64,000 bases of DNA, from positions 663 to 64,662 of the forward strand of contig JBEKNC010000010.1 of NCBI GenBank assembly GCA_049523215.1, read 5' to 3'. The stretch is from Bacteroidota bacterium. Its GTDB lineage: Bacteria; Bacteroidota; Ignavibacteria; UBA10030. Position numbers and translations under genes: made by a program. The notes under the pieces were generated by a model. It saw only the letters and a list, made by a program, of their open reading frames with translations. It was not told the origin of the DNA and did no database searches. Below are positions 1 to 64,000 of this stretch, piece after piece; position 1 is the first letter of the stretch, and every line of letters begins with the position of its first letter.

Positions 1-41
1 ACAGCTATCCTTTCTTGCTTCTATAAGCATGGGAGAAACAT

Positions 42-671
42 ATGCTCAAGATTGTATCAGCAGAATTTTTACAGGGTGTTGTCGATCTTCGACAACTTCC
101 AAAAAATGAATTATGCGAGATCGTGTACATCGGCCGATCAAATGTTGGCAAATCCTCATTATTAAACAAGATGTGCAACAAGAAAAACCTTGCGCGCACC
201 AGTACTGTTCCTGGAAAGACGCGCGAGATCAACTATTATATTATTAACAACTCGTTTTATTTTGTTGATTTGCCTGGGTACGGTTACGCAAAAGTACCGG
301 AACAAATGCGCGCAGGGTGGAAGAAGTTGATTGAAGACTTCCTGAAACGCGGACAACCGGTTGCTCTAGCGATGCAGCTCATCGATTCACGTCAGGAGCC
401 GACACCGCTCGATCTGATGATGATGGATTGGCTGGAATACTACGAAGTTCCCTATCTGCTTGTTCTCACAAAATCGGATAAACTTCCGTTTAGTAAATTG
501 GGGAAGCAAATTGAGCTCTATAAAGATCATTTTCATAGCCAGTTGACCGAAGGATGCTGCCGTGGTATCGTGCCATTTTCTATTATCAGTGGTGATGGAC
601 GATTGGAACTGCTCAAATTCATCGACTCGCATTTTCAGACATCACCCAAGAAAAAAAAAGAAGCTGTGTAG
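42..671 (+). CDS. yihA: Ribosome biogenesis GTPase YihA/YsxC (EngB)
   Basis: G1 GRSNVGKSS, G3 DLPGYG, G4 TKSDK motifs; 209 aa. Confidence 0.95.
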   Translation: MLKIVSAEFLQGVVDLRQLPKNELCEIVYIGRSNVGKSSLLNKMCNKKNLARTSTVPGKTREINYYIINNSFYFVDLPGYGYAKVPEQMRAGWKKLIEDFLKRGQPVALAMQLIDSRQEPTPLDLMMMDWLEYYEVPYLLVLTKSDKLPFSKLGKQIELYKDHFHSQLTEGCCRGIVPFSIISGDGRLELLKFIDSHFQTSPKKKKEAV

Positions 672-694
672 AATTTTACGACACTCCATTTCTT

Positions 695-734
695 AACGAC
701 CTCGCGTAGACATACTCGAGGTCGTTTTGTTTTT
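695..734 (+). terminator. Intrinsic terminator after yihA
   Basis: Stem AACGACCTCG / CGAGGTCGTT followed by T-rich tail. Confidence 0.75.
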
Positions 735-904
735 ACCCTTATTTGTTAGTTTATCAACCCTCTTTGCCTGCTTAAGCAGTCGCCTTGCTTCTATAAAACT
801 TCACCAGATTGAGATAAGTTGAGGTAAAACAGAAATAAGGAAGAACGATAAACTTCAGTTCCTGTCAATTTCTTGAAGCTTCTGAATATTTTCTCAAAAA
901 GGAC

Positions 905-933
905 TTGACAAACAAGGCAACAAAATATATATT
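905..933 (+). promoter_or_regulatory. sigma70-type promoter for susC-susD
   Basis: TTGACA-N17-TATATT. Confidence 0.8.
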
Positions 934-1125
934 CTTGCAAACGAAAAGTCGCACATACTCAAGAAGGAGGTGACGCGCTTCCTTGTAGAGATTGGCGTTA
1001 CAAGGATATAGTAATTAGCTACTCTGCTTCTATTTTCTTCATACCCGATATAGTTTGTCTTTTCATCGGGCAGTAAAACTCCTTAAACCTTAAATCACAC
1101 TATCCACAAAGAAGGAGGTTTTTGT

Positions 1126-4100
1126 ATGAAACAAAGATACTGGTTTTGTTTACTCCTGTTATTACTTATTCCGGGAGTACTCTTTGCTCAGTCCGGCAAG
1201 ATTCGCGGAACGATTGTTGACCAAATAACAACGGATCCGCTGATCGGTGCAAATATCACTCTCGAAGGGACAAACCTAGGTGCAGCAACGGATGTTGATG
1301 GATCGTACGTTATCGCTCAAGTCCCAGTAGGTTCTTATATGTTGGTAGCACGCTTTATCGGCTATGAACAATTTCGACAATTAGTGACTGTCTCAGATAG
1401 CGAAGTACAAGTGATTGATATTAAACTCAAAGCGAGCTCTGTTTTGGTTAGCCCTGTAGTCGTAACGGCGATTGGAACAAAAGCGCTACGTGAACAAATG
1501 GGTACTGCAGTATCAAGCATTGATGCCAAAGAGATAGAGACGGCAGGTGCACATGATTTGATCTCAAATCTTGCTGCAAAAGCACCTGGAATAAATACTG
1601 TTGAATCGACTGGTGATCCGGGTGCATCTACAAGAATTGTTTTACGCGGTGCTCACTCATTAATGGGTGATAATCAACCCTTGATCGTTATTGATGGAGT
1701 TCCGGTGCTTACAACAACGTGGAGTACAAACGCAGGAATAGCAAATAGTGTCGCTAATGTTGCGGCGATTTCCCGTATTGATGACATCAATCCAGAGGAT
1801 GTTCAATCAGTTGAGGTCTACAGTGGTCCGTCTGCTGCTTCGTTGTGGGGATCAAAAGCAGCAAGCGGCGTTATTTCTATTACTACGAAAAATGGTACCG
1901 CAAGCGGAATAACGGCAAACAGAAAACTTAACATTTCTGTTCATTCGACAATGTATAGTGATGAACTATCAAGAGAGCTACCATTACAAACAATGTTCGG
2001 TGAGGGATTGAATGGAGCATACGTAGCAGGTCAACCACGAAGCTGGGGTGATCCGATTTGGATGAGATCTGGTGCAGCCGATGTCTTAACAGATCCCAAT
2101 AATCCATATTCAGCGGTGGTAACGAAAAACTCCAAACAAACGTATGATCACGCAACGGAACTTTTCAGATCACCGTTGAGTTGGGATAATGGAGTAACTC
2201 TCCAGGGTGGAGATGCATCGGGTGATTTTCTCCTCGATATCAGTAATTTGGATCAGCGAGGAATTATTAAGGTGAATTCAGATTACATTCGCAATTCTAT
2301 CCGTGGAAATGCAGCGCGGAGATTTTCAGAAGACATAACCGTACGAATTAATGCAAACTACATAAAAACAACCTCTAACCGGATACAACAAGGAAGTAAC
2401 GTCTCTGGTTTAGCGCTTGGCGGCTACCGTACGCCTCCCGACTTTAATAATGATCCATATTTAATCAACTTTGTGGATCCGGTTACTGGAGCAGTAACGC
2501 CAGGCGTACAACGGGCATTCCGTAATCCAACAGGAGATCCAACTAGCTCACCTGGATTCGATAATCCTTTATATGTGATTAATAAAATTCCAACAACATT
2601 TGATGTTGACCGTTTCTTGGGCAATATTGATCTTTCCTATGACCCTCTGAAATGGCTCAATGTTTCTTATCTTGTGGGTGCAGACTATTATAATGAGTTG
2701 CGAAGCACAGTGTTTCCTGTAGGAGATGCGGCATACCCGACAGGGTATCTAACAAGGGAAATGCTTTCAGAATATATGGTAAACACTGATTTGAGATTGA
2801 AAGCAACGCAGAAAGTTACAGACGATATCGAGGGATCACTCCTTCTCGGTGTTCACGTTGATCATGCATCGCAGAACGAAACATTTTTACCGGGATCAGA
2901 CTTCGTCCTTCCCGATGCTCCTGCATATATTAAAAATGCGCTCAATTATTTGCCAGATGAATATCGACAAATTGTCCGTACGGCTGCAATTTATGGAGAA
3001 GCCAACATCAATATGTTTGAACAGTTATTTATTCATCTTTCTGGGCGTGATGAAAGTGCCTCAACATATGGCGCAAACGCCGATAAGACCTATTTCTATC
3101 CAGCGGCAAGTATTGCGTGGCAGTTTACAAAATTAGACGCTTTGAAGGATAATGACATCCTTAGTTATGGCAAAGTAAGATTGGCGTATGGAGTTGCAGC
3201 CGTTCAACCTCTGTCTTATACATCAAAGACATACTATTATGATGCACAATTAGGTAATGGATGGCAGAGTGGAAACTATAATCTGGATGGCGTCAATTAT
3301 GGCGGAGCTGCAACGCGCGGGTTAACGCTTGGTAATGCAAACCTGAAGCCGGAGCAAACCGTTGAAACAGAAGGTGGAGTTGATCTACGATTCCTTAATG
3401 ATCGTCTCGGTCTCAATATTACTCAATACTCTAACAAATCGACTGATGTAATTCTACCGATAACACTTCCACCCAGCTCTGGTTATATAGCGATGTATGT
3501 GAATGGTGCATCCATGAAGAATACCGGCACTGAAGTCCAATTGATAGCAGACTGGCTCCGTCTTGGAGAATTTTCATGGTCAACAACAGTTAACTGGTCA
3601 AAGAATAAAAATGAAGTGACTGCCCTTTATCCAGGGGTTCAACGCATCGATTTTACAGGTTTCACAGGAACCCTTTCAAGTGCACTCGTTGGTCAGCCGA
3701 TCGGGGTTCTCTTTGGTACCAGATGGGAAAGAGATGCAAACGGGAAGATGACTTTGGATTCCCATGGATTTCCTATACTCGCATCAGATCCGGGAGTTAT
3801 TGGCAATCCGAATCCTGACTGGCGTTCAGGTATAACGAACACCCTGAAATATCAGCGCCTTACATTGAATGTTGTAATTGACATTAAAAAAGGCGGCCAG
3901 GTGTGGAATGGAACAAAGGGTGCATTAATGTCCTATGGTGTTGATGGAAGCGAGACATGGTGGACAACCATCAGTGCTTCGGATGCTGCTTCGTTATATA
4001 CTTATAGTGGACAACATCCAACTCAATTCACAAACAAGCGGTTTATTCATAATGCAGACGGTACATATTCGTTCCGGGGTTATATAACGAATTTCGGCGG

Positions 4101-4419
4101 TGGTCCTGTTATCGTTGATCAAGGATGGTTCCAAGCCGGACTTGGGAATGGATTTAATGGCCCCGCAGAGCAGTTTGTTGAAAATGGAGGTTTTGTACGG
4201 CTTCGTGAAGTTACACTCTCATATACATTCCCGCTCAACTTTGTTGGAATGAAAAGTGCGACACTTAGTCTTACAGGCCGGAATCTTAAGCTATGGACAG
4301 ATTACTCCGGTGTAGATCCTGAAACAAACTTAACTGGTCCAACAAATGGACAAGGATTGGATTATTTCAATAATCCAACAACAAAAACATATATTGTTTC
4401 ACTTCGGATGGAATATTAA
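1126..4419 (+). CDS. susC: SusC/RagA family TonB-dependent outer membrane receptor
   Basis: Signal peptide, carboxypeptidase-regulatory-like N domain, plug (QPLIVIDGVP, DINPEDVQS, GVISITTK), C-terminal aromatic residue; SD AAGGAGG. Confidence 0.93.
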   Translation: MKQRYWFCLLLLLLIPGVLFAQSGKIRGTIVDQITTDPLIGANITLEGTNLGAATDVDGSYVIAQVPVGSYMLVARFIGYEQFRQLVTVSDSEVQVIDIKLKASSVLVSPVVVTAIGTKALREQMGTAVSSIDAKEIETAGAHDLISNLAAKAPGINTVESTGDPGASTRIVLRGAHSLMGDNQPLIVIDGVPVLTTTWSTNAGIANSVANVAAISRIDDINPEDVQSVEVYSGPSAASLWGSKAASGVISITTKNGTASGITANRKLNISVHSTMYSDELSRELPLQTMFGEGLNGAYVAGQPRSWGDPIWMRSGAADVLTDPNNPYSAVVTKNSKQTYDHATELFRSPLSWDNGVTLQGGDASGDFLLDISNLDQRGIIKVNSDYIRNSIRGNAARRFSEDITVRINANYIKTTSNRIQQGSNVSGLALGGYRTPPDFNNDPYLINFVDPVTGAVTPGVQRAFRNPTGDPTSSPGFDNPLYVINKIPTTFDVDRFLGNIDLSYDPLKWLNVSYLVGADYYNELRSTVFPVGDAAYPTGYLTREMLSEYMVNTDLRLKATQKVTDDIEGSLLLGVHVDHASQNETFLPGSDFVLPDAPAYIKNALNYLPDEYRQIVRTAAIYGEANINMFEQLFIHLSGRDESASTYGANADKTYFYPAASIAWQFTKLDALKDNDILSYGKVRLAYGVAAVQPLSYTSKTYYYDAQLGNGWQSGNYNLDGVNYGGAATRGLTLGNANLKPEQTVETEGGVDLRFLNDRLGLNITQYSNKSTDVILPITLPPSSGYIAMYVNGASMKNTGTEVQLIADWLRLGEFSWSTTVNWSKNKNEVTALYPGVQRIDFTGFTGTLSSALVGQPIGVLFGTRWERDANGKMTLDSHGFPILASDPGVIGNPNPDWRSGITNTLKYQRLTLNVVIDIKKGGQVWNGTKGALMSYGVDGSETWWTTISASDAASLYTYSGQHPTQFTNKRFIHNADGTYSFRGYITNFGGGPVIVDQGWFQAGLGNGFNGPAEQFVENGGFVRLREVTLSYTFPLNFVGMKSATLSLTGRNLKLWTDYSGVDPETNLTGPTNGQGLDYFNNPTTKTYIVSLRMEY

Positions 4420-4432
4420 GAGGAGCACGATC

Positions 4433-5830
4433 ATGAGAAAAACATCCATTTTTATTACGCTTGTATTATTGATCGTTGCATTGGTCGGTTGTGAAAAATT
4501 TACCAACGGATATGATACGAACCCTCTTCGACCGAGCGATGCAGATCCCCTATCGATTTTCATTGGCGCAGAGTTAGGGTATACGTTATTTACAGAGGGT
4601 TTCCCGTCACAGATTGGAAGTATTTGGACACAACAAATCGCTGGTGCAGATAGACAGTTTACAGGGTATCAGACTTATACTTCTACTACTTCTTACGATT
4701 TTGCCAACGATTGGATTCTTGCATATTCAGACGCATTATCTAATTTGAAGATTGTAGAAAGTAAAAGTGCTGGAATGCCTAATCTCCGTGGTGCCGCAAG
4801 AATCCTAGAAGGGATACATATGGGAACGATGACGGCGCTCTGGGGAGATGTTCCATACTCTGAGGCAAACAACCCTGCAATTACAGCACCACATTATGAT
4901 GCGCAACTGTCAGTCTATACTGCTGTGCAAACAGTTTTAAGTGCTGGTATCACAGATTTGACCAATGCAGCGAATATTGCAAGAGATATATCATCTTATG
5001 GTGGTAATGTCTCCCTCTGGGCAAAAGCTGGCCACTCGGCCAAAGCGCGATATCTTATGCATGTAGCGAGGCATAATAGTTATGCGGCTGCTGATTTAAA
5101 TGCAGTTATTACAGAAGCACAACTAGGCATTCTTGCTACAAGTGGGGCAGAGGATTTAATGCTCACCCACGGAACTGTCCAAGGTGGGAATCAAAACATC
5201 TGGTATTCATTCTTTGTGCAAGACCGTACGGGTTATATGGATGCAAGTAGCACGTTTGTTATACCGATGATGATAGCCCGTTCTCTTGATGGTAAGAGCA
5301 ATGAAAAGGGAAGACTGAATTTTTATTTCGATACAACATCCTCACCCTTTGGTATCAATACTACTACTGGTGCCTATACAATAGATGCAAATTATCCGAT
5401 AATACGCGCATCGGAAACTCATTTGCTGTTGGCAGAGGCCTATGCTCGTCTTGGTACTACAGCCAGTGCGCTTACAGAGCTGAACAACGCACGACAATAT
5501 GCTAATACCGTCTTCGGAAATACATCTGCGGATTTTGTAGCAGGTGACCTTGCAACGCCGGCTGCATTGCTCCAAACAATTTTGAATGAAGAGTACCTCG
5601 CGCTCATGCACCAACTTGAGGCATTCAATTTTGTGCGACGAGTAAATTACGCCATTTCCTATACAGACACCACTGGTGGAACAACACATACAGTCACAAT
5701 GGCACCAACACATGGAACTGCGTTTCCTCAGCGATTCTTCTATTCCTCAGATGAAATAAACGCGAATGTGAACACGCCGCCGCAAACGGCCAATGATCTG
5801 TATGTAAAAACTACAGTCAATACACCTTAA
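4433..5830 (+). CDS. susD: SusD/RagB family nutrient-binding lipoprotein
   Basis: Lipobox LVGC, LWGDVPYSEA and FPQRFFY motifs, directly after susC; start set at ATG 4433 behind SD AGGAG. Confidence 0.9.
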   Translation: MRKTSIFITLVLLIVALVGCEKFTNGYDTNPLRPSDADPLSIFIGAELGYTLFTEGFPSQIGSIWTQQIAGADRQFTGYQTYTSTTSYDFANDWILAYSDALSNLKIVESKSAGMPNLRGAARILEGIHMGTMTALWGDVPYSEANNPAITAPHYDAQLSVYTAVQTVLSAGITDLTNAANIARDISSYGGNVSLWAKAGHSAKARYLMHVARHNSYAAADLNAVITEAQLGILATSGAEDLMLTHGTVQGGNQNIWYSFFVQDRTGYMDASSTFVIPMMIARSLDGKSNEKGRLNFYFDTTSSPFGINTTTGAYTIDANYPIIRASETHLLLAEAYARLGTTASALTELNNARQYANTVFGNTSADFVAGDLATPAALLQTILNEEYLALMHQLEAFNFVRRVNYAISYTDTTGGTTHTVTMAPTHGTAFPQRFFYSSDEINANVNTPPQTANDLYVKTTVNTP

Positions 5831-5864
5831 CACGAAATTGTGTTGGAGCATTTTTGAATCACTC

Positions 5865-5897
5865 AAAGCCCCGTTTTTTCACGGGGCTTTTAATTTT
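5865..5897 (+). terminator. Intrinsic terminator after susD
   Basis: AAAGCCCCGT / ACGGGGCTTT stem plus T tail. Confidence 0.8.
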
Positions 5898-5921
5898 AAT
5901 CCGTTTTTTCCAAATGACAAA

Positions 5922-7298
5922 ATGAAGAATCGTATAATTATTACTTTCTGTGTTATTCAACTTTTCATTCTATATTCCGAGGCCTATTCTCAAAACATTC
6001 GAGTGAACGACCGGTTTACAATAAATGTTGCATGTAATCGGTTTTGGCAAAGTGATTCAACTTCGTTTTTAGAAATTGCAACTGCTTTTTATCCAAATCA
6101 AGTGATGCTGACAAAAGATTCTATTGGCTATCATGGGAACATTGAGCTGAGAATTACAATCCAAAAGAAATCAAGTGGAACACTTATTCATGCTGATCGG
6201 TATATTATCCCAGTTCGTATCCTCGATACAGCCTCTGTACTTATGACTAAATCAATTGTAAGTAAGATTATCTACCAATTAGAACTTGGTTCATATTCGA
6301 TTGCTGTGCATGGGTTTAATAGTTCAAATAGGTCACGTTGTGATAGTTCCCTCTTTATTGTGAATATTGAAAAAAGGCCGAGTACAATCGCTCTGAGTGA
6401 TATTGAATTATCCACAAGTATTTCTGAATCTTCAGATCGAAAAGATCCTTTTTATAAAAATTCTTACCGTGTCATTCCCAATCCAAGTCTTGTTTTTAGT
6501 TCGATTGAATCACCTACTATATTCTCTTATGCTGAACTGTATAATCTACAAAAAGGGTTGGTATATTTGATAAAAGTACAAGTAGTCGATTCAAAGGGCA
6601 GAATCCTAAAACATCGAACTCGAGCACGTCAATTTTCAATAACCGATGCAGTCGATATCACAACACTCAATATCACTTCTCTAAGTTCTGGAAAATATAA
6701 ATACCAGTATAGTATTTCTGATACGATAGGCAATGGGGTCGCTCAAAGCGAAAAAGTGATATATATATATAACCCTCAAGTGAAACAAATATCTGTTGCA
6801 TCAACTTCTGCAAAAAGTGCTGAATTTGCCGGAATGACAGATGATGAATTAACTGATGAAATGAAGAAGATTCAATACATCGCAACGAATGAAGACATCA
6901 AGATGTGTGCTAAGTTGACGGCGGTAGAGGCACGACGCGACTTCCTATCAAAATTCTGGACAGAGGTTGAAAGTGGCAACAGAAATGGAAGCGACTTGAC
7001 ACGGGCGATTTATCTCCAACGCATTATTTTGGCAAATGAGCGTTATCGAGTGATGGGCAAAGAGGGATGGAAAACCGATCGCGGTCGGATATATATATTG
7101 TACGCTGAGCCGGACGAAGTTCAACGTTTCCCAAACTCAGATAATGCCAAACCCTACGAGATATGGAATTATAATCAGATTGAAAGCGGCGTCATTTTTG
7201 TCTTTGTTGATCGAACAGGATTTGGAGATTATACCCTTGTTCATTCCACAAAACGCGGTGAAATTCAGGATGAAGAATGGCAGCGAAACCTGCAATAA
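5922..7298 (+). CDS. GWxTD domain-containing exported protein
   Basis: GWKTDRGRIYILYAEPDEV motif; signal peptide from ATG 5922. Confidence 0.85.
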   Translation: MKNRIIITFCVIQLFILYSEAYSQNIRVNDRFTINVACNRFWQSDSTSFLEIATAFYPNQVMLTKDSIGYHGNIELRITIQKKSSGTLIHADRYIIPVRILDTASVLMTKSIVSKIIYQLELGSYSIAVHGFNSSNRSRCDSSLFIVNIEKRPSTIALSDIELSTSISESSDRKDPFYKNSYRVIPNPSLVFSSIESPTIFSYAELYNLQKGLVYLIKVQVVDSKGRILKHRTRARQFSITDAVDITTLNITSLSSGKYKYQYSISDTIGNGVAQSEKVIYIYNPQVKQISVASTSAKSAEFAGMTDDELTDEMKKIQYIATNEDIKMCAKLTAVEARRDFLSKFWTEVESGNRNGSDLTRAIYLQRIILANERYRVMGKEGWKTDRGRIYILYAEPDEVQRFPNSDNAKPYEIWNYNQIESGVIFVFVDRTGFGDYTLVHSTKRGEIQDEEWQRNLQ

Positions 7299-8149
7299 TA
7301 CTCTCTTTGTGTGCCTGGACTGTATCAGTTTGTGCTCAGTCGGTAGACTCTATACCGGTTGAAGAATTTTCTGTCGGTTCATTTGAACGGGCAACACGTA
7401 TATTCGCGGGGACGCAAGGGGCGATCTATGTTCTTGATGCCGATCAGAATAAAATATTTGTCTTTACGGATATCACACAACCACCGAAGAGCATTGGAGG
7501 ATTCGGATGGTCGGCAGGGTCATTCGATAAGCCGACAGGTATAGCAACAGACGGCATCAATATATACGTGTCTGATTATGGCAATCACCGCATCCAGCGA
7601 TTCGACCGGAATCTCAATTATCTATCTTCGTTCTCAACGCGGGATACTTCCGATGCTGTCTCGAGGTTTGGATATCCTCTTGATGTTGCCCTGTCTGAAC
7701 TGGGAGATTTATTTATCCTCGACGGAGAAAATTTACGCGTTCTCAAGTTCAATCCGCAAAATTTCTTTGAGCGTTCTTTTGGCGATATCAACGCCGGAAA
7801 AGGGAAGCTCAAGAATCCGATCAAACTTGTTGTTACGACATCGCGAATTCTTATAGGCGAACAGACACGGATTGTTGTTTTTGATTATTTTGGAAATTAT
7901 CTCAGCAGTATTGGAGACGGTATTGTGTCAGGGCTTACCGGTTTCGCAATGTCAGACAATGTTCTTTTCTTGGCATCACCTGATACCTTGTGGCAGTTTT
8001 CTCAGGAAGGTGTTTTTCAAAAATTGATTCCACGCAGTCATTTGGTAACCGGAGAACACATTGAACGAATTCAAGATGTTGCATGCTCCGGACGGCGATT
8101 GTTTATTCTCTCGCCGCAGAGACTTCATATTTTTAAGATAGGCGATTAA
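7277..8149 (+). CDS. NHL-repeat beta-propeller protein
   Basis: Repeated FDKPTGIA..IYVSDYGNHRIQRFD and YPLDVA..LFILDGENLRVLKF. Confidence 0.85.
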   Translation: MAAKPAIILSLCAWTVSVCAQSVDSIPVEEFSVGSFERATRIFAGTQGAIYVLDADQNKIFVFTDITQPPKSIGGFGWSAGSFDKPTGIATDGINIYVSDYGNHRIQRFDRNLNYLSSFSTRDTSDAVSRFGYPLDVALSELGDLFILDGENLRVLKFNPQNFFERSFGDINAGKGKLKNPIKLVVTTSRILIGEQTRIVVFDYFGNYLSSIGDGIVSGLTGFAMSDNVLFLASPDTLWQFSQEGVFQKLIPRSHLVTGEHIERIQDVACSGRRLFILSPQRLHIFKIGD

Positions 8150-8166
8150 TTCACCGGATTCATTTC

Positions 8167-8195
8167 TTGACATTCGTTCCGAATTATCCTAATTT
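8167..8195 (+). promoter_or_regulatory. Putative promoter for ssb
   Basis: TTGACA-N17-TAATTT. Confidence 0.55.
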
Positions 8196-8245
8196 TATTC
8201 GGTATTCATTGAAGTATTGCCGTTCACTTTAAGGAGGGAATTCAC

Positions 8246-8686
8246 ATGGCATCAAGAAGCATCAACAAAATTATTCTCATAGGAAACCTTGGACAGGATC
8301 CTGAACTGCGGTACACCAGTAGCGGCGTCGCGGTTGCATCGTTTTCGATGGCGACCAGTGAGTCTTGGAAAGATCAGGATGGCAATGTTCAAGAAAAAAC
8401 TCAATGGCATAAGCTTGTTGCATGGAGAAAGCTTGCTGAAATTGTAGGAGAATATTTGAAGAAAGGCAGCAAGGTGTATGTCGAAGGACGCATTCAATAT
8501 CGCAGTTATGACGATAAAAACGGCGTTAAGAGGGATATTACAGAAATCGTTGTCGATCAGATGCTGATGTTGGATTCCAAAGGTGCCAGCCATGCAAACG
8601 GTTCCTCAGCCGGCTCAGTCGCGCCATCGTTGCAACAACCGGTTGAAGAATCAGGACCGGATAAAGTCGATGATCTGCCGTTTTAA
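8246..8686 (+). CDS. ssb: Single-stranded DNA-binding protein
   Basis: [19 protein letters not shown]-fold start, C-terminal DDLPF. Confidence 0.97.
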
Positions 8687-8770
8687 GTTTTCTAGTTGTT
8701 GTAATCGTTGCTTTTTCATTTCTTGTTTATTAAGTTGGTATTATTGTCAATGTTCTTTTTAATTCCAATT

Positions 8771-8977
8771 CTGGTGTCCCGATGCACATCGTGTATCGGG
8801 ATGAAAAGGGAATTTCGTAAACCCCGCCGTTGGCGGGATAATGCGAAAGCTGCCCCGCAACTGTAATTCCGATTTTGCTTAACGCAGAATTGTATCTTCA
8901 ATGGTGAAAGTCACTGTAGCGCCCAAGGTGCCATGGGAAGACGAATTGAAGATCGGAAGAGCCAGGAGACCTGCCAG
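8771..8977 (+). ncRNA. Cobalamin (B12) riboswitch
   Basis: Hallmarks AGGGAA, GCCCCGCAACTGTAA, GTCACTG, GGGAAG, AGCCAGGAGACCTGCC upstream of a TonB receptor. Confidence 0.93.
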
Positions 8978-9040
8978 AACTATGTGCCTCATGAACCTTC
9001 GAGGGAAGGTGGTTCACGCACGTCTTCTTTGATGAGTGTG

Positions 9041-9076
9041 AAGCCCCAATCTTTGATGAAGGTTGGGGCTTTTTTT
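9041..9076 (+). terminator. Riboswitch expression-platform terminator
   Basis: AAGCCCCAA / TTGGGGCTT stem plus T run between aptamer and btuB start. Confidence 0.8.
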
Positions 9077-9106
9077 ATTCACATTCATTCAAAGGAGGAA
9101 GTACCG

Positions 9107-11056
9107 ATGAAACAGCAATTCAAAATTTTGCTCTGCTTCGTGCCGATGGCTCTATCTTATGGAATGCCATCCGGTGCGGGAGATGATTCTACGCACACAT
9201 ACCATACTGATGAAGTTGTTGTAACGGCTACACGCACAGCTATTTCGTTTGACGATACGCCTTCACCGATTCACGTAATTTCAGCCGAGTCAATTGAGAG
9301 GATCGATGGAAAAACGGTTGCAGATGTGCTCCGAAACGTCAATGGTGCAAGTATTAAGGATTATGGCGCAGTTGGAGGAACAAAAAATGTTACATTTCGC
9401 GGATTATCAACCGAGAATGTATCATTGCTGATCAATGGCAATCCTATCAACGATCCGCAATACGGTTCCATGGATTTAAGTTTATTGCCTCTTGATGCGG
9501 TTGATCGTATGGAGATTTCATACGGTGGTTCTTCCGCTTTGTATGGCGGAAATGCACTGGGCGGAGTAGTAAATATTATCACACGCCGTGCTTCGGATGA
9601 TGTGCATGCCCGCATACAGGGTGAAGGAGGATCGTTTGGTGAGCGACGCGCAACTGCAGAGTTGCAAGGACGTTTCTCCGGTGTGGGGATGCTTGCCGGT
9701 GTGGCAAGAGAAACCGGGAACGATTTTTTCCCTTTTGTGTGGCATCGACAAAATCAGTCAGATACTACATTGTATCGCCGCAATGCAGATTACAAACGCA
9801 CTAATATTTTTATGAACAGTGATTATCAATCTGCTGAAGGTCTTGCTTTGAATGCTTCCATCCAATATGTGAAGTTCGAACGTGGTGTTCCCGGTTCAAT
9901 TGCCTATCCCAGTCCTGCACGACAGAATGATGAGGTGTTCCGCACGCTGTTCGGTTCCAAAATGTATCTGAATAAAAATTTAATTTTCAGTTTCAATGGA
10001 ATATACAATCACAGTAATGAAATTTATAGAGAACCTATAGAGTATATTCCGACAGATCTTTTATATCACAGCAGCTCTTATTTGATCAATTCTCAGATTG
10101 AATGGTCGCCGGTATCATGGGATCGTCTTCTTGGCGGCGCAGAATATGGCGAAGGGCGGCTTGATGTAGATGGTATTTCTTGGGGATCGCCTTTCTTCAT
10201 GAATCCGGCTCGAGTGCAAAAATCTGTTTATTTATCGAATGAAATAATAAATCAAAATGAGTCCGAATGGTTTGATCGTGTATCATTGTATCAAACTGTC
10301 CGCTATGATTATTATTCCGATGTCATAGAGGATGCCTTTTCGCCAAAATTAGGAGTAAATCTTCAAATCAATAAGCAATATAACGTGCATATTCGTAGCA
10401 GTTGGGGAAAGAATTTCCGTGTTCCGACTTTTAATGATTTATACTATCCAATGTACAGCAATCCTCATGTTACGCCGGAACGTTCAACTGCGTTTGATGC
10501 TGGAGTCGTTGGAAATATAGAGCAATCGGGCGGACAAACGCTGCAGGTGACGTATTTTGATATTGTTACTAAAGACAAAATAGTCTATGCTGCAGATTAT
10601 AAGCCGTACAATATCGGCAAAGCAGAAAACTCGGGAATCGAAATTCGATATGACTATCATTCTTTTGATGGAAGGGTGGAAGCATATTTTGGATTTACAT
10701 TAATTGATGCAATAAAGACGAATAGAGCTTCTGCGACAGATTCAACCTACGGGAAACAACTGCCATATGTTCCGAAATCATTGGGAGCGTTTGGGTTGTC
10801 GGTAGAAACATATATTGGCAGAATTAACATCAATCAATCGATAATGAGTGTGCGTTATACAAATTCGGATAACAGCAATTCACTGCCAGCTTATACGTTG
10901 ACCGATGTGAACATCGCCAAGAAAATATCGCTGCCGTATACTCAACTCACATTGCGCTGTGCCGTAAGCAATATCTTTGATGCTGACTATCAAGCGGTTG
11001 AAGGATATCCAACGTATGGACGCGCGTATAAAGTCGGCATTAGTGTCGACTATTGA
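9107..11056 (+). CDS. btuB: TonB-dependent cobalamin receptor
   Basis: TonB box-like EVVVTATR, plug domain, downstream of B12 riboswitch; start at ATG 9107 behind AAGGAGG. Confidence 0.88.
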   Translation: MKQQFKILLCFVPMALSYGMPSGAGDDSTHTYHTDEVVVTATRTAISFDDTPSPIHVISAESIERIDGKTVADVLRNVNGASIKDYGAVGGTKNVTFRGLSTENVSLLINGNPINDPQYGSMDLSLLPLDAVDRMEISYGGSSALYGGNALGGVVNIITRRASDDVHARIQGEGGSFGERRATAELQGRFSGVGMLAGVARETGNDFFPFVWHRQNQSDTTLYRRNADYKRTNIFMNSDYQSAEGLALNASIQYVKFERGVPGSIAYPSPARQNDEVFRTLFGSKMYLNKNLIFSFNGIYNHSNEIYREPIEYIPTDLLYHSSSYLINSQIEWSPVSWDRLLGGAEYGEGRLDVDGISWGSPFFMNPARVQKSVYLSNEIINQNESEWFDRVSLYQTVRYDYYSDVIEDAFSPKLGVNLQINKQYNVHIRSSWGKNFRVPTFNDLYYPMYSNPHVTPERSTAFDAGVVGNIEQSGGQTLQVTYFDIVTKDKIVYAADYKPYNIGKAENSGIEIRYDYHSFDGRVEAYFGFTLIDAIKTNRASATDSTYGKQLPYVPKSLGAFGLSVETYIGRININQSIMSVRYTNSDNSNSLPAYTLTDVNIAKKISLPYTQLTLRCAVSNIFDADYQAVEGYPTYGRAYKVGISVDY

Positions 11057-11114
11057 TTTGGTTCAAAAAGGAAAATAATGTATAATGAAACAGTTCATTT
11101 TATTTGGAGGATTT

Positions 11115-11642
11115 ATGCGTAATGTTCTTATCGGTTCAACTTTAATTCTGGCTGCGGCATTATCCCGGCTTCTTCCACATCCTGATAATTTCACTCCGAT
11201 AGCCGCGATGGCACTTGCAGGTGGCGTGTACCTTGAAAAACGATTCGCTCTCATCGTCCCACTTGCTGCGCTTGTGATCAGTGATTGCTTTATTGGTTTT
11301 CACAACACCATTCTCTTTGTCTATGGCAGCTTTATGCTCATCGGGTTTATGGGACTATGGCTGAAATCACATAAGAAATTCTTACCTGTCTTGGGGACTG
11401 CGCTTCTAAGCTCAATTCTCTTTTTTATCATTACTAATTTTGGTGTGTGGTTCACAGGCGGTGGATGGTTTTACCCGAAGACATGGCAAGGTTTTGTTGA
11501 ATGCTATGTCATGGCTATTCCATTCTTCCGGAATACGCTAGCAGGAGATTTGGTATTTACAGGAGTATTGTTTGGTTTGTTTGAATTATCTTTGCGCTCT
11601 ATCCGTGCTTCAGAAAAGAAAGCAATTCAAGCAAATTTATAA
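11115..11642 (+). CDS. DUF6580-like membrane protein, putative cobalamin transporter component
   Basis: SRLLPHPDNFTPIAAMAL motif, several TM helices, co-transcribed with btuB; SD GGAGG before ATG 11115. Confidence 0.7.
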   Translation: MRNVLIGSTLILAAALSRLLPHPDNFTPIAAMALAGGVYLEKRFALIVPLAALVISDCFIGFHNTILFVYGSFMLIGFMGLWLKSHKKFLPVLGTALLSSILFFIITNFGVWFTGGGWFYPKTWQGFVECYVMAIPFFRNTLAGDLVFTGVLFGLFELSLRSIRASEKKAIQANL

Positions 11643-11666
11643 TTATTCTCTCGTTGTGATTTGTTG

Positions 11667-11710
11667 ACGTCAGATTGGCTCGGAAGAAGCTCATCTGACG
11701 TTTTTATTTT
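11667..11710 (+). terminator. Intrinsic terminator of B12 operon
   Basis: ACGTCAGAT / ATCTGACGT stem plus T run. Confidence 0.75.
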
Positions 11711-12039
11711 TTAAGAACGAGTGAAATTCTGATGGAGAATTTTTAACCATACATGGAAACCTTGATTCCATTGGACTTTCTAACTTTTTTGATTGATACC
11801 TCGTCGAATGACATATATCAAGAATGATATTATTGCTTTTTTTCTTCCAATAGCATTTTGTAGAAAAAGCTCTATATTGAACCCCATTAAACTCAAACGC
11901 AATCATATGTCAAATAAAATAGAGCTTGCGTTGCGATGTTCAATTCATATCTCCCCGCGTTGCTACTGCACGATCTGTTTGTCCCTGTATAAACCCATTT
12001 GTGGAGATATTCGATAAAAATCAAAGTCATAAGGATACT

Positions 12040-13380
12040 ATGTCCGACTACATCAACAAAATTATTGCCCATGTAAAGGCAAAGAATTCCAATGAACCGG
12101 AGTTTCATCAAGCGGTAGAAGAAGTATGCGAGTCTTTGGAGCCGGTGTTTGCGCGTCACCCGGAATACCGTGCTGCAAAAATTCTTGAGCGTATGGTCGA
12201 ACCCGAACGGATTGTCATCTTTCGTGTTCCATGGATGGATGATCAGGGTGAAATTCATATTAACCGTGGATTCCGGATTCAGATGAACAGTGCAATTGGT
12301 CCATATAAAGGAGGATTACGCTTCCATCCATCTGTTACACTAAGCATTCTTAAATTTCTTGCATTCGAACAAGTGTTCAAGAATAGTCTTACAACACTGC
12401 CGATGGGCGGCGGCAAAGGCGGGGCAGATTTTGATCCTAAAGGGAAGAGCGATAATGAAGTGATGCGGTTTTGTCAAAGTTTCATGACAGAATTATTTCG
12501 TCATATCGGTGCAGATACAGATGTACCAGCTGGAGATATTGGTGTGGGAACACGTGAGATCGGATTCCTCTTCGGTCAATACAAACGGCTTACGACAGAA
12601 TTCACAGGTGTGCTGACCGGAAAAGGATTGAATTGGGGCGGTTCCCTTATCCGCCCAGAAGCAACAGGATTTGGGGTCGTTTATTTTACTGAGGAGATGT
12701 TAAAGACGAAAGGTTTGAGTATTGCAGGAAAAACAGTTGCAGTTTCCGGTTTTGGCAATGTTGCTTGGGGTGCGGTCACAAAAGTAAACCAATTGGGAGG
12801 GAAAGTGGTGACACTTTCCGGTCCTGATGGTTTCGTGTATGACCCAAATGGCATTAAAGGTGAGAAGATTCAATATATGCTTGAAATGCGTGCAAGTGCG
12901 AAAGATGAAGTAAAATCTTATGCCGATAAATTTAAGGCACAATTCTTTCCCGGTAAAAAGCCGTGGAGTGTAAAGGTAGATGTTGCCTTACCGTGTGCTA
13001 CGCAAAACGAGCTTGACGAAAATGACGCGAAAGAGCTTGTAAAAAACGGTTGCGTTTGCGTGTGTGAAGGATCGAACATGCCAACGACAATTTCGGGTCT
13101 CAAAATTTTTCATTCAGCGGGCATTCTTTATTCTCCTGGCAAAGCGTCGAATGCCGGAGGTGTCGCTACATCCGGATTGGAAATGAGCCAAAACAGCATG
13201 CGTTTGCCATGGCCGAAAGAAGAAGTTGATGCGCGATTGCATCAGATCATGAAAAGTATTCATGATACATGTATGCAGACCGCTGAACGATTTGGTGATC
13301 CGGGCAATTACGTCTTGGGTGCAAATATCGCTGGATTTCTGAAAGTCGCTAATGCTATGCTCGAACAGGGCTTGGTATAG
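12040..13380 (+). CDS. gdhA: NADP-specific glutamate dehydrogenase, copy 1
   Basis: [38 protein letters not shown] motifs; start ATG 12040. Confidence 0.95.
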   Translation: MSDYINKIIAHVKAKNSNEPEFHQAVEEVCESLEPVFARHPEYRAAKILERMVEPERIVIFRVPWMDDQGEIHINRGFRIQMNSAIGPYKGGLRFHPSVTLSILKFLAFEQVFKNSLTTLPMGGGKGGADFDPKGKSDNEVMRFCQSFMTELFRHIGADTDVPAGDIGVGTREIGFLFGQYKRLTTEFTGVLTGKGLNWGGSLIRPEATGFGVVYFTEEMLKTKGLSIAGKTVAVSGFGNVAWGAVTKVNQLGGKVVTLSGPDGFVYDPNGIKGEKIQYMLEMRASAKDEVKSYADKFKAQFFPGKKPWSVKVDVALPCATQNELDENDAKELVKNGCVCVCEGSNMPTTISGLKIFHSAGILYSPGKASNAGGVATSGLEMSQNSMRLPWPKEEVDARLHQIMKSIHDTCMQTAERFGDPGNYVLGANIAGFLKVANAMLEQGLV

Positions 13381-13488
13381 CAGATTCATATCTGAAGTAT
13401 ACTCGTTCAAGATATATTTCGCACTGCTTGTGTCAGGGAGTTTTCATACGATAGTTGATAGTGTCTGAAAAATTTATGCTATGCTCAT

Positions 13489-16470
13489 ATGAATCGATTT
13501 GATAAGTTTTCGACAGAAGATATATATGGAAGCCGCATCAAGTCGTTCCAGAAACTGATGCGCATAAAGGTGCGCGATATCCTGCTTGTCGCCAGCCTTT
13601 ATGATCAGTACCTGTTTGAAGAAGATGGCAGATTATATGAACTGATTCGACAGGAATTTCAAGTCCTCAATCTGAGTCACCCGCCAGAGATTACGCATGT
13701 GACCAGCGGTGAAGAGGCAATCGAGCTTCTTACCTCCGGCGAAAAATTCGATCTTATCATCACCACACTGCATATTGAAGATATGCATGTTATCCGATTT
13801 GCGCAAAAAGTACGACAGACAGGTATCGATATTCCCATGATCTTGTTGGCGTACGACAATCGAGAAAAAAAAGAAATCATCATGAATTACGATACATCGG
13901 TGTTCGATCGTATATTCATATGGACTGGCGATTACCGTCTCTTGGTTGCGATGATTAAGTATGTTGAAGACAGGCTCAATGTTCAAAGCGATACTGCGAC
14001 AGTTGGTGTGCAAGTTATTATTTTGGTAGAAGATGATATCAGCTTCTACTCCTCATATTTGCCGTTACTCTATACACAGATTCTCAACCAGTCCCAACGG
14101 CTCATTTCAGAAGGTGTCAATCTTACACATAAATTTCTCAGGATGCGGGCACGGCCGAAGATTTTGCTTTGTTCAACATACGAAGAAGCTTGGTCGTATT
14201 TTGAGAAATACGAAGACTTTGTGCTCGGCGTTATTTCGGATATTGACTTCCTTCGTGAAGGAGTCAAAGACTCTGAAGCAGGTTTCAAGTTTGCGGAAGC
14301 GGTGCGAAAAAAAAAGGAAGACATTCCCATCCTCCTTCAATCAGGCGATGCAAAGGCAGCGGCGAAAGCATTTGAAATCGGAGCTGCATTCCTGCAAAAG
14401 GGTTCACCGACACTCTTGCATGATCTGAATAACTTCGTTATGACGCATTTCGGGTTCGGCGACTTTATTTTTCGTATGCCGGACGGAACGGAAGTTGGAA
14501 GGGCGACGAACTTAAAACAGTTGGCAGAACATCTTCAAACTGTTCCGGATGAATGTATCCAATTTCATGCCAAGCGTAATCACTTTTCTAATTGGTTGAA
14601 GGCCAGAACGGAATTCTGGCTTGCTCATAAGCTTCGTCCGCAAAAGGTTGAAGACTTCCCGAGCACCGCTGAATTACGGAACGATTTAATCGGTGCTTTG
14701 CGGTTGTATTTAGAAACACGTCAGTTGGGCATCATTACGGAATTCTCCAAGGGATCGTTTGATCCTCAAAACAGCTTTGCGCGAATTGGTACCGGTTCGG
14801 TAGGGGGCAAGGCACGCGGCTTAGGTTTCATCAATACACTTATCAACAACTACAACATTCGTGATAAATTTGAAGGAGCGGAAATATCTGTTCCGTCGGC
14901 GGTAGTTATTGCGACGGATGTTTTCGACAGATTTTTATTGGAAAATAAACTTGAGAATTTTATTCTGGAATCAAAGAGCGACGAAGAAGTTCTCCAGCGT
15001 TTCACTGATGCACCGTACTTTCCACCTGATGTGGTCTTTCGGTTAATCGATTTTCTTGAAATTATGCACGAGCCGTTGGCTGTGCGCTCATCCAGTTTGT
15101 TGGAAGATTCACAATATCAGCCGTTTGCCGGTGTGTATCAAACCTATATGTTGCCGAACAAGAATTCCGATCCCACTGTCCGATTACATGAATTGTTGGA
15201 AAGCATAAAGCTCGTGTATGCCTCTACTTTCAGTAAACAAGCAAAAGACTACATGAAAGCAACCCCCTACCGGCTCGAAGAAGAGAAGATGGCGGTTATT
15301 ATCCAGCGAATGGTTGGTACATCACATCATAATCGATTTTATCCTGAATTTGCCGGAGTTGCAAAATCCTATAACTTCTATCCTGTACCACCGCAGAAAT
15401 CAGAAGATGGCATTGTTCAGGTTGCACTCGGATTAGGTTACACCGTGGTAGAAGGACATAACTCAGTTCGTTTTTGTCCCAAATATCCGCGTCACCTCAT
15501 GCAATTCTTTACAACAAAGGAGACGATTCGCAATGCCCAGCAAGAGTACCTTGCACTCGATCTCACGGCAACGTTCAGCCATGAAAATCATGAGACGCCG
15601 GATGTGATGATCAAACATTATGATCTGAGCACAGCAGAGGAAGATAATACGCTCTTTTATGTCGGATCCACCTATTCCCCGGAAGATGATTCTGTATATG
15701 ATGGAGTGTCACGTGCTGGGAAACGTGTTGTCACATTTGCCCCGGTCTTAAAACATCGGATATTCCCATTACCGGAAATTCTTGATTTAATTTTAGAGAT
15801 GGGGACATGGGGTATGGGCACACATGTCGAAATCGAATTTGCAGTCAATATGAATACATTACCGGGCGAACCGAAAGAGTTCGCAATGCTGCAGATTCGT
15901 CCCTTAGTTATGAACCTTGAATTTGAAGAGCTTGATGTTGATCAATTCGTTCGCGAAAACCTTATTTGTCAGAGCGAGCAGGTGCTCGGTAATGGTGCTG
16001 TCCAGGATATTTACGATATAGTCGTGGTGGATTCGGATAAGTTTGACAGATCAAAGAGTAAAGAAACGGCACGTGAAGTCAGTGAAATCAATGCCCGATT
16101 GCTTTCAGAACATCGACCATATGTGTTAATTGGAATGGGTCGATGGGGAAGCATGGATCCGTGGCTTGGTATTCCTGTCACATGGGACCAAATCTCAGGT
16201 GCGTCGGTGATTGTTGAGTCTGGTTTTAAAGACATCGATGTAACACCGTCACAAGGGTCGCATTTTTTTCAAAACATTACGTCATTTCGCGTGGGTTACT
16301 TTACTGTGAATGCCTCGCACAATCTTGGGTTCATCGATTGGGATTGGCTGAAAGTGCAGCCGGCGTTTCAGGAATTTAATCACGTTCGCCACTTGAGGTT
16401 TGATAAACCGTTCAGTGCTAAGATTAACGGACGGAAGAATAAAGGTGTGATTATGAAACCGGGGGAATAA
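13489..16470 (+). CDS. Receiver-domain / PEP-pyruvate-binding (PPDK N-terminal ATP-grasp) protein, copy 1
   Basis: Two REC-like domains, then GGKARGL, PLAVRSSSLLEDS..FAGVY ATP-grasp motifs; no pyruvate-binding barrel. Confidence 0.85.
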   Translation: MNRFDKFSTEDIYGSRIKSFQKLMRIKVRDILLVASLYDQYLFEEDGRLYELIRQEFQVLNLSHPPEITHVTSGEEAIELLTSGEKFDLIITTLHIEDMHVIRFAQKVRQTGIDIPMILLAYDNREKKEIIMNYDTSVFDRIFIWTGDYRLLVAMIKYVEDRLNVQSDTATVGVQVIILVEDDISFYSSYLPLLYTQILNQSQRLISEGVNLTHKFLRMRARPKILLCSTYEEAWSYFEKYEDFVLGVISDIDFLREGVKDSEAGFKFAEAVRKKKEDIPILLQSGDAKAAAKAFEIGAAFLQKGSPTLLHDLNNFVMTHFGFGDFIFRMPDGTEVGRATNLKQLAEHLQTVPDECIQFHAKRNHFSNWLKARTEFWLAHKLRPQKVEDFPSTAELRNDLIGALRLYLETRQLGIITEFSKGSFDPQNSFARIGTGSVGGKARGLGFINTLINNYNIRDKFEGAEISVPSAVVIATDVFDRFLLENKLENFILESKSDEEVLQRFTDAPYFPPDVVFRLIDFLEIMHEPLAVRSSSLLEDSQYQPFAGVYQTYMLPNKNSDPTVRLHELLESIKLVYASTFSKQAKDYMKATPYRLEEEKMAVIIQRMVGTSHHNRFYPEFAGVAKSYNFYPVPPQKSEDGIVQVALGLGYTVVEGHNSVRFCPKYPRHLMQFFTTKETIRNAQQEYLALDLTATFSHENHETPDVMIKHYDLSTAEEDNTLFYVGSTYSPEDDSVYDGVSRAGKRVVTFAPVLKHRIFPLPEILDLILEMGTWGMGTHVEIEFAVNMNTLPGEPKEFAMLQIRPLVMNLEFEELDVDQFVRENLICQSEQVLGNGAVQDIYDIVVVDSDKFDRSKSKETAREVSEINARLLSEHRPYVLIGMGRWGSMDPWLGIPVTWDQISGASVIVESGFKDIDVTPSQGSHFFQNITSFRVGYFTVNASHNLGFIDWDWLKVQPAFQEFNHVRHLRFDKPFSAKINGRKNKGVIMKPGE

Positions 16471-16515
16471 AGTTTAAATATTGAGAAAATCGATGCCATT
16501 TTCATATTTCCTTCC

Positions 16516-16523
16516 CTTAAGTG
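16516..16523. repeat. Left target-site duplication CTTAAGTG
   Basis: Identical to 21297-21304. Confidence 0.9.
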
Positions 16524-16539
16524 GGTAGTGGGCTACTTT
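16524..16539 (+). repeat. Left terminal inverted repeat
   Basis: GGTAGTGGGCTACTTT, exact reverse complement of 21281-21296. Confidence 0.92.
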
Positions 16540-16667
16540 AGATTCCATTTTTAGCTATTCTCGCTGTGATTCGGGAACTTATATTGCTTTTAGGTGTAAT
16601 GTTTATCATGTTTGTAGTGTCGTGCCAATAGCTCACTAAATACTTCACTAATTGTACGGGGTTCATT

Positions 16668-16955
16668 ATGGCTGCTCTCCGAGTATACTGTATCAATAAA
16701 CGAGAACATTATAACCCACATGAACGCATAACCCACATCGGTGGATTCAATGCAAATGAAACCCGATGGAAACTTACCGAAAACAACGCCATTGCTGGAA
16801 TTAAAAACGGAACATATAGTTTTTATGTTTCCATCAACGGTAAATCCGTCAATGTTATCATCGCCATACACAACGGTAGAGAATATCTCAAAACCGAAGC
16901 CGACGGATATGAACCAAATAACCTACTCAGCTTGCCAGAGTGTCCAAGCCTATAG
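16668..16955 (+). CDS. DUF3892-like small protein (passenger)
   Basis: RVYCINK...HERITHIG...YLKTEADG..NNLLSLPEC pattern. Confidence 0.75.
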   Translation: MAALRVYCINKREHYNPHERITHIGGFNANETRWKLTENNAIAGIKNGTYSFYVSINGKSVNVIIAIHNGREYLKTEADGYEPNNLLSLPECPSL

Positions 16956-16956
16956 G

Positions 16957-17166
16957 TTAAAATATTTTTCCAGTCATTGCTGTTTTGTATGGTGACATAG
17001 CAATATTGGGATTTATTACCCATGTCAACGCCTGTTGCATCGCATACAATTGACCATATCTGCCCGATGATATTGTCTTAGAATGTAGCTTATGCGAAAT
17101 ACTTTCAAGCTCCATCTTTATTCTATTCGGGGACGGGTTATTTATTTTAGGATATAGTTTCATCAT
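16957..17166 (-). CDS. Small hypothetical protein (passenger)
   Basis: 69-aa ORF convergent with the DUF3892 gene; no recognised motif. Confidence 0.45.
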   Translation of the reverse strand: MMKLYPKINNPSPNRIKMELESISHKLHSKTISSGRYGQLYAMQQALTWVINPNIAMSPYKTAMTGKIF

Positions 17167-17224
17167 TATAATTTACCGAGAAATGAGTGACACTACAACA
17201 CTAATGTGAGTACACTTGAAGACG

Positions 17225-17253
17225 TTGACTTTATCGAAGAGAATAACTATAAT
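17225..17253 (+). promoter_or_regulatory. Near-consensus sigma70 promoter with no downstream ORF
   Basis: TTGACT-N17-TATAAT. Confidence 0.8.
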
Positions 17254-17259
17254 TAGTCC

Positions 17260-17342
17260 CCTCGCGTCTTTTCCCTCCCCAAGAAAAACGCGAGCCGAAG
17301 CCTCGACAAATTTTGGCGTTTATGTCGAGGCTTCACTTTTTT
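17260..17342 (+). ncRNA. Candidate ~83-nt small RNA
   Basis: Promoter upstream, hairpin with C-rich loop, 12-bp terminator stem GAAGCCTCGACA/TGTCGAGGCTTC plus T run; no ORF. Confidence 0.55.
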
Positions 17343-18175
17343 TAAGCGGCTTTTCTAATCTGTGTTCCGAGTAATAAGTTTTCCCAAGTCCAAATTGTGT
17401 GTGTTACGTTTGCTTGCATTGCTGGCGTTACTCTCAATGATGAATGAATACGCATAAAGTTGTAATGATAGAAATGCAGTGCAACAGCACATTCAAGATT
17501 TCTTAACTTCTTACTGAAAGCATTTGTTAAACGTGTGAATCTTCTCATTTGCATTCTCATTGTAAGATTCTGTCTCTCAATGTAACTGGTAGAAATATGC
17601 TTTCTGTTAGGGCTTCCGATTAGCGGATTTATTATAACCCTCACAATCTGAGCGGGACTGTACCGTTTTTCACCTTTTCCATCATCTGCATATTCTTTGT
17701 GAATCTGTCCATAGTCAATGTCTTCACCAAAAACAGAATCTACAACATTAAAATAAGGCGCGAATGAATCCGTAGAGAGTTGAAAGCGTGTGCTGATTCT
17801 GTACTGCAAATCCTTTATGAATGATTGCGTCACTTGAATGTTTCTTTTGCCTACTTTGTAAACCGGAACAAGTTTCGTTTCTGCATCCATAGCTACAAAT
17901 ACATATTGATCGCCCAATTCTTTTGAATCATTCTCTGTGAGTTGTTTTTGTTTCTTCCCTACATAAGTCCAGATTTCATCTACTTGTACATATTTTGATT
18001 GAATGCCTACCATTTGAGTGTCAAGGATTTCTTTCGCTTGTTCTCCAGCTTCAATGAGTAAGCGCATAACTGTTTTCTTGTTCACGCCTGTGAGTCTAAC
18101 AGTGGAACGGATTGAGTTTCCTTCTACAAGGGAATTGAGAACTAAGATTTTCTTTCCGAGTGGTAATGAGTTCAT
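17342..18175 (-). CDS. IS1-family DDE transposase (single ORF, HTH plus catalytic core)
   Basis: HTH VEGNSIRSTVRLTGVNKKTV; VDEIW, LSTD, YIERQNLTMRMQMRRFTRLTNAFSKK. Confidence 0.88.
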   Translation of the reverse strand: MNSLPLGKKILVLNSLVEGNSIRSTVRLTGVNKKTVMRLLIEAGEQAKEILDTQMVGIQSKYVQVDEIWTYVGKKQKQLTENDSKELGDQYVFVAMDAETKLVPVYKVGKRNIQVTQSFIKDLQYRISTRFQLSTDSFAPYFNVVDSVFGEDIDYGQIHKEYADDGKGEKRYSPAQIVRVIINPLIGSPNRKHISTSYIERQNLTMRMQMRRFTRLTNAFSKKLRNLECAVALHFYHYNFMRIHSSLRVTPAMQANVTHTIWTWENLLLGTQIRKAA

Positions 18176-18195
18176 TGCGGTGCTCCAAGTTTAAC

Positions 18196-18224
18196 TTGAT
18201 TTTTTCCCGCAATGAACGTATATT
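18196..18224 (+). promoter_or_regulatory. Promoter firing antisense to the transposase leader
   Basis: TTGATT-N17-TATATT. Confidence 0.7.
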
Positions 18225-18230
18225 GAAACA

Positions 18231-18424
18231 GGGTCTTTGTCCGTTCACGCGGGCATTGATTTAGGGTTTGCAGGTGTTAGTAGCACTTGCAGACCCGCTT
18301 AAAAAAGCGGGTTACATAATAGTATTTTAAGCACGTTACTCATACACCGTTCCCTTCTGTGAAATGCTGATAACATTTCACTTTGATTGTTTTGAGACTG
18401 GCACTCACGTTGAGTGCCTTTTTT
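18231..18424 (+). ncRNA. Candidate ~195-nt structured antisense RNA
   Basis: Promoter, 13-bp hairpin whose two G-U wobbles work only on the + strand, further hairpins, terminator GGCACTCA/TGAGTGCC plus T6. Confidence 0.5.
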
Positions 18425-19091
18425 ATTTCGCAACATTTTTCTTCTTCAATTCTAAAAATCCAATAATAAAATCCAAATCATCAATAGTAATATTTGTCGG
18501 CAATGAAAATTCAAATTTATTTCCACTCGGAAGCTCAAAATTTTGCATTAATCCATGTGCCTGTAGAATCGTTGACACATTTTTTGTTTCTTCGCTCGGC
18601 TGTTTAACATCGTCTCTCAATGTCAAACTAAAATGCGACTTGGGACTAATGGCTTTAAAAGAATTAACCACAAATTCATACCAATAAGTAACGCCATCCC
18701 TGTCAATTCCTAACGATTTTAATAAAACTTGTTTTAATGTATCTGATTCTGGTGGCAACTTGGCATTCGGATAACGACCGAGAAGTTCTTGCAATACATC
18801 AACTTTATCAAAGGCTTTGTGAATGGCTTCTACATCTTCTCCAGCAACGGGATTAACAATTTGGACGGCAAGGTCTGTGAGCTGAATATGTTCACCTTGC
18901 TTATTCAATAAACCAAAGGTTTGAAGTGCGGCGATCCTTCGCGGGAAATAACTACTATTCTTACTTGTATTCAAAAGTTTCGGATCAAGAGAATCCATGT
19001 TGAATCGTTGATTAGCATGAATGACATAAATATCTTTGATAATCCTGATTGCGTCATTTAAATCAAGTGCAGGTGGATATTTAGTTGGCAT
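18423..19091 (-). CDS. Hypothetical protein, possible winged-helix fold (passenger)
   Basis: 222-aa ORF with SD AAAGGAG and its own promoter. Confidence 0.75.
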   Translation of the reverse strand: MPTKYPPALDLNDAIRIIKDIYVIHANQRFNMDSLDPKLLNTSKNSSYFPRRIAALQTFGLLNKQGEHIQLTDLAVQIVNPVAGEDVEAIHKAFDKVDVLQELLGRYPNAKLPPESDTLKQVLLKSLGIDRDGVTYWYEFVVNSFKAISPKSHFSLTLRDDVKQPSEETKNVSTILQAHGLMQNFELPSGNKFEFSLPTNITIDDLDFIIGFLELKKKNVAK

Positions 19092-19124
19092 CTTCGTTCT
19101 CCTTTATGTTATTCTTATTGATAC

Positions 19125-19153
19125 AATATAATACACGAATATATAAAAGTCAA
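19125..19153 (-). promoter_or_regulatory. Promoter for the 222-aa gene and probably the transposase
   Basis: TTGACT-N17-TATATT on minus strand. Confidence 0.75.
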
Positions 19154-19215
19154 GTACAAAATACAAATACTTGTATTTATTTATAGATGTGTGCATAAGA
19201 CTGGTTTTTGCTGGT

Positions 19216-19244
19216 TTGACAGAGCGCGCGAAAAGGTGTACTAT
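19216..19244 (+). promoter_or_regulatory. Promoter for the toxin-antitoxin operon
   Basis: TTGACA-N17-TACTAT. Confidence 0.75.
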
Positions 19245-19344
19245 CATGTGTAACAAAATGCACAGAATGTGGCTCCATTTTGTGCGTCGTTCTTTTACAT
19301 AAAAAATTCCGTCTATCATAGTACCTATTCAGAACGATGCTAAC

Positions 19345-19392
19345 AATTAACGCACAACGGATGAAGAATTAACGCACAACAGATGAAGAATT
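19345..19392 (+). repeat. 22-bp tandem repeat in the TA leader
   Basis: AATTAACGCACAAC(G/A)GATGAAG twice with one mismatch, plus AATT. Confidence 0.9.
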
Positions 19393-19401
19393 GAGGAAGA
19401 T

Positions 19402-19656
19402 ATGGAAAATGCAATGATAAACGAAAAAAGCCGGTTGAATTTAAACACAACCGGACTAAGCGAAAAAATGAATTTATGGGCGGAAGAACTCAATATGACT
19501 GCCACCGAACTCGTGCGTAAGGCATTAAGCGATTTCATTGACAGATTGGAACGAAATAGGCGTGAGCAGGAATTAGCAGAGGCTTGTCGGAATTACCGTG
19601 AATTCAACAAGAAGTTTTCCTCTGAGTGGGCACGATATGAGACGAGGATTAAATGA
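19402..19656 (+). CDS. Ribbon-helix-helix antitoxin (MazE/NdoAI-like)
   Basis: Beta strand-helix-helix pattern (MTATELVRKAL); 4-bp overlap with the toxin gene. Confidence 0.8.
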   Translation: MENAMINEKSRLNLNTTGLSEKMNLWAEELNMTATELVRKALSDFIDRLERNRREQELAEACRNYREFNKKFSSEWARYETRIK

Positions 19657-20006
19657 GTCATGTTCAAAGAGGGGAAGTATATATGGTTAAACCCGATCCA
19701 AGTATCGGTAAAGAACAGAAGAACAAAAGACCCTGTGTCGTGGTATCTTCAAATATAGTCAATTCAACTGCGGGGCTTATTGTTGTTTGTCCTGTCACAG
19801 AGGGGCTTGGATTGCAAGCCGATATAATTCATATTTCGTTGAATAAGGGTGAGGGTGGCTTAACAAAGGACTCTATTATTTTGTGCGATCAAATAAAAGC
19901 AGTAGATGAGACGCGAATAATAGAAAAGCTGGGCAATCTAAGTGGGGGAATCATGCAAAAGATAGACACCGCCTTGTGTGATATCCTAAATCTTCATAAG
20001 AATTAG
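19653..20006 (+). CDS. mazF: MazF/PemK endoribonuclease toxin
   Basis: RGEVYMV..DPSIGKEQ..KRPCVVVS, SIILCDQIKAVD. Confidence 0.93.
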   Translation: MSHVQRGEVYMVKPDPSIGKEQKNKRPCVVVSSNIVNSTAGLIVVCPVTEGLGLQADIIHISLNKGEGGLTKDSIILCDQIKAVDETRIIEKLGNLSGGIMQKIDTALCDILNLHKN

Positions 20007-20026
20007 CGTTACGATATATACCACGA

Positions 20027-20052
20027 TAAAGCCCCATTTGTGAGGGGCTTTA
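20027..20052. terminator. Bidirectional terminator
   Basis: TAAAGCCCC / GGGGCTTTA between convergent ORFs. Confidence 0.7.
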
Positions 20053-20304
20053 TTGTTTAATTAAAACGGTTTGCACTTCCCCATTTTCCACAAACAACGC
20101 ATATCCATTCGGCACAATTTCACCTTTTCTCACATCCCGCACTACCACATATCTTTCCCGCTTTTCAACGTGCCGATCTTTAGGGTTTCTGTGAACACAG
20201 GTAATATACCACTTATCCCCGCCGTTCATCGTTCGAGCAAAAGAGATAGCTTCACTCTTAGATAAGCTGTTGCTAATAGCGAACATTAATGTTTTATTTT
20301 TCAT
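20050..20304 (-). CDS. Small hypothetical protein (passenger)
   Basis: 84-aa ORF ending at the terminator; protein-like composition. Confidence 0.55.
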   Translation of the reverse strand: MKNKTLMFAISNSLSKSEAISFARTMNGGDKWYITCVHRNPKDRHVEKRERYVVVRDVRKGEIVPNGYALFVENGEVQTVLIKQ

Positions 20305-20338
20305 ATTATTGATGTATTAGGGCTTGGTTAAAAAATAA

Positions 20339-21196
20339 ATGAGCACAATAAAAAGACAAAAGAGAAATAAAAAGGAACAAGACAGCAATCTTCCTGTTTC
20401 TCTTAAAGATGAGTCCCAAAAACTTGAGGACAGAGAAAATCCCGAAAACATTACCGCTATTGAAGAATACAAAGCTCAGTCCGTAATAAAACCCATATTT
20501 ATTCCCAAAGAGACTCTTTTCGTCGAAGAAGGAAGATTTGAGAAAGTTAGAATTGCCCTTGAAATCATTGTTACAATTGTTGGACTCGGAACTCTTTGGT
20601 GGTTCATTCAATCCAGCGCAACTCAACACGCCGATTCTGTCAATGCTCTCAAATTGGCTAAAGAGTCCTCTGATTCTTCCGATATAGCCACAAAAAAATC
20701 TATTGCTCTTGCTGAAAGTTCTTTTGTCGCTACAAAAAAGAGCTTGCAACTTGCTCAAAGGAATTTTCAAATCGAAAATAGACCTTACGTGGGAATAAAA
20801 AATATTACTATTGATTCTTTGGAAGTTGGCAAGAAATATGTTATCAAAATCTTTTATCAAAACTTTGGGAAAATTCCAGCGCAAAACCTGATAATCACCG
20901 GCATAGGAGAACCACATACCATTAGGGAATATAATATTTTTAAATATGATACGACCATAGGAAGTATAGCTGTTGTGCCGCCCTCGGAAATTCTCTTTGC
21001 TACCCTTGTTAGTGATGGTAAGTTGACTAACGAAGAGATTGATAATTTTAGGAGGGGAAATTGGTATCTTTATGTTTATGGTATGATTACATATTCGGAT
21101 GTTTTCAATGGGAAAGACACTACAACATTTTGCTTCATGCTTGATTATTCCAGTAAAATGTTTTATGCTGGTCGCTATAATAACAGGATAAAATAA
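20339..21196 (+). CDS. Single-pass membrane hypothetical protein (passenger)
   Basis: Charged N-terminus, one TM helix, coiled coil, beta-rich C domain (ENRPYV...NFGKIPA). Confidence 0.7.
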   Translation: MSTIKRQKRNKKEQDSNLPVSLKDESQKLEDRENPENITAIEEYKAQSVIKPIFIPKETLFVEEGRFEKVRIALEIIVTIVGLGTLWWFIQSSATQHADSVNALKLAKESSDSSDIATKKSIALAESSFVATKKSLQLAQRNFQIENRPYVGIKNITIDSLEVGKKYVIKIFYQNFGKIPAQNLIITGIGEPHTIREYNIFKYDTTIGSIAVVPPSEILFATLVSDGKLTNEEIDNFRRGNWYLYVYGMITYSDVFNGKDTTTFCFMLDYSSKMFYAGRYNNRIK

Positions 21197-21280
21197 TATG
21201 AGCAAACCCAAACCAATAATTAGAACCGAAGTTAGAAACCCGACAAACCCAACCCCGCCCTTACCCCTATATATGGATCC

Positions 21281-21296
21281 AAAGTAGCCCACTACC
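21281..21296 (-). repeat. Right terminal inverted repeat
   Basis: AAAGTAGCCCACTACC. Confidence 0.92.
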
Positions 21297-21304
21297 CTTA
21301 AGTG
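21297..21304. repeat. Right target-site duplication CTTAAGTG
   Basis: Identical to 16516-16523. Confidence 0.9.
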
Positions 21305-21389
21305 TGGTAAGTAGGAAGTGAAAGGAAAAAAGCAGAAATTAGAGAGAAATTCTTTTATCTTTATCATACATAAATAGTTGAGAGTGAAT

Positions 21390-22013
21390 ATGGTTGCCTC
21401 AAAGCCATTGCGAGTTGTGATTGCAGATGATCAGGAGTCGATGAGTGCTATCATCCGGCGCCAGTTAGTGAAGATCGGACATGTGGTGATAGGAAAAGCA
21501 ACAAATGGACGGCAAGCAGTTGAAATGACACAGTTGCTGCAACCCGACATTGTGCTGATGGATATTGAGATGCCGGAAATGGACGGTCTGGAAGCAGCTC
21601 GATTGATTCATGAACAATGTCCTCGGCCCGTTGTGCTCCTCACCGGACATGATGATCCGGAGATGGTGCGCAGGGCGAGCCAATCAGGGGTCGGTGCTTA
21701 TCTCATGAAACCACCAAGCGCACCGGAAATTGAGCGGTCAATTATTATTGCAGTCGCACGGTTTGCCGATCTCATGGAACTGCGTCGATTAAATATTGAA
21801 TTGCAATTGGCTCTCGACAATGTCAAAGTGTTGAAAGGGCTACTTCCCATCTGTGCGGGCTGTAAGAAAATTCGCGATGATAAAGGGTACTGGGAAGGTG
21901 TGGAAACCTACATCAAGAAACATGCCAACGTAGAATTTTCTCATGGACTTTGTCCTGAGTGCTTAACTCGATTATATCCAGAGTACAAACCGAAAAAAAC
22001 TGATATGCCATGA
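21390..22013 (+). CDS. Response regulator with C-terminal Cys-rich (CxxC...CxxC) domain
   Basis: VIADD, VLMDIEMPEMDG, YLMKP; LPICAGCKKIRDD...SHGLCPEC. Confidence 0.88.
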   Translation: MVASKPLRVVIADDQESMSAIIRRQLVKIGHVVIGKATNGRQAVEMTQLLQPDIVLMDIEMPEMDGLEAARLIHEQCPRPVVLLTGHDDPEMVRRASQSGVGAYLMKPPSAPEIERSIIIAVARFADLMELRRLNIELQLALDNVKVLKGLLPICAGCKKIRDDKGYWEGVETYIKKHANVEFSHGLCPECLTRLYPEYKPKKTDMP

Positions 22014-22279
22014 TGCGTAATGTGCGTATTGGACTGGCAAGTCATTTGTTTAACTACTATTTATAATTTTTCCGATGTGAAAGGGAAGAAAATATATGAA
22101 AGGCTCGTCTCTGATTATGACGTGTCTTTGTTGTTTGTTTGTCCATACAAGTAATTAGTATTTGCTTTCTCTTCATTCCTTTGTAGGGTATTCCCTACAA
22201 CAATTTCATCGATTCTCCACTATTGTTTTTCCTCAAATCACTATAAGATATCATCAGTCAATTAGCTGTAATCTCATAA

Positions 22280-23677
<1,398 letters not shown>

Positions 23678-23773
23678 CCCGCGATACTGATATTTTAAAG
23701 ATCGAAGTGACCGTCACTTTCGAGTTTCCTCGCGGAAAGGGTGGCGGTCACTGAGATATGTGGGCGTGGATAT

Positions 23774-26751
23774 ATGGAAAAACATGTTGATCCGATCGTC
23801 AATCCGATAGACCCACCCTCAGTTGAATACGGGTATGGAAATCTGTTCTATGGTATCCAAAACCCAATGCGGATCCGCATCAGCAATGTTCTGCTTGTCT
23901 CCAGTCTCTATGATTTGTATCTCTTCGAGGAAGAAGGCCGCCTCTATGAGTTGAATCGCGGTGAATACGAGGGACTGAACCTCAGCCAATCACCGGAACT
24001 CACATGTGTTTCAAGCGGCAAGGAAGCGATGGTGCTTGCCAAGGAAGAGCATCGCTTTGACCTCATTCTCACCACACTGCATATTGATGATATGGAAGCA
24101 ATCGATTTTGCACGGATGGTGAAGCAATCCGGATTGAATATTCCCGTTGTGTTGTTGATGCACGATAATCGCGAACTCAAACATTTTATCGTGAGTCACG
24201 ATACTTCGATCTTTGACAAGATCTTTATCTGGCAGGGTGATTTTCGAATTATCATCGCGATTATCAAATTTCTTGAAGATCGATTGAACGTCGAACACGA
24301 CACACAGACAGTGGGCGTGCAGTCGATTATAGTCATCGAAGATAACGTCAAATACTATTCATCGTTTCTCCCCATTATTTACACAGAAATTCTGAAGCAA
24401 TCTCAGCGGTTGATCTCAGAAGGCATAGATCTCGGCCATAAATTTTTACGGATGCGTGCAAGTCCAAAAATTCTTCTGTGTAGCACCTATGAAGAAGCAT
24501 GGGCATACTACAAACGATACAAGAAGTTTTTACTCGGAATCATTTCCGATGTAGATTTTCCCCGTCAGGGAGTTCAAGACCCGCGTGCCGGTATCGATTT
24601 AGTGAAGACTGTACGTGGAGAGAAACCGGATTTACCGATTCTTCTCTTTTCAAATGTTCAAGAGAACCAGCAGCTAGCTGAAGATATTGGCGTATCGTTT
24701 GTCTTGAAAGAATCGCCGATGTTGTTGCAGGAACTTCAGCAGTTTATGGTATATCACTTCAGCTTTGGTGATTTTATTTTCCGCATGCCGGATGGAACAG
24801 AAGTCGGCCGCGCAAACGATATGAAGAGCTTGGAAGAAATGCTGAGAGTGGTGCCGGAAGAAAGTGTTCGGTATCATGCAGATCGGAATCATTTCTCCAG
24901 TTGGCTCAAAGCGCGTACGGAATTCTGGCTCGCCGATAAAATACGTCCGCGGAAAGTGACTGACTTTCCCAATCTTGAAGCATTACGAAAGGACCTCGTC
25001 CGATCCCTTCATCATTATCGCAATTTATGTCAACGTGGTATTGTTGCGAGCTTTTCAAAGGAAACGTTTGGTTCTGAAACAAGCTTTGCCCGTATTGGCA
25101 GCGGTTCACTCGGTGGAAAAGCTCGAGGACTCGGATTTGTCGATATGCTTCTCAATGACTATAATGTGCGGAATCGATTCAAGAAAGTGAATATATATGT
25201 TCCTTCAGCAGTTGTTCTAGGTACTGAGGTCTTTGATAAATTCTTGAAAGAAAACGACTTACGTGATTTTGCATTAACATGTAATGACGATCGGGAAATC
25301 ACTAAGCGGTTCCTTCTCGCAGAAAAGTTTCCTTCTGATATCTTGGCAGAACTTGCTTCATTTTTAGATCTTGTTCATATGCCATTAGCAGTTCGTTCAT
25401 CAAGCATGTTAGAAGATTCTCAATATCACCCTTTTGCGGGTGTATACGAAACATACATGATCCCTAATGCACATCCGAATTCATTGGTGCGTTTGAACGA
25501 CCTTCTTAACAGCATTAAACGAGTGTATGCTTCTACGTTCTATCAAAGCGCAAAAGAATATATTCGTGTCACATCATATCGCTTTGAAGAAGAAAAAATG
25601 GCGGTCATCATCCAATGTCTTGTCGGTAAAGTACATGAGAACAGGTATTATCCTGATATTTCCGGTGTAGCAAAATCATATAACTTCTATCCGATGACAC
25701 CACAGAAATCATCGGATGGAACAGCGTCTGTTGCACTGGGACTCGGGAAATGGGTGGTCGATGGTGGTAATACGGTACGATTTTGTCCGAAATATCCAAA
25801 AGATATTGGTCAGTTCTATTCCGTTAAAGAGACACTGAACACTTCCCAGAGATCATTTTTCTCGCTGGCACTTGATGCGAATTCCGATTTTGGAACCGAG
25901 ACTCATGATATGCTGGTGCAGCAGCATGAATTGGATGTCGCCGAGAAGGATGAGACACTGCAATCTGTCGGTTCAACCTATCTTCCGGAAAATGATGCCA
26001 TCTATAACGGTCTGAGCCGAAATGGCTTACGCGTCGTAACCTTTGCTCCAATTCTCCAAAATAATTTGGCGCCATTAGCAGAAATCGTCGAGTTGTTGCT
26101 TGATATGGGTGTTTGGGGGATGGGAACTCCAGTTGAAATTGAATTTGCGGTCAATCTCCATACATCCAAACAAAAAGTTATGGAGTTTGCATTACTGCAG
26201 ATGAGACCGTTTGTGATATCGAAGATGTTGACCCATCATCGCTCTTATGTCGGAGCAGTCAGGTATTAGGTCATGGATTGGTTGAGGGTATTTACGACAT
26301 TGTTGCCGTTGATTATCAACTTTTTAATAGGGCTGCAAGCCGGGAAGTGGCGGCGGAAATCGCTGCATTCAATGCTCAACTAATCAGAGAAAACAAGCCG
26401 TATCTGTTAATCGGTATCGGAAGATGGGGTTCACTCGATCCGTGGCTCGGTATTCCTGTAACGTGGGAGCAAATCTCAGGTGCGAAAGCAATTATCGAGA
26501 CCGGCTTTAAGGACATGTCGGTTACGCCCTCACAAGGTTCGCACTTTTTTCAAAATATTACTTCTTTTATGATCGGTTACTTCACTGTCGATGAGTCTCA
26601 ACAACAGGGATTTCTCAATTGGGATTGGCTGCTCAATCAATCGCCGTTAGAAAAAAAGCAATACACAAAATTATTCCGATTCGACAAACCTCTTATTGTC
26701 AAAATTAATGGACACCAGAACAAAGGGGTCATTCTGAAGCCGGAGGCATGA
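23774..26751 (+). pseudogene. Receiver / PPDK-like protein copy 2, frameshifted
   Basis: Collinear paralog of 13489-16470; frame changes at about 26215-26224, stop at 26269, homology continues in another frame to 26751. Confidence 0.85.
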
Positions 26752-26752
26752 C

Positions 26753-26941
26753 GTGACAAAAAATAAAAATATGTTCGATGCATGTCCTCACTGCGGTGAG
26801 AAACTCAGTCCATGGCAGCAAGTACTGCTAAGCGTTGACCGTGCATTGATGTGCAAGAATTGCTGGTACCGGATTCATTTGGATAGACATAAAGATACAG
26901 AAAAGTTGGATGATCAGTCCACACAGCAAGAGGAGGACTAA
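26753..26941 (+). CDS. Small zinc-ribbon protein
   Basis: CPHC...CKNC, tightly packed between neighbours. Confidence 0.65.
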   Translation: MTKNKNMFDACPHCGEKLSPWQQVLLSVDRALMCKNCWYRIHLDRHKDTEKLDDQSTQQEED

Positions 26942-26944
26942 GCT

Positions 26945-28192
26945 ATGCGTTCCTATAATTCATTTGATGTACTTCAACAACAGGTTGCTGAAGCAGCGAA
27001 AATTCTCAATCTCGATCAACCAACGACAGCCTTGCTGATGTGGCCGCAGAGGGAATTTAAGTTTACCATTCCGGTGCGTATGGATCATGGAGATGTGAAA
27101 GTCTTTCATGGATATCGCATCCAGTACAATTCTGCACGCGGCCCGGCAAAAGGCGGCATTCGTTTCCATCCGGATGAGACGGCGGATTCGATTCGCGCTC
27201 TTTCAGGATGGATGACATGGAAAACTTCAGTATTGGATCTTCCGCTTGGCGGTGCAAAAGGAGGAGTGGTGTGCAATCCGCGTGAAATGTCTGAACGAGA
27301 GTTGGAAAATTTAGCTCGCGCATATGTTCGTGCCGTGGTTCAATACATTGGTGTTGATAAAGATGTGCCTGCGCCTGATGTCTATACCAATCCACAAACG
27401 ATGGCGTGGATGATGGACGAATATGAAACATTGATGCAGGTTCACCACCCGGGCGTTTTTACAGACAAACCGCAGCAAATTGGCGGCACCGAAGGTCGTC
27501 GTGATGCAACAGCACGCGGCGGCGTTGCGGCTGTCCACGAGGCATGTAAGGTTCTTGGTGTTGATCCAACAGGTACGTTTGCGATTCAAGGATTCGGCAA
27601 TGCAGGTCAGCGCACCGCTTTGTTGCATCCTGAACTTCTTGGCGGCGGGAAACTTGTAGCGGCATGCGATTCACGCGGCGGTATCTTCAATTCGGATGGA
27701 TTAAATACAAAAGAATTGGTAACACATAAATTAAAAACGGGATCTGTAGTTGGATTTCCGGGTGCGAAGAACATTCCGCGGGATTCTGTCCTCGAGTTGG
27801 ATGTGGATATTCTCTATCCGGCCGCATTGGAAAATTCTATCAATGAAGACAATATGGAACGCATCAAAGCAAAAATTGTCTGCGAGCTTGCTAATGGTCC
27901 TACGACCCCTGAAGCAGATCTGGTCCTTCATAGACGCGGTATCCATGTTATCCCTGATATTCTTGCCAGTGCTGGCGGAGTCACGGTATCATACTTTGAG
28001 ATGGTACAAGATAAGAGTTCCTTCTTCTGGGATGAAGCCACAGTTCATGCACGACTTGAAGAGAAAATGAGAAAGGCATACCACACAGTTCAAGAAGCGA
28101 TCCGTGATAAAAAAGTCCACCCGCGGCTGGCAGCAATGGTCGTTGGTGTAGCGCGTGTTGCGGAAGCATGTAAGCTGCGCGGCTGGGTGTAA
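26945..28192 (+). CDS. Glu/Leu/Phe/Val dehydrogenase (third GDH, different subfamily)
   Basis: GPAKGGIRFHP, LGGAKGG, DVPAPDV, GFGNAG, ELANGP. Confidence 0.92.
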   Translation: MRSYNSFDVLQQQVAEAAKILNLDQPTTALLMWPQREFKFTIPVRMDHGDVKVFHGYRIQYNSARGPAKGGIRFHPDETADSIRALSGWMTWKTSVLDLPLGGAKGGVVCNPREMSERELENLARAYVRAVVQYIGVDKDVPAPDVYTNPQTMAWMMDEYETLMQVHHPGVFTDKPQQIGGTEGRRDATARGGVAAVHEACKVLGVDPTGTFAIQGFGNAGQRTALLHPELLGGGKLVAACDSRGGIFNSDGLNTKELVTHKLKTGSVVGFPGAKNIPRDSVLELDVDILYPAALENSINEDNMERIKAKIVCELANGPTTPEADLVLHRRGIHVIPDILASAGGVTVSYFEMVQDKSSFFWDEATVHARLEEKMRKAYHTVQEAIRDKKVHPRLAAMVVGVARVAEACKLRGWV

Positions 28193-28396
28193 ACAATCGT
28201 TGTTGATGCTTCAATTTAACAATTATTCATTGGTTTTTTAGTTACATGAAAGTCGTATAACTCTATCTGCTTGCCTTGATGGGCTCTACCGGCCTGTCGC
28301 CTCGGACAGAAAATGCTCGTTGTTTATTGTTACTTTCTCTGAATTCTACTACCTTTTATCAGCATAAGTTTTCAGCGAATAACATTGGAGCGACGC

Positions 28397-28786
28397 ATGT
28401 CTACAACTCCTCAAAACTCTCTGCCGGACAAACCATACGCGGTTGAATATTATTATAAAACTGCATGGGGACATGCAGATGAGTTCATTCGGTTGTACAA
28501 GAAGAACCATTATCCTGTCTTGAAAAAGCAAATGGAAATGGGACGAATCCTGAAGATCACCTTGGTGAAACCACGCTTTCATGCAACCGAAGAAGGACGT
28601 TGGGACTGGAGGGTAACAATTGTTTGGAAAAATATCCAAGTGACTGATGATGGTTTTAGCGAAGAAAGCCTTAGCCGCCAACTTTTTTCCGATCAAGAAA
28701 CATTTAAGAAAGAAGAACAACGGAGATTTGAAATATTACTCGGTCACTGGGATGTACCAATCATCAATATTGATTTGGATAAATGA
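28397..28786 (+). CDS. Conserved hypothetical protein (dimeric alpha-beta barrel-like)
   Basis: Protein-like 129-aa ORF; SD GGAG. Confidence 0.65.
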   Translation: MSTTPQNSLPDKPYAVEYYYKTAWGHADEFIRLYKKNHYPVLKKQMEMGRILKITLVKPRFHATEEGRWDWRVTIVWKNIQVTDDGFSEESLSRQLFSDQETFKKEEQRRFEILLGHWDVPIINIDLDK

Positions 28787-28838
28787 AAAATGAAGACGTA
28801 AGACCCTTTGATAACGTGCTGTATGAAGGAGAAGAGCC

Positions 28839-30470
28839 ATGGCAAAAACAAAAAAGTCTTTCAAGAAAGCCGGTAAAAAAAATGTTTCAAAACGCACACC
28901 GGCTTCTAAACTGAAACGTGTCGTCAAGGTCAAATCTTCTCCTAGAATGTCGCAATTCAAAGCAAGCATGCTGTCGCTCATGAGTGAGACTTCAACAAAT
29001 CTTCCGCCGGATGTGCGACGTGCACTTACCTGGGCTATTGAGCGTGAGACTCCGGGAAGTCAAGCAGCGCTCGCATTGCAGATGATGGCAGTCAATACTG
29101 ATATGGCATGCGATAATGAAGCGCCGATCTGTCAGGATACCGGTATGCCAACTTTCGAAATCAAGACGCCGGCCGGCACAAACCAGATCTTCATGCAGAA
29201 AGAAATAAAAGAAGCAATTGTTGAAGCAACAAAACTTGGCAAGCTGCGTCCGAATGCAGTTGATTCTCTTACAGGAAAGAACAGCGGTAACAATCTTGGA
29301 GAGGGTTGTCCGGTGATGCACTTTGAACAATGGGATGAAAAAGAAATCGAAATAAGACTTATCCTCAAAGGTGGCGGTTGTGAAAATAAAAACATTCAGT
29401 ATTCGCTACCATGCGAATTGCAGAATCTTGGCAGAGCCGACCGCACAATGGATGGAATTCGCAAATGTTTGCTTCACGCTGTCTGGCAAGCTCAGGGACA
29501 GGGGTGCAGTGTCGGTGCTCTCGGTGTCGCGATCGGCGGTGACCGTGCCTCCGGGTACCATTACGCAAAACAGCAACTCTTCCGAACTCTGGATGATATC
29601 AATCCAAATCCGGAACTTGCGAAACTGGAAGACTACGTTTTGCTGAATGCTAACAAGCTGAACATTGGCACAATGGGCTTTGGCGGACTGGCAACGCTTA
29701 TCGGTTGCAAGATCGCATCATATCATCGTTTGCCTGCGAGTTTTTTTGTATCAGTGGCATATAACTGCTGGGCTTATAGGCGGCTTGGTGTTATCCTTGA
29801 CGCAAAGACTGGAGCGATCAAACGCTGGCTCTACAAGGAAGATACTCCGGTGATGCGCATGGCAAAAGAGGAGAATTTGCCCTTAACGGGGAGAGAGATT
29901 TCTTTGACATTACCGCTCTCGGAAGAACATGTGCGCGCGCTGAAGGTTGGCGATGTTTTGTTGCTCAATGGTGTTATGCATATGGGACGAGACGTGTTGC
30001 ATCATCATTTGATGACACATGATTCACCGGTGAGCCTTGAAGGCGGCGTGATCTATCACTGCGGTCCGGTTGCATTGAAAAAGGGAAACAAGTGGTTGAT
30101 GAATGCTGCAGGCCCAACGACGAGCATACGTGAGGAACCGTATCAAGGAGAAATCATTCGGAAGTTCAATGTGCGAGCAGTGATCGGCAAAGGTGGAATG
30201 GGAACAAAAACACTTGCAGCGTTGAAAGATATTGGCGCTGTTTACTTAAGTGCCATTGGCGGTGCGGCACAATATTATGCAAAATGCATCGAAGAAGTGG
30301 AAGGAGTGGACTTTCTAGAGTTTGGAGTTCCGGAAGCGATGTGGCACATACGTGTGAACAACTTTCCTGTGATTGTCACAATGGATTCGAAGGGAAACAG
30401 TCTCCATGCAGATGTGGAGAAAGACTCGGCAACAGAACTTACAAAATTTTCAGATGCGGTAATATTTTGA
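28839..30470 (+). CDS. Class I Fe-S fumarate hydratase / tartrate dehydratase, fused alpha-beta
   Basis: PICQDTG, KGGGCEN, GPTTS.R, IGKGG. Confidence 0.9.
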   Translation: MAKTKKSFKKAGKKNVSKRTPASKLKRVVKVKSSPRMSQFKASMLSLMSETSTNLPPDVRRALTWAIERETPGSQAALALQMMAVNTDMACDNEAPICQDTGMPTFEIKTPAGTNQIFMQKEIKEAIVEATKLGKLRPNAVDSLTGKNSGNNLGEGCPVMHFEQWDEKEIEIRLILKGGGCENKNIQYSLPCELQNLGRADRTMDGIRKCLLHAVWQAQGQGCSVGALGVAIGGDRASGYHYAKQQLFRTLDDINPNPELAKLEDYVLLNANKLNIGTMGFGGLATLIGCKIASYHRLPASFFVSVAYNCWAYRRLGVILDAKTGAIKRWLYKEDTPVMRMAKEENLPLTGREISLTLPLSEEHVRALKVGDVLLLNGVMHMGRDVLHHHLMTHDSPVSLEGGVIYHCGPVALKKGNKWLMNAAGPTTSIREEPYQGEIIRKFNVRAVIGKGGMGTKTLAALKDIGAVYLSAIGGAAQYYAKCIEEVEGVDFLEFGVPEAMWHIRVNNFPVIVTMDSKGNSLHADVEKDSATELTKFSDAVIF

Positions 30471-30479
30471 GAACACAGT

Positions 30480-30767
30480 ATGACAGAAGATGAATATCGA
30501 AATAAGTGGAAAGAATCGGGTCCCATCAAGATCAGGATGATCGAGAAGCAAGGGAAGTGTAAGCACCAGTTGGGAGATACTTTCCAATACAAAACCCCAT
30601 ATGAGAGGCCGAATGAAGTCTGTTTTGCTCTGCTTCATGTACTCGATCTGTATACTTGGAGAGTGGCGCAAAGTTTTCCTTCTTGGGAAAAAGACGATGA
30701 AACCGTTTATCGAATCCATTGTCCATCTAAGCTCGGCACTGTATGGGAGATGAAAAAAGTGAAATAA
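30480..30767 (+). CDS. Small Cys-containing hypothetical protein (TIGR04076-like)
   Basis: GKC..QLGDTF, VC..., IHCP pattern. Confidence 0.55.
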   Translation: MTEDEYRNKWKESGPIKIRMIEKQGKCKHQLGDTFQYKTPYERPNEVCFALLHVLDLYTWRVAQSFPSWEKDDETVYRIHCPSKLGTVWEMKKVK

Positions 30768-30775
30768 AGCAAATT

Positions 30776-30862
30776 GTCATTCCCGAATGCTTTTTTCTGG
30801 AATCGAGGATAAGAGTGTCTGGACAATGATTACCAGCCTATCCGCCAAAGAGACGGCGGATG
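30776..30862. repeat. Degenerate REP-like palindromes
   Basis: GTCATTCCCGAATGC...GGAATC and ATCCGCC-N8-GGCGGAT in an intergenic gap. Confidence 0.4.
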
Positions 30863-30925
30863 CACAAAACGCAAAATCCATGTGTATGATTTTTCACATT
30901 TGCTTTTGTTATACAAGACAACAAA

Positions 30926-31414
30926 ATGTCAAAAGATGATTATCCCGTTACTCCGGCTATCCGTATTTTGCGTGAAAAGAAAATATCTTTCATTCCGCAT
31001 ATTTATAAATATGAAGAACACGGAGGCACAAGACTTACAGCAGAGATGATAGGCGTACCAGAGAATCTTGTTGTTAAGACATTAGTGATGGAAACCGATC
31101 AGAAAAAACCGCTGATCATTTTGATGCATGGAGACCGTGAGGTTTCAACAAAGCAGATGGCGCGAATCATAGGAGTGAAGCAGGTGACACCATGTGATGC
31201 CAGCACTGCCCAACGCTATACCGGTTATCAATTTGGCGGTACGAGTCCATTCGGTACACGGCATCCATTGCCTGTATATGTGGAAAAGACTATATTGGAT
31301 TTGCAAAAAATCTATATTAATGGAGGAAAGCGCGGCTTCATCATCGAAATCAATCCGCAAGATCTTCGCACTGCGTTTCAGATCATGGAAGTTGAAGCGG
31401 CTATCCTTCCTTAA
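30926..31414 (+). CDS. ybaK: Cys-tRNA(Pro) deacylase
   Basis: VVKTLV, GYQFGGTSPFG, INGGKRG. Confidence 0.92.
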   Translation: MSKDDYPVTPAIRILREKKISFIPHIYKYEEHGGTRLTAEMIGVPENLVVKTLVMETDQKKPLIILMHGDREVSTKQMARIIGVKQVTPCDASTAQRYTGYQFGGTSPFGTRHPLPVYVEKTILDLQKIYINGGKRGFIIEINPQDLRTAFQIMEVEAAILP

Positions 31415-31432
31415 TCATGAACAGGTGAACAT

Positions 31433-32674
31433 ATGGCATTAGGTACGATCGAATGGACTATTCAACTGCGATTTATTGTTGCTCTTGCGCTTGGTTTCCT
31501 TGTCGGCCTTGAGCGTGAAAGCATCAAGGTTGATCGGAAACTAATATTCGGCGGTGTCCGCACACACCCTATTATCAGTATGTTCGGATTTGGGTGCGCA
31601 TGGTTGTTTCAGGTTGGTGTGACATTCATGCTGCCAACAGGATTGTTGGCAATCGCCACACTCACAGGCATTGCTTATGTCGCCAAGATTCGATCTGATC
31701 GTTTCGGAACAACAAGTGAAGTCTCTGCTTTACTGACGTTTATCACAGGTGCATTGGCAATGCTGGTGGATGTTTGGATTGCTATGGCGATGGGCATTGT
31801 CAATACTATGCTGCTTTCAGAAAAAGCGATGCTCGAATCGTACGTGGAACGGTTGAGTAAAGTGGAATTTCTGGCGACGGTCAAATTTCTCTTGGTAACG
31901 CTTATTATTTTGCCGGTTTTACCGAATCAGGAGTTCACGCCTTTTCATATCAATCCAACAAAAGTATGGCAGATCGTTATCATTGTATCCACTCTCGGAT
32001 TTGTTGGATATTTATTGGAGAAAAAATTTGGTGCAAAAGTCGGATTGTGGTTGTCCGGAATTTTCGGCGGTATTGTCTCGAGTACAGCAGTAACACTTTC
32101 TGTTGGTAGGATGGCGCGGAGCAATCCTGCCCGAGGCAGCACTGCATTGCAGGCGGCGTTGCTTGCAAGCAGTGTGATGTATCTGCGTGTGATAGTGCTT
32201 ATCTGGTTTATCAATGGATCATTTCTCCCAAACCTTTGGTACCGTCTTGTTATCCTTGCAGGAGTTGGTGTGATTTTATCGCTCAGGATGTTTCGGAAAG
32301 AATTACCTACGGGAAAGTCAGAAGCACCAGAATTGCAGAACCCATTCGAGATTCGTCCTGCGATAGGGTTCGCGTTGTTATTTGTAATTCTCTCTGTTGT
32401 GACAGGATTTGTGAAATCCACGTTAGGTAGTTCAGGGTTGCTGGGTTTGTCAGCGCTTGTCGGCGTGTCGGATATTGATCCCTTCATTCTCTCGTTAGTT
32501 CAAGGATCGGATGGAACGATGCATATTTTTACCTCAGCAATTATTCTTGCGATGATGAGTAACACGATTGCAAAAGCAATATATTTCGGAAGCCTTTCTC
32601 CGACAACAAGAAAAGAGACTGCATTGAAGTTTTCTATTTTCGCGATGGTGCATGTTCCTTTTATTATTTGGTAA
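31433..32674 (+). CDS. MgtC/SapB family membrane protein with DUF4010
   Basis: GFLVGLERE..GVRTH, GGIVSSTAVT, many TM helices. Confidence 0.85.
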   Translation: MALGTIEWTIQLRFIVALALGFLVGLERESIKVDRKLIFGGVRTHPIISMFGFGCAWLFQVGVTFMLPTGLLAIATLTGIAYVAKIRSDRFGTTSEVSALLTFITGALAMLVDVWIAMAMGIVNTMLLSEKAMLESYVERLSKVEFLATVKFLLVTLIILPVLPNQEFTPFHINPTKVWQIVIIVSTLGFVGYLLEKKFGAKVGLWLSGIFGGIVSSTAVTLSVGRMARSNPARGSTALQAALLASSVMYLRVIVLIWFINGSFLPNLWYRLVILAGVGVILSLRMFRKELPTGKSEAPELQNPFEIRPAIGFALLFVILSVVTGFVKSTLGSSGLLGLSALVGVSDIDPFILSLVQGSDGTMHIFTSAIILAMMSNTIAKAIYFGSLSPTTRKETALKFSIFAMVHVPFIIW

Positions 32675-32715
32675 GTTCCATGGAGACGATTTAAGAAATG
32701 GAGTGAGGAAAATCT

Positions 32716-33795
32716 ATGAGAAGTTATATTATTCTGAAATGGAGTATTCTCTCTCTCAGTATGCTGCTTTCGTTGTCTTGTTCTTCAACGTCCTATCGAG
32801 AAATATATCCTATACTGGCAGACGGAAAGTATGATTCCGAGTTTCCGTATCGCGGATGTTCCGCACAACTCGAGAAGATTTCAGAATCTGTTCGGATGAT
32901 AAGCTGTATCGCATATTATAAGAGTTATATTTTTTCACCGGAAGCGAAAATTCGTCTCAGTAATCTCCAATATCCACTACTGAAGGAGAAGGCGATCAAA
33001 GAAGTATTCTTGAACAGAACATCATCAGGAAGCGCGACAACAATTTACTCTGAGAATAAACGGATAGCATTGCTCACATGTGCGCACGTTGTCGACTTTT
33101 CGGATACGATCATTACGTACTATCGTGGAGAAAATAGAAAGGAAACTGAATTTATTCAAAGCCTTGCTGTGAAAGACCGTCAGTCAAACTATGTGGCATC
33201 CATTCAGGGTGCGCGCGATCTTGAGGTATTAGCTATTGACAAGGGAAGTGACTTGGCTGTTGTTGGGCAGAGGATGTATGAGCAGTCGGCTCAAAATGTT
33301 ACGGTATTCAATTATCCATTCGGCAAAGCCAAAGAGCTTGAATGGGGAACATTTGTGTACCTGTTTGGTTATCCGGCCGGATATCAAATGATTACCAAAG
33401 GAATTGTCAGCAGTCCTAATCGAGATAAGCATGGTTCATTTCTTACTGATGCAGTGTCTAATAGGGGTTTCAGCGGTGGAATCGTGCTTGCCATTCGTGA
33501 CGGTGTTCCAAATTTTGAACTAGTTGGCATGGCAACACTCGTACCGGCACGTCAACAATATTTTATGACTCCGTTCAAGGAAGGAGAAATCTTCGATTTT
33601 GAGCTGGATGCACCTTTCAAGGGGGATGTCTATGTTGAGAGCCGCAGTGATATTATTTATGGCATAGCTCCGGCGATTTCTTCAGAATTAATTGTAGATT
33701 TTCTAGAAAAAAATCAACAACAGCTCCAAGAGAAAGGGTACGATATACGTTCATTTCTTGAACGCAAACCCACACTCAAACAAGAACCTCGATGA
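32716..33795 (+). CDS. Trypsin-like serine protease lipoprotein
   Basis: Lipobox LSC, LLTCAHVV, SDLAV, NRGFSGG triad motifs. Confidence 0.75.
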   Translation: MRSYIILKWSILSLSMLLSLSCSSTSYREIYPILADGKYDSEFPYRGCSAQLEKISESVRMISCIAYYKSYIFSPEAKIRLSNLQYPLLKEKAIKEVFLNRTSSGSATTIYSENKRIALLTCAHVVDFSDTIITYYRGENRKETEFIQSLAVKDRQSNYVASIQGARDLEVLAIDKGSDLAVVGQRMYEQSAQNVTVFNYPFGKAKELEWGTFVYLFGYPAGYQMITKGIVSSPNRDKHGSFLTDAVSNRGFSGGIVLAIRDGVPNFELVGMATLVPARQQYFMTPFKEGEIFDFELDAPFKGDVYVESRSDIIYGIAPAISSELIVDFLEKNQQQLQEKGYDIRSFLERKPTLKQEPR

Positions 33796-33909
33796 ATCTT
33801 AGTGAGTATATTGATGAGAGAAATAGTCTAAACATCTTTCTCCCATCGAGAACTTTTCCTTACAGCTACCGTAATACTATGCATTGGCAAAAGATCGGTA
33901 ATCAATATT

Positions 33910-35037
33910 ATGGTTTCTCGAATGACTCGTTTCTTCCATAATCTGCGTGATATCCTCACCCGCGATTTGACATGGAATGACCTAAATAAGTCTCTCAGCG
34001 AAGATATGCGCGGAATGTACAAATTTTACGCGGGGAACATGAAGTCTGTTGAGGAAAATCCGAACAGAATCAAGCGATCGGTCAAGCTTCTGTGGCTTCT
34101 CTTTATCGCTTTCCTCATGAAACTCACACCGCCCAGACGATTGATGTATGCAATCGCTTTGGTCTTTATTTTTGTTGCAGCTTCTCAAGAGAAAATAACA
34201 TCCGCAATCTATTCTTTTATTATCGTTAGCATTCTCCTGGCGATGGAACTTGCCGAAAAGTTGGTTACAAAGGATGAGCTAAGCGTGGCACGAGACATTC
34301 AATTGAGTCTTCAACCGATCAGCATTGCAACGCTTCCAGGATATGAGCTTGCCGCACACAGCGAAGTAGCGAAAGAGGTCGGTGGCGACTATTACGATAT
34401 ACTCACTTTGCCGGATGGCAGCACACTCATTGTTATTGGTGATGTTTCTGGAAAAGGTATTTCCTCGGCGCTCTATGTTGTGAAGATGCAGACTGCGCTT
34501 CAATTGTTTGCAACTGAGACAAGTGACTTGCGAGAATTGCTCATCCGCCTCAATTCGCATATGTACGGTCAACTGAAACGAAACTATTTCCTTTCGCTTT
34601 TCTTGGTTAAGCTTCACTCCGATGGAAAAATAGAACTCTGCCGTGCAGGTCATCCACCGGCGTTACTCTACAGTACAGTAGAAAAAAGTGTCTCGTGGCT
34701 GAGGCCGAATGGTTTTGCTGTTGGATTGGCAGCTTCGTCGAATGGCGATGCATCAACAGACCAGAAAATAAACGCCGATTTCGGATGTTCACTTGAAACC
34801 AAGGCTCTTCGACTGCAACAAGGCGATGTCCTGTTTCTCTTCACCGATGGTGTAAGTGAATCAGTGAATGCAGACGGAAAGGAATATGGGCAAGAAAGAA
34901 TTGCCGGGTTGATAAAAACATTCAACAGCGAAACTGTCGAAAAACTCCGAGAACGCATCAATAATGAACTAGTCTGTTTTCGTGCAGGGACAGAGTTGAG
35001 AGATGATACTACCTTTGTGTTGTTGAAGCGTTCTTAG
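33910..35037 (+). CDS. PP2C/SpoIIE (RsbU-like) phosphatase, membrane anchored
   Basis: EVGGDYYD, GDVSGKG, RAGH, FTDG, DDTT. Confidence 0.9.
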   Translation: MVSRMTRFFHNLRDILTRDLTWNDLNKSLSEDMRGMYKFYAGNMKSVEENPNRIKRSVKLLWLLFIAFLMKLTPPRRLMYAIALVFIFVAASQEKITSAIYSFIIVSILLAMELAEKLVTKDELSVARDIQLSLQPISIATLPGYELAAHSEVAKEVGGDYYDILTLPDGSTLIVIGDVSGKGISSALYVVKMQTALQLFATETSDLRELLIRLNSHMYGQLKRNYFLSLFLVKLHSDGKIELCRAGHPPALLYSTVEKSVSWLRPNGFAVGLAASSNGDASTDQKINADFGCSLETKALRLQQGDVLFLFTDGVSESVNADGKEYGQERIAGLIKTFNSETVEKLRERINNELVCFRAGTELRDDTTFVLLKRS

Positions 35038-35041
35038 AAAA

Positions 35042-35779
35042 TCATCGGTTCTTCTTTTTGATGGAAAAATCATTTGCAGAGCTGTGTACCGCAAGCAAAT
35101 CGCTGACCTTTATAAAAACAAACCCCTTGCGTCGAAGCGATTGGATGATCTCAGGCAGCGCTTCCGCGGTATGCCAGCCGCGTCCATTCACATGCATCAC
35201 AATGATGGAACCATTCCGTGCATGAGAAACAACGTACCGAATAAGACGCTCTCGCGAAATTGTAGAATCGGGATCACCGGAAGCGAGATCATACATTACT
35301 GTTACAAGACCAAGGTTCCGCGCGATATGGTTGATTCTTTCATCTGTCTCTACGTATGGAGGACGAAATAAACGTGAAGAAGTTTTAGAAATTTTCTTTA
35401 ACAATGATTCTGCTCGTTGTAATTCATGCTGAACACTGTCGTCTGAAATATTCATGCAATGAGGATGTGAATAGCTATGGTTCCCTAATTCAAAGTTCGG
35501 TACGGATGCGAGCATTTTTGCTTCCCGCCGATGTTTCAAGATCCACTTTCCACTCAAGAAAAATGTCGCCGGTACACCGGAATCGACAAGTGTTTGGACG
35601 ATGCTTGAATCAAATCCGCCGTGTGTGGAAGAAGGACAAGCGTCAAATGTCAACGCAATCTTCTTCTCAGTTCTCGAACCATGGAACAGGGCAAGTGTGT
35701 CTGTTTGCTCGGACTGTAGAAGAGCACTGCTGAAAAGAAAGAGAATTTGAACTATGGTCATCGTTTCTATAGGATTCAT
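35042..35779 (-). CDS. Polysaccharide deacetylase (NodB/CE4)
   Basis: ALTFD, GNHSYSHP, LFRPPY, IIVMH. Confidence 0.9.
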   Translation of the reverse strand: MNPIETMTIVQILFLFSSALLQSEQTDTLALFHGSRTEKKIALTFDACPSSTHGGFDSSIVQTLVDSGVPATFFLSGKWILKHRREAKMLASVPNFELGNHSYSHPHCMNISDDSVQHELQRAESLLKKISKTSSRLFRPPYVETDERINHIARNLGLVTVMYDLASGDPDSTISRERLIRYVVSHARNGSIIVMHVNGRGWHTAEALPEIIQSLRRKGFVFIKVSDLLAVHSSANDFSIKKKNR

Positions 35780-35789
35780 CAGTCGATAT

Positions 35790-35817
35790 AAAAAAGCCTC
35801 TCGGAAATCGAAAGGCT
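35790..35817 (-). terminator. Terminator between small basic ORF and deacetylase
   Basis: AGCCT..AGGCT stem plus T6 on minus strand. Confidence 0.7.
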
Positions 35818-35844
35818 AAGTGTAAATTCATTTTGCATTTGAAT

Positions 35845-36018
35845 TCAATGGAATGAATGCCCTCCTCGAACGTGACCGGCGTTAACGCTTAGGATAATGC
35901 GTTGTCGCCTTGTACTTTGGTCTTTGAACCTTGACTTCAGAACACTGGTTCCAATTTTTCTTTGTATCGTTTTATTCGTTCTGAGCTCCTTTGACAGCGG
36001 GACGTTAGCAGGTTTCAT
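35845..36018 (-). CDS. 57-aa basic small protein of unknown function
   Basis: SD AAGGAGG 5 nt before ATG, consensus promoter upstream, terminator downstream. Confidence 0.7.
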   Translation of the reverse strand: MKPANVPLSKELRTNKTIQRKIGTSVLKSRFKDQSTRRQRIILSVNAGHVRGGHSFH

Positions 36019-36077
36019 AAGATCCTCCTTACGTTGGTTGATAAAAGAACTAACTACAGAATTTAATGCTCTGAAAG

Positions 36078-36106
36078 ATGATACAGAGTAACCTCTCAAT
36101 TGTCAA
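36078..36106 (-). promoter_or_regulatory. Promoter for the small basic ORF
   Basis: TTGACA-N17-TATCAT with TG extension. Confidence 0.8.
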
Positions 36107-36128
36107 GTGTCTGTGCCACAAAATCCTG

Positions 36129-36157
36129 TTGCTCTGCGGGGACTTTTTATCTATATT
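36129..36157 (+). promoter_or_regulatory. Promoter of the nested tRNA unit
   Basis: TTGCTC-N17-TATATT. Confidence 0.7.
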
Positions 36158-36177
36158 TCAATATGTTCCGTGTAAAT

Positions 36178-36354
36178 GCTGAAGTAGCTCAGTGGTAGAG
36201 CAGTCCCGATAATTTCATGCTGGTGTAGCTCAGTGGTAGAGCAGCGGTTTCGTAAACCGCAGGTCGTCGGTTCAAGTCCGACCACCAGCTCAGAAAGACA
36301 ATGGAAATTATCGGGATAAACCGCAGGTCGTGGGTTCAACTCCCACCTTCAGCT
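36178..36354 (+). other. Outer anticodon-less tRNA-Thr shell enclosing an intact tRNA-Thr
   Basis: 5' half 36178-36203 (acceptor plus D arm), 3' half 36317-36354 (variable, T arm, acceptor); 13-bp IR arms 36204-36216 and 36304-36316. Confidence 0.85.
36219..36290 (+). tRNA. tRNA-Thr(CGT)
   Basis: Complete cloverleaf: GCTGGTG/CACCAGC, GCTC/GAGC, GCGGT-TTCGTAA-ACCGC, GTCGG-TTCAAGT-CCGAC; CCA not encoded. Confidence 0.96.
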
Positions 36355-36375
36355 CAGAAGACAGTTTTCGTGTTT

Positions 36376-36400
36376 AATCCGCCATTGTGCGGATTTTTTT
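36376..36400 (+). terminator. Terminator of the tRNA unit
   Basis: AATCCGC / GCGGATT plus T run. Confidence 0.8.
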
Positions 36401-36428
36401 ATCTTTTACTGTTAACAGAAGATAAATA

Positions 36429-36992
36429 ATGTCATTTCTTGAAGTTTTTCTCATTGCACTCGTTTTAGCTTCGGATGCATTTGCAATTTCCATGAGTGCA
36501 GGATCAACTGGTGTAACGACAGAACCGCGAGCAATGCTGCGGTTGTCCTTTCATTTTGGACTTTTCCAATTTTTAATGCCTGTTCTTGGCTGGCTTGCAG
36601 GTTTAAGCATTGAACCCTATATCCAGTCATTCGATCACTGGATTGCGTTCGGACTACTTCTGTGGGTTGCTGTGCACATGATTCGATCTGCCCAAGCTGG
36701 TAACGAACGTGCAGTCCAACAGGATCCGAGCCGGGGAATGATGCTGGTTATTCTCTCTGTTGCGACAAGTTTGGATGCGTTAGCGATTGGATTGAGTTTG
36801 GCGCTATCGCAAGTATCCATCTGGTATCCTGCTGTTGTTATCGGTATCGTTACAGGCGTTGTGTCATTTATCGGCATTTTACTTGGTCGGCAGTTTTCCA
36901 AGAAAATTGGTAAGCGAGCGGCTGTAGCGGGAGGCGTTCTACTCGTTCTCATAGCCATCAGGATCCTTTTGGTTCACCTTCTTCCTCTTTAA
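36429..36992 (+). CDS. mntP: Manganese efflux pump MntP
   Basis: Duplicated DAFA / SLDALA motifs, FGLFQFLMP. Confidence 0.9.
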   Translation: MSFLEVFLIALVLASDAFAISMSAGSTGVTTEPRAMLRLSFHFGLFQFLMPVLGWLAGLSIEPYIQSFDHWIAFGLLLWVAVHMIRSAQAGNERAVQQDPSRGMMLVILSVATSLDALAIGLSLALSQVSIWYPAVVIGIVTGVVSFIGILLGRQFSKKIGKRAAVAGGVLLVLIAIRILLVHLLPL

Positions 36993-37084
36993 GAGTTGTC
37001 ACCCAAAGTGAATATGAAAAAATGATTGATTGTGGCGGCATCTTTTCATAATTTACTTAAGTTTGTAAAAATATTGTCCTCTGA

Positions 37085-38503
<1,419 letters not shown>

Positions 38504-38505
38504 GT

Positions 38506-38919
38506 ATGGCAGATAAAATTCTTGAATTGGAAATCGTGACTCCCCGGCGTGTTGTTTTTAAAGGTGAAGTGACAAGTTTTAGCGCTCCGGGTGTCGTAGG
38601 TGGATTTCAAGTGCTTTATAATCATGCACCATTGCTCTCATCGCTGAAGATCGGCGAGGTCAAGATCAAGGAAGTAAGTGGCAATGAATTCCATTATGCC
38701 ATTTCAGGCGGTTTTGTTGAAGTGCGAGAGAATCATATCCTTTTACTGGCTGAAACCGCAGAACGTACTGATGAAATCGATGCAGAACGAGCGAAAGCCT
38801 CTCGTGATCGTGCTCAGAAACGCATGGCGGAGAAAAAACCGGACATCGACTTTGAACGTGCACGGCTTGCGCTCTATCGTGCATTAAACCGTTTAAAGAT
38901 TGCAGGAGTGAATTCATAG
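38506..38919 (+). CDS. atpC: F1 ATP synthase epsilon subunit
   Basis: LEIVTP, HAPL, GGFVEV; follows atpD. Confidence 0.96.
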   Translation: MADKILELEIVTPRRVVFKGEVTSFSAPGVVGGFQVLYNHAPLLSSLKIGEVKIKEVSGNEFHYAISGGFVEVRENHILLLAETAERTDEIDAERAKASRDRAQKRMAEKKPDIDFERARLALYRALNRLKIAGVNS

Positions 38920-38969
38920 GGAAGTCCACTGTATGCCTTCAGTGGGTTTTGCGTTTCTGGAGGTATTCA

Positions 38970-38998
38970 TTGACAATCAAGGCGCGAAGGGTTATATT
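38970..38998 (+). promoter_or_regulatory. Promoter for the alr-remnant/manC/rlpA operon
   Basis: TTGACA-N17-TATATT. Confidence 0.8.
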
Positions 38999-39051
38999 CA
39001 TCCGAGTCGTTTTCTCATAAAGTCATTCATCATTTGAAGCAGCGTTCATAA

Positions 39052-39261
39052 GTGCAGAAAACCACTAATTCCACTATCGTAGTTGTTGACCTTGGTGCAA
39101 TCGCCTTTCATCTTCGCGATATTTGCAAACACATTAGATCAAAAGCAAAAATCATAATGGTGGAGTGCAGTATGATGTGCCCTTCCATATATTTATGCAT
39201 CCCTTATGAGAATTTTTGTGCAGTGCTATCTCGTGTTCCACGAATAAATAGGAATGTATGA
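39052..39261 (+). pseudogene. alr: Internally deleted alanine racemase remnant
   Basis: N part VDLGAIAFHLRDI..AKII resembles the Alr N-terminus; C part IPYENFCAVLSRVPRI resembles the Alr C-terminus; only 69 aa. Confidence 0.65.
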
Positions 39262-40139
39262 ACCGCTCACAGAAATACATCTCCATTCTCCTCGAGCGTC
39301 TACCGAAATGGGAACTTCGCTCGTACGAACATCAAACCAGTCTTGATCGGATTCGAGATAGGGTCACCTCTGTTTCGGACATTCACGCGGAACTCAATTC
39401 TCTCTATCAAGTAAAAGGTTTCGCTGAATTTGCCTTGAGCTTGATGTGGATTGCAGATAAGGTAGAAAAAGATGCCACACTGGATGAATCGACGCTTGCT
39501 GAAGAAACTCTCGTGTTTGAAAAGTTACGCTATGCATTGGGAGATATTTCTCCATCATCACAAGAATCGACTTCTACCACAGAGACGGTCGATCTTCCGT
39601 CTTTACCAGGATTTGAATCGACCTCGTCGCCTGCTTTTGAAGGAATGTCAATGTCGCCATCAGAATCTCTGCGTGAACTGACGCCATCGCCTGAGCCGGG
39701 GGCTACACCGGAAGTGTTGCTTGATTCGTGGGGTAAAGAGCCGCAAGCTCCTACACAGACACCATCGATGGGCGGTAGCACAACAATAGGAATTGAACAG
39801 GAACGTGGTTTTGCTAACTTGCTGGAACGCTTTTTGGAATCCGTACAAAGCGGAAACGATGATCGAACGACATTGTTATCCGATGTTATCAATGAATGCA
39901 ATACGGTGGTCACCGCTGATTTGGTGCCGGAAGATTATAAACAGTTCTGTCAATTGCTTGTGGAATTTCTCCAGTATATTTCAGACAATCAGTACCTTGA
40001 TGATATTCGTGTTATGAATATTGTCTCAAACATTCAAGATCCAGTGAACCAGTGGGCACGAAGTGAACAAAACAATCGAACCGGTTTGTTGGATCCGGCA
40101 ATGGAAATTCTCCGAGATTTTAAAACTATGTTTGAATGA
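39258..40139 (+). CDS. Hypothetical helical protein with Ser/Pro/Thr-rich linker
   Basis: 293-aa ORF with ATGA overlaps at both ends. Confidence 0.8.
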   Translation: MNRSQKYISILLERLPKWELRSYEHQTSLDRIRDRVTSVSDIHAELNSLYQVKGFAEFALSLMWIADKVEKDATLDESTLAEETLVFEKLRYALGDISPSSQESTSTTETVDLPSLPGFESTSSPAFEGMSMSPSESLRELTPSPEPGATPEVLLDSWGKEPQAPTQTPSMGGSTTIGIEQERGFANLLERFLESVQSGNDDRTTLLSDVINECNTVVTADLVPEDYKQFCQLLVEFLQYISDNQYLDDIRVMNIVSNIQDPVNQWARSEQNNRTGLLDPAMEILRDFKTMFE

Positions 40140-41236
40140 CGAGTATAAATCAACAAAATATTTACGCAGTAATCATGGCGGGCGGTGTCGGGTCACGGTT
40201 CTGGCCGAGAAGCCGTGAGCGGTCACCAAAGCAAGTATTGGAAATTGTCGGTTCCGGATCGATGCTCTTCAATACGGTTGCTCGTATCCAACCGCTGGTT
40301 CCATCGGACAAGGCGATGGTAGTAACAAACAGGCTTCAAAAAGATATCATCCACCAGCAGGTACCCATGTTGCCATCGCAGAACGTACTCATGGAGCCGC
40401 TCGGAAGAAATACAGCGCCGTGTATCGGACTGGCAGCGAAGTGGATACATCACTACGATCCTGAAGCCATCATGGTCGTTCTGCCGGCAGATCATATTAT
40501 TGGCGATACGGAAGAATTTTTGCATGTCATTCAACGCGCTGTGCATGTGGCAACAGAGAATGATGCATTGGTCACGATCGGGATCAAACCGACTCATCCG
40601 GAAACCGGATATGGGTACATCCAATTCGAAGATACTCCAGAACAGAATCCATATTTGGCAGATGGCATCTACCGCGTGAAAACGTTTGCCGAGAAACCAA
40701 ATCTTGAGACAGCCGAAAAATTTTTAAAGAGCGGAGATTTTCTCTGGAATAGCGGAATGTTTATCTGGAAAACTCGCGTCATTTTACAAGAAATTGAAAA
40801 ACATCTGCCGGAACTTGGCGAACAGTTGGCAAAGCTGGGACCCGTCATCGGCACCGATGCGTATCAATCGACATTAGAACATGTCTATGGCGTCATTCGC
40901 AGCATCTCCATCGATTATGGCGTGATGGAAAAAGCGTCGAAAGTTTTTGTGGCAAAGGGAGATTTTGGGTGGAGCGATGTTGGTTCATGGGATGAAGTAG
41001 TGCGTCTCACTCCGAAGAATGGAGACGGAAATGCGCTGCGCGGAACAGTGATTGTGAAAGATTCGCATCGCAATTATATCGATGCAGATAATAGAGTTGT
41101 TGCAATGATTGGTGTGGATGACATGATCGTCGTTACGACTGATGATGCGGTTTTAATCTGTAAAAAAGGACGCTCGCAAGACGTCAAGGAAGTTGTTGAT
41201 TACCTCCGCCGCAAGCAGATGAATGAATTGCTCTAA
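40136..41236 (+). CDS. manC: Mannose-1-phosphate guanylyltransferase
   Basis: AGGVGSRFWPRSR, EPLGRNTAP, GYGYI, FAEKP, WSDVGSW. Confidence 0.93.
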   Translation: MTSINQQNIYAVIMAGGVGSRFWPRSRERSPKQVLEIVGSGSMLFNTVARIQPLVPSDKAMVVTNRLQKDIIHQQVPMLPSQNVLMEPLGRNTAPCIGLAAKWIHHYDPEAIMVVLPADHIIGDTEEFLHVIQRAVHVATENDALVTIGIKPTHPETGYGYIQFEDTPEQNPYLADGIYRVKTFAEKPNLETAEKFLKSGDFLWNSGMFIWKTRVILQEIEKHLPELGEQLAKLGPVIGTDAYQSTLEHVYGVIRSISIDYGVMEKASKVFVAKGDFGWSDVGSWDEVVRLTPKNGDGNALRGTVIVKDSHRNYIDADNRVVAMIGVDDMIVVTTDDAVLICKKGRSQDVKEVVDYLRRKQMNELL

Positions 41237-41690
41237 CAGACAGGCAATATACGGAATAGTACTAATCTCGCTCCTCGGTTGTACACCATCGCCGAGGTTC
41301 GCGGAGCGAGGTGATCATTCCAAAGAAACCAAAACACCGCAATCGATAGATCAACCCGGGAAGCATATATCCGGAAAAGTCCTACTGACACTCGAAGGTG
41401 TTGTCTCCTACTATGCACATGATTTTCATGGCAAGCAGACTTCAAACGGTGAGACGTTCGATATGCATGCGCTCACAGCTGCTCATCGCACTTTTCCATT
41501 TGGAACGAAAGTGCGCGTTACAAGCTTGGAGAACAATAAAACTGTTATCGTACGAGTGAATGACCGGGGACCCTTTAAGGAAGGGCGCATTATGGATCTA
41601 TCGATGGGTGCAGCGAAGGAAATTGACTTGATTCTTAATGGTACAGCTCGTGCACGGTTAGAAGTACTTGAATGGGGGAATGGAAAATAG
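41223..41690 (+). CDS. rlpA: RlpA family septal lytic transglycosylase lipoprotein
   Basis: Lipobox LLGC, TAAHRTFPFG, VRVNDRGPF, DLS..AA. Confidence 0.9.
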   Translation: MNCSNRQAIYGIVLISLLGCTPSPRFAERGDHSKETKTPQSIDQPGKHISGKVLLTLEGVVSYYAHDFHGKQTSNGETFDMHALTAAHRTFPFGTKVRVTSLENNKTVIVRVNDRGPFKEGRIMDLSMGAAKEIDLILNGTARARLEVLEWGNGK

Positions 41691-41830
41691 CTGCCTAGAA
41701 TATGTCTTATGATTGTAGAACGAAATTTAAGACATGTCATACGATTGTAAACCAGAAGTATGATTCGTCGAACAACAAAGCCAAGCCGCACAGATTTTTT
41801 TCAGTGTGGCTTTTTCATTCATAAAAGACC

Positions 41831-42049
41831 ATGAAACTTACGGTTAAAGTAAAACCCAATTCAAGGAAAAATGAGGTAAAGTGTGCTGAAGACGGAACAC
41901 TTACCATTTTCGTGACTGATCCACCTAGAGAGGGAAAGGCGAATGAAAAATTAATTGAACTCCTAGCCAAATACCTGGAAAAACCGAAACGATGTATTTC
42001 CATTGTGGCAGGATTCAAGAGTAAAATTAAAATTGTCGAAATTGAGTGA
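41831..42049 (+). CDS. DUF167/YggU family protein
   Basis: VKVKPNSR, PPREGKAN, GFKSKIK. Confidence 0.88.
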   Translation: MKLTVKVKPNSRKNEVKCAEDGTLTIFVTDPPREGKANEKLIELLAKYLEKPKRCISIVAGFKSKIKIVEIE

Positions 42050-42235
42050 AAAACTCAAATGCAATATGGCAAAATTGCTTTAAAAAAGCACATTAATACA
42101 AAGAAAGTCATTCCTTCATTGATTTCTTGAAGGGAATTAGTTAAATTGTTATAGTAATAGAATGTAGAGAAATGGAACGTATATGGAATTTTGAATGTTC
42201 TAAAGATAACTGATGTTAAACCATTTTGAGGTTTC

Positions 42236-42997
42236 ATGAATATTGTTGAAAAAGGGAAATGGCTACAAAGGGGTACTCTTTTTGGAGTGATTTTAATTAT
42301 TTTCAGTTCTTTAACTATACAGGGATGTTCTCCGCAAATTACGGGGGCATCTTTTGTTCAAAAAACCAATAGTCCAAATGATGCATTGATCGAAGGGGCG
42401 TTCCCAGAGCAGCCTTCGCCATTTGCATCAATGAACACAGCAGGTCTTGACCGGTACCTTCCTTTAGTAAAAAAGTATGCACAAGAATACGGAATAGACT
42501 GGGTTTTGATCCTTGCAGTGATGAAACAAGAATCAAGATTTAACCATGAGGCGGTAAGTTATAAGGGTGCCTATGGATTGATGCAGATTATGCCGGTTAC
42601 ACAGATTGAACTGGCAGAGAAACTGGGTGTAGAAGAAACAATAACTCCACGCAATAATATCAAAGCTGGCATTTATCATCTCAAATCGCTTTATGCGATG
42701 TTCGAGAATATACAAGAAGAAGACAGAACCTGTCTTTCACTTGCCGCATATAATGCAGGACTTGGACGTGTTCTAGACGCTCAGAAAATTGCTTCTTATA
42801 TGGGGAATGACCCTCATCGATGGTCTTCCGTCCGAGAGGCATTTCCGTTTTTAACCAAGAAGAATTATACGTTGCATAGCCGCATTTGGAGTGATGGCTG
42901 TCCGCCCAGCGGATATTTCCGAAATCCCAGACAAACGGTGGAATATGTTGATAATATCATGATAGCCTATGATCGATATAGTTTATCATTGAAATAG
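42236..42997 (+). CDS. Lytic transglycosylase (SLT, MltF-like catalytic domain)
   Basis: QESRF, GAYGLMQIMP, AAYNAG, QTVEYV. Confidence 0.9.
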   Translation: MNIVEKGKWLQRGTLFGVILIIFSSLTIQGCSPQITGASFVQKTNSPNDALIEGAFPEQPSPFASMNTAGLDRYLPLVKKYAQEYGIDWVLILAVMKQESRFNHEAVSYKGAYGLMQIMPVTQIELAEKLGVEETITPRNNIKAGIYHLKSLYAMFENIQEEDRTCLSLAAYNAGLGRVLDAQKIASYMGNDPHRWSSVREAFPFLTKKNYTLHSRIWSDGCPPSGYFRNPRQTVEYVDNIMIAYDRYSLSLK

Positions 42998-43074
42998 CAT
43001 AGTTCACTGAAAACATCTCTTCAGATTTCTTTCGAGGCTATTTAATAAATAGATTCTATTATTAGAAAAAACGC

Positions 43075-43103
43075 TTGACATTCATACGTTGTAAGTATAT
43101 ATT
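43075..43103 (+). promoter_or_regulatory. Promoter for the outer membrane protein gene
   Basis: TTGACA-N17-TATATT. Confidence 0.8.
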
Positions 43104-43194
43104 TTTGAGTGTTTTTTTTGCATGCACATGTTCGTAAGGGATAAGCCGCTGTTACTCAATTAACTGATACACTCATATAACAAGGAGTTACATA

Positions 43195-43731
43195 ATGAAA
43201 CGCATTCTTCTTCTATCTGTGCTGGTTATCTTCATTGCCTCTATGTCCTTCGGACAGATGGCATATAAAAAGGGCGACCAGGTTGTGAATCTTGGAATTG
43301 GACTTGGCGGTTTTGCTGGTGCTTATGGTTCAGGCGGAATAGCAATTACCGGCGGATATGAATATGGTGTTAACGAAAACATCTCGTTAGGCGGCGTTCT
43401 TGGTTATTCATCATCATCAGAAGATATCTTTGCTGGTTATGGTTGGAAGTATACCTATATCTTAATCGGTGCACGTGGTGCATATCATCTCGATTTATTT
43501 CATAATCCCAAAATCGACACATATGGCGGAATTTTGCTGGGTTACAATATCGTTTCATCGTCAGCAACTGGAACCTATTATGGTTATGGAGCGTACTCAG
43601 CATCAGCGAGTTATTTAGAGTTTGGAATATTTATTGGCGGTCGTTACTATTTTGATCCCCACTGGGCAGTGCAGGCAGAATTGGGATACGGTTTGGGTAT
43701 TCTCAATATTGGTATCGCTTACAAATTATAA
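43195..43731 (+). CDS. Small outer-membrane beta-barrel protein
   Basis: Signal peptide, Gly/Tyr-rich amphipathic strands, C-terminal AYKL. Confidence 0.85.
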   Translation: MKRILLLSVLVIFIASMSFGQMAYKKGDQVVNLGIGLGGFAGAYGSGGIAITGGYEYGVNENISLGGVLGYSSSSEDIFAGYGWKYTYILIGARGAYHLDLFHNPKIDTYGGILLGYNIVSSSATGTYYGYGAYSASASYLEFGIFIGGRYYFDPHWAVQAELGYGLGILNIGIAYKL

Positions 43732-43763
43732 TCCTTGCTGACCCCTTAAGAGTTGGTGGTGAC

Positions 43764-43796
43764 GGGAGAAAATCTAAAAGGGTTTTCTCCCTTTTT
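43764..43796 (+). terminator. Terminator after the OMP gene
   Basis: GGGAGAAAA / TTTTCTCCC plus T run. Confidence 0.75.
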
Positions 43797-43804
43797 ATTT
43801 GGTC

Positions 43805-43854
43805 AGATTCCCGAAATCTTTCTATGTCATTTCTGGGATAGATTTCGGGAATCT
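43805..43854. repeat. Perfect 15-bp inverted repeat upstream of purF
   Basis: AGATTCCCGAAATCT ... AGATTTCGGGAATCT. Confidence 0.85.
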
Positions 43855-43903
43855 TTTTCCCATTCTTGGAAGCCCGAATATTTTTTCGTACCTTTATAAC
43901 AGC

Positions 43904-45400
43904 ATGAAAGAATTTGCACATGTAGAAGGAAAGCCGCGATGCCATTGCGGCGTTTTCGGAGTGTTTGGTCATCCAGAAGCTTCCGTTATGTGTTACTACG
44001 GTCTACACGCCCTACAGCATCGAGGTCAAGAGGCGGCCGGTATTGTCACAAGTGAGTGGCTTGAAGATAAGAAAAAATGGCGCTTCAATATTCAAAAAGG
44101 AGAGGGGCTTGTTTCTGATGTCTTCAAGGATGCCGAGGTCTTAAAAGAAAAGTTAAAGGGGAATTCGGCAATCGGGCATAACCGATACTCAACGACCGGG
44201 TCAGCAGATAACAAGTCGAATATTCAGCCTTTTGTGGTCAATTATAGATCTGGTAACCTTGCGCTCGGACACAATGGCAACCTGACAAACTATCGAACGC
44301 TGCGCCATACGCTTCAAGAAGATGGAACAATTTTCCAATCAACATCTGACAGCGAGATCATCCTGCATCTTGCTGCACGGAGCAAGCATAAGGATCAAAT
44401 TTTGCAAATCAAAGAGGCGCTCGATACGGTCGATGGTGCTTTTTCACTCGTTATCTTAACAGATAACAGCTTGATCGCTGCCCGCGATTGGCATGGGTTC
44501 CGTCCGCTGGCACTTGGCAAGGTGGAAGGAGCATATGTTGTTGCCTCTGAAACGTGTGCGTTTGATATTATCGGCGCAGAGTACATCCGCGATATCGCTC
44601 CGGGCGAAATTGTGGTTATCGATAACGACGTGCTGGCGACAGGGAAGATACAATCTTATTGGATTACGAAGAAATCTTCGCAACCACATCACTGCATCTT
44701 TGAGTACATCTATTTCTCCCGTCCGGACAGCAAAATCTTCGGCATCAACGTTGATAAAGTGCGCCGCAAACTGGGAAAACTGCTTGCCAGTGAAAATCCG
44801 GTTATTCCCAAATCACCTGAAGACAAAGTTATTATCATCAATGTTCCGGACTCCAGCAATACTTGTACCCTGGGTTATGTTACCGAAAGTAACAAACAAG
44901 GGCGGAATGTCCGGCTTGAGCTTGGTCTAATCCGCAGTCACTATGTTGGGCGTACGTTTATCCAGCCCCAGCAGAACCATCGTGAGCTTAAGGTAAAGAC
45001 GAAGTTCAATACCGTGAAGGGTGTTCTCAAAGGAAAGAAAGTTGTTATCGTCGATGATTCGATCGTTCGCGGAACGACATCAAAACAATTGGTGAAACTG
45101 ATTAGAGAAGCAGGACCAAAAGAAGTGCACTTCCGTGTTTCGTGCCCTCCCATTAAATTCCCATGTTACTATGGAATGGATTTTCCCAGTCGTGAGGAAT
45201 TAATTGCAAATCGCTTCAACGGTGATATCGAGGCGATTGGAAAAGAATTAGGTGTTGAGAGTCTTTCATATCTGCCGATGGAGAAACTCCTCGCTTCGGC
45301 TCCTACGGATGACGGCAGGAATTATTGTACTGCTTGTTTCGATGGTAAGTATCCTGTTCCAATCGATCCAGAGGCTGCAAAGAACGAAAACGACCAGTAA
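43904..45400 (+). CDS. purF: Amidophosphoribosyltransferase
   Basis: Propeptide then CGVFG, QHRGQE, IGHNRYST, VDDSIVRGTT. Confidence 0.96.
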   Translation: MKEFAHVEGKPRCHCGVFGVFGHPEASVMCYYGLHALQHRGQEAAGIVTSEWLEDKKKWRFNIQKGEGLVSDVFKDAEVLKEKLKGNSAIGHNRYSTTGSADNKSNIQPFVVNYRSGNLALGHNGNLTNYRTLRHTLQEDGTIFQSTSDSEIILHLAARSKHKDQILQIKEALDTVDGAFSLVILTDNSLIAARDWHGFRPLALGKVEGAYVVASETCAFDIIGAEYIRDIAPGEIVVIDNDVLATGKIQSYWITKKSSQPHHCIFEYIYFSRPDSKIFGINVDKVRRKLGKLLASENPVIPKSPEDKVIIINVPDSSNTCTLGYVTESNKQGRNVRLELGLIRSHYVGRTFIQPQQNHRELKVKTKFNTVKGVLKGKKVVIVDDSIVRGTTSKQLVKLIREAGPKEVHFRVSCPPIKFPCYYGMDFPSREELIANRFNGDIEAIGKELGVESLSYLPMEKLLASAPTDDGRNYCTACFDGKYPVPIDPEAAKNENDQ

Positions 45401-45954
45401 TGACGTACCGTTATCTTACTGTTTCCAATTTCATTAGTGCCAGTCGAATCATTATAGTCATTCCTATGGGCTACTGCCTCTTAACGGAATTCCCTCATCA
45501 TAGGTTATGGACAATCGGTGTTATCCTTGTCGCAGTTGCGACGGATTTTCTCGATGGATTTCTTGCAAGAAAATTGCACCAAGTAACAGAAATTGGCAAA
45601 ATCATCGATCCACTGGCAGATAAGATTGGCATCGGAGTATATGCCATCTTACTTGCTATAACCGGTGATGTACCTCTTTGGTTTGTCGTGTTCGTATTGC
45701 TGCGAGACCTTCTTATTTTTTCTGGTGGATTATATATCCATCGAAATAAAAGAATTGTTCCTCAATCTAATTGGCCCGGGAAAATTTCAGTGAGCTGTGT
45801 TGCCGTTACTTTTTTCTTAGCAACACTGCGGATGGATGCGTTGAACCGCCTCTTGACTTATTCACTCTGGGGAAGTGTTGTCGTGATGGTATGGTCATCG
45901 TGGAGTTATGCTCAAAGACTCTTTATCGGCAGAAACGTTGATATAACGAAGTGA
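45400..45954 (+). CDS. pgsA: CDP-alcohol phosphatidyltransferase
   Basis: DFLDGFLAR...GKIIDPLADK. Confidence 0.85.
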   Translation: MTYRYLTVSNFISASRIIIVIPMGYCLLTEFPHHRLWTIGVILVAVATDFLDGFLARKLHQVTEIGKIIDPLADKIGIGVYAILLAITGDVPLWFVVFVLLRDLLIFSGGLYIHRNKRIVPQSNWPGKISVSCVAVTFFLATLRMDALNRLLTYSLWGSVVVMVWSSWSYAQRLFIGRNVDITK

Positions 45955-45958
45955 TTCT

Positions 45959-46915
45959 ATGGCATTTTTTGAAACACTCACCAAACTGAAAGCTGGACTT
46001 GCAAAGACAAGGGATTCCATCGTCAATAAGGTGCAGCAGCTTGCAGTAACAAAGAGTAAAATTGATGATGAGCTGTTGAATCAGCTGGAAGAAATCCTTA
46101 TCGCAGGTGATGTCGGTGTGGAGACTGCAAACATTATTCTCACGCATCTGAAGCGGCGTGTTAAAGAAAATAAATATGAATCGACGACTCAGCTTGTTTT
46201 ATTGCTCAAGGAAGAAGTTGCAGCGATTCTTCATGTGAATGATGATGAGGAACCATCATTGACAACATTGCCGGCAGCTTCAAAACCGTATGTTGTGATG
46301 GTTGTTGGTGTGAATGGTGTCGGAAAGACAACAACGATCGGAAAGATGGCGTATCAGTACCGGCAGGCAGGGCATAAGGTTGTCATCGGTGCGGCTGATA
46401 CATTCCGCGCTGCGGCAAACGAGCAGCTTGAGATCTGGGCACAGCGTGCTGGGGTGGATATCGTTCAACAGTCGCGCGGTTCAGACCCGGCAGCCGTGGC
46501 ATTTGATACGCTCAACTCTGCTCTTTCCCGACAATCCGATGTTGTCATCATTGATACTGCAGGACGGCTTCACACAAAAACGAACCTGATGGAAGAACTA
46601 AAAAAGATTAAAAGGGTGATGGATAAACGATTGCCTGGTGCACCACACGAGGTGCTGTTAGTGCTTGATGCATCGACCGGGCAGAACGGGCTGCAACAAG
46701 TCAAATACTTTACCGCCGCTGTGGATGTAACCGGAATTGTGTTAACGAAACTTGATGGCACGGCAAAAGGAGGTATTGTGCTTGCCATTAGTAATGAAAT
46801 GAAATTGCCGGTAAAATTTATCGGTGTTGGCGAAAGTATCGATGACCTCCAGCCATTCGATCCCCGCGCATTCGTTGATGCGCTGTTTGAGGGCAGTGAG
46901 ATTGTAAGCAATTAA
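45959..46915 (+). CDS. ftsY: SRP receptor GTPase
   Basis: GVNGVGKTTT, DTFRAAA, DTAGR, TKLDGTAKGG. Confidence 0.97.
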   Translation: MAFFETLTKLKAGLAKTRDSIVNKVQQLAVTKSKIDDELLNQLEEILIAGDVGVETANIILTHLKRRVKENKYESTTQLVLLLKEEVAAILHVNDDEEPSLTTLPAASKPYVVMVVGVNGVGKTTTIGKMAYQYRQAGHKVVIGAADTFRAAANEQLEIWAQRAGVDIVQQSRGSDPAAVAFDTLNSALSRQSDVVIIDTAGRLHTKTNLMEELKKIKRVMDKRLPGAPHEVLLVLDASTGQNGLQQVKYFTAAVDVTGIVLTKLDGTAKGGIVLAISNEMKLPVKFIGVGESIDDLQPFDPRAFVDALFEGSEIVSN

Positions 46916-46922
46916 TTATTCC

Positions 46923-48785
46923 ATGTCTTCTAAAATTCACATACTGACTCCTGAATTATCAAACAAGATTGCCGCCGGCGAAGTTGTGCAGCGCCCTGCC
47001 TCGGTAGTGAAGGAGTTGATTGAGAACTCGCTCGATGCCAAGGCAACGCGCATCAGTATTATGGTAAAAGATGCGGGAAAAGCATTGATCCAAGTTGTGG
47101 ATAATGGCGAGGGAATGTCGGAACAAGACGCGTCTCTAGCATTTCGAAGACATGCAACAAGCAAAATTCGTTCCGCCCGCGATTTAGAAGAGATTCAGAC
47201 GCTCGGTTTTCGCGGAGAGGCGCTGGCATCGATTACGGCAGTTGCGCAAGTGGAACTCAAAACACGTACTGAATCGGATGACCTTGCCACGTTTCTCCGA
47301 ATTGAGGGTGATGAAGTAAAGGAAAAAACCAAGTCAGCGCTTGAATGCGGAACAAGCATCACGGTACGCAATCTTTTTTATAATACTCCGGCTCGCCGCA
47401 ACTTCCTCAAGACCCGGCACACAGAATTAAAGAATATCACCGATGCTATTGTGCGAATGGCCGTTGCGTATCCAGAAGTTGAATGGTTCTATACAAGCGA
47501 CGACGAAGTGATGCTTGATTTGAAGTCGAACTCGACAGAAGGAAGAGTGGCTGCCGTTTTTGGGAAAGCTCTCTACCAATCAATAATAAAATTTGAAGAT
47601 ACGAATGACCTCATGACGGTCAGTGGATTCCTTGGCAAGCCGAACTTTGCACGCAAGAGTCGCGCTGAACAGTTGGTATTTATGAATAGGCGGTTTATTT
47701 TTAGCAAGATGATCAATCATGCTGTCTTTCAAGCGTATGAACATTTGCTGGAAAAAGGGTCTTTTCCGTTCTTTATTCTGAATCTCACTCTTGATCCGCG
47801 AAAGGTTGATGTCAACGTCCATCCGACAAAAATGGAAGTAAAATTTGAGAATGAATCAAACATCTATCGCATGATCCTGTCGGTTGTGCGAAGAGCACTT
47901 GCGGAGAATGATTTAGTGCCATCGGTGTCGTTCAAAGATGGGAATGCAATATCACCAATTGATGCCAAGCTCCAATTTGATAGTCAGGTATGGAAAAAGG
48001 CAATTGAAACTCAGACGAGTGCACCCGTCTTTCCTATTGGTACTATTGCGCGCCCCGGTGAACCTAGAGCACCGATGACACCGAATATTATCGGTCTCGA
48101 TGAATTGAAGCTGTCCGCTTCAAGTTCCGAAGCATCCTTACCATTCAATGTGTCTTCATCAGCGAACAACCGAATTCTTTCTCAGCGTACAGCGGATGAT
48201 CCATCCTTATCGCAAGAAAGCAAACCCATTTGGCAGGCGCACAACAAGTACATTATCTCACAGATTCGCAATGGATTGATGATTATTGATCAACACGTTG
48301 CCCACGAGCGAATTCTCTATGAACGTGTACTGTCGAATTTCGAAAACAGCTTGCCGTCAATCCAGCAGTTGTTATTTCCTGAAACGATTGAGGTAAGCAC
48401 AAGCGACTATTCGCTGGTGAAAGAGCTGCAAGCACACCTTGAACGTCTCGGTTTTGATATAAAATTATTCGGTAAAAATACCGTGGTGATTGAAGGGATT
48501 CCGGCTGATGTTCGCATTGGGAATGAAAGGAAAATCTTGCAGGATGTGTTGGACGAATTTAAAAACAACGAACACGCGGGTATATCCGATGTGCGCGATA
48601 ATCTGGCAAAATCGTTCGCATGCAAGGCAGCGATCAAAGCAGGTGATAAGCTGAATATTACTGAGATGGTAGTATTGATCGAACATCTGTTCCTTACCAA
48701 GATGCCATTTGTTTGTCCACACGGCAGACCTGTGATCGTAAAGATTCCACTCGAAGAACTTGACAAACGATTTGGCCGAACGTGA
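46923..48785 (+). CDS. mutL: DNA mismatch repair endonuclease MutL
   Basis: GEVVQRP, GFRGEAL, DQHVAHER, CPHGRP. Confidence 0.97.
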   Translation: MSSKIHILTPELSNKIAAGEVVQRPASVVKELIENSLDAKATRISIMVKDAGKALIQVVDNGEGMSEQDASLAFRRHATSKIRSARDLEEIQTLGFRGEALASITAVAQVELKTRTESDDLATFLRIEGDEVKEKTKSALECGTSITVRNLFYNTPARRNFLKTRHTELKNITDAIVRMAVAYPEVEWFYTSDDEVMLDLKSNSTEGRVAAVFGKALYQSIIKFEDTNDLMTVSGFLGKPNFARKSRAEQLVFMNRRFIFSKMINHAVFQAYEHLLEKGSFPFFILNLTLDPRKVDVNVHPTKMEVKFENESNIYRMILSVVRRALAENDLVPSVSFKDGNAISPIDAKLQFDSQVWKKAIETQTSAPVFPIGTIARPGEPRAPMTPNIIGLDELKLSASSSEASLPFNVSSSANNRILSQRTADDPSLSQESKPIWQAHNKYIISQIRNGLMIIDQHVAHERILYERVLSNFENSLPSIQQLLFPETIEVSTSDYSLVKELQAHLERLGFDIKLFGKNTVVIEGIPADVRIGNERKILQDVLDEFKNNEHAGISDVRDNLAKSFACKAAIKAGDKLNITEMVVLIEHLFLTKMPFVCPHGRPVIVKIPLEELDKRFGRT

Positions 48786-48836
48786 CTTCATTTGTATCGT
48801 AAGAAACGAATTACCTTGTCGTAAGGAGAAGGGGCA

Positions 48837-49724
48837 ATGAAGAAGAATATAATCAATGTATTCAAAATAATACGCCCAAGCCAATGGCTAAAAAATGCAT
48901 TTCTTTTTGCACCACTGATTTTTGCAAAACATCTTTTCGATTTGCCATACATTTGGCGGGAAACGCTTGCATTTATCGGATTCTGTCTTGTCTCGAGTAC
49001 CCTCTATGTTGTCAATGATATTCTCGATCGTGAAGCGGACAAGCTTCACCCGAATAAGCGGAATCGTCCGCTTGCGTCCGGTGCCATCGGTATGCCTGGA
49101 GCTTTTGTAATTATTGTCATTCTTCTGGTGTTAATAGTTTGCATAGTACCACATCTCAACTTGTATTTTTGGTATACAGTCATCTTATATGGGCTTCTGA
49201 ATCTAGCGTATTCTTTCGGATTAAAACGAGTGGTCTTAGTGGATGTGTTCATTATTGCCTCGGGATTTATGCTGCGTGTACTCGCCGGTGTGTTTGCCAT
49301 CGAAGTAGAGATTTCCTCTTGGCTGATTCTTTGTACGCTTTTTGTTTCAGTATTTCTTGCGGTTTCTAAACGGCGTGGTGAGTTAATGCTTAGCTCAACC
49401 AGCGAGTCTTTTGATAACAGACCCGTTCTCAAACAATACAACATCGCGTTTATGGATCAAATCATGACTATAGCGGCATCCGGAATGGCAATTTCCTATG
49501 CATTATATTCAGTCGCTGATCGTACAGTAAAGACTTTTAAAACAGAGAACCTTATTTTTACGACGGTATTTGTCTTGTTTGGCATTTTTCGGTACATTTT
49601 TCTCATGCGGGATAGAAAAACCGATGATGATCCAATGCATTTACTCTTAAGCGATGCACCGACGATTGTAAACATTATGGTATGGTTCCTTGTGTGTGTC
49701 GTTATTATTTATTCTCATAATTAA
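48837..49724 (+). CDS. UbiA family prenyltransferase (decaprenyl-phosphate phosphoribosyltransferase-like)
   Basis: RPSQWLKN, NDILDREAD..HP.KRNRPLASG, KRRGE. Confidence 0.85.
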   Translation: MKKNIINVFKIIRPSQWLKNAFLFAPLIFAKHLFDLPYIWRETLAFIGFCLVSSTLYVVNDILDREADKLHPNKRNRPLASGAIGMPGAFVIIVILLVLIVCIVPHLNLYFWYTVILYGLLNLAYSFGLKRVVLVDVFIIASGFMLRVLAGVFAIEVEISSWLILCTLFVSVFLAVSKRRGELMLSSTSESFDNRPVLKQYNIAFMDQIMTIAASGMAISYALYSVADRTVKTFKTENLIFTTVFVLFGIFRYIFLMRDRKTDDDPMHLLLSDAPTIVNIMVWFLVCVVIIYSHN

Positions 49725-49743
49725 ACAAAATGGATATACTCGT

Positions 49744-50886
49744 GTGAAATTCCCCGAACCAAGATCACCCCAAAAAATCACAGGTTTACCAACAAGTTCT
49801 TCCAAAGTTGCTGTTATGAAAACGACACCGCAAACCATACTGGAAGACACCCAACGAACCATGGAAATGGCCGGGATAAAAAAAGCCCTCAAACCAGGAG
49901 TGACAACAATATTAAAAGATAATATCTCATGGCATTTCCCATTTCCCGGAGCCAATACAACACCGTGGCAAATGGAAGGGACGATTCTCGGTTTGAAAAA
50001 AAGCGGTCTTAACGATATGGTGTGTGTGCAAAACAAGACCGTGGTGACCGATGCGTTCAAGGGTGAAGATCTGAATAAATACACACCGCTGTTCAAGAAG
50101 TATCAGGTACCAGTTCTCTTCAATTTCCGCGAAGGGGATATGAAATGGATCGAGTACTCTCCTCAGTCTCCCTTGCTTGTGCTTGACCAAATCTTTCCGG
50201 ATGGTATTCAAATTCCCGATTATTTTTTTGGAAAGAACATTGTTCACCTGCCAACGGTGAAATGCCATATCTACACAACCACGACGGGTGCAATGAAGAA
50301 TGCATTCGGTGGTTTGTTGGCTACACATCGGCACTATACACATACTTGGATTCACGAGACTCTTGTTGATCTGCTCGCCATCCAAAAAGAAATCCATTCT
50401 GGTGTTTTTGCTGTAATGGATGGAACCACTGCAGGAAATGGCCCCGGGCCCAGAACTATGTATCCGGTTGAGAAAAACCTTATACTCGCCAGCGCTGATC
50501 AGGTTGCAATAGATGCAGTTGCCGCAAAGATGATGGGATTCGATCCGCTTTCAATCAAATATATCAATTTGGCGCATCAATGCGGGTTAGGGTGCGGGGA
50601 TCCGAGAGAGATCACTCTCGTGGGAGAAGATATCTCAAGAGAGAACTGGCATTTTTCTGTTGGCGACAATACAGCAAGTCGAGCCGGTGACCTTCTCTGG
50701 TTTGGGCCCCTCAAGCGACTTCAGAATATTTTTTTCCGAACTCCACTCGTCAACCTTTTCATCTTTGCTTCTGAATTCTATCATGATTACTACCGATGGC
50801 CGTTTCGGGATCATCGCGTGTTTAAACGATGGCTCAGACAGACACAGTGGGGAAAACTGTTCGCTTCATATCCTCCTATCGAGTAG
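49744..50886 (+). CDS. DUF362 domain protein
   Basis: LKDNISW, LPTVKCH, GAMKNAFG, DQVAIDA; start uncertain (GTG 49744). Confidence 0.8.
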   Translation: MKFPEPRSPQKITGLPTSSSKVAVMKTTPQTILEDTQRTMEMAGIKKALKPGVTTILKDNISWHFPFPGANTTPWQMEGTILGLKKSGLNDMVCVQNKTVVTDAFKGEDLNKYTPLFKKYQVPVLFNFREGDMKWIEYSPQSPLLVLDQIFPDGIQIPDYFFGKNIVHLPTVKCHIYTTTTGAMKNAFGGLLATHRHYTHTWIHETLVDLLAIQKEIHSGVFAVMDGTTAGNGPGPRTMYPVEKNLILASADQVAIDAVAAKMMGFDPLSIKYINLAHQCGLGCGDPREITLVGEDISRENWHFSVGDNTASRAGDLLWFGPLKRLQNIFFRTPLVNLFIFASEFYHDYYRWPFRDHRVFKRWLRQTQWGKLFASYPPIE

Positions 50887-50901
50887 TCATTGGTTGATGA
50901 T

Positions 50902-51810
50902 ATGCAGATGACTCTTCGTACTCGTGCAGAATTATATTTGCTTTCCATTACGGTTGTTTGGGGAAGCACATTTGTTCTGACGAAGTTTGTTTTAGAGAAT
51001 GCGTCTCCCTTTGCGTACATCTCCATTCGTTTCACTGTTGCTTCGATTATATTCGCAGTAGTATTCTTTCGAAGATTGCGGGTAATCTCAAAGGATGCAA
51101 TCGCGAAGGGTACTGTTCTTGGTGTCTTGCTCTTTGTCGGTTTTGCGCTGCAAACTGTGGGGTTGAAATACACAACAGCGTCTAAATCGGCATTTGTTAC
51201 AGGCCTCATGGTTGTGTTCACACCTTTGTTTCAATTGATCATTGAACGAAAATCACCCAAACTTGGAAATATCATTGGTGTTGTTTTGGTTGCGATTGGT
51301 TTATTTTTTTTAACCTCACCCAAAGGCTCAGAGTTCAATATCGGAGATGCACTCACTCTTATTTGTGCCGTACTATTTAGTCTCTATACAGTCTATCTGA
51401 GTATTTTTGGGAAGGAACATGATCCTGCACATCTGACCTTCGTGCAATTTGTCTCAACTGCATTGCTTTCGGTGCTGGCTATACCATTTTTGGAAACAGC
51501 GTACATGAATATCAACGGTAATTTTCTTATACTTATAGCCTATCTCGCTGTCATGCCAACAGTCGTAGCATTGTACGTTATGGCGAAGTATCAAAAATAT
51601 ACAACGCCGACACGGAGCGCAGTCATTTATTCGATGGAACCGCCTCTTGCGGCGCTGTTTGCCTTTTTGATTATTGGTGAACAGATAGGAATGATTGGGA
51701 TTGTTGGAGGAGTATTGATTCTATTGGGGCTGATCATTTCAGAATTATCGGATGTCATTTTTAAGCGAAAACCGAAGAAATGGCGCAAACAAAGTTCTGT
51801 CCTGAAATAG
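50902..51810 (+). CDS. EamA/DMT family transporter
   Basis: VWGSTF, 10 TM helices, duplicated halves. Confidence 0.9.
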   Translation: MQMTLRTRAELYLLSITVVWGSTFVLTKFVLENASPFAYISIRFTVASIIFAVVFFRRLRVISKDAIAKGTVLGVLLFVGFALQTVGLKYTTASKSAFVTGLMVVFTPLFQLIIERKSPKLGNIIGVVLVAIGLFFLTSPKGSEFNIGDALTLICAVLFSLYTVYLSIFGKEHDPAHLTFVQFVSTALLSVLAIPFLETAYMNINGNFLILIAYLAVMPTVVALYVMAKYQKYTTPTRSAVIYSMEPPLAALFAFLIIGEQIGMIGIVGGVLILLGLIISELSDVIFKRKPKKWRKQSSVLK

Positions 51811-51916
51811 CGGTTTTGTGATCGTGTCAAGAGCTATATATGGCATTTTTCCGGAGAAAAAAAATGATTCAATCAACACTTGCGGAATTCAAAAACGAGA
51901 AGTATATTGTGAACAG

Positions 51917-52336
51917 ATGAAATTGGGGCAAATATATTTTTTTGCTACTGCCATTCTACTGTTTGTTTTAACGGGAATGGTACTGGCACAAAGCAATCCT
52001 ATTATCACAACAAAAGTCGAATCTTTTGTTGGTTATATTAGGGTGGAATGGACGATTAATTCAGAAGCGGGCATCGATCATTATGAAGTATGGAGAAGTA
52101 GTGGAAGTTCCGTTCCTTTGTGTGTTGGAGTCGTACCGCATGGAGTTCTTTACTTTGATGATAAAACCACCAGTTTGTATAAGACAGAAGATCAATATTT
52201 TATCTATCAGGTGAAAGCTGTAGGAGGTCCCAATGGATCCGTCCTAGGCCAGAGTGACAATAAGGGAATATACTTTATGAGCCCTAGTTCTACATACAAA
52301 CGCACTTGGGGTAGTATTAAGGCGATGTTCCGATAA
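51917..52336 (+). CDS. Exported hypothetical protein (Fn3-like) with C-terminal TWGSIKAMFR motif
   Basis: Signal peptide from ATG 51917; VEW...YEVWRS beta pattern. Confidence 0.75.
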   Translation: MKLGQIYFFATAILLFVLTGMVLAQSNPIITTKVESFVGYIRVEWTINSEAGIDHYEVWRSSGSSVPLCVGVVPHGVLYFDDKTTSLYKTEDQYFIYQVKAVGGPNGSVLGQSDNKGIYFMSPSSTYKRTWGSIKAMFR

Positions 52337-52405
52337 ACTATTGTTTATAGAGAATCTTGAATAAGCGAGCATTATGCGTCGCTTTTTTTGTTTTTGGACC
52401 TCCTT

Positions 52406-53005
52406 ATGAGACCTTTGATTCTTGCATCTCAATCACCTCGTAGAAAAATTCTACTGAAGCAGATTGGGTTGAAGTTTCGTGTTATCCCGAGTCATGTCTC
52501 GGAAGTATTATCTCCGAACCAATCACCCGGTGATAATGCAAAACGCATTGCAATTGATAAAGCTTCTGAGGTCGCCGCCCGTCTGAAAAAAGGGATTGTG
52601 ATCGGAGCAGATACGATTGTTGTGCTCGATCATCATGCCCTCGGCAAACCGACATCCAAAGATGATGCGAAGCGGATGTTGAAACTGTTGAGTGGACGTG
52701 AGCATTCGGTATACACCGGCTTTGCTTTGATCGATGTGGAATCGAAGAAACACGTAGCAGGAGTGGAAGAAACAAAAGTACGATTCCGCAAGCTGGATGA
52801 AAAAGAGATTGTTTCCTATATCGATTCAGGATCGCCGATGGATAAGGCAGGCTCGTATGGAATTCAAGATGATTTTGGAGCCGTCTTTGTCGAAAAAGTG
52901 AATGGATGTTTCTATAATGTTGTTGGATTTCCTCTTGCTCGTTTTTATTCGACGTTACAGCGATTTATTGCTTACTTGGAATTACAGAATAAAACGAAAA
53001 CATAA
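52406..53005 (+). CDS. maf: Maf nucleotide pyrophosphatase
   Basis: [24 protein letters not shown]. Confidence 0.95.
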
Positions 53006-53007
53006 CG

Positions 53008-53412
53008 ATGAAACGAAAGATACGAGTCCTTATTGCCAAAGCCGGATTGGATGGTCATGATCGTGGAGCGAAGGTCGTCGCTGCGGCATTGCGGGATGTC
53101 GGATTTGAAGTGATTTACTCGGGACTTCGCAAAACAGCGGAAGCGATCGTGGAATCCGCATTGCAGGAAGATGTCGATGCGATCGGTGTGAGCCTGTTGA
53201 GCGGTGCACATATGACGATCTTTCCCAAAATACTGCAGATGATGAAAACGAAAGGGATGGAGGATGTGCTTCTCTTCGGCGGAGGAATCATTCCTCAAAA
53301 AGACATTCAAGAATTGAGGAGTATGGGAGTGGGTGAGCTTTTTACACCGGGGACTACAACCGAAGACATCGTTCGTTATCTGCGTACATGGAACATGGAC
53401 CACCAACGTTAG
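53008..53412 (+). CDS. Methylmalonyl-CoA mutase cobalamin-binding subunit
   Basis: [20 protein letters not shown]. Confidence 0.93.
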
Positions 53413-53413
53413 T

Positions 53414-53459
53414 CATCGCAAAACCCGGCGATGAAAAATCCTTGACGGGTTTTGCGATG
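53414..53459. terminator. 14-bp inverted repeat between convergent genes
   Basis: CATCGCAAAACCCG / CGGGTTTTGCGATG. Confidence 0.7.
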
Positions 53460-53470
53460 TAAAAGATCTC

Positions 53471-53674
53471 TTAAGTGATCTTTATGACTTTAACGGCCTG
53501 CAAGCCTTTTTGTCCCGTTTCAACTTCGAATTCTACTTTGTCGCCCTCCTTGAGCGTCCTGTAGCCGTCTCCGCTGATGGACTTGTAATGCACGAATACG
53601 TCTTCACCAGTTTCTCGTTTGATGAAACCGAATCCTTTTGAATTGTTGAACCACTTGACTGTACCCTGTTCCAT
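53471..53674 (-). CDS. Cold-shock protein
   Basis: GTVKWFN..KGFGFI, DVFVH. Confidence 0.96.
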
Positions 53675-53947
53675 ACGGGTTCGTCCCCTTGATACATTGA
53701 ACATCACACCGCTACTTTGTCTTTCAACGAAAAAGATGCATTGGATGCTACACCTTTATTGCTCAACCCTAACACAATTCTTAGGTGAATCGACTCATTT
53801 GAGCCACACGAACAAATTCACCAATGCCAATGTGATAGTGAAAACAAATTACGATGAAACAAAACCGGTGCATTGAATTACTTCAGAATATTACAATTTG
53901 GTATATTAAAATGCAAGTGTCGGCGGTGGGTTTTTCGTTTTATCGAA

Positions 53948-56299
53948 TTATTCTCTTTCAGCCAGCCAAATACCGTAATCCTCGGTGTCCGGTTTACTCT
54001 CTGCTGTTTCCGGTGCGACTTTACGCTCGAGAATGCGGATGCCTTCATCGGAAAAACCGAATATATCATCTAAAGAAAGAATGCGATCGAGTGCGGTCGG
54101 TTCAAAAAATTCCCGGAACTTATTTACTGCTTCATGCAGCTTTGCAAAGTAGTAAGCGACGTTTTCATCGGCTCCCAGAGGATCCCAATCTTCAACCAAA
54201 CGTGAAGAACGAGCAACATCGGCATCCGTCTCAGTTCCAGAGATATAGTACGAGAGCCTGGTATTCGCTTTGACAAAGAGACTTGAACGAACCGCTGCTT
54301 CCAATGCTGGAGAAGGCGTAATCCGACCAGCAGCAATTTCTTTCTGATATGTCTCCGTATCCATACGTAAAAATTCTGTTTTACAGAAGTCCATGGGAGT
54401 CCAATTGTGTTTTACAATCTGAGTATAAGCGGTTGCGTATGCATGATGTAATCGTGTTAGATCGTTCATAAGCATGCATTCAATGAATCGCTGGATGAAC
54501 ATTCTTAAATAGCGTTCCATGCCGCGTGATATGAGACTATTTCCTTTGATGAGGACATTGTTGTTTTGATCAAGCACTGCATAGTTACTTTTCCTGTAAC
54601 TGAGCATCTTCTTATAATGATGTGACGACAGAAGAGTGATACCACCGGGGAGAATGTTCGAGAGCCGATCTATGAAATTTTTCCGGTTCGCCTCACCGAT
54701 AATATTATCCGGCAATAGAAGGAAGAATCCTTGACCGTCAGTTTGGATGATGGTGGCATTAAAGAGTTCGATTTGATGTATAATCTCTTTCAGAATTTCT
54801 CTGCTCGCAGTAAGTACGGTTTCGGCTTGATCCGGATCGTTGTAAAGGCCTTTTGCGTAGCCAAGGGAGAGATGAAAAGAATCGAGCAGACGTTTCAGTG
54901 AATTCAACCGGGCATCTGGGTTTGTGCCTCGCGATTGGATTGCATGCTTTTGGCCGAGTGTTTTTTGCTGCAAAGAAGTGAGACTTGTCAGGAGCGAGAG
55001 AAAAACATCGAGATCATCTGTTCTGGGCTTGATGTTTTGACGGAGGATCATAGAGGGATATAATCCCTCGAGTTCAATATAGAGGACGTCGGAAAAGACA
55101 CCGATGTGAAAAATCTCTGCCGGGATATTGATATTGCGAGAACCTTCCATGGGTTTGGGAACCGAATGTTTTTGCCGCACGTATTCTCTCAACATGAACG
55201 ATTCGATGCGTGAAGCCGCGGCGGTATGGATGAGCATTCTGAAGTTGAATGGACACATCTGAGCAAGATAAAAGAGTGGAGGCAGAAGTAAGTTGCTGAG
55301 CTCACGTACAATGAGAGCATTTTGCAGAGATTGAACTGCCACTTGCTTCGGTGTACGTTTCCATTCTTTCATCACTCGATGGGATGGAAGAGCATGTTCT
55401 GTACCAATAGGAATACCGAAATGTTTGGCTAATGAAATCAAACTGAATGATTGCTCAACTCTCTTGGTGTTCATTTCTGTTTCTGCAACCGTTATGGTGT
55501 CCACGAGGTGTCTGCCGAAAACATCGTATGAAAACCACTCGCTTTCACCGAGTCCAGCAGTGCTAAACCCACTCGGTGTCCGCATATCGCTGCCGCTTCT
55601 GCCGACAGCAAATGTTATTTGCTGTCGTTCGCAGGCACGACCGAGAGCCGGAAGGATCGTTCCGAATAAATCATATCCCTCAATAACGTCAGGATCAATT
55701 TCGTTGATGTGCTGAATACATTGCTTCAAGACAACCTGTTCGTTTTGTTTGGGCGTTTTCAGGATATATTTGTTCCCATCACTTGTGAGAAGTGTGATGA
55801 CGAGAATGTGTTCTTCCATGCTCTTACTGCTTCGTTTCTTTCCTGTTGCAGGTGCACATTGAACATCGATATGAAGACGTACCAGATCTTCAAATTCCAT
55901 CCCTTTGAACAATGTTATTCCGGATTGCAAGAGGAACTGGCGTACCGGATCGGCACGAACCAGGATTTCTTTTAACTCCTGATACGATGAGATACGCGGC
56001 GAATGGCTTTTATTGTATTGTCGAAGAATGAAGTGTACCGCTTCCCACATTTCACTCCAGCGGGAGAATGCTGCAATGAACTGATAGAAGTTGTTCCCGG
56101 CAAGCTTCTTCAACCAGAATTTTTTTGGGAATTCCTTGATAAGCGCTTCGTCCGTCAGAAAAAAGAAGGGGAAGAATTCCACATCTCTGTGTAGAATCTT
56201 CCCCTCAACTCGCTTGAACAACCTGATCGTCTGATCGTTCAACTGCTGGACGGCAACAATGCGCTCTTCAGGATTATGTCCGTAGAGCAATGAGTCCAT
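53948..56299 (-). CDS. Family B DNA polymerase-like protein with degenerate catalytic motifs
   Basis: DPDVIEG exonuclease region, LYPS, LKRLLDSF, SYRKSNY; DTD replaced by DGQ. Confidence 0.8.
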   Translation of the reverse strand: MDSLLYGHNPEERIVAVQQLNDQTIRLFKRVEGKILHRDVEFFPFFFLTDEALIKEFPKKFWLKKLAGNNFYQFIAAFSRWSEMWEAVHFILRQYNKSHSPRISSYQELKEILVRADPVRQFLLQSGITLFKGMEFEDLVRLHIDVQCAPATGKKRSSKSMEEHILVITLLTSDGNKYILKTPKQNEQVVLKQCIQHINEIDPDVIEGYDLFGTILPALGRACERQQITFAVGRSGSDMRTPSGFSTAGLGESEWFSYDVFGRHLVDTITVAETEMNTKRVEQSFSLISLAKHFGIPIGTEHALPSHRVMKEWKRTPKQVAVQSLQNALIVRELSNLLLPPLFYLAQMCPFNFRMLIHTAAASRIESFMLREYVRQKHSVPKPMEGSRNINIPAEIFHIGVFSDVLYIELEGLYPSMILRQNIKPRTDDLDVFLSLLTSLTSLQQKTLGQKHAIQSRGTNPDARLNSLKRLLDSFHLSLGYAKGLYNDPDQAETVLTASREILKEIIHQIELFNATIIQTDGQGFFLLLPDNIIGEANRKNFIDRLSNILPGGITLLSSHHYKKMLSYRKSNYAVLDQNNNVLIKGNSLISRGMERYLRMFIQRFIECMLMNDLTRLHHAYATAYTQIVKHNWTPMDFCKTEFLRMDTETYQKEIAAGRITPSPALEAAVRSSLFVKANTRLSYYISGTETDADVARSSRLVEDWDPLGADENVAYYFAKLHEAVNKFREFFEPTALDRILSLDDIFGFSDEGIRILERKVAPETAESKPDTEDYGIWLAERE

Positions 56300-56302
56300 T
56301 CA

Positions 56303-57073
56303 TCATTTCTGCAGTTTGTCCATAGTCATAAACGGTCTCAACAAATCGATAGGCACGGGGAAAATGGTGGTGGAGTTATTCTCCGTGGCAATTTCGCGAA
56401 GTGTTTGCAGATATCGCAGCGTAAGGGCGCTTGGCTGTTCGCTTAACACTTTTGCCGCATCTGAAAGCCGCTGTGATGCCTGAAATTCACCTTCCGCCGC
56501 AATGACCTTGGAGCGGCGTTCGCGCTCGGCTTCTGCCTGTTTCGCCATTGCCCGCTGCATTTCCTGCGGCAGATCGATCTGTTTCACTTCAACATTGGAT
56601 ACCTTCACGCCCCACGGTTCTGTGTGGCTGTCGATAATTTGCTGAAGCTTCTGGTTGATCTTGTCGCGCTGTGAAAGAAGATCATCTAATTCGGATTGTC
56701 CTAATACGCTGCGTAACGTTGTCTGTGAAAGCTGGGATGTAGCGAACAAATAATTTTCAACAGATACTACGGCTTTTTCCGGCTGCATCACACGGAAGTA
56801 CACGACAGCATTCACTTTAAGCGAAACGTTATCCTGTGTGATGATATCCTGCGGCGGAACATCCATGACGACCGTTCGCAGACTCACTTTTACCATTCTA
56901 TCAATACCGGGCCATAACCAGACAATTCCGGGTCCTTTTACTCCCAATAGCCGTCCTAAGCGGAATATGACACCGCGATCATATTCACGCAAAATTTTAA
57001 TTGAATTGACTGCGAGAAGAAAAATGGCAAATCCCAAAAGAAATATATATATAAATCCTGGTTCCATAGTCAC
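56303..57073 (-). CDS. SPFH/slipin (stomatin-like) protein
   Basis: [29 protein letters not shown]. Confidence 0.95.
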
Positions 57074-58362
57074 TCCTTTGATATTGTGAATGGTTCGACT
57101 AACAATTTTAATCCGTTGATTCTAACAACTCGTATACGATTACCTTTTTCAATTGTTCCTGACAATGATTCTGCATTCCAGAACTCTCCATTTACACGAA
57201 CGACACCTTCTGGTTTCAGTATTTCGACAACATCTCCACTCTGTCCAATTAACCCTTCAACGCCTGTTGTTGGCTTTCGGCGTTGAGCTTTTACCCCCAA
57301 TCCGATGATAACGACAAAAAAGAATGTGGATATAATGACCGATGCAAGGATGACCGACCAAGATATTTCTACAAACTCAAGAACACTTGATGTGCGAATA
57401 AGCATAATTGATCCTAGAAAAATTGAGACAGCCCCGCCGATTGCCAGCATGCCGTGGCTGATGATTTTTATCTCCAAGAGGAAGAGAATAATGCCAAAGA
57501 TGATAAGCGCAAGTCCGGCATAGTTAATTGGCAGAGTGTGCATAGAATAAAAGGCAAGTACCAAACTGATTACCCCAACGATGCCGGGGAAGATAGAACC
57601 CGGATTGTACAACTCGAGTATCAAACCGATAGTGCCGAGTTGAAAAAGAATGAGGGCGATATTCGGATTGCTCAAGAGATCCAATAATTTTTCCGCCCAT
57701 CCCATTTCCATTTGTTCAATCCGTGCACCTTTCGTATGGAGTGTTGTTGTGCCGCTGATTGTCTCAATTTGTTTGCCGTCAATTTGCGTGAGCAATTCAT
57801 CAACATTCTTCGCAATGAGATCGATAACATTTGTGTCAAGCGCTTCTGTTTCCGTAATAGCTTGGCTTTTACGGACAGCATCTTCTGCCCACTTCAGGTT
57901 GCGGTTTCGTTTTTCGGCGATCGTACGGATAAAAGCGGCAGCATCATTGGTGACTTTTTCGCCCATCACCGAATCCATTTTCCCTTCCATTTCCACAGGA
58001 TGGGCAGCGCCGATGTTTGTGCCCGGAGCCATCGCTGCAATGTGTGCCGCCATTGTAATAAAAACACCAGCCGAACCTGCATGCGCTCCGCCTGGAGCAA
58101 CATAGACCACGATGGGAATTTTGGATTCAAGTATTGCACTCACAATGATACGTGTAGATGTAAGCAATCCGCCGGGTGTGTTCAGTTGGATGATGAGACA
58201 TTCCGCGTTTTTTTCAGCAGAACTTACGATGCCGCGTTCGATGAAAGCCGATGATGCCGGATTAATAGCACCATCAATTTTCAGCAATATGACTGATTGT
58301 GAAAATGTGACAGTGGAAAGAAGAATAAAAAGAAATATGAGAACGTTGATGCGGTGGAGCAT
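57070..58362 (-). CDS. nfeD: NfeD membrane-bound serine protease
   Basis: LNTPGG, AGSAG, GTNIGAA, C-terminal OB domain GEFWNA; start ATG 58362 behind GGAGG. Confidence 0.92.
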
Positions 58363-58392
58363 CGTTGATTCCTCCATCCGGTATGATTGTTT

Positions 58393-58563
58393 TTATTCGG
58401 TCTGCTTTTTTCTGTAAATCAGAATAAAACCAATGCCGGAACACATTATGATGACAAGAATATCTATAAAAAACCAATAAAGACGAATATCAAGGAACAT
58501 CCCTAATGCCACTAGGGCACTGATGACGAGAAGTAAGAATCCTATGAATCGCTGGCTTTTCAC
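58393..58563 (-). CDS. 56-aa two-TM small membrane protein
   Basis: GTG start, two hydrophobic segments, basic tail; below the ORF-track cutoff. Confidence 0.55.
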   Translation of the reverse strand: MKSQRFIGFLLLVISALVALGMFLDIRLYWFFIDILVIIMCSGIGFILIYRKKQTE

Positions 58564-58593
58564 TTAGGATGAAGTTCTTTATAGAAATTTAAG

Positions 58594-58680
58594 CGGAGAG
58601 AGTGGGATTCGAACCCACGGTACCCTTGCGGATACACTACCTTTCCAGGGTAGCCAATTCAACCACTCTTGCATCTCTCC
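58594..58680 (-). tRNA. tRNA-Ser(GGA)
   Basis: GGAGAGA acceptor, CTACC-CTGGAAA-GGTAG, long variable arm, GTTCGAATC. Confidence 0.96.
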
Positions 58681-58689
58681 GATACTTCA

Positions 58690-58718
58690 AATATACTGAA
58701 TCAAGAATCTTTTTCCAA
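58690..58718 (-). promoter_or_regulatory. Promoter of tRNA-Ser(GGA)
   Basis: TTGGAA-N17-TATATT. Confidence 0.65.
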
Positions 58719-58768
58719 TGGCCGGGGAAATATTTCAAATTTCCAAATTTGCACGGAACGTAGTTAAG

Positions 58769-58855
58769 CGGAAGGGGAGGGATTCGAACCCTCGATAGCC
58801 TTGCGGCTATTCCGGTTTTCGAGACCGGTCGATTCAACCACTCTCGCACCCTTCC
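58769..58855 (-). tRNA. tRNA-Ser(CGA)
   Basis: GGAAGGG acceptor, CCGGT-CTCGAAA-ACCGG, long variable arm. Confidence 0.96.
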
Positions 58856-58876
58856 AAGTTTGGTCTCTGCGGTTCA

Positions 58877-58905
58877 AATATACTGATAAAGAGTAAGGAA
58901 TTCAA
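58877..58905 (-). promoter_or_regulatory. Promoter of tRNA-Ser(CGA)
   Basis: TTGAAT-N17-TATATT. Confidence 0.65.
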
Positions 58906-58986
58906 AGATGTGCTGATGAAACCTTCTTGGGTGATTTAATGTTCTTATCTCTGAACTCACAATAAAATATGGAGGAGATCAATACC

Positions 58987-59451
58987 ATGGCAATTCAAGT
59001 CGGAAATAAAGCACCGGAATTCACTTTATTCGATACGGAGAAGAAATCTCGTTCACTTTCTGAGTTTCGCGGAAAGAAGGTTGTACTCGCATTCTATCCG
59101 GGTGCGTTCACCGGAGTGTGTACGAAAGAAATGTGTACATTCCGCAATATGATGGCAAAATTTAATGAATTCAATGCGCAAGTTGTCGGCATTAGTGTAG
59201 ATGCGCCGTTTGCAAATAAAGAATTTGCTACGCAGAATAATCTGCAATTTCCGCTCTTGAGCGATTATTCTCGTGAAGTGATCAGGCAGTACTGCGGTGT
59301 GCATGAGGACTTCGCCGGATTGAAGGGCTACACTGCTTCGAAGCGTGCAGTGTTTATCGTCGATGGGAATGGCATTGTGAAGTATGCGTGGATATCGGAA
59401 AATCCCGGTGTGGAGCCGGAGTACGATGCAATCTCCAAGGCACTGAAATAG
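58987..59451 (+). CDS. Peroxiredoxin (AhpC/TSA family)
   Basis: [15 protein letters not shown]. Confidence 0.92.
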
Positions 59452-59516
59452 AAACCAGCCAAAATCTCTTTTGAATTTCAACGAGATTATTCATATTCTA
59501 TAGCTGAGGAATATCT

Positions 59517-59981
59517 ATGCTTAAAATTGGCAAAAAAGCGCCTGACTTCAATTTGTTATCAGGCGATGGAAAAAAATACAGCTTGAAAGATTTTGCAGGC
59601 AGGAAATTAGTGCTCTATTTTTATCCGAGGGACAATACATCTGGTTGTACGGAAGAAGCCCGTTCTTTTGAAAAAAAGCGAGGGGCAATGAAAAAGAATG
59701 GCGCAATTGTCGTTGGAGTGAGTACGGACAGTGTAGATTCGCATGCAAAGTTTGCGAGTAAATATGGATTGACATTTCCACTCCTCAGCGATGAGAAAAA
59801 GAGTGTCGTCAAGGTATTCGGTGTATGGAAAGAGAAATCGATGTACGGCAAAAAGTACTTCGGTGTGGAGCGCACGACCGTTGTGATTGATGAAAAAGGA
59901 ATTATCCGGCATATCTTTCATCGTGTCAAAGTGGAAGGTCATGCTGATGAGGTTCTGAACGTTCTGAAAAAGGGAAAGTGA
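59517..59981 (+). CDS. bcp: Thioredoxin-dependent thiol peroxidase BCP (single Cys)
   Basis: YFYPRDNTSGCTEEA, ERTTVVIDE. Confidence 0.92.
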   Translation: MLKIGKKAPDFNLLSGDGKKYSLKDFAGRKLVLYFYPRDNTSGCTEEARSFEKKRGAMKKNGAIVVGVSTDSVDSHAKFASKYGLTFPLLSDEKKSVVKVFGVWKEKSMYGKKYFGVERTTVVIDEKGIIRHIFHRVKVEGHADEVLNVLKKGK

Positions 59982-59984
59982 TTC

Positions 59985-60401
59985 ATGCCGAAAATGTATA
60001 TAACACGGAGGGAAGTTTTCAGCGCTTCACATCGGCTTTGGAATTCCGACCTATCGGAAGAGCAAAACAGTAAACTGTTTGATAAATGTGCCAATCCCAA
60101 CGGACATGGTCACAATTTTATTCTTGAAGTTACAGTCGTTGGTGATATAAAAAACGAATCGGGATATGTCGTAGATATCAAGAAACTCAAAAACATTATC
60201 CGAGAAGAAATTATTTCAAAAGTCGATCATAAACATCTGAACTATGATGTCGATTTCCTGAAAGATAAAATTCCTACCGCAGAAAACATCGTACGTGCAT
60301 TCTGGCGAGTATTGGAAACGAAAATCGGTGAGGCAAAGCTCTCTGCAATCCGTCTCCATGAGACAGAGAATAATATAGTAGAATATCGAGGTGAAGAATG
60401 A
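59985..60401 (+). CDS. 6-pyruvoyltetrahydropterin synthase (eukaryote-like type)
   Basis: [26 protein letters not shown]. Confidence 0.9.
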
Positions 60402-60970
60402 CCACTGGAAATGACGATCGAAAAGAAGCGATCATCAAAAATTTTCTTGCCGAGCTTGGCGAGGATCCACAACGTGAAGGGCTTCGTAGGACTCCGGATC
60501 GTGTGGCACGGATGTATGAATTCCTGACCAAGGGATATAAACAAAATATTGAAGAGGTTATGAACAGCGCCGTCTTTGAGGAAAAATACAGCGAAATGGT
60601 CATCGTCAAAGACATCGACTTCTTCTCGTTATGCGAGCATCATCTTGTGCCATTTTTTGGTAAGTGTCATATTGCATATATTCCGAATGGACGAATCATT
60701 GGTCTGAGCAAAATGCCTCGGCTCGTGGAAGTGTTTGCACGGCGATTGCAGGTTCAAGAGCGATTAACGCAGCAAATTGCTGATACGCTGTATCAGCATA
60801 TTCAACCACTGGGAGTTGCAGTTGTGATGGAAGCACAACATCTCTGCATGATCATGCGCGGAGTTGAGAAATTGAATTCTGTGGCAACGACAAGTGCGAT
60901 GCTGGGGGCGTTCCGAAATGATGAAAAAACACGAAGCGAATTTCTCACCCTCATCGGCAGAAAGCCGTAA
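60398..60970 (+). CDS. folE: GTP cyclohydrolase I
   Basis: [34 protein letters not shown]. Confidence 0.97.
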
Positions 60971-60976
60971 CACCTC

Positions 60977-61705
60977 ATGGAAACCAAGAAACCGCGAGTC
61001 ACTTGGATCACCGGAGCGAGTACGGGAATCGGGAGAGCTCTCGCAGAAGTCTTCACTTCACGCGGCGATACCGTTATTGCAAGTGCAAGAACTGAATCGA
61101 AGTTGAACGAACTGTGCCGGCAAATTTCTGCTGCCCGTGGTACGTGCGAAATCATCAAGTGCGATGTGCAAAGCGAGGCTTCCGTGTTCGAAGCCGTAAA
61201 GAAAATTTTGGAACTGCATGGACATATTGATGTGCTTATCAATAACGCAGGGGTTACGTACTTCAAAGATTTCATGGATACATCAATAGAAGAGTTCGAT
61301 CATGTCATTACTACCAACCTCCGCGGAACATTCCTGACGACGAAAGCCGTTCTGCCGGCGATGCTTCAGAACCGGACCGGATTAGTGCTTAACATTCTAT
61401 CGTATATAGTAAAAGAAGTGTACGTAAAATCTGCCGTGTACTCTTCCTCGAAAGCGGGGGTTGAAGCGATGATGAATGTTCTTCGTTCTGAAGTCCGGCG
61501 GCAGGGTATCAATATTGTGAATGTCTATCCTGGCGCTGTCTCCACCCCGATCTGGCGTCAAAACCAACGTGAGAAATTCGGGAATCAAATGTTGACACCG
61601 GAACAAGTTGCAGAGATGCTCTATCACGTATCGATCCAGCCGTCATCGGTCATGGTGGAAGAAATTATTCTCCGGCCGCAAGGTGGAGACTTACAAGTAT
61701 CATGA
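60977..61705 (+). CDS. SDR oxidoreductase, probable Chlorobium-type sepiapterin reductase
   Basis: TGASTGIG, NNAG, YSSSK, C-terminal VEEIILRP..GDL; operonic with PTPS and folE. Confidence 0.75.
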   Translation: METKKPRVTWITGASTGIGRALAEVFTSRGDTVIASARTESKLNELCRQISAARGTCEIIKCDVQSEASVFEAVKKILELHGHIDVLINNAGVTYFKDFMDTSIEEFDHVITTNLRGTFLTTKAVLPAMLQNRTGLVLNILSYIVKEVYVKSAVYSSSKAGVEAMMNVLRSEVRRQGINIVNVYPGAVSTPIWRQNQREKFGNQMLTPEQVAEMLYHVSIQPSSVMVEEIILRPQGGDLQVS

Positions 61706-61839
61706 TTCCACCCTTCCCTCAGGTTTGAATGCCTTTTTGCTACCACTCTGCCGATTGAAACCCATATCTCCACGTTGAAGACTATTATTGCTTCAGCGAG
61801 CTGTGATGTGAGAAAATCAGCGGAGAGTTTTCTTGCAAC

Positions 61840-61868
61840 TTGATACACAATCCACCATTTGATATATT
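61840..61868 (+). promoter_or_regulatory. Promoter for the TPR lipoprotein gene
   Basis: TTGATA-N17-TATATT. Confidence 0.7.
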
Positions 61869-61878
61869 AGAGGTATCA

Positions 61879-64000
61879 ATGAAACGTACACCGTATATCC
61901 GAATTACCCTCAGTAGTGTCTGTTTGGTGATCGTATTTCTTTTTAGCGGTTGTTCTGTTTTCGGGCCCGTGGGACATGCGATCTCGCAGGGGTATGAAAA
62001 TTCCATCTCGTACTTCAACGGATACTATAATGCAAAGTGGTTGTTTGATGAAGCAGAAGATGAAATCCGATCAGATGCTTTGACAAAACGCGGTCAAGTA
62101 AGTTCAACGGCAACGGATGATCAAATTCCCGCAAGTGCAAAAGAAAAACTTCTCAAAGTCATTGATAAATGTTCAAATATTCTTGCGTTTCACTCTACAA
62201 GCACATTGGTAGACGATGCACTTATGCTCATTGGAAAATCCTTTTATTATCAAGCGGAATATCTTAAAGCAGAACGAAAATTTTCGGAGTTGTTGACTCA
62301 GTATCCTAACAGTCCGTTGGTATTAGAGACCCAGATATGGTATGCTCGAACAGAAGAAAAATTAAAGAAAATTGAAGCGGGCATTCGTATGTGTGAATCT
62401 ATAATTTCTGCTGCAAAATTGAGCGATGATAATAAAATCGAGACTCAAGCGCACCGTATCCTCGGCAGACTCTATCTTCAGGAAAAGCAAACCGATAAAG
62501 CCGTGATGGAATTTGAAAAAGAGATTGCACTTTTAAAAGATGACGATACAAAAGCCGAAGTGCAAATGAATCTCGGAAGTATTTATTTTTCTGGAGGCCA
62601 GTACGAGAAAGCAGCAGAAGCATATCTCCAAGTTGGAGACTTTACATCCGATATTTACTCGAACTATTACAGCAAGGTGCAAGCGGCTATTGTGTATCGT
62701 GAGATCAAAGAATATGAAAAAGGATTAACTCTGGTCGAAGCAATGATTGAGAATTTTCGGTATAAATCGTATTTACCTGACCTGATTTTTGAACGAGCCA
62801 ATAATTACGCGGCCAGCGGAAAGAAAAATGAAGCGATAGACGAATATATCTACGTTGACACAGCATATGCAAAATCGGAATACGCTCTACGCTCTGCGTA
62901 TCAGCTTGGGGTACTGTACGAAAAGGAACTTGGTGATTATCAGTTAGCATTGAAATATTATGCACAAGTGGACTCAGCTACAGGATCCAAATTCGTGTCT
63001 GATGGTCGTCTGAAATTTGCGGCTCTTAAAAGGTATTTTGGTGCTCGAAAGAAATTGCAAATAGCTGATAGTCTCTTGTTCGTTCTTACAGATACAACGC
63101 AGAAAACAATTTCAGATACGCTAACTACAATACTATCAGATACGACAAAGTATAGCAACGCACAAGTTTTTTCTCAATCAAAGCCACCGATTGCCGATTT
63201 GCTTCCATCGGTGTCCGATAGTACAAAGCTCAAAATTGATACGATTGCTTCTCAACTTATTATGAAGTCTCGTGTTGATTCGCTGATAATGCTTCGTTCT
63301 CTATTGAATTCAACACGACGTACAATTGCACAAGCTTCTTCTCGACACTCGCATGTCGGAGTTGACTCATTGACTGTGCTTAAATCTATCGCAGATTCAA
63401 TACAACAAAAAATCAGTCTAGTTTCTTCTCGAGTTGCATTATCCGGCGTTAATTCTTCCCGGTATAGCAATATACTAACTGCCCCTCAACCTGTTTTTCT
63501 CAGTGCCGACTCATGTAATGTGCTCAAATCTATTGCTGCACAAGACTTGGGAGATATCTTTTATTCAGAAGTCGTAGTGCCGGACTCTGCTTTCTACTGG
63601 TATGAAAAATCTCTTGCTTTGGACTATTCGCTTATCCGAAGCCCGCGCATTCTTTACATTCTTGCAGAACTTTCCAGGATGAATACCGGAAAAAAATATC
63701 ATACACCTGAAGAATACTATACACGTCTTGATCATGATTTCCCGGAATCCATCTATGCAGAAGAAGCGCGGCGATTTCTTGGAAAAGAAAGTTCTGTAAA
63801 GAAAACAGATAGCGCAGCGATTTCTTATGAGCAGGCTGAGAAACAGATTGAGACAAAACAGTACACCAATGCGATTAAAGCGTTTCACAACATTGCACAA
63901 TCATACCCCAAGTCGCCATTAGCTGCTAAAAGTGAATATGCGATTGGGTGGATTCTTGAGAACCATCTCGAACAGCCGGAAAGCGCTCTTGTGCAGTATC
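61879..64000 (+). CDS. TPR-repeat lipoprotein (SprE/PorW-like), truncated by window end
   Basis: Translated manually and open to 64000; lipobox FSGC, YFNGYYNA, repeated TPR helices. Confidence 0.8.
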   Translation, partial: MKRTPYIRITLSSVCLVIVFLFSGCSVFGPVGHAISQGYENSISYFNGYYNAKWLFDEAEDEIRSDALTKRGQVSSTATDDQIPASAKEKLLKVIDKCSNILAFHSTSTLVDDALMLIGKSFYYQAEYLKAERKFSELLTQYPNSPLVLETQIWYARTEEKLKKIEAGIRMCESIISAAKLSDDNKIETQAHRILGRLYLQEKQTDKAVMEFEKEIALLKDDDTKAEVQMNLGSIYFSGGQYEKAAEAYLQVGDFTSDIYSNYYSKVQAAIVYREIKEYEKGLTLVEAMIENFRYKSYLPDLIFERANNYAASGKKNEAIDEYIYVDTAYAKSEYALRSAYQLGVLYEKELGDYQLALKYYAQVDSATGSKFVSDGRLKFAALKRYFGARKKLQIADSLLFVLTDTTQKTISDTLTTILSDTTKYSNAQVFSQSKPPIADLLPSVSDSTKLKIDTIASQLIMKSRVDSLIMLRSLLNSTRRTIAQASSRHSHVGVDSLTVLKSIADSIQQKISLVSSRVALSGVNSSRYSNILTAPQPVFLSADSCNVLKSIAAQDLGDIFYSEVVVPDSAFYWYEKSLALDYSLIRSPRILYILAELSRMNTGKKYHTPEEYYTRLDHDFPESIYAEEARRFLGKESSVKKTDSAAISYEQAEKQIETKQYTNAIKAFHNIAQSYPKSPLAAKSEYAIGWILENHLEQPESALVQY

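Follow-up and report, generated by a model that had tools for sequence, protein, structure and literature searches.

A full-length homologue of group G3 family-B DNA polymerases with both active sites degenerate at a conserved Ignavibacteria locus

How does a bacterial lineage come to keep a full-length DNA polymerase gene after both of its active sites have been altered, and what could such a protein still do? This question is raised by one locus in the window analysed here, a stretch of 64,000 nucleotides from contig JBEKNC010000010.1 (assembly GCA_049523215.1, positions 663 to 64,662) of a Bacteroidota bacterium of the Ignavibacteria, which carries the following gene:

53948..56299, minus strand: polB*, a 783-aa full-length family-B polymerase (PolB) homologue, assigned to group G3, with both active sites degenerate; evidence from the ORF, PDB and profile matches, a structural model and dN/dS

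The frame starts with ATG and is intact over 783 aa. Pfam and NCBIfam searches returned sub-threshold or local matches only (DNA_pol_B at 14.6 bits and DNA_pol_B_exo1 at 14.5 bits, both below the gathering cut-off of 23), so homology was established by phmmer and profile comparisons with PDB sequences. By phmmer, the protein aligns end to end with Thermococcus and Pyrococcus PolB (E=1e-22, residues 24-652), and the profile of its family matches Thermococcales PolB at 1e-61. The AF2 model (pLDDT 83.8, pTM 0.81), one of the checks proposed for this gene, keeps the whole PolB fold: the five-domain arrangement is predicted with confidence, the N-terminal, 3'-5' exonuclease, palm, fingers and thumb domains occur in PolB order in both alignment and model, and Foldseek recovered full-length PolB structures at E=1e-37, with TM up to 0.72-0.75 over ~790 columns. 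Because of the family-profile match and the AF2/Foldseek match to full-length PolB, the likeness is homology and not chance resemblance. Relatives that are 38-44% identical to polB* carry both Pfam domains, and the sub-threshold scores of polB* itself agree with the degeneration of its motifs.

Within family B, the sequence evidence places polB* in the bacterial group G3. An archaeal B3-like transfer was also considered, since among solved relatives the Thermococcales enzymes match best by a wide margin; by profile, the nearest solved relatives are of B3 type, and Pol epsilon was absent among the best 60 profile matches of the family. The B3-like assignment was dropped for G3 on two grounds. 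A glutamate two residues before DTD in motif C is a synapomorphy of G3 with Pol epsilon N and B10, and the active relatives of polB* carry this G3/Pol-epsilon-N type residue (E-x-DTDG). In addition, an intact orthologue (P0077) used in a phage search matched only Salinibacter and Nostoc/Anabaena phage PolBs (38.7% identity, 5e-130), which are the named and sole non-bacterial members of G3 (PMC7544198; PMC12926913). The protein is 37-44% identical to intact-type orthologues at the same locus, and its G3 relatives are found in Ignavibacteria, Kryptonia and Rhodothermales. Surveys treat G3 as uncharacterised and describe its exonuclease and polymerase sites as conserved, along with a beta-clamp motif (PMC7544198; PMC12926913). 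polB* shares the family and its canonical N-terminal/Exo/Pol architecture (Kazlauskas et al. 2020, PMC7544198; Timinskas et al. 2026, PMC12926913), but both active sites are lost in its clade, and in a large sister group the exonuclease alone. Inactivated members are not mentioned in the text of either survey, whose supplementary tables are only partly searchable, and our literature search found no paper pairing 'Ignavibacteria' with 'family B DNA polymerase'.

Motifs were placed by the phmmer alignment to PDB PolBs together with a family alignment of 113 full-length homologues, and columns were counted in 50 fully intact and 77 exonuclease-dead relatives (127 polymerase-intact) versus the 58-member polB* clade. 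Three remnants mark the exonuclease site:

55856..55873, minus strand: ExoI remnant, residues 143-148 HIDVQC; DxE has become DVQ (FDIET to IDVQC, D kept, E to Q)
55643..55681, minus strand: ExoII remnant, residues 207-219 EGYDLFGTILPAL; YNGDNFD has become YDLFGTI (N to D, catalytic D to I)
55307..55333, minus strand: ExoIII remnant, residues 323-331 QSLQNALIV; YSMEDA has become QSLQNA (Y to Q, D to N)

Where a DEDDy exonuclease has DxE, Nx2-3FD and Yx3D, polB* thus has DVQ, DLFGTI and QSLQN. Both ExoI residues are present in 50/50 intact relatives (D and E alike), and the E position is Q in 54/58 of the polB* clade; the ExoII N and D, each likewise 50/50 in intact relatives, are replaced by D in 56/58 and by I in 57/58 of the clade. 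An earlier note on this DNA had read ExoI as DVQ and ExoII as YDLFGTIL, and both substitutions are present in the two alignments. It had also called ExoIII not recognisable, which is right in that the consensus residues are replaced, but the position itself can be found by alignment, at QSLQNA.

The polymerase site was treated in the same way:

55043..55078, minus strand: motif A (region II), residues 408-419 IELEGLYPSMIL; DFRSLYPS has become ELEGLYPS (D409E, S412G)
54857..54898, minus strand: motif B (region III), residues 468-481 LKRLLDSFHLSLGY; KILANSLYG has become KRLLDSFHL (N to D, Y to H, G to L)
54722..54751, minus strand: motif C (region I), residues 517-526 IIQTDGQGFF; SDTDG has become TDGQG (first D kept, second D to Q)
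54575..54598, minus strand: KxY motif, residues 568-575 YRKSNYAV, retained (K in 56/58, Y in 54/58 of the clade)

In place of the set DxxSLYPS / Kx3NSxYG / DTD, polB* has ELEGLYPS, KRLLDSFHL and DGQ, the three readings that the earlier note had given and that both alignments bear out. The catalytic columns are 100% invariant in the 50 fully intact relatives, as are those of the polymerase site in the 77 exonuclease-dead ones. The motif A Asp, invariant in 127/127 polymerase-intact relatives, is Glu in 53/58 of the clade, and the steric-gate Tyr of this motif varies among Y, H and F. In motif B, the Lys is kept in 47/58, with changes of N to D, Y to H and G to L or I. The second, metal-binding Asp of motif C, again present in 127/127 polymerase-intact relatives, is scattered in the clade over D18/R12/Q10/N6/E5/H4. 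The G3-type Glu of motif C is present in 123/127 polymerase-intact relatives, whereas polB* and 56/58 of its clade have Q, so its loss is derived within G3. In the fingers helix, at least 85% of active relatives have K or R at each of two positions where polB* has Q444 and L448. Overall, the comparison with active relatives finds the catalytic residues gone from both sites, and polB* most likely neither binds nor adds dNTPs.

It is worth noting that several residues are fixed within the clade (E409 in 53/58, G412 in 53/58, D473 in 49/58, H476 in 52/58, Q519 in 56/58 and D521, the first motif-C Asp, in 55/58). With that Asp and the motif-B Lys mostly kept, the site could be remodelled and not empty. 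E409, D521, D473 and H476 might jointly bind metal or nucleotide and so preserve a weak or specialised nucleotidyl transfer, a reading that we consider fairly unlikely, although the conservation of the replacement residues agrees with it, as do strong purifying selection and the retention of most DNA-contact basic residues and of KxY, the primer-terminus binding motif of PolBs. The second Asp of DTD, invariant in 127 relatives, varies freely in the clade, and Arg at this position puts a positive charge into the metal site. Moreover, relaxation or loss has affected the fingers domain with its conserved K/R positions, the steric-gate Tyr alternates, and motifs A to C can no longer be recognised in remoter dead relatives, whose locus and tail are unchanged.

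A precedent for such remodelling is archaeal PolB2, which was predicted to be inactive and is in fact an active translesion polymerase (PMC7544198; PMC8764526). The earlier note had cited PolB2 as a known inactivated PolB; the prediction is on record, but the enzyme is active, and polB* belongs to G3. With PolB2 and bacterial G2, polB* shares a disrupted exonuclease, atypical polymerase motifs and predicted inactivity. In PolB2, however, ExoIII and the first motif-C Asp are missing, and a compensating D(K/R) motif and a conserved His are present (PMC7544198; PMC8764526), whereas polB* keeps the first motif-C Asp and loses the second, its ExoIII region aligns, it has no motif-C His, and its profile is nearest to B3-type and G3 enzymes, not B2. 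PolB2 and piPolB alike lack the first Asp, not the second (PMC7544198). A PolB2-like rescue by relocated acids was examined and rejected: the acidic residues fixed only in the polB* clade are conservative D to E changes (163, 395, 409) plus a few surface positions, and the sequence alignment offers among them no obvious stand-in for the second motif-C Asp. The activities that a remodelled site might have, after archaeal PolB2/Dpo2, are lesion extension or Mn-dependent synthesis.

The relatives used in these comparisons are not paralogues, as the earlier note had supposed in proposing an alignment with active ones, but orthologues, which sit at one chromosomal locus in dozens of Ignavibacteria-like species genomes. 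All of the best 80 genome loci have polB convergent to MCM-B12 and Maf, and among these 80 each assembly is represented once, with no second family member; weaker paralogues or other PolB groups may lie elsewhere in these genomes. These orthologues form a series from fully intact through exonuclease-dead to exonuclease- and polymerase-dead, the last being the polB* clade, and loss was thus stepwise. In a neighbour-joining tree the dead clade nests beside the exonuclease-dead forms, a placement in which long-branch attraction may group dead forms. More divergent dead relatives, whose motifs A to C are unrecognisable, keep the same locus and the same tail.

Loss of catalytic motifs and Pfam scores below threshold would also be expected of a pseudogene in slow decay whose frame is kept by accident, and polB* does evolve faster than Maf in its clade (dN ratio 1.5, vs 0.6 for intact forms). 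This explanation, to which we give almost no credence, is refuted by dN/dS and by length conservation. NG86 dN/dS in the polB* clade is 0.095-0.151, with a median of 0.120 over 26 independent pairs (dS 0.13-1.6); taken together, the estimates span 0.10-0.18, far from the value near 1 that had been named as the sign of decay, and the genes neighbouring polB* give similar values. The clade's length of 779-785 aa is shared by more than 50 distinct sequences, down to 56% identity, and further dead forms at 29-47% identity are also full length. Highly conserved stretches remain, above all the N-terminal domain, and contigs from four metatranscriptome runs cover polB*. The gene is therefore not decaying but under purifying selection, and it is transcribed in situ. 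The earlier proposal that the intact frame reflects retention in a non-catalytic role is supported: of the checks suggested with it, the alignment, dN/dS, structural model and operon conservation all favour it. Use of omega as a gauge of relaxation was abandoned: it is 0.050 in intact orthologues, 0.099 in exonuclease-dead ones and 0.12 in the polB* clade, yet the omega of the neighbours rises in the dead lineage too, and dN(PolB)/dN(MCM-B12) runs opposite to omega across the three states. Lineage and divergence time confound the comparison of omega across states, and for these reasons we claim strong constraint and no quantified relaxation.

As to the parts of the protein that are constrained, the most conserved region in dead forms is the N-terminal domain (0.81), followed by the thumb (0.67) and the C-tail (0.65, vs 0.25 for the C-tail in intact forms). 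By contrast, the fingers are the least conserved domain of the dead forms (0.44 vs a clade mean of 0.66), while in intact forms they are close to the mean (0.53 vs 0.54). Among 32 family-conserved basic positions, 22 are retained, including those in thumb and palm. Constraint has moved off the fingers and exonuclease domains and onto the N-terminal domain, the thumb, KxY and two C-terminal motifs:

54053..54082, minus strand: C-terminal motif 1, residues 740-749 ILSLDDIFGF; family consensus IFSxDDLFGF, F747 invariant in a 97-sequence alignment
53963..53974, minus strand: C-terminal motif 2, residues 776-779 GIWL, in a disordered acidic tail; I777 and W778 invariant in alignment A1

Motif 1 resembles the QxxLF beta-clamp motif and might bind the clamp, by this resemblance; the x of IFSxDDLFGF is Q in L037 and L056, but most members are without the Q of QxxLF. 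Residues 764-783 have AF2 pLDDT <50, and even the most strongly degenerated dead forms retain GIWL. As to the beta-clamp motif of G3, polB* thus has a conserved QxxLF-like DD[IL]F and GIWL tail of putative function.

We regard as the probable explanation that polB* is an exapted pseudo-enzyme, a non-catalytic DNA- or partner-binding PolB kept through the parts that are still constrained. It descends from an active group-G3 polymerase of the Ignavibacteria-like lineage at the same chromosomal locus, where the 3'-5' proofreading site was lost first, followed in the ancestor of the polB* clade by the polymerase site. The folded protein would act through its N-terminal domain, the thumb/palm DNA-binding surface with KxY, and the DD[IL]FGF and GIWL motifs, most likely by non-catalytic binding of primer-template or duplex DNA and of a partner protein, probably the beta sliding clamp. 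By analogy with the inactive C-terminal half of Pol epsilon or with ImuB, it might be a scaffold, placeholder or regulator. The C-terminal PolB module of Pol epsilon has degenerate exonuclease and polymerase sites and a structural role (PMC7544198; PMC2669801). Like polB*, it keeps a complete PolB fold with degenerate sites, and the same mode of action may apply, but that module is part of a fusion with an active PolB and binds CMG, whereas polB* is a stand-alone bacterial protein. A bacterial precedent for a retained dead polymerase homologue is given by ImuB and other inactive Y-family polymerases (iPolY), which are kept as clamp- and partner-binding hubs of mutasomes (PMC12926913). These, however, belong to another polymerase family, and ImuB shares an operon with its catalytic partner DnaE2, while the neighbours of polB* at the locus include no polymerase or repair gene.

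The genes that do flank polB* are of a different kind:

56303..57073, minus strand: SPFH/Band-7 (stomatin-like) gene, 3 nt upstream of polB* (Pfam Band_7 at 2e-39)
57070..58377, minus strand: nfeD, long NfeD1b/STOPP type, first gene of the cluster (Pfam NfeD1b_N, NfeD_membrane, NfeD)
53471..53674, minus strand: csp, 67-aa cold-shock-domain protein, ~270 nt downstream of polB*, by sequence; called as a CSD gene in L092 and L093

The nfeD product has a ClpP-like N-domain, a membrane domain and a C-terminal OB domain (Pfam NfeD-domain matches 1.5e-21, 2.7e-24 and 7.9e-17), and its gene overlaps the SPFH gene by 4 nt. The SPFH-polB* junction reads ...AAA TGA TGA ATG.... The apparent nfeD-SPFH-polB* operon described earlier is thus real in gene order and spacing, and it is conserved: the interval from SPFH stop to polB start is 3 nt throughout the loci of the clade, and over ~48 loci in all it ranges from -26 to +114 nt. 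In related genomes, csp co-occurs with nfeD-SPFH around polB. The two genes upstream of polB* form a typical long-NfeD and Band-7 pair with overlapping frames, as in NfeD-SPFH (STOPP-stomatin) operons, but here a DNA polymerase gene is attached, a pairing for which our literature search found no paper. A defence-island reading was rejected: PADLOC matched only part of a 'homing endonuclease' profile, in a stretch that this model probably owes to a polymerase, and gave no match for SPFH or NfeD.

It is possible, if unlikely, that polB* functions inside a membrane-associated NfeD-SPFH (stomatin/STOPP-type) module, with which it is predicted to be co-transcribed. Besides the constant 3-nt gap, this idea draws on dead forms of 29-33% identity, still full length, in which the nfeD-SPFH-polB*-csp arrangement persists, and on the sole clade without nfeD-SPFH, a clade of active orthologues, in which the tail Trp is mostly lost (SIEFDD and similar) and the downstream csp is lost too. 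This correlation, however, amounts to essentially one phylogenetic split, with L047, L071 and L073 as exceptions. The linkage also occurs in fully active and exonuclease-dead orthologues; it is older than inactivation and, with one active clade lacking it, does not by itself explain the dead form. Furthermore, it is absent from the G3 PolBs of Rhodothermales and Kryptonia, and the unrelated flanking genes MCM-B12, Maf, EamA and DUF362 are as syntenic with polB as nfeD-SPFH, so that conserved gene order alone may explain the adjacency. Examples of what the module might do are binding of the hydrophobic GIWL tail by the NfeD OB domain or its cutting by the NfeD ClpP-like protease, and coupling of membrane or envelope stress to DNA metabolism. 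A bolder version, quite unlikely in our estimate, treats nfeD-SPFH-polB(-csp) as one unit in which an inert DNA-binding PolB would be a client or effector of NfeD-SPFH, held, released or cleaved at the membrane via GIWL. If true, envelope or cold stress would be linked to replication or repair control, and the association of a stomatin-type module with a protein derived from a polymerase would be new.

Among bacterial PolB groups, G3 ranks second in abundance. In the latest survey, G3 is considered a high-fidelity, clamp-using polymerase (PMC12926913). At one orthologous locus we find an unusual, ordered series from intact through proofreading-dead to fully dead, with the dead form kept through a long radiation; this is a natural experiment in the making of a pseudo-enzyme from a replicative-type polymerase, for which the matched active orthologues can serve as controls. 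polB* would be the bacterial parallel of Pol epsilon's inactive half. Annotation pipelines label its relatives 'DNA polymerase I / archaea type', although polB* almost certainly serves some purpose other than DNA synthesis, and such labels overstate the polymerase repertoire of widespread peat, sediment and groundwater bacteria.

The polB* gene, whose protein product is hereafter the query, is indeed an uninterrupted 783-aa frame lying 3 nt behind the SPFH gene, as the earlier note had it. The genes of the region are:

53948..56299, minus strand: polB*, ORF of 783 aa, ATG start 3 nt past the SPFH stop
56303..57073, minus strand: SPFH/Band-7 gene; its junction to polB* reads AAA TGA TGA ATG
57070..58377, minus strand: long nfeD, with Pfam hits and a 4-nt overlap with the SPFH gene
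53471..53674, minus strand: csp, a 67-aa cold-shock-domain gene that follows polB* after about 270 nt, absent from an ORF listing with an 80-aa minimum

The query falls below threshold for each of Pfam's two PolB models, and phmmer against PDB sequences matched it to Thermococcus and Pyrococcus PolB over almost its whole length (E=1e-22). The phmmer alignment to Thermococcus PolB and an alignment of 113 full-length homologues, from which the motif positions were taken, uphold the previously listed exonuclease and polymerase substitutions:

Motifs of Thermococcus PolB and of the query
ExoI: FDIET; IDVQC
ExoII: YNGDNFD; YDLFGTI
ExoIII: YSMEDA; QSLQNA
Motif A: DFRSLYPS; ELEGLYPS
Motif B: KILANSLYG; KRLLDSFHL
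Motif C: SDTDG; TDGQG

The AlphaFold2 model, the structural check proposed earlier, is confident (pLDDT 83.8, pTM 0.81; 97-sequence alignment as input); its TM scores against full-length PolB structures from archaea reach 0.72-0.75, with sequence identity near 19%.

By sequence comparison, the query is a member of G3, a bacterial PolB group surveyed by Kazlauskas et al. (2020; PMC7544198) and Timinskas et al. (2026; PMC12926913), that deviates from the published group description. The best matches of the family profile are Thermococcales B3 enzymes, far above Pol zeta and Pol alpha (1e-25), with E. coli Pol II at 5e-20, and active relatives of polB* carry E-x-DTDG, the Glu two residues before DTD being a G3/Pol-epsilon-N synapomorphy. 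Among 50,697 phage genomes, an intact relative (P0077) had matches in two sets only, Salinibacter phages (38.7% identity, 5e-130) and those of Nostoc/Anabaena; the PolBs of these phages are the only non-bacterial G3 members (PMC7544198, section 17). G3 ranks second in abundance among bacterial PolB groups (PMC12926913).

With one genome scanned per species, a relative turned up in 249 genomes, and the best 80 loci, each from a different assembly, were analysed; nearly all carry an Ignavibacteriota or Bacteroidota MAG label, and peat, fen and groundwater are among their sources. In all 80, polB is convergent with the gene for the B12-binding MCM subunit and maf, and the polB genes are therefore orthologues. 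Scoring of catalytic columns separated three states: both activities' motifs intact (E+P+), exonuclease motifs lost with all polymerase motifs intact (E-P+), and both lost (E-P-, including the query clade). The polymerase catalytic columns (D, K, N, D, D) are invariant in 50 E+P+ and 77 E-P+ sequences. In the query clade of 58 sequences, the motif A Asp column is E in 53 and the Ser column G in 53, the motif B Asn column is D in 49 and the Tyr column H in 52, and the G3 Glu column of motif C is Q in 56; the first motif C Asp is retained in 55, and the second column reads D18, R12, Q10, N6, E5 and H4.

In a neighbour-joining tree, a distance tree only, in which long branches may attract, E+P+ is basal, E-P+ is nested inside it, and a large E-P- clade, comprising the query clade and very divergent dead forms, adjoins E-P+. 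Synteny and neighbour-gene similarity likewise support loss of the exonuclease first and the polymerase second. A few further polymerase-dead lineages lie elsewhere, including the cluster representatives P0140 and P0142, which show the opposite partial loss: ExoI-III are intact and polymerase motifs A to C degenerate. These could be stand-alone proofreading exonucleases, a reading of interest because Chlorobi have no reported canonical DnaQ proofreader and a G3 PolB in every species (PMC12926913).

The dead gene is not in decay, a prospect we regard as hardly credible given its dN/dS, length conservation and transcription. Pairwise NG86 dN/dS between polB* and close orthologues is 0.10-0.18, with a median of 0.120 in dead lineages (range 0.095-0.151, 26 pairs), 0.099 in E-P+ and 0.050 in E+P+; in these pairs, maf, MCM-B12 and nfeD give values similar to polB. 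Over 50 different polB* proteins measure 779-785 aa at identities down to 56%, and P0149 (29% identity) and P0137 (33%) still have full-length ORFs, again with nfeD-SPFH-polB*-csp as the gene order. In four peat/wetland metatranscriptome runs, contigs are 92-99% identical over polB*, SPFH, nfeD and csp at uneven depth, csp being deepest in run X27; such contigs may include DNA carry-over and thus support transcription only as a supplement. At L005/L017 (CAVYRP010000008.1; P0033, 703 aa), tblastn splits polB* into two pieces that overlap near residues 45-70; this has the look of a frameshift, for which sequencing error is one possible cause.

Judged by identity, constraint has shifted among domains between dead and intact forms.

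Mean pairwise identity per domain, to be read against each group's own mean (query clade; other dead forms; intact forms)
Group mean: 0.66; 0.32; 0.54
N-terminal domain: 0.81; 0.44; 0.46
Exonuclease domain: 0.58; 0.25; 0.58
Fingers: 0.44; 0.14; 0.53
Thumb: 0.67; 0.39; 0.51
C-tail: 0.65; 0.28; 0.25

Of 32 basic positions, defined as K/R in 85% or more of each active group, the query clade retains 22, those of the thumb and palm and the Lys of KxY among them. The losses include two positions of the first helix of the fingers (Q444 and L448 in the query), which presumably matches the helix bearing the triphosphate-binding R460 and K464 of Thermococcus PolB. Two C-terminal motifs are conserved across all states: IFSxDDLFGF (ILSLDDIFGF in the query, residues 740-749; F747 invariant; x is Q in two loci), which resembles the QxxLF clamp motif, and GIWL (residues 776-779; the 97-sequence alignment shows no variation at I777 or W778), within an acidic tail left disordered by the model (pLDDT <50, residues 764-783). 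This pattern would be expected if nucleotide binding and catalysis were gone while DNA binding and at least one protein contact were kept. Our main reading is that polB* is probably an exapted, catalytically inert PolB; it would serve as a scaffold or regulator, the surfaces it has kept and its C-terminal motifs binding both DNA and a partner. A remodelled but active site is unlikely: the Asp missing here is the second of motif C, otherwise invariant, with even Arg among its replacements, and the fingers are relaxed. Inactivity is nevertheless not taken as proven because archaeal PolB2, predicted inactive, was found active as a translesion polymerase (PMC7544198, section 15; PMC8764526).

The nfeD-SPFH-polB* operon proposed in the earlier note does exist, and within the Ignavibacteria-like lineage it is old. 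At every locus of the query clade SPFH and polB lie exactly 3 nt apart; over the roughly 48 loci with SPFH, the gap ranges from -26 to +114 nt. Upstream nfeD-SPFH and downstream csp occur jointly: they flank polB in the E-P- and E-P+ states and in part of the E+P+ orthologues, and are missing from one large E+P+ clade (L053-L066, L068, L074, L081, L083, L085, L086, L088), in which the tail Trp is also mostly lost and the tail reads SIEFDD or PSI[FQRS]LDT instead of GIWL. This correlation has exceptions (L047, L071, L073) and amounts to roughly one phylogenetic split. Kryptonia and Rhodothermales G3 genes lack nfeD-SPFH. On this distribution the operon is older than both losses and so cannot have brought about the inactivation. 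A specific role of polB* inside an NfeD-SPFH membrane module, compatible with the inert scaffold or regulator, has only a slim chance, as the genes were linked before the inactivation and synteny may be all there is to it.

At L002/L013 (PLMS01000065.1), polB* lies in a stop-to-stop ORF of 1021 aa that continues into the frame of SPFH, with the polB match starting only at residue 21 and SPFH aligned over only 237/256 residues; SPFH and polB* are fused there, or the 3-nt junction was misassembled. In metatranscriptome run X25, one contig (record 1) connects the csp region with the polB* 3' end and leaves out 132 nt of spacer (window 53737-53868), indicating a strain variant whose spacer is shorter and a molecule that covers both csp and polB*. 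Between the window and its closest relative (L001/L012), dS is 0.13 for polB*, 0.13 for MCM-B12, 0.20 for maf, 0.39 for SPFH and 0.50 for nfeD (segments 56303-58377, nfeD-SPFH, versus 52388-56299), which suggests recombination within the nfeD-SPFH segment among close strains. A 172-aa hypothetical protein with a hydrophobic N-terminal stretch (51818-52336, plus strand) shows 44-58% identity in most genomes whose neighbour genes show 82-97%; it is fast-evolving and probably exported.

An inactivated PolB module is already known in Pol epsilon C, as are dead polymerase homologues serving as bacterial hubs (ImuB, iPolY). The surveys PMC7544198 and PMC12926913 describe no stand-alone doubly inactivated clade within G3, and what appears new here is such a clade, widespread, together with exonuclease-dead intermediates at the same locus. 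One E-P+ form in the nfeD-SPFH-polB arrangement (L123, DYFT01000054.1) comes from a MAG labelled Ignavibacterium album, and cultured I. album may thus serve as a laboratory model of the intermediate state.
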